A stretch of 9,605 nucleotides of DNA, taken from the IMG/VR virus record IMGVR_UViG_2706794696_000003; one strand, given 5' to 3'. The notes beneath the pieces are model-generated. The model was not told the DNA's origin. It saw only the letters and a list, made by a program, of their open reading frames with translations, and did no database searches. Positions 1 to 9,605 of this stretch are shown piece by piece. How positions within the stretch are numbered: the first letter of the stretch is position 1; every line of letters starts with the position of its first letter. The position numbers were made by a program, and so were the translations under genes. Origin of the DNA: a virus. Its lineage: Duplodnaviria > Heunggongvirae > Uroviricota > Caudoviricetes.

Positions 1-189
1 ATCGCTCGCCACGGGAATATCTACGGCAGCAAGCCAGTAATGGGTTAAGTGATAACAGGTGTCTGGAAATATAGGGGCAAATCCAGCGTTCATCAGCCCC
101 CGCATTGCCGACAGGATCACAGACGGGGGGCGCAACTGGTTGTCGTTCAACTGGCCCAGCTACCGTTCTTGTATCAGAGGTGTGGCTGC

Positions 190-1581
190 ATGACAACACC
201 AGTCTGGCGTAATGATGACCTGGAAGGCGCTGTCATTGGCGCATTCTTTCTGCGTGGGGCAGATCATGAAGTGATGGATATTCTGATCACACTACCGGCG
301 GACATTTTTTCTGTACGAGCGTATCGGGATATCTACACAGGCATCTGCAGACAGGCCCGTGTTTCAGGAGTGATTGACCCCGTGCTGTTGTGTAATGAGA
401 TGCCGGAACTTGCCCCGGTGATTACTGATACCGGGCGTAAAACCTGGGTGAAGTCTTCACTGGAGCACTATGTTGCAGCGTTGCGGCGCAATGCCGCACT
501 GCGCGATGCAGAAAAAACACTGAATGAGGCGCTGCAGAAATTACGTGATGCGCATACCTGTGAAGCAGCTGAAGATGCCCTGAAGGATGCGCAGAACATG
601 ATGGTCACACTGTCGACAGGAAAGGGCGTCATTCAGCCGGTACATATTGATGATGTGCTTCCGGAAGTGGTTGAGCGTGTTGAATGCCGGAATCAGGGGC
701 TGGAGAAATCCAGGACGTTGATGACCGGTATTGATGAACTGGACGCAAAAACAGGCGGTATGGAGCCCGGAGACCTGGTATTCATTGCCGCCCGTCCTTC
801 GATGGGGAAAACCGAACTTGCGCTGGACATCATCGACAAGGTGACTGAGCAGGGGCATGGTGTGCTTCTGTTCACCATGGAGATGGCGAACATCCAGATT
901 GGTGAACGTATGGTGTCTGCGGCTGGAGGGATGCCAGTATCACGCCTGAAATCTGTGGCTCACTTTGAAGATGAAGACTGGGCGCGTTTCTCACAAGGGG
1001 TGGGGCGGATGACCGGGCGCAATATCTGGATGGTGGACCAGGCGAACCTGACCATTGATGAGATATGCGCAACAACGAAACACCATCTGATTAAACATCC
1101 GGAAACGGCGCTGGTGGTGGTTGATTATCTCGGGCTGATAAAAACCCGAACCACGGGGCGTCATGACCTTGCCGTGGGTGAAATCTCAAAGGGGCTTAAA
1201 GGCCTGGCAAAATCCGGTGGTTTTCCGTTGATTGCGCTGAGCCAGCTCTCCCGCGGTGTGGAGTCCAGACCCAATAAACGTCCCATGAACTCAGACCTGA
1301 AAAATTCCGGAGAAATAGAGGCGGATGCAGACATCATTCTGATGCTTTACAGGGATGAAGTGTACAACCCGGATACACAGGCTACAGGCATAGCAGAAAT
1401 TAATATCACGAAACAACGTAACGGTTCTCTGGGGACGATTTACCGGCGTTTTTATAACGGACATTTTCTGCCTGTGGACCAGGAAAGCGCACAGGTTCTT
1501 TCCACCCCAATGCGGCAGCCCCAGCCGCGCAGATACAGCAATACACGTACCGACAGCAGTAAGATGGAGCGTTTCTTTTGA
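190..1581 (+). CDS. DnaB-family replicative DNA helicase (phage P22 gp12-like)
   Basis: Walker A motif AARPSMGKT and a DnaB-like N-terminal motif (LEGAVIGAFFL) are present in the translation. ATG 190 is preceded by GAGGTG at 178-183. The ORF track starts at GTG 49, but the 47 extra N-terminal residues look non-coding, so the start is moved to 190. Confidence 0.85.
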   Translation: MTTPVWRNDDLEGAVIGAFFLRGADHEVMDILITLPADIFSVRAYRDIYTGICRQARVSGVIDPVLLCNEMPELAPVITDTGRKTWVKSSLEHYVAALRRNAALRDAEKTLNEALQKLRDAHTCEAAEDALKDAQNMMVTLSTGKGVIQPVHIDDVLPEVVERVECRNQGLEKSRTLMTGIDELDAKTGGMEPGDLVFIAARPSMGKTELALDIIDKVTEQGHGVLLFTMEMANIQIGERMVSAAGGMPVSRLKSVAHFEDEDWARFSQGVGRMTGRNIWMVDQANLTIDEICATTKHHLIKHPETALVVVDYLGLIKTRTTGRHDLAVGEISKGLKGLAKSGGFPLIALSQLSRGVESRPNKRPMNSDLKNSGEIEADADIILMLYRDEVYNPDTQATGIAEINITKQRNGSLGTIYRRFYNGHFLPVDQESAQVLSTPMRQPQPRRYSNTRTDSSKMERFF

Positions 1582-1592
1582 ACAACCAGACA

Positions 1593-1835
1593 ATGACTTT
1601 TACCTCTGAACAATTGCGTAAACACGCGCAGGAAATGTTGCGACAGGCGGAACAACTGGAAAAAACAGGTGTAACAAAAGATGCCATTCGTCGGGATATG
1701 GTGCCAGCGCTCAGGGAACTGATGCAGGCGAAACATCGCGCACAAAAAGCGGTGGATGAGCTCGTTGATTGTGTGGCAGAGCTGGAAACCAAAGTTGGAA
1801 AGTTTGAAAAAATGGTGCAGGAGGTGCTGCGCTGA
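1593..1835 (+). CDS. hypothetical small helical protein (nin-region ORF, 80 aa)
   Basis: ORF between helicase and rusA; its stop overlaps the rusA start (TGATG). The predicted protein is charged and helical, with no motif I recognise. Start taken at ATG 1593 rather than the TTG 1578 of the ORF track; the ribosome-binding site is weak. Confidence 0.5.
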   Translation: MTFTSEQLRKHAQEMLRQAEQLEKTGVTKDAIRRDMVPALRELMQAKHRAQKAVDELVDCVAELETKVGKFEKMVQEVLR

Positions 1836-2206
1836 TGCGCCATGAGTTTATTTTACCTTATCCGCCGACGGTGAATACTTACTGGCGACGTCGTGGCAGC
1901 ACATATTTTGTATCAAAAGTTGGTGAGCGTTATCGCCGTGATGTGACGCTAATTGTTCGCCAGCAGCGGCTGAAATTAAACCTGTCCGGAAGGCTGGCGA
2001 TAAAGATTATTGCAGAGCCACCGGATAAGCGCCGTCGTGACCTGGACAATATCCTGAAAGCACCACTGGATGCGCTGACGCATGCCGGACTACTCATAGA
2101 CGACGAGCAGTTTGATGAAATCAATATTGTGCGCGGTCAGCTCGTTCCTGGTGGGCGACTGGGCGTGAAGATTTATGAAATCACAGGTGATAACGATGGC
2201 GCGTGA
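1835..2206 (+). CDS. rusA: RusA-family Holliday junction resolvase
   Basis: 123 aa. N-terminus [12 protein letters not shown] and the motif RRRDLDN...DDEQ match the RusA family (acidic catalytic residues in a conserved layout). Sits in the nin region upstream of Q, as is typical. Confidence 0.9.
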
Positions 2207-2582
2207 TATTCAGCAGGTTATGGAACGGTGGGGGGCTTGGGCTGCAAACACTCATGAAGATGTATCCTGGGCGTCGATCGCTGCTGGTTTTAAAGGGTTA
2301 ATTCCGTCGAAAGTGAAATCACGCCCTCAGTGTTCTGATGATGATGCAATGATAATTTGTGGCTGTATGGCCCGGTTGAACAAGAAAAATCAGGATTTGC
2401 ACGATTTGCTGGTGGATTATTACGTAGGTGGAATGACTTTTATGAGTCTGGCACGGAAACATGGGTGTTCGGATACCTGTATTGGCAAGCGCCTGCAGAA
2501 AGCGGAAGGGGTTATTGATGGCATGTTGATGATGCTTGATATCCGGCTGGAGATGGACAGATACGTAGAACGAATTATGTAG
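2196..2582 (+). CDS. late-gene antitermination protein Q (QuuD-like)
   Basis: N-terminus [23 protein letters not shown] and the [10 protein letters not shown] motif resemble the DLP12 QuuD-type Q proteins as recalled. Start chosen at ATG 2196 (AGGTGA at 2183-2188, 7-nt spacing), overlapping the rusA end by 11 nt; ATG 2175 from the ORF track is possible. Confidence 0.85.
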
Positions 2583-2586
2583 GTGC

Positions 2587-2616
2587 TTGACCAGACACAT
2601 TGTCCGGGGCTATATT
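2587..2616 (+). promoter_or_regulatory. candidate late promoter PR' (sigma70-like) directly after Q
   Basis: TTGACC at 2587-2592, 18-bp spacer, TATATT at 2611-2616, beginning 5 nt after the Q stop codon. Position and orientation match lambdoid PR'/qut organisation. Inferred from sequence pattern only. Confidence 0.5.
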
Positions 2617-2677
2617 CCTCACGCGCCAGCAAAATCTGGCGTCGGGATTGGAACCCCGGATAGAGACCGCGACAGAC

Positions 2678-2700
2678 ACACGCCGCGAGCGTGTTTTTTA
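2678..2700 (+). terminator. candidate intrinsic terminator (tR'-like)
   Basis: Hairpin ACACGC / GCGTGT with a 5-nt loop, followed by a T-run at 2695-2699, about 75 nt downstream of the predicted PR' start. Confidence 0.5.
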
Positions 2701-2827
2701 TTGTCGTATGCACGCGCACATCTGAATTATGGTGGGGCGCATGGGGGAGCTGAAAAGCTCGCCGGTCGGTTTCCCGGTAGTTCCAACCCTGTGCGTCTCA
2801 CCACCCGATGATTGGAACCTGACGGTG

Positions 2828-2856
2828 TTGACAGTTTCAGGTTTGCAGTTTACATT
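2828..2856 (+). promoter_or_regulatory. candidate sigma70 promoter for the cargo gene
   Basis: Consensus -35 TTGACA at 2828-2833, 17-bp spacer, -10 TACATT at 2851-2856, about 200 nt upstream of the ORF6N gene start. Confidence 0.4.
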
Positions 2857-2891
2857 TCCCCGCGGTGCTCAAAACACCTCGAAAGCGGTAT

Positions 2892-2919
2892 CCACACCCG
2901 ATAGCCATGTGGTTTTTTT
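2892..2919 (+). terminator. weak hairpin plus U-tract (possible attenuator or alternative tR')
   Basis: CCACA / TGTGG stem with an 11-nt loop followed by seven T (2913-2919). The stem is short, so confidence is low. Confidence 0.3.
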
Positions 2920-3062
2920 GTGTCCAGAATTCTTGGTTTATGACCGGGTGTGCGGCTAATACAATACCAGCAATGGAAATACGCCCGCCGACTTTCGACG
3001 GTTTTGAGCGCCCGGTCACCCTCTCAAAAGGGGTAAATCAAAATATTCGAAAGGACATGTCT

Positions 3063-3626
3063 ATGAATCGCACGTCTATTGAAAAACTCCCGTCACTTAC
3101 GCATAACCATCTTCCTGTCATGACAACAGAGCTGCTGGCTGATTTGTACGGAACAGAGCGCCAGCGTTTGACAAACAATTTCAATCGAAACAAAGAACGG
3201 TTTATAGAAGGTAAACATTTTTTCCTGATAGAAGGTGATGCGTTACGAGAGTTGAAGAACGAAAACTCTTTAAGAGTTTCTGTGAAAATTGCCCGTAACG
3301 TTCGCTCCCTCATCCTCTGGACAGAACGTGGCGCAGCCCGTCACGCCAAAATGCTCGAAACCGATCAGGCGTGGGAAGTGTTCGAAAAACTGGAAGACTG
3401 TTATTTCAACCAGAAACAGCCACCAGCGGCACAAAACACATCTATCGAAAATGATGGATGCGCATTACTGAGCCACTTCGATAAACACGGTCAGGTTGAG
3501 TTCACGGAAAAGGTACCCGCCGATGCGATGGTATGTACTCTGGAACGGTTTAAATTTTATCTGGAGCAACACGGGTGGATCGTTGCCCGTAAAGAGCAAC
3601 TGGTGGAGCGGTTGATGCGGTTTTAA
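3063..3626 (+). CDS. ORF6N-domain protein (antirepressor/Rha-like N-terminal domain, uncharacterised C-terminus)
   Basis: 187 aa from ATG 3063 (AAGGA at 3051-3055, 7-nt spacing). The segment ELLADLYGTERQRLTNNFNRNKERFIEG...LILWTERGAARHAKML matches the ORF6N domain pattern as recalled. The longer ORF-track start at 2865 is rejected because it begins inside the predicted promoter and has odd composition. Confidence 0.8.
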   Translation: MNRTSIEKLPSLTHNHLPVMTTELLADLYGTERQRLTNNFNRNKERFIEGKHFFLIEGDALRELKNENSLRVSVKIARNVRSLILWTERGAARHAKMLETDQAWEVFEKLEDCYFNQKQPPAAQNTSIENDGCALLSHFDKHGQVEFTEKVPADAMVCTLERFKFYLEQHGWIVARKEQLVERLMRF

Positions 3627-3701
3627 AAATTTTTTCCGAAAACTTTACGATCGTAAAAAGTTGAATATCCTGTTAAGAGTGGTTACTACGCCACACAGCT
3701 T

Positions 3702-3727
3702 AAACCCGCCGATGAGCGGGTTTTTTT
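3702..3727 (+). terminator. intrinsic terminator after the cargo gene
   Basis: AAACCCGC / GCGGGTTT stem with a CGATGA loop, followed by seven T (3721-3727). Confidence 0.7.
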
Positions 3728-3777
3728 ATACCTGAAAAACGGCACAGGACGTTAAACGTGCTGGTGGTCAGATGAGT

Positions 3778-3806
3778 TTGCAGATGTGATGACATATGGT
3801 TATTAT
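3778..3806 (+). promoter_or_regulatory. candidate promoter of the tRNA array
   Basis: TTGCAG at 3778-3783, 17-bp spacer, TATTAT at 3801-3806, then a GC-rich discriminator (TCTGCCTCC) just before the mature 5' end of the first tRNA at 3816, as seen in stable-RNA promoters. Confidence 0.35.
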
Positions 3807-3815
3807 TCTGCCTCC

Positions 3816-3892
3816 GGCCCTTTAGCTCAGTTGGTCAGAGCGAGCGACTCATAATCGCCAGGTCGCTGGTTCAAGTCCAGCAAGGGCCACCA
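3816..3892 (+). tRNA. tRNA-Ile2 type (genomic anticodon CAT, ileX/ileZ-like)
   Basis: 77 nt. Cloverleaf folded by hand: acceptor GGCCCTT / AAGGGCC, anticodon loop CTCATAA, T-loop TTCAAGT, 3' CCA encoded. Overall sequence resembles the lysidine-modified Ile2 tRNA, not elongator Met. Confidence 0.8.
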
Positions 3893-3893
3893 A

Positions 3894-3970
3894 CCACCAC
3901 TAGCTCATCCGGATAGAGCATCAACCTTCTAAGTTGACGGTGCGAGGTTCGAGTCCTCGGTGGTGGGCCA
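3894..3970 (+). tRNA. tRNA-Arg (anticodon TCT, reads AGA)
   Basis: 77 nt. Acceptor CCACCAC / GTGGTGG, D-stem GCTC/GAGC, anticodon stem TCAAC/GTTGA with loop CTTCTAA, T-arm CGAGG-TTCGAGT-CCTCG, 3' GCCA. Begins 1 nt after the previous tRNA. Confidence 0.85.
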
Positions 3971-3972
3971 GC

Positions 3973-4048
<76 letters not shown>

Positions 4049-4051
4049 TAT

Positions 4052-4126
<75 letters not shown>

Positions 4127-4254
4127 GCGAGATTTGAGACGAAGGTTGTTATTTGCACTGACACAATATTGTGTGGGAATGTCTGACTCCTTACCATCTC
4201 CTGTTCTGTGATGTTGTTTTGTTGCAGTTCCAGTGCTCTTTTTTCAGCACCAGA

Positions 4255-4449
4255 ATGGTGCATTGTCNNNNNNNNNNNNNNNNNNNNNNNNNNNNNNNNN
4301 NNNNNNNNNNNNNNNNNNNNNNNNNNNNNNNNNNNNNNNNNNNNNNNATTGGTGTGCTGGGAAGTCTGCTTCTGGGGCTTCTGACTTATCTGACAAATCT
4401 GTATTTCAAAATAAGAGAAGACAAGCGTAAGGCTGCGAGAGGTGAATAA
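4255..4449 (+). CDS. S: class II holin / pinholin (phage 21 S-like), interrupted by an N-run
   Basis: The post-gap segment 4348-4449 encodes [33 protein letters not shown], matching the C-terminal half of the phage 21 S pinholin as recalled; its stop overlaps the endolysin start (TAATG). The N-terminal part lies in or before the N-run. ATG 4255 is in frame only if the gap length is exact, so the start is provisional. Confidence 0.55.
4268..4347. other. run of 80 N (assembly gap or masked bases)
   Basis: Directly visible in the sequence. It falls inside the holin coding region. Confidence 0.99.
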
Positions 4450-4946
4450 TGTCGCCATCATTACGCAAGGCTGTTGCAGCTGCTATTGGTGGTGGGGCTG
4501 TTGCTATAGCATCTGTGTTAATCACTGGCCCAGGTGGTAACGATGGTCTGGAAGGTGTCAGCTACATACCATACAAAGATATCATTGGTGTATGGACTGT
4601 ATGTCACGGACACACCGGAAAAGACATCATGCTCGGTAAAACGTATACCGAAGCAGAATGCAAAGCCCTCCTGAATAAAGACCTTGCCACTGTCGCCAGA
4701 CAAATTAACCCGTACATCAAAGTCGATATACCGGAAACAACGCGCGGCGCTCTTTACTCGTTCGTTTACAACGTGGGCGCTGGCAATTTCAGAACATCGA
4801 CGCTTCTTCGCAAAATAAACCAGGGCGATATCAAAGGCGCATGTGACCAGCTACGTCGCTGGACATATGCTGGCGGTAAGCAATGGAAAGGGCTGATGAC
4901 CCGTCGTGAGATTGAGCGTGAAGTCTGTTTGTGGGGGCAGCAATGA
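4449..4946 (+). CDS. R: SAR endolysin (phage 21 R-like lysozyme with N-terminal signal-anchor-release domain)
   Basis: 165 aa. Hydrophobic Gly/Ala-rich N-terminus ([20 protein letters not shown]) followed by a lysozyme-like domain; near-identical to the phage 21 endolysin as recalled. Coupled to the holin (TAATG) and to Rz (ATGA). Confidence 0.9.
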
Positions 4947-5407
4947 GCAGAGTCACCGCGATTATCTCCGCTCTGGTTATCTGCATCATCGTCTGCCTGT
5001 CATGGGCTGTTAATCATTACCGTGATAACGCCATTACCTACAAAGAGCAGCGCGACAAAAACGCAAGAGAACTGAAGCTGGCGAACGCAACCATTACTGA
5101 CATGCAGCAGAGACAGCGTGATGTTAATGCACTCGATGCTAAATACACGAAGGAGTTAGCTGATGCGAAAGCTGAAAATGAAACTCTGCGCGCTGATGTT
5201 GCCGCTGGTCGTCGTCGGTTGCACATCAAAGCAGTCTGTCAGTCAGTGCGTGAAGCCACCACCGCCTCCGGCGTGGATAATGCAACCAGCCCCCGACTGG
5301 CAGACACCGCTGAACGGGATTATTTCACCCTCAGAGAGCGGCTGATGACGATGCAGATGCAACTGGAAGGGGCACAGGAGTATATCCGCACTCAGTGCAT
5401 TAAGTAG
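4943..5407 (+). CDS. Rz: Rz i-spanin (inner-membrane spanin subunit)
   Basis: 154 aa. N-terminal transmembrane helix ([18 protein letters not shown]) followed by a coiled-coil periplasmic domain; very similar to lambda Rz as recalled. Start ATG 4943 overlaps the endolysin stop. Confidence 0.9.
5163..5345 (+). CDS. Rz1: Rz1 o-spanin (outer-membrane lipoprotein), embedded in Rz in the +1 frame
   Basis: 60 aa. Lipobox LVVVGC followed by a proline-rich segment (PPPPPAW); lies entirely within Rz in a different frame, the classical embedded-spanin arrangement. Confidence 0.85.
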
Positions 5408-5449
5408 CCTTTTTATCGTGGTAAACATTTCGCAGGGTATGAGGTATTT

Positions 5450-5800
5450 ATGCCATCACTAATCCCACGTGCCTGCCGTAAGCGTGGATGTGCAGGTACA
5501 ACCACAGACAGTTCGGGTTACTGCGATAAACATCGCGGTGAAGGCTGGGTGCAGCACCAGCGCGGACTGAGCCGCCACCAGCGTGGCTATGGCTCAAAAT
5601 GGACGGTGATTCGTGCCCGTATTCTGAAGCGCGATAAAGGTCTGTGTCAGTTGTGTCTGCGTGTCGGTGTGGTGAGCGAGGCGAAAACCGTCGACCACAT
5701 CATCCCGAAAGCGCATGGCGGAACAGACGCAGACAGCAACCTGCAGAGTCTGTGCTGGCCCTGCCATAAAGCGAAAACAGCGCGCGAACGAATCCGGTGA
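5450..5800 (+). CDS. HNH endonuclease (packaging-associated, HK97 gp74-like)
   Basis: 116 aa. Cys-rich zinc-binding pairs (CRKRGC, CDKH, CQLC, CWPCH) and the HNH motif (DHIIPKAHGG...N). GAGGT ribosome-binding site 4 nt upstream. Located immediately upstream of the terminase genes. Confidence 0.9.
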   Translation: MPSLIPRACRKRGCAGTTTDSSGYCDKHRGEGWVQHQRGLSRHQRGYGSKWTVIRARILKRDKGLCQLCLRVGVVSEAKTVDHIIPKAHGGTDADSNLQSLCWPCHKAKTARERIR

Positions 5801-5818
5801 TAATTATTCTCACTTGTA

Positions 5819-5880
5819 GGGAGGGGCGGGGCAAATCCCTGTGACCTGACGTCTTCCGGACTGCCCGCCCCATCGTTTTT
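5819..5880. other. G-rich inverted repeat between HNH and terminase small subunit; candidate cos/packaging site or terminator
   Basis: GGGGCGGG at 5822-5829 pairs with CCCGCCCC at 5864-5871 across about 34 nt, followed by a T-run at 5876-5882. The G-rich motif is reminiscent of lambdoid cohesive-end sequences. Functional assignment is inference. Confidence 0.3.
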
Positions 5881-5921
5881 TTATACCCGCGAAAAATGAA
5901 ATTTAACCAGGAGTGCCGCAT

Positions 5922-6416
5922 ATGGCTGGAACGGCGGGGCGTTCCGGGCGTCGCCCCAAGCCAACGGCGCGCAAGGCGCTGGCCGGAAACCCCGGCAAGC
6001 GAGCCCTGAACAAAGATGAACCTGTTTTTACGCCCATCAAAGGTGTTGAGCCACCAGAGTGGTTCGCTGAAGAAGATCTCCCTCTCGCCACGATCATGTG
6101 GCAACTGACAACCAAAGAACTCTGCGGTCAGGGCCTGCTGTGCGTGACTGACCTGGCGGTACTTGAGCGGTGGTGCGTGGCCTATGAGTTCTGGCGACGT
6201 GCCGTGAAAAATATTGCCATACAGGGCAACACCATCACCGGTGCAATGGGCGGCAGGGTCAAAAATCCGGAGCTGACCGCCAAAAAAGAACAGGAGTCCG
6301 AGATGAGCAGCACGGGGGCAATGCTCGGACTCGACCCCAGCAGCCGCCAGCGTCTGATTGGCCTGGCGGGGCAGAAGAAAGCCACTAACCCGTTTCTGAA
6401 AATTATCGAATCATGA
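5922..6416 (+). CDS. terminase small subunit (P27 family)
   Basis: 164 aa. N-terminus [27 protein letters not shown] is typical of P27-family small terminases. AGGAG at 5909-5913, 8 nt before ATG 5922 (ORF track used GTG 5913). Stop overlaps the large-subunit start (ATGA). Confidence 0.85.
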
Positions 6417-8146
6417 GCCGGAAATCTTACCCCAACGTAAATGCTGCAAATCAGTATGCCCGGGATGTCGTGCGCGGAAAGATTGTTGCCTGCCAGTTTG
6501 TGATTCAGGCCTGCCAGCGCCATCTTGATGACCTGATGGCGGAAAAAAGTAAGTCGTTTCGTTACCGCTTCGACAAGGACCTGGCTGAACGGGCCGCGAA
6601 ATTTATTCAGCTGTTGCCGCACACCAAGGGGGAGTGGGCATTCAAACGGATGCCCATCACGCTGGAGCCGTGGCAGCTATTTGTGATCTGCTGTGCGTTT
6701 GGCTGGGTCAATAAAGGCACCCGGTTGCGCCGCTTCCGGGAGGTGTACACCGAAATCCCCCGTAAGAACGGCAAATCAGCAATCTCTGCCGGTGTTGCCC
6801 TGTATTGTTTTGCCTGTGATAACGAGTTTGGCGCGGAAGTGTATTCCGGTGCCACGACAGAGAAACAGGCGTGGGAAGTCTTTCGCCCGGCGCGACTGAT
6901 GTGTAAACGCACACCCATGCTGACGGAAGCGTTCGGGATTGAGGTTAACGCCTCAAACATGAACCGTCCGGAGGATGGCGCGCGGTTTGAACCGCTGATC
7001 GGCAACCCAGGTGATGGTTCATCACCCCACTGTGCCGTGGTTGATGAATATCACGAGCATGCCACCGATGCGCTTTATACCACAATGCTTACCGGGATGG
7101 GGGCGCGACGTCAGCCACTGATGTGGGCCATCACCACCGCCGGGTACAACATTGAGGGGCCGTGCTACGACAAGCGGCGGGAAGTCATCGAGATGCTCAA
7201 CGGCTCGGTGCCTAACGATGAACTGTTCGGGATCATCTATACCGTTGATGAAGGTGACGACTGGACCGGCCCGCAGGTGCTGGAAAAAGCCAATCCAAAT
7301 ATTGGCGTGTCGGTTTATCGCGAATTTTTGTTAAGTCAGCAGCAGCGTGCGAAAAATAACGCCCGTCTGGCAAACGTCTTTAAAACAAAACACCTCAATA
7401 TCTGGGTGTCGGCGCGTTCGGCGTATTTCAACTTGGTGAGCTGGCAGAGCTGCGAGGATAAATCACTGACCCTTGAGCAGTTCGAGGGGCAGCCGTGCAT
7501 TCTGGCCTTTGACCTGGCGCGTAAGCTGGATATGAACAGCATGGCGCGACTTTATACCCGCGAGATTGACGGTAAAACGCATTACTACAGTGTGGCCCCG
7601 CGTTTCTGGGTACCGTATGACACGGTGTACAGCGTCGAGAAAAATGAAGATCGACGGACAGCCGAACGCTTTCAGAAATGGGTGGAAATGGGCGTTCTGA
7701 CCGTTACCGATGGTGCGGAGGTGGATTATCGCTACATCCTCGAGGAGGCCAAAGCGGCGAACAAAATCAGCCCGGTCAGTGAGTCACCCATCGACCCCTT
7801 CGGGGCGACCGGGTTGTCACATGACCTTGCTGATGAAGACCTGAATCCCGTCACTATCGTCCAGAACTTCACCAATATGTCCGATCCGATGAAAGAGCTG
7901 GAAGCAGCGATTGAATCGGGACGTTTTCATCATGACGGCAATCCCATCATGACCTGGTGTATCGGCAACGTGGTCGGCAAAAACATGCCGGGTAACGATG
8001 ATGTGGTGAAACCCGTCAAAGAGCAGGCGGAAAACAAAATCGATGGTGCAGTTGCGCTGATTATGGCGGTTGGCAGAGCCATGCTGTACGAGAAAGAAGA
8101 CACGCTGTCTGACCACATTGAGTCCTACGGGATCCGCTCGCTTTAA
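6413..8146 (+). CDS. terminase large subunit
   Basis: 577 aa. Walker A-like motif (PRKNGKS), an acidic ATPase motif (VVDEYHEH) and a C-terminal nuclease-like region; classical position after the small subunit with translational coupling. Confidence 0.95.
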
Positions 8147-8157
8147 CTGAGGTAATT

Positions 8158-8340
8158 ATGATCATGCTGATTCTCGCGCCTCTGGTGGGCGTGCTGGGTG
8201 CGCTTTTGCTGGCGTATGGTGCCTGGCTGATTTATCCCCCGGCGGGTTTTGTTGTTGCCGGGGCGCTGTGCCTGTTCTGGTCGTGGCTGGTGGCGCGATA
8301 TCTCGACCGTACACGGCAGTCTGTCGGCGGAGGTAAATAG
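8158..8340 (+). CDS. small membrane protein (60 aa, two predicted transmembrane helices)
   Basis: GAGGT at 8149-8153, 4 nt before ATG 8158. Two hydrophobic stretches ([21 protein letters not shown] and [16 protein letters not shown]) with a basic C-terminus. Its stop overlaps the predicted portal start. Confidence 0.5.
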
Positions 8341-9496
8341 TGTTCTTTTCGGGATTATTTCAACGAAAAAGCGATGTGCCGGTGACCACGCCAGCAGAAC
8401 TGCTGATGCTATCGGGCTGTCATACGACACCTATACCGGAAAGCGGATCAGTAGCCAGCGGGCCATGCGCCTGACGGCGGTCTATTCTTGCGTCAGGGTG
8501 CTGGCAGAGTCTGTTGGTATGCTGCCCTGCAGTCTCTACAAAATCAGCGGTACCCTGAAAACACGGGCGGTGGATGAACGACTGCATAAGTTGGTTTCGG
8601 CAAAACCTAATGGCTACATGACACCGCAGGAATTCTGGGAGCTGGTTATTGTCTGCCTGTGTCTACGGGGGAATTTTTACGCCTACAAGGTAAAGGCACT
8701 GGGAGAAGTGGTGGAGCTTCTTCCGATAGATCCGGGCTGTGTGGAACCGAAGCTGAACAGCCAGTGGCAGCCGGTTTATCAGGTGACGTTTCCGGATGGT
8801 TCCGTGGATGTGTTGACCCAGAATGAAATCTGGCATGTGCGCACCCTGACGCTGGATGGACTTGTCGGGCTGAATCCCATTGCGTATGCGCGTGAGGCCA
8901 TTTCACTGGCAGCGGCAACCGAGGAGCACGGTGCCAGGTTGTTTAGTAATGGTGCGGTGACATCCGGTGTGTTGCGTACGGAACAAAAGCTCACGCCGGA
9001 TGCTTACGAGCGTCTGAAGAAAGATTTTGAGGAGTGTCACACGGGGCTTGGCAATGCTCACCGCCCGATGATTCTGGAAATGGGGCTGGACTGGAAGTCG
9101 ATGGCGCTGAACGCCGAGGACAGTCAGTTCCTGGAAACCCGCAAGTTTCAGCTGGAAGAAATCTGTCGTCTGTTCCGGGTGCCGTTGCACATGGTGCAGA
9201 ACACCGATCGCGCCACCTTCAACAATATCGAAGAGCTGGGGCTGGGATTTATCAACTATTCACTGGTGCCGTATCTGACCCGCATCGAACAGCGGATCAA
9301 CACCGGACTGGTACGAAAAAGTAAGCAGGGCGTTTATTACGCCAAATTTAACGCCGGGGCGTTACTGCGCGGGGATATGAAGTCCCGTTTTGAAGCCTAC
9401 GCCACCGGGATCAACTGGGGAATTTACTCTTCCAATGACTGCCGCGACCTGGAAGATATGAATCCGCGTCCCGGTGGTGTAATGCCGATCAGTTAA
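8340..9496 (+). CDS. portal protein (HK97 family), with an apparent -1 frame discontinuity near the 5' end
   Basis: The main ORF (frame of 8249-9496) carries the conserved portal core from about QRAMRLTAVYSCVRVLAESVGMLP. A strong ribosome-binding site (GGAGG 8329-8333) precedes GTG 8340, which opens a 44-codon frame ([26 protein letters not shown]...) ending at TGA 8472-8474. The main frame has no ATG, GTG or TTG between 8340 and ATG 8465. The span 8340-9496 is 1157 nt, not a multiple of 3. Confidence 0.8.
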
Positions 9497-9528
9497 GGAT
9501 CAGTTGACCGATCCAGTGGCTGTGTAAG

Positions 9529-9563
9529 AATCCGGAAACGCTCACTTGTTTCCGGATTTTTTT
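9529..9563 (+). terminator. strong intrinsic terminator directly after the portal gene
   Basis: Perfect 10-bp stem ATCCGGAAAC / GTTTCCGGAT with an 8-nt loop, followed by seven T (9557-9563). Confidence 0.7.
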
Positions 9564-9605
9564 ATGCACATTGGACAGGCTCTTGATCTGGTATCCCGTT
9601 ACGAT

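Follow-up and report, generated by a model that had tools for sequence, protein, structure and literature searches.

The gene at positions 3063-3626 of the phage DNA analysed here (a stretch of 9,605 nt, hereafter the window) most probably encodes an antirepressor of the AnrP/ORF6N family that is held silent by two serial antisense-RNA modules, a reading to which we assign a probability of roughly three in four. The gene (ant) and its surroundings comprise the following features:

2175-2582, + strand: Q antiterminator gene, the upstream neighbour (PF06530, E 2.7e-52; phrog_79)
2587-2616, + strand: module 1 promoter, TTGACC-18-TATATT, the counterpart of Gifsy-1 PisrK, at the place where the late promoter is expected
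2623-2699, + strand: IsrK-like short RNA, the a1/b1 target RNA of C4 (Rfam isrK RF01394, 77.5 bits; gathering score 50)
2725-2808, + strand: C4-type antisense RNA (Rfam C4 RF01695, 71 bits; gathering score 45)
2729-2959, + strand: upstream ORF of 76 codons, starting at the position of Gifsy-1 orf45 (transcript nt 107)
2812-2818, + strand: b2 remnant of module 1, UUGGAAC, from alignments with relatives
2828-2856, + strand: P2, the module 2 promoter, with TTGACA (2828-2833), a 17-nt spacer and TACATT (2851-2856)
2864-2919, + strand: short leader RNA of module 2, from alignments and Xcc1 covariation
2942-3025, + strand: sRNA-Xcc1 family RNA (Rfam RF02221, 77.4 bits; gathering score 53; full model length)
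3019-3055, + strand: target region in the ant leader, from complementarity and covariation
3063-3626, + strand: antirepressor gene, 187 aa, an ORF6N N-domain plus a small C-terminal domain
3627-3727, + strand: 3' UTR and intrinsic terminator, the terminator itself at 3702-3727
3816-4126, + strand: four tRNA genes in the interval between cassette and lysis genes (anticodons CAT, TCT, TGT, TCC)

The protein aligns along its full length with its family. Its start is either ATG 3063, preceded by the Shine-Dalgarno (SD) sequence AAAGGA at 3050-3055, or ATG 3057, which would give 189 aa; the closest database protein (P0001, from Shigella sonnei) has 187 aa and is 99% identical. A preliminary description of this DNA had recognised an ORF6N domain and called for a profile HMM search, which confirms the assignment (Pfam PF10543, residues 15-99 of 189, E 9e-21, 74.4 bits against a gathering score of 27.8); up to E 1 Pfam gives PF10543 alone and neither ANT/KilAC nor AntA nor Bro-N, and an NCBIfam search returned no family for the protein. 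The same description held that the last 65 or so residues match nothing. This does not stand: phrog_2379, annotated 'anti-repressor', matches residues 3-189 (E 3e-85), further PHROGs match the C-terminus on its own, and this C-terminal module is partnered by the domains pRha, AntA and Ash, each of which belongs to a phage regulatory or antirepressor family. An AlphaFold2 model has a mean pLDDT of 69, with 52-63 in the C-domain, to which no fold was assigned; a Foldseek search of the PDB with this model found nothing (best E 0.69), and a profile search of PDB sequences with the protein gave no match. A long GTG-initiated ORF at 2865-3626 was set aside as an artefact translated through the RNA element; in some database entries the protein has been falsely extended at its N-terminus by translation of the RNA elements.

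The same order of elements (Q, promoter, IsrK with terminator, C4-like RNA (STnc1160), ORF6N antirepressor, tRNA and lysis genes) is present in Gifsy-1. At the Gifsy-1 antQ-isrK-orf45-anrP-isrJ locus, described by Hershko-Shalev et al. 2016 (PMC4825925), PisrK transcribes anrP, and the anrP mRNA is translationally silent in the lysogen unless the IsrK small RNA is supplied; IsrK in trans raises anrP translation more than 100-fold (139-fold at the translational and 8-fold at the transcriptional level), and AnrP raises antQ expression and induces the Gifsy-1 prophage (PMC4825925). The isrK-C4 DNA of the two phages is highly similar (mean column identity of 84% in a 4-way alignment), and the window protein shares 49% of its residues with AnrP over 184 aa (E 6e-58); a core of 33 residues is the same in both, and identity falls to only about 25% in the C-terminal 60 residues. 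The loci differ in that the a2/SD junction of Gifsy-1 has given way here to about 230 bp that comprise P2, the leader with its terminator, sRNA-Xcc1 and a new ribosome-binding site, the overlap of the orf45 stop with the anrP start is lost, and Q has 135 aa as against 225 aa. A search of 2550-3800 for isrJ was negative up to E 10, while Gifsy-1 scores 100 bits at that position.

Given this family, we considered whether the ORF6N protein could be a toxic or DNA-binding effector (KilA-N-like, acting in abortive infection or exclusion), with the RNA as its antitoxin-like silencer. Xcc1 lies upstream of SymE toxin genes in Xanthomonadales, both in our loci and in a preprint (10.1101/2025.06.18.660453), overexpression of IsrK/AnrP halts growth in Salmonella (PMC4825925), and PADLOC returned weak, domain-level matches of the ORF6N domain to the candidate PDC-S05 (E 1e-7), which we do not accept as membership of a defence system. 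However, the toxicity in Gifsy-1 was traced to AntQ, which acts downstream of AnrP, and AnrP itself induced the prophage (PMC4825925); together with the PHROG annotation and the antirepressor-type partners of the C-terminal domain, this makes an effector function improbable. Judged from its sequence, the gene is an ordinary antirepressor of the AnrP/ORF6N family and not a lysogenic-conversion moron, and the view of it as cargo in the stx slot should therefore be dropped. Repressor binding by ORF6N proteins, the Ant protein among them, is predicted from the genetics of Gifsy-1.

Module 1 is of the Gifsy-1 type. Q ends at 2582, and an IsrK RNA with its terminator lies directly downstream; the gene lies between Q and the lysis genes, as first described. 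The stretch after Q had been taken for a late promoter; a promoter is indeed found there (2587-2616), but the region also holds the isrK/c4-a1b1 and C4 RNAs. Its TTGAC and GGGGCTATATTCC do not vary among Gifsy-1, Nil2, SCU-125, Salmonella L155 and RMDEC465, and the promoter core is also present in copies away from Q. The Rfam isrK and c4-a1b1 matches together span 2610-2699 (c4-a1b1, RF03163, at 2610-2662 with 50.1 bits against a gathering score of 46.7), and the IsrK-like RNA consists of a b1 loop, UUGGAAC (2648-2654), an a1 segment, GAGACCG (2663-2669), and a terminator (2678-2699). Both have a partner in the C4 RNA: b1 is complementary to b' GUUCCAA (2780-2786), and a1 to a' CGGUUUC (2767-2773) with one G-U pair. 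The a1/a' and b1/b' pairs covary among the window, Gifsy-1, SCU-125, EC12, Nil2 and RMDEC465, in five types.

The downstream half of module 1 is reduced to its b2 remnant. By alignment, the a2 segment and SD that are present in Gifsy-1, SCU-125 and the Nil2 antA locus are absent here, with module 2 in their place, so that module 1 on its own has no means of blocking access to the ribosome-binding site of ant; in RMDEC465 the corresponding b2 is not cognate to the C4 of that locus. Given the loss of the a2/SD target, module 1 can be credited with no more than a possible part in ant control. The upstream ORF ends 98-104 nt before the ant start (3057 or 3063). Its AUG, at transcript nt 107, is conserved, and the ORF differs in length from one relative to another (14, 33, 44, 45 or 76 codons); only in Gifsy-1 does its stop overlap the antirepressor ATG. 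Here it is not coupled to ant; it was rejected as a real protein and is probably not functional as such.

Module 2 begins with the promoter from which the preliminary description had started. Its TTGACA-17-TACATT letters are present at 2828-2856, as is a terminator after the gene, formed by AAACCCGC-CGATGA-GCGGGTTT and a T run (8 pairs, 5 of them G-C); the 3' UTR and terminator region is about 95% conserved in EC12 and SCU-125. Within the window neither kind of signal exceeds chance level, with 4 promoter-like sites against 2.7 +/- 1.8 expected and 2 terminators against 2.0 expected. P2 is convincing because it is conserved across contexts: of 92 distinct sequences upstream of the same RNA module (Xcc1), 89 have a -35/-10 pair with at least 8 of 12 matches at one and the same spacing from the first hairpin, with promoter letters that differ among them, and such a pair is met at 2% of random positions. 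Nil2 has a homologous site, which bears the annotation 'promoter by homology'.

The 200 nt between P2 and the gene hold the terminated leader and then sRNA-Xcc1. In the leader, a hairpin GGUG-CUCAAAA-CACC bears b1 (2868-2874) and is followed by a1 UCGAAAG (2879-2885), which directly abuts a terminator hairpin with U7 (2892-2919) whose stem shows a compensatory change (CCACA/UGUGG against CCGCG/UGCGG). Xcc1 presents a' CUUUCGA (2992-2998) in the loop of hairpin 2 and b' UUUUGAG (3002-3008) in its 3' joining region. Downstream, the hairpin CCCU-CUCAAAA-GGGG of the ant leader carries b2 (3023-3029), and a2 UCGAAAG (3047-3053) overlaps the SD.

These complementarities covary. We compared 99 unique Xcc1 loci with 47 a' types and 13 b' types, counting as a match a complement of a' of at least 7 nt upstream; such a complement is found for the locus's own a' in 92% and for non-self a' in 4.5%, the corresponding figures for b' being 92% and 16%. 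In all of 93 loci, positions 2-8 of a' are paired with a1, with 0 non-pairs, and positions 4-7 show all four types of Watson-Crick pair. The covariation of a1, a' and a2 is three-way: it is seen in three enterobacterial types, and in each of 9 distinct a-types overall a2 matches its own a' and abuts or overlaps the SD. The a2 and b2 duplexes are of 7 bp each; that of a' with a2 has -8.7 to -9.9 kcal/mol in cognate and -2.5 to -6.0 kcal/mol in non-cognate types, and the upstream duplexes are stronger (a'/a1, -16.5 kcal/mol; b'/b1, -19.4 kcal/mol). We relied on site-level duplexes and covariation counts since RNAduplex on whole RNAs ignores intramolecular structure and was uninformative. When the whole P2 transcript is folded to minimum energy, the leader pairs with Xcc1 in cis, which leaves the sign of cis regulation uncertain.

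These data lead us to propose that sRNA-Xcc1 behaves as a c4-type antisense regulator, stacked here behind an IsrK-C4 module. Module 1 would work as in Gifsy-1, the promoter right after Q giving a short, terminated IsrK RNA with a1 and b1, and read-through giving a C4-type RNA whose a' and b' would pair with them. In module 2, P2 would produce a leader of about 57 nt that carries b1 and a1 and ends at its own terminator, and read-through would yield sRNA-Xcc1 and then the ant message. By pairing of its a' and b' with a2 on the SD and with b2 in the hairpin loop, Xcc1 would block ribosome binding; the short leader, predicted to bind Xcc1 more strongly than do the mRNA sites, could in excess titrate Xcc1 and so turn translation on, like IsrK in Gifsy-1. 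On induction, Q-modified polymerase would read through both leader terminators and the gene terminator, and the Ant protein would, by homology, inactivate the prophage repressor and so promote or reinforce induction. Both the direction of regulation and the Q read-through are what we infer from these elements.

A variant of this scheme, which we regard as rather unlikely, would have module 2 act mainly as in P4 immunity (CI RNA, seqA/seqC): processed Xcc1 would pair with a1 and b1 on the nascent leader and cause termination at 2892-2919, with occlusion through a2 and b2 secondary or absent. The a1/b1 pairing is universal and stronger than that of a2/b2, a1 abuts the terminator hairpin, and most Xcc1 loci, those of Xanthomonadales, have a1 and b1 without a2 and b2, so that the family may act at its core by controlling termination in the upstream leader and not at the ribosome-binding site. 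The Gifsy-1 authors themselves noted that IsrK is structurally like the P4 seqA RNA and raised a P4-type model (PMC4825925). Against this, all the phage-borne antirepressor loci examined have a2 and b2, which covary, and a2 lies on the SD; moreover, the effect of IsrK in Gifsy-1 is mainly translational (PMC4825925). P4-like termination and occlusion of the ribosome site are not mutually exclusive. The P4 system (PMC4825925) resembles the present one in that a processed RNA pairs with upstream and downstream sites in its own operon and the upstream target RNA resembles IsrK; it differs in its mode of action, which is to end transcription prematurely, and in its targets, which are replication genes and not an antirepressor.

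Alternatively, module 2 could be an inert recombination scar, with the gene under module 1 only as in Gifsy-1. Its junction does lie inside sequence homologous to relatives that have module 1 alone, and the upstream ORF runs across that junction. We consider this extremely unlikely, as the three-way covariation is kept, Shigella-type, E. coli and Salmonella prophages all retain the composite (the Salmonella form, with protein P0115, is listed in 234 blocks of the collection), and the a2 and SD target that module 1 would need is gone.

The proposed control by two RNA modules is mirrored by linkage. Among 53 non-redundant phage loci encoding relatives of the protein, 48 have C4 and/or Xcc1 just upstream, 39 have the ATG about 75 nt after C4, and 6 have the same IsrK-C4 and Xcc1 composite. 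These elements escape annotation pipelines: the module is unannotated in 152 of the 152 complete E. coli genomes that carry it. The four tRNA genes that follow the cassette are annotated in the RefSeq locus L153 as Ile, Arg, Thr and Gly.

Lambdoid phage morons have their own promoter and terminator between conserved genes, and it was as such a self-contained unit, holding a conversion or host-interaction gene that the lysogen would express from the unit's promoter and Q read-through would boost, that the gene had first been described. Part of that description holds. The promoter, which is conserved, and a strong terminator are there, a private promoter is found in some related prophages and missing from others, and the promoter-leader-Xcc1-gene cassette occupies several phage slots, lying after Q here and in the nin region in Nil2, O157:H7 TW14359 and RMDEC465, as morons are inserted in different slots of related phages. 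In Gifsy-1 and SCU-125-type E. coli prophages, however, the gene is collinear after Q and has no private promoter, which largely matches the arrangement that the preliminary description had itself named as telling against its view; among relatives the gene is a near-constant partner of Q-isrK-C4. Independent expression of a conversion gene fits poorly with a product that belongs along its full length to an antirepressor family and is homologous to AnrP, with a leader that has a terminator and a cognate antisense RNA aimed at the SD, and with the translational silence of Gifsy-1 anrP in the lysogen. Base composition is unremarkable as well (GC of 0.42-0.50 in the gene and 0.46-0.54 in its neighbours). 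Unlike a moron product, Ant would be a phage regulatory protein silenced by RNA and not a host-fitness factor, and we consider an autonomous moron very unlikely.

The antirepressor reading has a closer parallel in the immI operon of P1/P7, with the order c4 antisense RNA, icd, ant in the accounts of Citron and Schuster 1990 given in PMC7313666 and PMC8201110. In both, an antisense RNA is processed from the transcript of its own target and has two short recognition segments that match one pair of sites upstream, a1/b1, and another downstream, a2/b2, at a ribosome-binding site; an antirepressor is controlled, and the types differ by phage. The C4 RNA structure of P1-type control is found here as well (RF01695, 71 bits). 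In contrast to immI, the protein here is of another antirepressor family (ORF6N is its only match), a coupled ORF of the icd kind is absent, the lambdoid element lies after Q, and the module 2 RNA belongs to another Rfam family outside the C4 clan. The small-RNA case of 24B_1 and d_ant in Phi24B (PMC4426718) was set aside as another locus, downstream of lom and with d_ant after R.

sRNA-Xcc1 was shown to be a stable 88-nt RNA in Xanthomonas (PMC2996969), and the RNA of X. campestris belongs to the same covariance-model family as ours (RF02221, 77 bits); promoter, leader with hairpin, a1 and terminator, and RNA follow in this order in every locus examined. The X. campestris RNA has been described as an integron-borne, trans-acting small RNA under HrpG/HrpX control with predicted distant targets, whereas the present one is phage-borne, lies between Q and the lysis genes and not in an integron, and directly precedes an antirepressor gene with cis-linked targets, to which it is matched by the a2 and b2 that the Xanthomonadales copies do not have. 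Elsewhere, Xcc1 modules stand before antirepressor-type genes with Bro-N or P22_AR_N domains. A paper on STEC vesicles (PMC12370729) contained no usable evidence for Xcc1 expression in E. coli, and our literature search found no paper linking sRNA-Xcc1 to c4/CI-like control of adjacent antirepressor or toxin genes.

Together, these comparisons offer a mechanism that can be tested for an Rfam family whose function was unclear, and explain why sRNA-Xcc1 is positioned before antirepressor and toxin genes. We suggest tentatively, at odds somewhat short of even, that sRNA-Xcc1 is not a free trans-acting virulence small RNA but the second class of 'RNA immunity' regulators of the c4/CI kind, widespread and programmable, each gating the gene just downstream. 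On this proposal every copy would bring along a promoter, a decoy leader with a terminator, and a pair of short address segments, which exist in at least 47 a' and at least 13 b' variants; the genes gated would be antirepressors in phages and SymE toxins in integrons, and the stack behind IsrK-C4 would form a two-lock RNA switch on a late-operon antirepressor. Short orthogonal address pairs of this kind could serve as synthetic RNA switches. In the phages themselves, the variable a' and b' addresses would define RNA-level immunity groups, that is, which co-resident prophages can cross-induce, which would be relevant to the induction of Stx and Salmonella prophages.

The roughly 200 nt separating the promoter singled out in the preliminary description from the start of ant, the ORF6N gene between Q and the lysis genes, had been passed over there; they contain RNA elements, and that promoter is positioned between two of them, C4 and sRNA-Xcc1. 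All four Rfam elements found between Q and the ant start exceed their gathering scores. The features are as follows, with a'/b' denoting address segments, a1/b1 upstream leader sites and a2/b2 downstream sites near the ant SD.

2175-2582: Q (PF06530, E 3e-52)
2610-2662: c4-a1b1 (RF03163, 50.1 bits)
2623-2699: isrK (RF01394, 77.5 bits)
2725-2808: C4 antisense RNA (RF01695, 71 bits)
2828-2856: P2 promoter
2868-2874: b1, in leader hairpin GGUG-CUCAAAA-CACC
2879-2885: a1, UCGAAAG
2892-2919: terminator hairpin plus U7
2942-3025: sRNA-Xcc1 (RF02221, 77.4 bits)
2992-2998: Xcc1 a', CUUUCGA, hairpin-2 loop
3002-3008: Xcc1 b', UUUUGAG, 3' joining region
3023-3029: b2, in hairpin CCCU-CUCAAAA-GGGG
3047-3053: a2, UCGAAAG, overlapping the SD
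3050-3055: SD, AAAGGA
3063: ATG start of ant (possibly 3057)
3816-4126: four tRNA genes, 3' of the ant cassette

The window covers the late-region junction of a lambdoid prophage: a DnaB-like helicase gene and then a RusA gene lie 5' of Q, and holin, lysozyme, Rz/Rz1, HNH endonuclease, terminase subunits and portal follow the tRNA genes in that order. An N run at ~4270-4350 hides part of the holin gene, and ORFs called across it are unreliable. The HNH endonuclease gene (5450-5800) directly precedes the genes for both terminase subunits, small and large, as is usual for HNH-terminase packaging modules. In the tRNA region (3777-4126), which has a promoter-like site (TTTGCA-18-TATTAT, 3777-3806) just 5' of the genes, the first tRNA, named Met(CAT) by ARAGORN, is probably tRNA-Ile2, since its RefSeq homologue is annotated as tRNA-Ile.

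Both the ant gene and the place it occupies were known before from Gifsy-1 (NC_010392), in which the order is Q (STM2617), isrK, C4, STM2616 (AnrP), isrJ, a tRNA gene and then the lysis genes. The isrK-C4 DNA is highly similar in the two (mean column identity 84% in a 4-way alignment), and Ant is 49% identical to AnrP (E 6e-58), with an identical 33-residue core and a divergent C-terminal third. In Gifsy-1, anrP is transcribed from the isrK promoter, the read-through mRNA is untranslated, translation rises more than 100-fold via orf45 with short IsrK in trans, and AnrP increases antQ expression and induces the prophage (Hershko-Shalev et al., PMC4825925). The ant 3' untranslated region (3627-3701), ~95% conserved in EC12 and SCU-125, sits at the position of the Gifsy-1 isrJ sRNA; it has no Rfam match and could be an unrelated 3'-UTR sRNA.

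Judged from comparison of its sites in the window, Gifsy-1, SCU-125, EC12, Nil2 and RMDEC465, the promoter-isrK-C4 unit (module 1) is a c4-type system. Segment b' of the C4 joining region covaries with b1 in the second-hairpin loop of IsrK (among others GUUCCAA/UUGGAAC, ACGCCAA/UUGGCGU and GUGCUAA/UUAGCAC), and a', in the hairpin-2 loop, covaries with a1 just 5' of the IsrK terminator (among others CGGUUUC/GAGACCG, CGGUGA/UCACCG, GGUUGA/UCAACC, GUUUCGA/UCGAAAC and UCCGUA/UACGGA). In relatives with module 1 only, second copies of the sites follow C4, b2 and then a2, which adjoins the ant SD; this is the logic of P1 immI, where ant is controlled by c4 RNA via complementary sites (summarised in PMC7313666 and PMC8201110). 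Module 1 of the window lacks its own a2 and SD target. At the E. coli RMDEC465 locus (L153, 3265-3700), C4 b' GUGCUAA matches its own IsrK b1, and the 'b2' 5' of P2 is a non-cognate UUGGAAC, so the b2 remnant moves together with module 2 and is under no selection to match C4. Because the target is lost and this remnant is non-cognate, module 1 probably now acts at the IsrK terminator, or else on other prophages in trans. The first IsrK hairpin loop (GCAAAAUC, 2629-2636), which differs from the segment covarying with C4, is unchanged in every module-1 copy seen; its CAAAAT resembles a -10 element, lies roughly at +8 to +13 of the transcript, and may act as a sigma-70 pause element in Q loading.

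The interval from b2 to the ant start is ~230 bp longer in the window and in E. coli EC12 than in SCU-125, Nil2 antA and Gifsy-1, and that additional block (module 2: P2, leader, sRNA-Xcc1 and target) stands alone 5' of Nil2 antB, where the depositors annotated 'promoter by homology'. The preliminary description had read the region as a self-contained cargo gene. Its promoter (TTGACA-17-TACATT, 2828-2856) and strong intrinsic terminator (3702-3727) are present, and promoter and terminator scans by themselves do not place this region above chance. In 92 distinct upstream contexts, the distance from the first hairpin to a -35/-10 pair (16-18 nt spacing) is fixed, and in 89 the pair scores 8 or more out of 12, as against 2% of random positions, with promoter sequences that differ among contexts. 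By this positional conservation P2 is a real promoter, but one that is part of the RNA module.

The a1, a' and a2 segments change together in three enterobacterial variants: UCGAAAG, CUUUCGA and UCGAAAG in the window; CAAGUAG, CUACUUG and CAAGUAG in the Nil2 antB type; and UCAGUAG, CUACUGA and UCAGUAG in the EC12 type. A species-wide scan added ~90 Xcc1 loci, mostly from Xanthomonadales and also from Moraxellaceae, Chromobacterium and further groups. The 99 unique loci divide into 47 types by a' and 13 by b'. In 92% of them the 120 nt upstream contain 7 nt or more exactly complementary to the a' of that locus (4.5% for non-self pairs), and the locus's b' likewise has an upstream complement in 92% (16% non-self). 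In register, a' positions 2-8 are paired in 93 of 93 loci, and all four Watson-Crick pair types occur at each of positions 4-7. Downstream a2/b2 sites are present in phage-borne loci (9 a-types, including the second copies of two tandem pairs) and absent from the Xanthomonadales Xcc1 loci. Those tandem modules lie ~575 nt apart with different a'/b' addresses (L010, 4971-5054 and 5547-5630; L025, 10760-10843 and 11331-11415); since the SD of the gene after each copy has a2/b2 sites cognate to that copy, they suggest that a single phage can carry orthogonal RNA locks.

A cognate a'/a2 duplex is favoured over a non-cognate one by 3-6 kcal/mol, and Xcc1 pairing is much stronger with the leader sites (-16.5 and -19.4 kcal/mol) than with the mRNA sites (-8.8 and -6.2). 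What the analysis shows directly is the set of elements with their homology, the matched sites that covary and a conserved promoter; each step of the following mechanism is inferred. Xcc1 would pair with b2 and a2, blocking ribosome access to ant, and the short P2 leader would be an IsrK-like, higher-affinity decoy whose excess relieves the block. The main alternative places the action at the leader: by binding a1/b1, Xcc1 may impose termination at 2919 in the manner of P4, a mechanism compatible with the ribosome block. Q-modified polymerase would read through 2699, 2919 and 3727, and Ant would inactivate a prophage repressor, as argued for AnrP.

The closest database protein to Ant is a Shigella sonnei ORF6N protein (187 aa, 99% identical), and ORF6N, as first described, is the sole Pfam match (residues 15-99). 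The family comprises 4906 proteins at E < 1e-5, of uniform length (~185-188 aa) in Escherichia, Shigella, Salmonella and Citrobacter. The earlier statement that the last 65 or so residues match nothing known does not hold: PHROG 2379 'anti-repressor' spans residues 3-189 (E 3e-85), and several PHROGs match the C-terminus alone. The C-terminal 75 residues as query retrieved only 11 cluster representatives among 1.84 billion, some fused to Phage_pRha or AntA plus Ash N-terminal domains; by these matches, the C-terminus is a small, narrowly distributed module shuffled among classic phage regulator/antirepressor families. Structure prediction is confident for the N-domain only, and neither fold nor sequence search of the PDB matched the protein. 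Three homologues (P0005, P0085 and the Salmonella composite protein P0115) have N-terminal extensions of 28-44 residues that are translated Xcc1 or C4 RNA, and one assembly calls the upstream ORF as a 72-aa gene (L154, 2321-2539); these look like start-codon or gene-call artefacts from unannotated RNAs.

Relatives of Ant are encoded at 53 non-redundant IMG/VR loci, 48 of which have C4 and/or Xcc1 directly upstream: 39 have C4 only, whether or not an isrK motif is recognisable, 6 have the isrK-C4-Xcc1 composite and 2 have Xcc1 only; one more has the isrK motif alone. The composite also occurs in E. coli RMDEC465 and, with the window's a-type, 3' of a DUF1133 gene in many Salmonella genomes. Of 5426 complete E. 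coli genomes, 152 carry module 2, in every case unannotated; in the nin region of O157:H7 TW14359 it lies 5' of a gene named 'phage antirepressor Ant', and elsewhere 5' of Bro-N and P22_AR_N genes. The Xanthomonas sRNA-Xcc1 is a discrete 88-nt RNA, shown experimentally (PMC2996969). At the Xanthomonadales loci (L032-L151), where downstream genes include SymE toxins, a1/b1 are matched and the promoter and terminator conserved, but a2/b2 are lacking; the closing stem reads GGGAGG/CCUCCC, and GGAGG serves the following gene as SD. These copies may therefore use a different, anti-SD mechanism.

A copy of Xcc1 5' of an ORF6N gene is mentioned in a paper on APSE phage, and Xcc1 5' of symE in a 2025 preprint; neither draws a link to c4. 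In the literature searched, Xcc1 in combination with c4 or antirepressor gave nothing further, and earlier recognition is possible. Relative to the literature searched, two points appear to be new: that sRNA-Xcc1 is a c4-type cis-linked regulator, and that two c4-type modules are stacked at one locus.

Follow-up and report, generated by a model that had tools for sequence, protein, structure and literature searches.

The product of the gene at 3063-3626 of the window (the whole 9,605 nt stretch that was analysed) is probably a prophage 'antirepressor' of the AnrP type, from the Bro network of domain-swapping proteins. The gene would form an RNA-gated cassette between the Q gene and the lysis genes of a lambdoid prophage, probably one of Shigella or E. 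coli. Sequence comparisons indicate that its C-terminal tail (residues ~117-187) is a real, discrete cassette that appears to have been moved by recombination between three kinds of phage regulator. The AnrP-type architecture is already known, as are swapping within the Bro network and the link of that network to C4/isrK RNAs (PMC10111431). The gene as such adds little: it is one more AnrP-like, RNA-gated prophage inducer, and sequenced genomes of Shigella, E. coli and Salmonella already contain it by the thousand. The tail has clear boundaries, is modelled as a domain in no family database and is found in about 11 % of complete E. coli genomes. It could be given a family model, and it provides a clean handle on which half of these 'antirepressors' recognises the target. 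The features of the region are listed in Table 1.

Table 1. Features of the window referred to in the text
Feature	Position	Strand	Basis
DnaB-like helicase gene	49-1581		
RusA gene	1835-2206		
Q-family late antiterminator gene, directly upstream of the AnrP-family gene	2175-2582	+	Pfam PF06530, E 2.7e-52
Promoter-like site, TTGACC-18-TATATT (putative function)	2587-2616	+	Consensus scan; position matches PisrK of Gifsy-1 (PMC4825925)
c4-a1b1 target motif	2610-2662	+	Rfam RF03163, 50.1 bits, above gathering score
isrK-like short RNA	2623-2699	+	Rfam RF01394, 77.5 bits, above gathering score
C4-type (P1 C4/P4 CI-like) structured RNA	2725-2808	+	Rfam RF01695, 71 bits (gathering score 45)
Small ORF, 76 aa	2729-2959	+	ORF list; ATG at +107 of isrK start
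Second promoter-like site, TTGACA-17-TACATT	2828-2856	+	Consensus scan
sRNA-Xcc1-family RNA, directly upstream of the AnrP-family gene	2942-3025	+	Rfam RF02221, 77.4 bits (gathering score 53)
AnrP-family 'antirepressor' gene	3063-3626	+	187 aa plus stop; PHROG 2379 full length, E 4e-85
Head module, residues 1-115	3063-3407	+	ORF6N (residues 13-97, nt 3099-3353) plus conserved helix
Pro/Ala/Gln-rich linker, residues 116-132	3408-3458	+	AF2 pLDDT <50 for residues 112-131
Folded core of C-terminal module, residues 133-187	3459-3623	+	AF2 of tail alone: beta-hairpin, helix, GW turn, helix
Intrinsic terminator-like hairpin and T-run downstream of the AnrP-family gene	3702-3723	+	Terminator scan

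The gene and its ORF6N head

The reading frame ends with TAA at 3624-3626 and begins with ATG 3063, which follows an AAGGA Shine-Dalgarno sequence after 7 nt. This ATG is conserved as the start codon in the alignment of E. coli and Salmonella homologues, and most homologues begin at its equivalent. Upstream of ATG 3063, the frame is open as far as GTG 2865, which would give a protein of 253 aa, and a long form is annotated in some Salmonella records (P0006, P0118). Long forms starting at GTG 2865, ATG 2907, 2940 or 2973 were rejected. In E. coli EC12, a 2-nt indel and an in-frame TAG interrupt the upstream extension, which is therefore not conserved coding sequence. It has no meaningful Pfam match and overlaps the Xcc1-type RNA, and its conservation is treated here as probably acting at the RNA level.

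The sequence-only reading had placed an ORF6N domain at the N-terminus and the gene downstream of Q, and both assignments were borne out. Pfam ORF6N (PF10543) matches residues 13-97 with 74.4 bits (gathering score 27.8; E 8.8e-21), with positions 5-86 of the 86 in the profile covered, and the Q gene is identified in Table 1. The same reading had presented the protein as ORF6N fused to an uncharacterised C-terminal region. The fusion is not a peculiar one, and the complete 187-aa architecture is routine: all 187 of its 187 positions match PHROG 2379 ('anti-repressor'), and the family includes STM2616 of Gifsy-1.

Conservation is uneven along the protein. Among 47 homologues, the mean pairwise identity is 0.75 for residues 1-31, falls to 0.48 in a hypervariable block within ORF6N (residues 32-80), rises to 0.96 in the nearly invariant residues 81-115, and is 0.55 in the linker (residues 116-132) and 0.78 in the tail core (residues 133-187), though the value for the tail is in part a selection effect, as the homologues were picked by their similarity to this protein. 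On the pattern of variability, residues 32-80 might, speculatively, be taken as a candidate specificity surface.

A C-terminal tail shared with Rha and AntA regulators

Searched alone, residues 116-187 gave nothing in Pfam or NCBIfam at E≤1. The C-terminal extension (NQKQPPAAQNTSIENDG...) had been described in the sequence-only reading as starting at about residue 120 and as not assignable. The string is present in the protein but begins at residue 116, and the C-terminal ~70 residues are indeed covered by no Pfam, NCBIfam or PDB entry. It was also proposed there that the same module be sought on other N-terminal domains, and it does occur on Rha and AntA heads. A HMMER search with residues 116-187 against 1.84 billion representative proteins found only 11 relatives, and these carry three unrelated heads, namely ORF6N, Rha (PF09669) and AntA (PF08346).

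Of 5426 complete E. coli genomes, 597 contain the tail DNA (nt 3440-3626), for the most part with 90-95 % identity. When 40 of these records were sampled at even spacing, the annotation was Rha-family regulator in 26 and ORF6N protein in 14. The copy at the end of Rha-family genes is ~93 % identical, and an AntA gene also ends in a related copy. With the tail as query, word-index searches for homologues returned mostly gene fragments, and were used for heads and naming but not for counts. When the DNA of the window gene was aligned with that of one Rha gene, there was no similarity until ~nt 3410 (codon 116/117), and beyond this point near-identity extended to 2 bases past the stop codon. The junction with Rha-headed genes, at ~nt 3410, thus falls inside the linker stretch.

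The 66 tail codons compared between the window gene and the Rha copy include ~14 synonymous and 8 non-synonymous differences (dS 0.43, dN 0.053, dN/dS ~0.12), and almost all of the non-synonymous changes lie within the linker. The tail is under purifying selection, and this pattern identifies it as a selected protein module rather than a conserved RNA or a passenger.

Instead of being a separate module, the C-terminal region could be what the ORF6N family normally ends in, corresponding to ORF6C or KilA-C. As this would predict, hardly any close homologue lacks the tail, and a single PHROG spans the whole protein. However, we consider it most improbable. No Pfam match at E≤1 was found to ORF6C (PF10552), either in the whole protein or in residues 116-187, or to KilA-C/ANT (PF03374) in the C-terminal half, and identification of the tail as ORF6C or KilA-C was rejected on this ground. 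Other ORF6N PHROGs (1760, 4792, 8244 and 377) match residues 1 to ~125-131 only and then continue into other tails. The mapped junction also contradicts it, with the same tail DNA found on Rha heads after a sharp boundary and a related tail found on an AntA head.

With an ORF6N head and a tail that recurs on Rha (PF09669) and AntA (PF08346) heads, the protein belongs to the Bro network (Iyer et al. 2002; Mageeney et al. 2023, PMC10111431), and shares with it a network head, a swapped segment that has no Pfam family and C4/isrK RNAs nearby. ORF6N, Rha, AntA and Ash proteins have been described as swapping domains and as linked to C4/isrK (P4 CI/seqA-like) RNAs, and 144 unnamed 'b' segments were catalogued in satellites (Mageeney et al. 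2023, PMC10111431). Among the closest counterparts are Enterobacteriaceae Rha/AntA regulators (WP_001348267.1, found at trpA/ompW in E. coli, P0142 and P0143), in which the last 70 residues are identical or near-identical to those of the window protein. As in the window, an isrK+C4 leader lies upstream of these tail carriers in the loci scanned with Rfam. They differ in having unrelated heads (PF09669 or PF08346 instead of PF10543) and in their location, which is elsewhere in the prophage, beside an integrase or in an early region of Rac-like type, or else in a prophage remnant.

ORF6 of Lactococcus phage bIL285 is the founding protein with both ORF6N and ORF6C. Its ORF6N head (H69) is 41.6 % identical to the window protein over residues 1-151, but it ends in ORF6C, whereas the window tail has no PF10552 match.

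Predicted structure and the question of DNA binding

The full-length AF2 model has a mean pLDDT of 69.9. Within the head, pLDDT is 79-90 for residues 11-60 and 88 and 85 across residues 81-100, with lower values (69-79) at residues 61-80 and 101-110. The linker joining the two modules is predicted to be disordered (Table 1). The tail has a pLDDT of 54-65 in this model, but when modelled alone from a 32-sequence alignment its mean was 78.8 (core 84-93; pTM 0.46). The model of the tail runs from a beta-hairpin through a helix and a GW turn to an amphipathic last helix. Modelling of this segment followed by a PDB structure search, as the sequence-only reading had proposed, thus gave a beta-hairpin plus two helices with no PDB neighbour, and the tail has no significant sequence or structure match to any solved PDB structure. 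For the full-length protein, neither the model (best E about 1) nor the profile, searched against PDB sequences, gave anything significant in the PDB; the best, non-significant neighbours of the model were winged-helix and MerR-like DNA binders. The tail has a net charge of 0 and a pI of 7.0, which argues against a DNA-binding role for it. Its low pTM and neutral charge would be more in keeping with a role in interaction or oligomerisation than with nucleic-acid binding.

It has to be considered whether the protein is instead a sequence-specific DNA-binding transcription factor, either an activator or a repressor, with an ORF6N head that binds DNA and a tail that dimerises. DNA binding is the usual view of the heads in the Bro-N/KilA-N/Rha network, of which ORF6N is part. 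One member of this network, PLE CapR, acts as a repressor that binds promoters (PMC10111431), and BRO proteins are DNA binders (PMC7313666). The work on AnrP reports raised antQ-operon transcription and no repressor contact (PMC4825925), and the weak best PDB neighbours of the full model point the same way. However, those structural matches are not significant (best E about 1), the net charge of the head is only +0.9 and that of the tail 0, and the gene is placed and regulated like ant of P1 and anrP of Gifsy-1, behind a C4-type immunity RNA. We regard such a transcription factor as rather unlikely, and an AnrP-type 'antirepressor' as the probable identity.

Leader RNAs between Q and the gene

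The sequence-only reading did not mention the 480 nt that separate Q from the gene, in which four RNA elements exceed their Rfam gathering scores (Table 1). Transcription from the first promoter-like site would start near 2623, which is the first base of the isrK match, and the isrK-like RNA has its own terminator hairpin (2678-2694) followed by a T-run, as detected in the terminator scan. The small ORF at 2729-2959 has no Pfam match and is possibly a leader peptide. A further ORF (2587-2808), considered as a Phage_ASH candidate, was rejected because it does not match that Pfam family.

The Xcc1-type RNA has a C4-like layout, with a closing stem, two inner hairpins and a CACCC tail. It is kept in place in E. 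coli EC12 and in Salmonella (L002) and is absent from Gifsy-1 of LT2, and the extended leader seen in the window is also found in E. coli EC12 and in a Salmonella Gifsy-like prophage. The stretch 2860-2941 is strongly complementary to the Xcc1 element, with a duplex energy of -57.7 kcal/mol versus -35±4.9 for shuffled sequences (0 of 300 shuffles as stable). Assessed by a crude method, the duplex energy of isrK with the C4 region was not distinguishable from that of shuffles (35 of 300 shuffles). Between the second promoter-like site and the Xcc1 RNA there is also a CCACA...TGTGG hairpin followed by T7 (~2893-2920). According to a published paper, Xcc1 lies upstream of an ORF6N gene in APSE phages. 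Members of the sRNA-Xcc1 family may be leaders of the C4 type that belong to Bro-network genes, and not independent sRNAs. At a Citrobacter locus (L019), the Xcc1 element alone precedes a Rha-plus-tail gene.

All 13 of the tail-bearing loci scanned with Rfam, which include the window, L001, L002, L005, L006, L010 and L015-L020, have an isrK+C4 and/or Xcc1 leader upstream, and this is the case irrespective of the type of head or the position in the prophage. At two loci, of which L006 belongs to this Rfam-scanned set, an ash reading frame is found where the leader lies or directly before the head. In L006 (4052-4237), the N-terminus of P0143 that matches Phage_ASH (residues 14-101) overlaps the Rfam isrK and C4 matches, and in L008 a CDS annotated as 'ash family protein' (5349-5624) directly precedes the Rha gene. 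In such cases, the same DNA may have both a coding and an RNA function, as described for P4 eta/CI, or else some of the CDS calls are a translated RNA gene.

The leader in the window has two antisense-RNA modules in tandem, isrK/C4 and then the Xcc1-type RNA. If both are real, they would constitute a two-step gate on an SOS-independent route to prophage induction. Such a route is relevant to how stable prophages are in enteric pathogens, among them prophages that carry toxins.

The isrK promoter-like site starts 5 nt past the Q stop codon and is followed by the short terminated isrK RNA. In lambdoid phages, this place just after Q is where one would expect the late promoter PR' and the short leader that is terminated after it (the 6S RNA analogue). 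If the isrK site were PR', Q would read through the isrK terminator and the antirepressor would be co-expressed with the late genes, creating a positive feedback loop. Other candidate late promoters are found at 2828-2856 and 3777-3806.

Gene neighbourhood

The window represents the replication-to-packaging part of a lambdoid prophage. In addition to the genes in Table 1, it includes genes for lysozyme, Rz, HNH, the small and large terminase subunits and the portal. The immunity region lies outside the window, and there is no repressor gene within it. The order of Q followed by the antirepressor gene is also found in E. coli EC12, SCU-125 and Gifsy-1. Rfam detected no match to isrJ in the window; in Gifsy-1, isrJ occupies the place of the terminator at 3702-3723.

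Four tRNA genes in a row (Met-CAT, Arg-TCT, Thr-TGT and Gly-TCC; 3816-4126) separate the antirepressor gene from the lysis genes. In Stx phages, tRNAs and toxin genes occupy this slot. A run of N (~4270-4350) lies shortly before the lysozyme gene, at the position where the related loci L011-L014 have a class II holin gene, and the holin is therefore unreadable in the window.

Comparison with Gifsy-1 and with P1, P7 and P4

STM2616 of Gifsy-1 is 49 % identical to the window protein over residues 3-184 (BLASTP, E 6e-58) and matches PHROG 2379 across 187 positions (E 3e-98). Both proteins are 187 aa long and consist of an ORF6N head, a linker and a homologous tail, with the core at residues 81-115 nearly identical. 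The Gifsy-1 tail is a divergent allele with about 30 % identity to that of the window, and its relationship to the tail profile was recovered by hhalign (probability 94.5 %, E 8e-8). We infer that STM2616 is AnrP (SL2578) because it lies downstream of Q/isrK.

The Gifsy-1 locus has been described as antQ-isrK-orf45-anrP-isrJ (Hershko-Shalev et al. 2016, PMC4825925). AnrP expression raises the level of antQ-operon mRNA and induces Gifsy-1, and the short IsrK RNA switches on translation of anrP by acting on the read-through leader via the small upstream ORF (PMC4825925). That study shows induction and raised transcript levels only, and no repressor contact (PMC4825925); for the AnrP family, AnrP included, 'antirepressor' is a label derived from phenotype and homology.

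In Gifsy-1, as in the window, Q (STM2617) is followed by a1b1/isrK, a C4 RNA in the equivalent position and then STM2616. The small ORF of the window starts at +107, as does the first AUG of orf45. However, there are several differences. The Q proteins differ in length, and Gifsy-1 has isrJ after STM2616 whereas the window does not. The stop codon of orf45 overlaps the start of anrP (AUGA), but the small ORF in the window ends 104 nt before ATG 3063 and the overlap is absent. The window also has an extra ~250 nt that includes the second promoter-like site and the Xcc1-type RNA. Because of these differences in the leader (no ORF overlap, an additional promoter-like site and the Xcc1 RNA), the Gifsy-1 switch may not transfer unchanged.

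The immI region of P1/P7 (c4 antisense RNA, icd, ant1/ant2) resembles the window in having an a1b1 motif and then a C4-type RNA upstream of an 'ant' gene. In P1/P7 immI and in P4 CI/seqA, an RNA and not a protein gates the downstream gene, and by analogy an RNA would likewise gate a Bro-network gene here. The window gene is in the late region, whereas those systems are in the immunity region. Citron and Schuster (1990) are said to have found that C4 represses in P1. In Gifsy-1, the short RNA activates (PMC4825925), unlike the repressing C4 of P1.

Proposed role

Based on the Gifsy-1 work, the promoter just after Q would make mostly a short terminated RNA, and transcripts that read past the isrK terminator would form a folded, translationally silent leader in which RNA-RNA pairing within the isrK/C4 system would decide ribosome access to the gene. 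The antirepressor would then be made only when the RNA switch opens or when Q-modified polymerase reads through. Once made, it would derepress the early/Q operon, either in its own prophage or in a co-resident one, and lead to lytic growth, as overexpression of AnrP does in Gifsy-1. The most likely route of derepression would be binding to a CI-like repressor. The tail would serve as a protein-protein module, for self-association or for contact with a shared partner. Its assignment as an oligomerisation or interaction module draws on negative evidence and is likewise provisional. Specificity may, more speculatively, be carried by the variable face of the head (residues 32-80).

A bolder possibility is that the tail is a structurally new small domain and the common working end of RNA-gated Bro-network regulators in enterobacterial prophages, gripping a conserved target such as part of a CI-type repressor or a host factor, with the ORF6N, Rha and AntA heads acting as variable input. 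We think this unlikely. If true, it would explain both the exchange of an exact cassette and how strongly purifying selection maintains it, including in remnants that show no repressor gene.

Distribution

A protein search of 5.8 billion proteins gave 4661 matches. The best 120 of these are all 64-99 % identical to the window protein and about 185-195 aa long, come from Shigella, E. coli, Salmonella and Citrobacter, and are named 'ORF6N domain-containing protein' or 'antirepressor'. The exact 187-aa sequence was found in 3937 blocks of an assembly collection, and the chromosomes involved are Shigella-like. In chromosomes with the identical protein (L011-L014, about 500-3000), an IS3-family transposase gene lies just upstream of the prophage DnaB-like helicase gene, and prophages with this IS may be defective and not inducible.

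In a scan of one genome per prokaryotic species, the tail was detected only in Salmonella, Lelliottia, Shigella, E. coli and Citrobacter, and it is thus found only in Enterobacteriaceae. No match at E≤0.01 was obtained when 50,697 deposited phage genomes were searched using tblastn, and the module has so far been seen in prophages only.

The position of the gene, in a moron-rich slot between Q and the lysis genes, raises the question of whether it is not a regulator of lysis and lysogeny but a 'moron' with a toxic or exclusion function, Kil-like as has been suggested for truncated P4 Eta, or else part of a defence system. The head weakly matches the PADLOC candidate system PDC-S05 (E 1e-7), P4 Eta/Kil occupies an analogous RNA-gated position (PMC10111431), and many Rha-plus-tail copies are in the trpA/ompW prophage remnant, where the annotation of the 12 kb examined includes no repressor gene. 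However, PADLOC gave no match to the tail, and the toxicity observed on expression of IsrK or AnrP in Gifsy-1 was traced to AntQ and not to AnrP itself (PMC4825925). A role of this kind is very unlikely, and an RNA-gated 'antirepressor' remains the preferred reading.

The remnant is exemplified by L008, from E. coli strain 1290, which lies between trpA/ompW and tail-fibre remnants. There, the Rha-plus-tail cassette and its 'ash' leader are intact within an otherwise heavily decayed prophage, and their survival may reflect either a retained trans-acting function or a neutral relic. Several other sampled E. coli genomes have a Rha-plus-tail copy at a near-identical coordinate.

Follow-up and report, generated by a model that had tools for sequence, protein, structure and literature searches.

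Between a gene for an HNH endonuclease and one for a small terminase there is a gap of 121 nt (5801-5921), and the question is whether it is an ordinary intergenic region that ends one transcript, or the place at which the phage genome is cut for packaging. The gap lies in a 9,605-nt stretch of tailed phage DNA (IMG/VR record IMGVR_UViG_2706794696_000003), referred to throughout as the window. A sequence-only reading of the window had drawn attention to a G-rich inverted repeat followed by a T-run within the gap, and had offered two explanations, namely a cos site or a terminator isolating the lysis and packaging transcripts. Homology to mapped sites indicates that positions 5819-5904 very probably form a cos site, that of a temperate phage which resembles SfV, SfI and phiP27 and packages its DNA with an HK97-type module.

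Genetic context of the gap

The gap is bounded on the left by the HNH stop codon TGA (5798-5800) and on the right by the ATG of terS at 5922, where the SfV annotation also starts the gene (orf1, record position 68); a ribosome-binding site, AGGAG (5909-5913, + strand), precedes the ATG by 8 nt. Both neighbours had been named from the sequence and were confirmed by Pfam matches; the HNH gene (5450-5800, + strand) encodes a 116 aa protein (PF01844, E 1.6e-16), an accessory nuclease of HK97-type terminases, and terS (5922-6416, + strand) encodes a small terminase of the P27 family of 164 aa (PF05119, E 3.9e-20). These are followed by a large terminase gene of the HK97 gp2 type (6413-8146, + strand; 577 aa, PF03354 and PF20441) and an HK97-family portal gene (8249-9496; PF04860), giving the order HNH-gap-TerS-TerL-portal in which all of the packaging genes are intact (4/4). 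The HNH protein is 34% identical to HK97 gp74 (E 2e-10) and TerL is 26% identical to HK97 gp2 across ~520 aa (E 8e-31), while TerS is 48% identical to L35 of phiP27. The locus is therefore that of an HK97-type, HNH-associated cos both by gene position, between HNH and terS and 5' of terL and the portal gene, and by the homology of its TerL to gp2 and of its HNH protein to gp74.

Upstream of the gap the window encodes a holin-lysozyme-Rz lysis cassette and, further to the left, an early region with genes for a DnaB-type helicase (49-1581), RusA (1835-2206), the antiterminator Q (2175-2582) and an ORF6N-domain protein (2865-3626). Four tandem tRNA genes (3816-4126; Met-CAT, Arg-TCT, Thr-TGT and Gly-TCC) are located between the Q/ORF6N region and the lysis cassette, and a terminator-like hairpin with a T-run (3702-3723) is found just 5' of them. 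The holin gene region (ORF 4171-4449, PF04971) contains 80 N at 4268-4347, which are either masked or unresolved, and a 60-aa ORF between terL and the portal gene (8158-8340) is without a Pfam match. None of the complete E. coli genomes covers more than 59% of the window, so that these modules, although each is common by itself, are seldom combined in this way.

Predicted position of the cut and the cohesive end

A megablast search of positions 5440-6420 against phage records returned several linear records that begin or end within the gap. For SfI, both ends of the virion DNA have been sequenced directly, and comparison with the prophage revealed a 10-nt gap, 5'-TGCCCGCCCC-3' (PMC3636060). 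The same ten nucleotides are present at 5862-5871 (+ strand) in the window, where they are the equivalent of cosN and include the right repeat arm (5864-5871). The SfI record finishes with ...GGACTGCCCGCCCC (also written ...ACTGCCCGCCCC, i.e. at CCCGCCCC) and its first base is the next one. The 'cos-site' feature of phiP27 in GenBank is CGCCCGCCCC, at the same aligned position as the overhang of the window, and the record of the Edwardsiella phage EPP-1, the assembly of which was corrected with PhageTerm (PMC11043334), ends with ...ACTGCCCGCCTC and has the aligned +1 as its first base. The last bases of HK97, HK022 and a third complete contig are ...GACCGCCGCCAAA, again in the same aligned position, and a fourth contig of the HK97 group (L151, IMG/VR 2595698466) stops 10 nt earlier, exactly after the AC, which corresponds to the predicted bottom-strand nick. 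The four relatives with reported ends (SfI, phiP27, EPP-1 and the HK97 group) therefore concur on the position of the cut. Direct homology to sites whose ends are mapped (SfI, phiP27, EPP-1 and HK97/HK022) thus supports the suggestion of a cos site, and the comparison with the known HK97 cos that had been proposed places the HK97 and HK022 ends at the position corresponding to 5871/5872. As a separate observation, a bacterial draft contig of Edwardsiella anguillarum (NZ_VZOX01000051) ends exactly at the predicted top-strand cut, with ...ACTGCCCGCCTC.

The dinucleotide AC (5860-5861) directly precedes the overhang here and in SfI, phiP27, HK97 and EPP-1; its invariance across the wider set of loci is partly by construction, as AC was required by the search pattern. 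Since a 10-nt gap was left by run-off reads from both ends of SfI DNA, and 5' extensions would have given overlapping reads, we infer that the extensions are 3', in which case the top strand would be nicked at 5871|5872 and the bottom strand opposite 5861|5862. The ends of HK97 carry 10-nt 3' overhangs (PMC9410871, PMC11331095), and its HNH protein, gp74, stimulates cos cleavage according to the HK97 literature. By analogy with HK97, and from the SfI run-off gap, the overhangs of the SfV/SfI group are presumably of the same 3' polarity, and by homology this copy is predicted to be cut at 5871/5872 to give a 10-nt single-stranded extension.

The first bases of deposited records agree less well with this position. 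Position 1 of the SfV (U82619.2) and SfIV (KC814930.1) records corresponds to 5855 of the window, a base inside the spacer from which the cut mapped in SfI lies 17 nt to the right. Depositors thus did not all choose the same end base; the SfV cos was termed 'postulated' by the authors of the SfI work (PMC3636060). The SfII record begins directly 3' of the HNH stop codon and that of ST64B just before terS. The scatter of these four record starts makes them an unreliable guide to the true ends in that group. A full-text literature search with the overhang strings returned only unrelated papers.

An upstream G-box at a fixed distance from the cut

The left arm of the repeat (5823-5830) is part of a longer conserved element upstream of the cut, the G-box GGGAGGGGCGGGG (5819-5831). 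Among 31 diverged representatives the G-box has a high information content at -53..-42, a measure which is inflated at the G3, AAA and AC positions as these were imposed by the search pattern, and it was found in loci of HK97, phiP27, SfV, EPP-1, Klebsiella, Pantoea, Providencia, Xenorhabdus and Yersinia. Directly 3' of it is CAAATC (5832-5837; consensus YAAAWS), the last base of which lies 34 bp from the top-strand cut. This distance is the same in SfI, phiP27, HK97 and EPP-1, and it recurs in every other locus with the pattern; more than 200 loci, with approximately 100 different cos sequences, have it, ranging from HK97 to Xenorhabdus. The intervening 22-nt spacer (5838-5859), which contains the palindrome GACGTC (5848-5853), is variable in sequence and of low information content but invariant in length.

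Anchored on the cut, the loci can be aligned without gaps as a G-box (GGGGAGGGGCGGG-like), YAAAWS, 22 nt, AC and a 10-nt, mostly C-rich stretch with the consensus YGCCSSCCNN. The loci were drawn from phage records, from IMG/VR (80 loci found with the HNH protein of the window), from genomes (41 loci found by HNH alignment) and from a set of 80 HK97-type loci. The architecture was present in 73 of the 80 IMG/VR loci, in 79 of the 80 HK97-type loci and in at least 34 of the 41 genome loci, which represent ~20 genera; in 7/41 genome loci the full architecture was not recognised.

The distance from the HNH stop codon to the G-box is 18 nt here versus ~270 nt in HK97, whereas the distance from the G-box to the cut is constant, which indicates that the G-box is part of cos and not of the HNH gene. 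As it is common to loci with all types of TerS, it is probably read by a conserved component, either TerL, the HNH protein or the portal-motor complex. It is possible, though we hold this only tentatively, that the left arm belongs to an undescribed upstream subsite of HK97-type cos sites, made up of the G-box (GGGRAGGGGCGGG-like) and YAAAWS and kept at 34 bp and 24 bp from the nicks in the top and bottom strands, respectively. Such a subsite would be present from HK97 to prophages of Xenorhabdus, Providencia, Pantoea and Yersinia, whatever the type of TerS or the sequence of the overhang. In the HK97 literature consulted only the downstream TerS site is mapped and an upstream element is not described, and this strictly spaced G-box common with HK97 is the only part of the site that may be new. 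By position the box is cosQ-like, and it could be either an equivalent of cosQ, i.e. a termination signal, or a dock that positions the HNH protein for the bottom-strand nick.

Two further groups of loci were also inspected. In three Yersinia loci (Y. proxima, L138; Y. massiliensis, L139; Y. vastinensis, L140) the G-box, (T)AAAAGTTC (TGAAAGTTC in L139 and L140) and the spacing of 22 nt plus AC are kept, and AC is followed by ten nucleotides, CTATCATCGT, that are not rich in C; provided that the spacing rule applies here too, the scaffold would be unchanged and the cohesive end another one. Two Paraburkholderia loci (L136 and L137) encode HNH homologues that are 51-54% identical, and ~150 nt downstream, a short way 5' of the next gene, have G8 with TAAAAA or TACAAAT. 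A G-run and an A-tract are visible in these two loci, and the remaining cos architecture could not be aligned.

The downstream element and the small terminase

To the right of the cut is a third conserved segment, TTTTTTT-ATA-CCCGCG-AAAAATGAAATTT (5876-5904), comprising the T-run (5876-5882), a GC core (5886-5891) and an A-tract (5892-5896). All relatives with a terS of the SfV/phiP27 type keep T5 at +7..+11, AYA, and (A/C)CCGCG-AAA at +15..+23, and both the TerS of the window and that of phiP27, which are 48% identical, are associated with (A/C)CCGCGAAA downstream. Loci with a type-C TerS (~23% identical) have CCYTTCCTCRCATCGCCGCAGGTTCGAAAACT8 in place of the T5/CCCGCG element, and HK97 has CTAACCCGATTTTTTT at this position. 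As the downstream element changes with the type of TerS, it is the putative TerS recognition site, and by analogy with HK97 the segment 5876-5904 is likely to be cosB-like in this sense. The minimal TerS site of HK97 spans +15..+29, CTAACCCGATTTTTT, and owes its specificity to a C:G pair at position 21 and to a bendable A-tract (PMC11331095); the window has CCCG at +15..+18 and A5 at +21..+25.

Support for the HK97 TerS-DNA model was also sought through homology of the proteins. The TerS of the window had no BLASTP similarity to HK97 gp1 and no hit in a PDB sequence search. When the core of its AlphaFold model (pLDDT >90) was compared using Foldseek, the highest TM scores among the listed matches were to HK97 TerS (8pop_A, 0.55; 6z6e, 0.50), which is suggestive but not significant (E >1). 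Without sequence similarity to gp1 and with a non-significant fold match, the HK97 model of the TerS site is transferable only as an analogy.

The inverted repeat and alternative explanations

The repeat that had attracted attention is exact. An exhaustive repeat search recovered it as two perfectly complementary 8-bp arms, GGGGCGGG (5823-5830) and CCCGCCCC (5864-5871), which enclose 33 nt (about 34 in the sequence-only reading), and the right arm is followed by ATCG and then T7 at 5876-5882. Inverted repeats of at least 8 bp with a loop of no more than 60 nt arose in 139 of 2000 dinucleotide shuffles of the 121 nt (7%; p ~0.07), and nine such repeats are present in the 9.6-kb window. The fold z-scores of the gap region are between -1.2 and -2.0 (-1.2 to -1.5 for RNA); for 5816-5884 the RNA minimum free energy is -27 kcal/mol and the DNA fold is -13.1 kcal/mol (z = -2.0). 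The Rfam covariance models gave no match at E <=1 on either strand of 5300-6400. The 8-bp repeat alone is therefore within chance, and it is the separate conservation of each arm in relatives that exceeds chance.

A GC-rich stem followed by a T-run at the end of a gene block would be expected of an intrinsic terminator at which the lysis/HNH transcript stops, so that the packaging genes are insulated from it, and the stem of eight G/C pairs, with seven U beginning 4 nt later and the folding energy given above, invites this explanation. The geometry is wrong, however, as the 33-nt loop and the 4 nt between stem and T-run are not the short loop and immediate U-tract of such terminators, and a terminator scan made no call at the stem, yet called the hairpin at 3702-3723; the RNA z-scores of the stem region are also unremarkable. 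Nor are a hairpin and an adjacent U-tract maintained in relatives, where the C-rich arm and the T-run lie at different distances (the T-run is at +5, +7, +24 or +38, counted from the end of the arm) and where changes in the last bases of this arm are not compensated in the left one, and the T-run itself belongs to the conserved T5-AYA-CCCGCG element. The Q antiterminator encoded in the window is a further argument, since with Q present late transcription would read through terminators; in lambdoid phages the Q-modified late transcript passes terminators and extends from the lysis genes through cos to the head genes. We consider a terminator that isolates the lysis and packaging transcripts to be unlikely on these grounds, although a weak terminator role in the repressed prophage is conceivable. 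A DNA hairpin or cruciform, or a dyad-symmetric site recognised by terminase or the HNH protein, is less likely still. The DNA fold is the most favourable of the z-scores, the arm centres are 41 bp apart (~4 helical turns), and the centre of the repeat (-25) roughly matches short spacer dyads in some lineages (CAGCC/GGCTG, GGGGC/GCCCC and GGGCA/TGCCC), but no single dyad centre is prominent among the relatives. Pairs were counted on the 31 representatives, which differ from one another at more than 6/60 positions; all eight pairs form in only two of these (the window and phiP27), with a median of 4, and the paired fraction in register (0.544) is no higher than that obtained after a shift of the partner by 1-4 nt (0.536-0.633). 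The pair (-49,-1) is GC in 9, GA in 11 and AA in 8 representatives, the final bases of the right arm may be CC, TC, AA, TA or GA with no compensation on the left side, and the predicted Yersinia overhang CTATCATCGT is unable to pair with the G-box despite having the same G-box and spacing. The pairing is thus neither register-specific nor accompanied by compensatory changes, and a hairpin or cruciform was rejected.

The least probable explanation, which we regard as scarcely tenable, is that the repeat is a chance feature of a non-functional gap, or that the phage packages by a headful (pac) mechanism without a cos. The frequency of such repeats in the shuffles is compatible with chance, but each arm is conserved across genera at a fixed spacing, the overhang is identical to the one mapped in SfI, and TerL is of the HK97 cos type within an intact set of packaging genes. 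With a cos site as the preferred explanation, the repeat retains a limited meaning, as its right arm is in the overhang and its left arm in the separately conserved G-box; it does not stand as a functional unit. The repeat as such is incidental and not a conserved hairpin, arising because a G-rich box happens to be located upstream of a C-rich overhang.

A smaller dyad within the spacer, centred at -24.5 (-30..-19; 5842-5853 of the window), was also considered, having appeared promising in four lineages, and was rejected; it is perfect in 5/31 representatives, with 0.41 of positions paired, slightly more than in slid controls (<=0.35). The spacer of the window has GAC...GTC and the palindrome GACGTC at this position.

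Comparison with known cos sites

The cos sites of SfI, SfV, SfII and SfIV share with the window the 10-nt TGCCCGCCCC and the gene order lysis-HNH-cos-terS (P27)-terL. From 5840 to at least 5989, into the start of terS, every base of the window agrees with SfV (100% identity), including +1 (A, which is G in SfI). To the left of 5840 the two differ; the window has the phiP27-like GGGGCAAATCCC versus GGGTCAAATCTC in SfV, and its HNH gene, G-box and initial spacer bases are of the phiP27 kind. In the Stx2e phage phiP27 (AJ298298, feature 21806-21815) the HNH gene is 94% identical and there is no difference in G-box, spacing or AC; in the overhang only the first base is changed (C for T), and ACCCGCGAAA downstream is common to both, whereas the spacer and the sequence after +1 are unlike those of the window. 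The phiP27 TerS is the founding member of the Pfam family to which the TerS of the window belongs, yet the two share only the 48% identity noted above. An IMG/VR contig (L021) has an identical cos and ~96% identity to the window across 2.7 kb.

HK97 is more distant. Its cos resembles that of the window in having a G-run followed by (AT)CAAATC, with 34 bp between the latter and the cut, a C-rich overhang of 10 nt, CGCCGCCAAA, that is preceded by AC, and CCCG with an A/T-tract downstream, and its TerL and HNH proteins are homologous, but its TerS is not detectably related in sequence, its overhang differs at 5/10 positions and its G-run cannot form an 8-bp repeat with its overhang. The cos of lambda has the tripartite layout cosQ-cosN-cosB (PMC6739421). 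The window follows the same logic of an upstream element, a nick site and a downstream TerS-binding region, without sequence similarity; lambda differs in its 12-nt 5' extensions, in having gpNu1 and gpA of other families, and in having no HNH protein. The upstream box here is located a few turns before the nearest nick, as is cosQ in lambda. The site is not, however, of the lambda type, as TerL belongs to PF03354/PF20441 (families that include HK97 gp2), TerS to PF05119, and the overhang in the mapped relatives is 10 nt.

The pattern of similarity changes at 5839-5841, inside the cos spacer, where a phiP27-like left module meets an SfV-like right module. Positions 5540-5839 are 97-100% identical to phiP27 and to an IMG/VR locus (L025), and as the similarity to SfV takes over from 5840, the crossover lies inside cos. 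The cos of the window is therefore a natural hybrid. Junctions inside cos were also seen at other loci; L189 is HK97-like on its left side and has a different sequence from the last four overhang bases onward, and L178 diverges directly after AC.

Discussion

The cos reading is right and already documented; the site is real and essentially identical to those that have been mapped. It is an intact cos, inside either a prophage or a circularly joined genome, and consists of three parts, which are the G-box with CAAATC (5819-5837), the nick region AC|TGCCCGCCCC| and the downstream element (5876-5904). Following the HK97 model, TerS would mark the T-tract/CCCGCG/A-tract of the downstream element, and TerL, stimulated by the HNH protein encoded immediately upstream, would make staggered nicks at 5871/5872 on the top strand and 5861/5862 on the bottom strand. 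This would leave the 10-nt 3' extension TGCCCGCCCC on the right virion end and its complement on the left end. Packaging would then proceed rightwards from terS and stop at the next cos, with the motor stalled by TerS bound downstream. The G-box and CAAATC, at a fixed 34 bp whatever the type of TerS, would occupy the position of the lambda cosQ. The proteins assigned to the upstream box and to the downstream element are those suggested by the distribution of each element among relatives and by the analogy with HK97.

For annotation, this fixes the genome ends of this prophage family, with the top-strand cut after 5871 and the overhang TGCCCGCCCC, and the eye-catching inverted repeat should not be taken for a terminator or a hairpin. 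The cos segment was matched in 1187 of 5426 complete E. coli genomes, and as it is so common, a correct cos call is useful for setting prophage boundaries, for predicting the type of packaging and for recognising satellites that might borrow it. The junctions within cos show that the conserved box can act as a crossover point between HNH-side and terminase-side modules.

If the upstream subsite exists as proposed, the box would occupy the portal/motor channel while the motor stalls at cos. The reconstituted HK97 system, which uses a cos fragment of -312..+472, is suited to probing whether the G-box is needed in cleavage or termination, and a role for the G-box would be relevant to the placement of the second, HNH-assisted nick.

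Follow-up and report, generated by a model that had tools for sequence, protein, structure and literature searches.

Organization of the portal locus

The right-hand part of the window (the whole stretch of 9,605 nt that was analyzed) carries TerL, ymfR, an interrupted portal gene and the left end of an IS4 element, inside which the window ends. The coordinates of these features are collected in Table 1. No NCBIfam match was obtained for ymfR, and phage records annotate a membrane protein at its position. The one-base overlap between the ymfR stop codon and the portal GTG suggests translational coupling, and the sequence leading into the start (...ggaggtaaata-GTG) is common to the closest relatives of the locus (L001-L005, L060 and L061).

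Translation from GTG 8340 yields 44 codons. The original prediction, a model's reading of the sequence alone, had described this frame as one with a strong ribosome-binding site that encodes a plausible portal N-terminus. All of this held, except that only the first 21 codons are portal and the following 23 are out of frame. Exact look-up of the 44-aa product returned no record, but such short ORFs may simply go uncalled. The portal core was expected to continue in the -1 frame relative to 8340, and this frame is indeed open from 8249 to 9496. The statement that it offers no upstream start codon is not strictly correct, as TTG codons are found in the portal frame at 8249, 8252 and 8255. We considered these TTG codons as true starts and rejected them: they lie inside ymfR, and the residues that they would add are unlike the MFF[SP]GLF N-terminus of the relatives described below. 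Finally, ATG 8465 does open a frame of 343 aa that runs to the TAA at 9496, as predicted, but its last five codons come from IS4, which had been missed.

Table 1. Features of the portal locus. Positions refer to the window.
Feature	Position	Strand	Remarks
TerL, 577 aa, intact	6413..8146	+	Carries derived T at 7433, synonymous, Leu341
ymfR, 60 aa	8158..8340	+	TAG stop at 8338-8340 shares one base with the portal GTG
GGAGG Shine-Dalgarno sequence	8329..8333	+	6-base spacer to GTG 8340; motif also found 5' of intact homologues
Portal 5' end, GTG start and 21 codons in the original frame	8340..8402	+	Homologous to MFF[SP]GLF...PAEL N-termini of intact relatives
1-nt deletion site	8402..8403	+	CTG GCT GAT to CTG CT GAT; single gap column against E. 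coli A36
Out-of-frame tail of the GTG 8340 ORF, LMLSGCHTTPIPESGSVASGPCA	8403..8474	+	Stop codon TGA at 8472-8474
Portal core in the -1 frame, ADAIGLSYDTY ... NPRPGG	8403..9479	+	Corresponds to residues 22-380 of a 413-aa portal
343-aa ORF of gene callers	8465..9496	+	ATG without Shine-Dalgarno sequence; final five codons VMPIS* are IS4
Left end of IS4, TAATGCCGATCAG...	9480..9605	+	Transposase ATG at 9564; takes the place of the last 33 portal codons

Comparison with intact portals places a one-base deletion

The closest complete-genome match to the window was found in E. coli A36 (93.7% nucleotide identity), where the PGAP annotation has TerL, ymfR and a portal of 413 aa, with a prohead protease and a major capsid protein after them. 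Alignment of window positions 8300-8520 with A36 contained one gap column only, with flanks 97% identical. Where intact genes read CTG GCT or CTG GCG (codons 21/22), the window reads CTG CT, and one G is gone. As two Gs stand side by side in the intact sequence, the exact base lost is not assignable. From precisely this point onward, the portal is read in the -1 frame (ADAIGLSYDTY...). Alignment to intact portals had been proposed as a way of locating an indel, and it places this one at 8402/8403.

We then turned to a wider set of portals. A protein-guided scan with one genome per species gave 63 loci, which were re-analyzed together with A36 by tblastn and ORF extension. The resulting 56 full-length relatives (A36 and 55 others; L001-L049, L051 and L053-L058) span about 25 genera, including Escherichia/Shigella, Edwardsiella, Klebsiella, Serratia, Citrobacter, Enterobacter, Yersinia, Xenorhabdus, Photorhabdus, Proteus, Morganella, Gilliamella and Pseudomonas, and each carries one uninterrupted ORF of 396-413 aa. 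Their start codons correspond to 8340, or in L051, L054 and L055 lie within one codon of that position, and the ORFs typically open with MFF[SP]GLF behind a Shine-Dalgarno sequence. In none of the 56 does the ORF begin at the counterpart of ATG 8465, an outcome that would have spoken against the predicted frameshift.

The family assignment of the gene is clear. Once repaired, the protein matches TIGR01537 (portal_HK97) at 263.7 bits (cut-off 112.05) over residues 39-379, which correspond to positions 3-343 of the 343 in the model, and PF04860 is recorded on the 343-aa product. The A36 portal is 97.4% identical to the repaired protein at the amino acid level and matches the HK97 portal structure 8cez (E = 1.2e-53). 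A functional member would be expected to have a single frame of about 400-415 aa from MFF.GLF, within the gene order TerS-TerL-portal-protease-major capsid. In the window, the frame is broken at 8402/8403 and gives way to IS4 from 9480. HNH, TerS, TerL and ymfR are in place upstream, but the S. sonnei chromosomes lack the protease and capsid genes found in A36. The window gene is thus a pseudogene of an HK97-family portal and not a functional member.

We found no record with the deletion in complete genomes of E. coli, among the matches listed over 8340-8474: each of them has 136 nt against 135 in the window, and the best is 94.1% identical. An E. coli prophage was thus not the source of the deletion. 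Nowhere in E. coli was the whole window covered to 80% or more, a result that argued against E. coli proper. An exact DNA pattern spanning the indel had no match in genome contigs, a collection in which S. sonnei is not a species representative.

The deletion is present in independent S. sonnei assemblies

TerL, YmfR, TerS, the helicase (AAZ89406.1, strain Ss046) and the 343-aa ORF are exact matches to Shigella sonnei proteins, and the 343-aa product is found on at least 1000 contigs, complete chromosomes among them. One explanation offered for the broken frame was a draft-assembly indel, in which the G would be present in the real genome and lost by a base-calling or assembly error. The window is indeed a draft with a scaffold gap of 80 N, the lost base belongs to a GG pair, and split genes that other assemblies lack occur elsewhere in some long-read assemblies of the locus. 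However, ten independent S. sonnei assemblies at chromosome scale (L065-L074) match window positions 8100-9605, including CTGCTGATG, with 100% identity. Moreover, the 414-aa 'putative portal protein' AAZ89394.1 of Ss046, a genome determined by Sanger sequencing in 2005, equals the translation of window 8252-9496 exactly, and Ss046 therefore carries the same deletion. The 343-aa call is found in 1695 index blocks, against 31 for P0076, a repaired form of the protein discussed below. The alternative allele, in turn, is linked to a SNP at 7433, which points to two lineages and not to random error. With the base missing in ten assemblies and in the Sanger genome, a sequencing or assembly artifact is extremely improbable, and we take the deletion as real.

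The N-run that had been noticed in the window lies at 4268-4347 and is irrelevant to the deletion site. In finished S. sonnei chromosomes this gap corresponds to about 653 bp (L065 5231-5883), with the window parts to its left and right mapping at offsets 963 and 1536, and it takes in the 5' part of the holin gene together with sequence upstream. Some of the assemblies (L068, L071, L072 and L074) have split TerS, TerL or helicase calls, which are unshared and look like assembly indels; unlike those, the portal deletion is found in 10 out of 10 assemblies (L065-L074).

IS4 truncates the portal gene in a prophage remnant

Homology to intact portals ends at 9479 (codon 380), and in complete genomes an IS4 transposase is called downstream of the portal. 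The gene order in complete S. sonnei genomes is IS3-family element, DnaB-like helicase, RusA, Q, ORF6N, holin, lysozyme, Rz, HNH, TerS, TerL, ymfR, truncated portal and IS4. In most genomes another IS follows on the 3' side of IS4, and then bamE-recN-nadK-grpE, while in L070 and L073 IS4 is followed by raiA-pheA-tyrA-aroF. These differing neighborhoods (L070 and L073 as opposed to L065-L069) indicate IS-mediated inversion or rearrangement. Protease, capsid and tail genes were found after IS4 in none of the complete S. sonnei genomes. As no head or tail genes follow, the locus is a prophage remnant of about 10 kb, bounded and rearranged by IS elements. The bases to the left of the 9479/9480 junction resemble the IS4 flank in E. 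coli J53 (AATCCGC...GG.GTAATG), a similarity that may reflect target preference.

Two S. sonnei alleles order the lesions

A minority of S. sonnei records retain the G. A repaired 385-aa protein, with intact N-terminus and VMPIS tail, is on record in this species (P0076; CSN80531.1 and others, on 19 contigs), as is a 379-aa partial product. The G is present at the site in L076, L078 and L080-L084. Over up to 5.2 kb, the extra G and a C at 7433 are the sole differences between the G-containing contigs and the window, apart from one additional SNP in L078; L076 is 99.97% identical to a finished chromosome over 10.2 kb. Linkage is perfect in the loci examined: T at 7433 occurs with the deletion and C with the G present. 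Outgroups, namely Edwardsiella (L002), S. flexneri (L003) and a MAG (L005), have C at this position. Hence the minority allele, with the G, is ancestral, and both of the linked changes in the window lineage are derived.

The minority contigs also cross the identical 9479/9480 junction and extend 23-126 bases into IS4 before ending inside the element. Since the minority allele shares this junction, IS4 was in place before the G was lost. The allele pair (G present or absent, with linked C or T at 7433) thus gives the relative order of the two lesions, IS4 first and the 1-nt deletion second. Judging from these sequences, the G was lost within S. sonnei, from a gene whose last 33 codons IS4 had already removed. 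Loss of the head genes probably also preceded the deletion, although the contigs of the G-containing lineage stop within IS4. Deletion of the G together with T at 7433 could serve as a clean, if minor, phylogenetic marker within S. sonnei.

Two further G-containing records (L075 and L077; CXDF01000101 and CXCV01000197) represent a sub-variant with a different early region, which encodes ninB, ninE, Gp49/HTH, ANT and a PF03589-type Q. They show a multi-base gap from window position 5111, in the Rz (lysis) gene, yet their 385-aa portal is the same and is likewise truncated by IS4. This combination suggests that the upstream part is a recombinant mosaic.

Recoding and internal initiation

The original prediction also allowed for an unusual translational event. 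A programmed -1 ribosomal frameshift, or transcriptional slippage, somewhere in 8340-8474 would restore a near-full-length portal. The two frames overlap throughout, the portal frame being open from 8249, and the A5 run at 8366-8370 would allow re-pairing of a P-site tRNA-Lys in the -1 frame. However, no in-frame X_XXY_YYZ heptamer is present in 8340-8474, where the only runs are T4 (8346) and A5 (8366). The A5 run is found equally in the intact A36 gene and hence is no adaptation, a shift at this run would replace the conserved SDVPVTTPAEL, and a run of five A is too short for transcriptional slippage. The RNA of 8372-8474 gave a minimum free energy z-score of -0.42 relative to shuffled sequences, indicating no stimulatory structure, and an Rfam search of 8100-9605 returned no match. 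Furthermore, the 56 full-length relatives and the sister S. sonnei lineage all use one frame, and the gene in question is truncated by IS4 and without its capsid partner genes. We therefore set the proposed translational event aside and assign recoding a probability close to nil.

The frameshift could instead have created a new, shorter gene, with the truncated core expressed from ATG 8465 (343 aa) or another internal start and kept for a host function. The 343-aa ORF keeps nearly the whole TIGR01537 core (residues 39-379, with the ATG at residue 43) and is identical in 10 out of 10 genomes. On the other hand, ATG 8465 has no Shine-Dalgarno sequence, the conserved N-terminal 42 residues and the C-terminal 33 are missing, and the sister lineage, which keeps the G, does without the deletion. 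Identity among the ten genomes is what a young clone would show in any case and is uninformative on selection. To our knowledge, no function has been described for a portal without a capsid. Retention of the core as a new gene is thus very unlikely. We give equally little credence to its more specific form, in which an internally initiated core (343 aa or shorter) would be made and co-opted by S. sonnei, for example to disturb the assembly of superinfecting phages of the phiP27/SfIV type by poisoning their portal rings.

Annotation of this single pseudogene in public records is inconsistent, with at least three different 'portal protein' products, of 414 aa (Ss046, from TTG 8252), 343 aa and 332 aa (strain 3226-85). 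The ORF spans concerned are 8249-9496, 8252-9496, 8465-9496 and 8498-9496. Partial products of 336-342 aa, cut at contig ends in IS4, are also on record. The 414-, 343- and 332-aa 'portal proteins' of S. sonnei are ORF-calling artifacts on a frameshifted, IS4-truncated pseudogene.

Discussion

Taken together, the data almost certainly reflect a real loss of one base from the portal of a decayed S. sonnei prophage related to phiP27, in a gene already truncated by IS4, and thereby an ordinary case of secondary pseudogenization. Among the explanations first put forward, a genuine inactivating mutation in a defective prophage came closest. The mutation is genuine and the prophage defective, but 'inactivating' is an overstatement, as the 3' end of the gene had already been lost to IS4.

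The locus is a remnant of a phiP27/ST64B-type prophage (with an HK97-like head module) in S. sonnei. As the first lesion, IS4 joined the gene after codon 380, at 9479/9480, removing the last 33 codons; the protease, capsid and tail genes are absent in complete genomes as well. Later, and within S. sonnei, one G of CTG-GCT was lost as the second lesion. Translation from GTG 8340 now leaves the frame after 21 residues and ends at 8472-8474. Nothing is predicted to restore the frame, and no normal-length portal protein could be made. The deletion was presumably neutral, a secondary mutation in a gene that was already useless, and the allele without the G would owe its majority to descent within the dominant lineage of S. 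sonnei. The finding carries little biological weight, being a further example of gene decay in a Shigella prophage remnant ridden with IS elements, and its practical value lies in annotation.

Comparison with known systems

Programmed -1 frameshifting is well known from the tail assembly chaperones G/GT of lambda and HK97-like phages. The likeness of the window to G/GT is superficial and consists of the overlap of two frames in a late gene of a phage. Unlike G/GT, the window has no slippery heptamer, and its arrangement is not conserved in relatives. We know of no programmed frameshift in a portal gene.

The nearest counterparts are phage portals. Over residues 1-380 of the repaired protein, the portal of the Stx2e-converting phage phiP27 (AJ298298 / NC_003356) is 97.1% identical at the amino acid level, and those of SfIV and ST64B are about 91% identical. 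In phiP27 and several others, the portal is encoded in one frame with a small membrane protein annotated adjacent to it. Relative to phiP27, SfIV and ST64B, the window has one G less at codon 21/22, IS4 in place of the last 33 codons and no head genes thereafter.

A decayed member of the same portal family is found in two E. coli loci (L060 and L061), which we take to be beeE, the portal pseudogene in the defective e14 prophage of E. coli K-12. The ymfR-portal junction is the same as in the window (cggcggaggtaaata-GTG); residues 1-135 are matched at 85% identity, and the ORF has 157 aa. The E. coli gene is cut after about 135 codons and has no 5' frameshift, whereas the S. sonnei gene is frameshifted at codon 21 and interrupted by IS4 at codon 380.

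Finally, the decay of this locus resembles that of other Shigella genes lost through IS elements and small indels. Shigella IS elements have been described as a cause of pseudogenization and rearrangements (PMC8072062), and the picture seen here is typical of Shigella. The S. sonnei remnant is likewise flanked and truncated by IS4 and IS3-family elements, and we see no difference between the two. The deletion in the portal gene is an event of an already known kind, the secondary decay of a prophage remnant.

Follow-up and report, generated by a model that had tools for sequence, protein, structure and literature searches.

A portal-paired ymfR-family gene in P27/HK97-type head-packaging modules encodes a predicted inner-membrane hairpin with a possible role in head assembly

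The stretch of viral DNA analysed here, hereafter the window, is 9,605 nucleotides long (Caudoviricetes; IMG/VR record IMGVR_UViG_2706794696_000003) and carries a packaging module in which a 60-codon open reading frame (ORF) lies between the gene for the terminase large subunit (TerL) and that for the portal protein (Table 1). The same HNH-first order of genes is found in phiP27, in E. coli ATCC 11775 and in Azospirillum phage Cd. The ATG of the small ORF is placed 11 nt past the TerL stop codon (TAA, 8144-8146), and the GAGG element of its Shine-Dalgarno sequence is retained in enterobacterial homologues. A preliminary description of this DNA had reported such an ORF, with a good ribosome-binding site, between TerL and the portal gene, and this is confirmed. 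The GGAGG ahead of the portal start is also present in related loci, and in phiP27 and E. coli ATCC 11775 the portal is annotated from the GTG at the position equivalent to 8340.

Table 1. Features of the packaging module and the lysis cassette in the window
Feature	Position	Strand	Basis and remarks
Lysis cassette	~4234-5407		Phage_holin_2_1 holin (partly masked), Phage_lysozyme, Phage_lysis/Rz-type; ~3 kb upstream of the small ORF
Lysozyme gene of lysis cassette	4449-4946		Hydrophobic N-terminus
Rz-type gene of lysis cassette	4931/4943-5407		
HNH endonuclease gene	5450..5800	+	PF01844, E 1.6e-16; head of the packaging module
Terminase small subunit gene (P27 family, Terminase_4)	5913..6416	+	PF05119, E 3.9e-20; RefSeq naming in homologous locus; same operon
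Terminase large subunit gene (TerL)	6413..8146	+	PF03354 and PF20441; PHROG 9
Shine-Dalgarno TGAGGT of ymfR-family ORF	8148..8153	+	5 nt before ATG, 1 nt past TerL stop; read from sequence
ymfR-family gene (PHROG 502)	8158..8340	+	ATG start, 60 codons, TAG stop; predicted 60-aa inner-membrane helical hairpin
Shine-Dalgarno GGAGG of portal gene	8329..8333	+	Within the Gly58-Gly59 codons of the small ORF
Ancestral portal GTG start	8340..8342	+	One base in common with the small-ORF stop (TAG, 8338-8340)
Portal pseudogene (PF04860)	8340..9479	+	Pfam E 3.3e-107 on the shifted frame; aligned to phiP27 and ST64B

The portal gene of the window is broken. Alignment with phiP27 and ST64B reveals the loss of one base between 8401 and 8402, and from about 9479 onward the sequence no longer resembles intact portals but the end of an IS4-family element. 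In a chromosome 98.6% identical to this DNA, an IS4-type transposase gene lies directly downstream, followed by host genes (bamE, recN-like). Gene callers start the portal of the identical chromosomes at an internal ATG (about 8465 in the window). A TTG-initiated ORF (8249-9496) was also considered as the true portal start and was rejected as a product of the 1-bp deletion. The coupling of the small ORF to the portal start, as proposed in the preliminary description, is upheld as the ancestral arrangement, with its one-base overlap with the GTG; it does not work in the window, where the portal frame is broken between 8401 and 8402.

Stretches of CP104423.1 and CP022457.1 (chromosomes of ~4.8-4.9 Mb) match the window at 100% identity, and no complete E. 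coli genome was >=99% identical to positions 7900-8700, the best listed being at about 91%, with one record at 95-99%. The prophage is a decayed remnant without head or tail genes, and its copy of the small gene is therefore probably a functionless leftover. Upstream of the packaging module, the lysis cassette is complete and contains an embedded ORF (5163-5345) with a lipoprotein-like start that resembles Rz1. A run of 80 N (4268-4347) replaces about 653 bp of the identical chromosomes (L193, 1538-2190), including the start of the holin gene, and four tandem tRNA genes (Met-CAT, Arg-TCT, Thr-TGT, Gly-TCC; 3816-4126) lie just upstream of the cassette.

By profile match and by the naming of its homologues, the small gene is ymfR, a prophage gene that already bears this name and belongs to PHROG 502 ("membrane protein"). 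Its product matches the PHROG 502 profile with E 2.8e-28, residues 1-55 aligning to profile positions 3-57 of 58. RefSeq gives the name "ymfR: protein YmfR" in homologous loci of E. coli genomes with 91%-identical DNA, and the homologue in E. coli ATCC 11775 (WP_000605604.1) sits between the terminase large subunit and the portal. DNA similar to positions 7900-8700 is present in 1604 of 5426 complete E. coli genomes (about 30%). Annotations of phiP27 (L37), ST64B (Sb3), SfI, SfII (SfII_03) and other phages describe its product as a (putative integral) membrane protein, and the window copy differs from the phage copies by 1-3 residues. In the e14 prophage of E. coli K-12 the order is aaaE (a terminase remnant), ymfR and beeE (a portal remnant). 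The e14 YmfR has the same 60-aa length as the phage members of PHROG 502 and a stop codon that likewise overlaps the portal start, and nothing of substance differs between them. L37, Sb3, SfII_03, e14 YmfR and gp30 of Azospirillum phage Cd all belong to one family and occupy one slot between TerL and portal; in phage Cd the order runs HNH, small terminase, TerL, membrane protein, portal, protease and capsid. A membrane gene in a head operon, which the preliminary description had regarded as unexpected, is therefore no anomaly: ymfR has a name, and its presence is the rule in P27/HK97-type head modules.

The family is broad. A profile of it, searched against 1.84 billion representative proteins, matched 411 clusters at 50% identity (E <= 1e-3); among the best 148 of the 411, the median length was 61 aa and 90% fell within 40-90 aa. 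All distant members tested map to phrog_502, and each of two peptide patterns recovered >550 IMG/VR contigs. The 191 loci that were collected cover 37-70% G+C. Members carry only the source names "hypothetical", "prophage" or "membrane protein", and PHROGs places family 502 in the category 'moron, auxiliary metabolic gene and host takeover'. Pfam, NCBIfam and PADLOC (the last at E <= 1) returned no family for the small ORF, and sequence and fold searches of the PDB gave nothing meaningful, a 60-aa hairpin carrying little fold information. The literature searched (ymfR, Sb3, terminase-portal membrane proteins and P27-family modules) contained no functional study of any family member; a preprint on TerI was set aside as concerning an unrelated Listeria system. 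The ymfR copy of the window itself matters little, being named, annotated, common in E. coli and located in a dead prophage. The family is of note as a very widespread small membrane protein, consistently paired with the portal, for which no function has been reported.

Some database records label or omit the gene in other ways. PQ793804, ON470584, ON470603 and ON470580 give the ORF the name 'head-tail joining protein W', while the SfIV records KC814930 and NC_022749 leave it unannotated despite 94% identity at the protein level. The gpW protein of lambda is a soluble head-completion protein. YmfR is by contrast a hydrophobic hairpin, and it shares with gpW only small size and the location of its gene, between those for the large terminase and the portal; the label looks like an annotation by position.

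The predicted protein has hydrophobic stretches at residues ~2-25 and 29-47 (maxima of the Kyte-Doolittle 19-residue means, 2.67 and 1.81), with a YPPAG turn between them and a basic tail after the second. AlphaFold2, supplied with an alignment of 29 family members, returned with moderate confidence a helical hairpin consisting of helices 2-25 and 27-57 (mean pLDDT 74.5, pTM 0.46). Across 53 diverse relatives, the segment before helix 1 holds 1.08 K/R against 0.13 D/E, K/R occurs within the first eight residues of the tail in 96% of members, and the four-residue turn is nearly without charge. This positive-inside pattern, together with the nearly uncharged turn, predicts an N-in/C-in topology with the turn at the periplasmic face. 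We infer that the protein is a tight two-helix inner-membrane hairpin with both ends in the cytoplasm. The two-helix membrane protein of the preliminary description is thus upheld as a prediction by hydropathy, the AlphaFold2 hairpin and the charge pattern. Conservation in the family falls on the helices, which are rich in glycine and aromatic residues, and on the periplasmic turn. Glycines are spaced on one face of each helix, and the turn motif GAWxIYxPAG is shared by the window protein and its relatives, including those just 30-50% identical.

Small size, transmembrane helices and a charged C-terminus are generic traits of holins and are not diagnostic. The pinholin S21 of phage 21 is likewise a short protein that crosses the membrane twice, keeps both termini in the cytoplasm and has a charged C-terminus. 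A holin-like or lysis-timing function, comparable to that of a class II holin or pinholin, had been suggested in the preliminary description, and the size of YmfR, its two helices with glycine-rich faces, the predicted cytoplasmic location of its ends and its charged tail all agree with the general description of such proteins. However, the gene lies outside the lysis cassette and not beside the endolysin gene; the prophage possesses its own Phage_holin_2_1 gene, adjacent to the endolysin, together with lysozyme and Rz/Phage_lysis genes. YmfR also matched no Pfam or PHROGs holin family at E <= 1, and a lysis function would leave the strict pairing with the portal without a rationale. A lysis role is thus weakened by these data and appears highly improbable.

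The association of the small gene with the portal was followed in the 191 loci, in which TerL and portal homologues were located by iterated profile search. By automatic judging, the portal lies directly downstream of the small gene in 185 of the 186 loci with enough downstream sequence; in the sole exception (L138) the portal is fragmented, and with this locus counted the portal follows in all 186. TerL lies directly upstream in 172 of 184 judgeable loci, and in all 30 genomic loci (from assemblies of Enterobacterales, Halomonadaceae and others) the small gene is found between the two. Insertions separate TerL from the small gene in nine loci, and in these the small gene stays joined to the portal start. 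In two loci (L053 and L058; 2072-2950, - strand) a 292-aa SAM-methyltransferase-like ORF lies between TerL and the small gene, leaving the overlap with the portal untouched. Of 123 non-redundant loci, 97 have a 1-nt overlap between the small-gene stop and the portal start, and in 116 the distance between these codons falls between -12 and +10 nt. With the portal ribosome-binding site in the last codons of the small ORF and this one-base overlap, ribosomes finishing the small ORF would be placed to start on the portal.

Such an arrangement raises the question of whether the ORF is a leader only, the translation of which serves coupling to the portal while the peptide itself has no function. The overlap, and the location of the portal Shine-Dalgarno inside the ORF in most loci, would agree with this. 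Further, the C-terminal "GG" of enterobacterial members coincides with the portal GGAGG, and the overlap of that element with these codons is the simplest explanation for their conservation. The rest of the ORF behaves otherwise. Its median pairwise dN/dS is 0.28 (Nei-Gojobori), and in the helical core (residues 6-47) pN/pS is 0.36 with codon-position entropies of 0.68/0.39/1.32, a classic coding signature in which the second position is the least variable. The tail (residues 48-60) is nearly neutral (pN/pS 0.82). These substitution patterns place the helical core under purifying selection at the amino-acid level and indicate that the cytoplasmic tail evolves almost freely. In addition, the turn motif persists in distant relatives, and length and topology are kept across the 411 clusters (lengths from the best 148). 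A bare leader function is therefore the least probable of the explanations considered here.

The reading frame is intact in 29 of the 30 diverged genomic homologues. The single disrupted copy (L014, Shigella flexneri CP182557.1, 3001-3216) has a frameshift that extends its product to 71 aa and beyond the portal start, between TerL and portal genes that look intact. An antisense ORF (8143-8430, 95 aa) was rejected, its frame being closed in most diverged homologues. Checked for conservation and synteny, as the preliminary description had proposed, the small ORF stands up well, with an open frame, coding-like substitutions and a fixed slot before the portal. On these comparative grounds, it is a genuine late gene of the P27/HK97-type head-packaging module.

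Pairwise comparisons indicate that divergence of the small protein tracks the portal and not TerL. The identity of the small protein correlates with that of the portal with a Pearson coefficient of 0.76 (partial coefficient 0.61 controlling for TerL), and with that of TerL with a coefficient of 0.60 (partial 0.20 controlling for portal). Similarly, where TerL is >85% but the portal <50% identical, the small proteins are only ~27% identical, while in pairs with portals >70% but TerL <50% identical they are ~54% identical. Proximity alone fails to explain this asymmetry, because the gap to TerL is also just about 11 nt. Part of the co-inheritance of the small gene and the portal may nevertheless be due to their overlapping signals rather than to contact between the two proteins.

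Phage SfV (L003, NC_003444) offers a further comparison. Its TerL is 98% identical to that of the window, but its portal is just 28% identical, and the slot between them (2289-2450) holds an unannotated 53-aa two-helix ORF. This ORF occupies the same slot as ymfR and overlaps the stop of TerL at one end and the probable start of the portal at the other, although it is without the YPPAG turn. It matches PHROG 7105 (E 3.2e-22), PHROG 502 (E 5.7e-6) and the family profile (E 2.4e-6), as a distant relative of YmfR, a relationship that pairwise BLASTP left undetected. SfV presents a direct view of a swap, in which small ORF and portal have both been replaced while TerL has been kept. The annotated portal start of SfV (2392) falls inside the small ORF; a GTG at 2440, just before the ORF stop, looks better.

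Linkage to and co-variation with the portal, along with expression together with the head genes, would also be expected if YmfR were a minor virion or ejection protein, located near the portal and inserted into the inner membrane of the next host during DNA entry. At 60 aa, however, the protein is a hairpin of extreme hydrophobicity that lacks any soluble domain; solved phage structures contain no related chain, and no report from virion proteomics was found in the literature searched. We consider a virion location very unlikely.

The category assigned by PHROGs, and the suggestion in the preliminary description of an exclusion or abortive-infection factor, point instead to a moron-type gene of benefit to the lysogen, for example one encoding a superinfection-exclusion or abortive-infection membrane protein. 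A precedent for morons within structural operons exists: HK97 gp15 is described as a moron-encoded inner-membrane exclusion protein inside the tail operon, and morons are described as independent transcription units (PMC3594210). YmfR resembles gp15 in being a small membrane protein embedded among structural genes, and the gene is kept in decayed prophages such as e14 and the window. Retention in remnants can, however, be ascribed to very recent decay, since other chromosomes carry the sequence of the window at 100% identity. An independent transcription unit would be expected of a moron, yet a consensus scan of the + strand found neither promoter- nor terminator-like sites near the small ORF; the closest promoter-like site on that strand is weak and lies inside TerL (7617-7645). 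The distribution of the family is fixed and coupled to the portal rather than patchy across the 186 judged loci (portals lacking the gene having been checked in HK97 only), the protein has no match in PADLOC, and its sequence follows the portal. Further, SOS-inducing conditions raise the ymfR mRNA of e14 (log2 fold change 4.5) along with the transcripts of the rest of that prophage, a behaviour that looks like that of a lytic gene. A moron function is accordingly improbable. Without signals of its own or a match to defence or holin families, and with a separate lysis cassette present, YmfR lends support neither to the exclusion and abortive-infection readings nor to the holin reading.

The observations on linkage and divergence are in best agreement with a portal-linked accessory of head assembly that would act at the inner membrane. 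In such a role, YmfR could bring synthesis of the portal, or initiation of the portal ring and prohead, to the inner membrane; alternatively, it might set the amount of portal that is made. In T4, genes 40 and 20 (the latter encoding the portal) are not neighbours. A functional analogy can still be drawn with gp40 of that phage, as a phage factor for assembly of the portal at the inner membrane; the likeness would be one of role and not of sequence. The membrane-bound gp20 portal initiator of T4 has been described as dependent on the viral chaperone gp40 (PMC9958956).

We hold this proposal tentatively, at somewhat less than an even chance, for several reasons: conservation is concentrated in the membrane helices and the turn, between distant hosts the portal has diverged further than the small protein, HK97 lacks the gene, and no fusion of hairpin and portal was seen among the 191 loci. 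Only short segments with little conservation face the cytoplasm and would be open to binding by a soluble portal. Between Enterobacterales and Halomonadaceae loci, the small proteins are 46-58% identical and the portals about 38%, which fits a conserved host partner, or self-assembly, at least as well as a portal partner. HK97, the only case of a portal without the gene that was examined (by hand), has no gene between TerL and portal; heads of the HK97 type can therefore assemble without the small protein.

The first three of these reasons favour the main rival, in which YmfR is a late membrane effector acting on the membrane or on a conserved inner-membrane component of the host (e.g. an insertase, a protease or processes dependent on the proton-motive force). 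It would then have no direct part in portal assembly, and its position before the portal gene would be an arrangement for expression or linkage only. Selection on the helices and the periplasmic turn, with a nearly neutral tail, is what such an effector might show. The divergence of the protein nevertheless follows the portal even when TerL is controlled for, and in 186 loci the gene is never parted from the portal start, though insertions occur just upstream. A host effector is accordingly rather unlikely, and the portal-linked accessory is retained as the working proposal.

To our knowledge, a membrane-bound step in head initiation is documented only for T4 (gp40/gp20); it has not been shown for HK97-type phages and is unsuspected for assembly in the lambdoid style. 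If YmfR were indeed a membrane-side helper of the portal or prohead, a membrane step would be added to a head pathway usually described as cytoplasmic, and the database label 'moron' for the family would be corrected. The more general proposition, that temperate HK97/P27-type phages of Proteobacteria direct portal synthesis or prohead initiation to the inner membrane by means of a dedicated 60-aa membrane hairpin, made from the same mRNA just ahead of the portal, is at present an unlikely one.

A MAG assigned to 'Bacillota bacterium' (L005, JAEWTL010000102.1) contains TerL, ymfR and portal DNA of the enterobacterial type at about 96-99% identity, as does the 1764-bp record OR844959.1 ('Enterococcus phage Efm 3-10'); the Gram-positive labels of both are likely due to contamination or mislabelling. 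Four representative hits of 100-120 aa (P0159, P0190, P0192 and P0203) each contain two stretches that match the family profile, which suggests tandem-duplicated hairpins.
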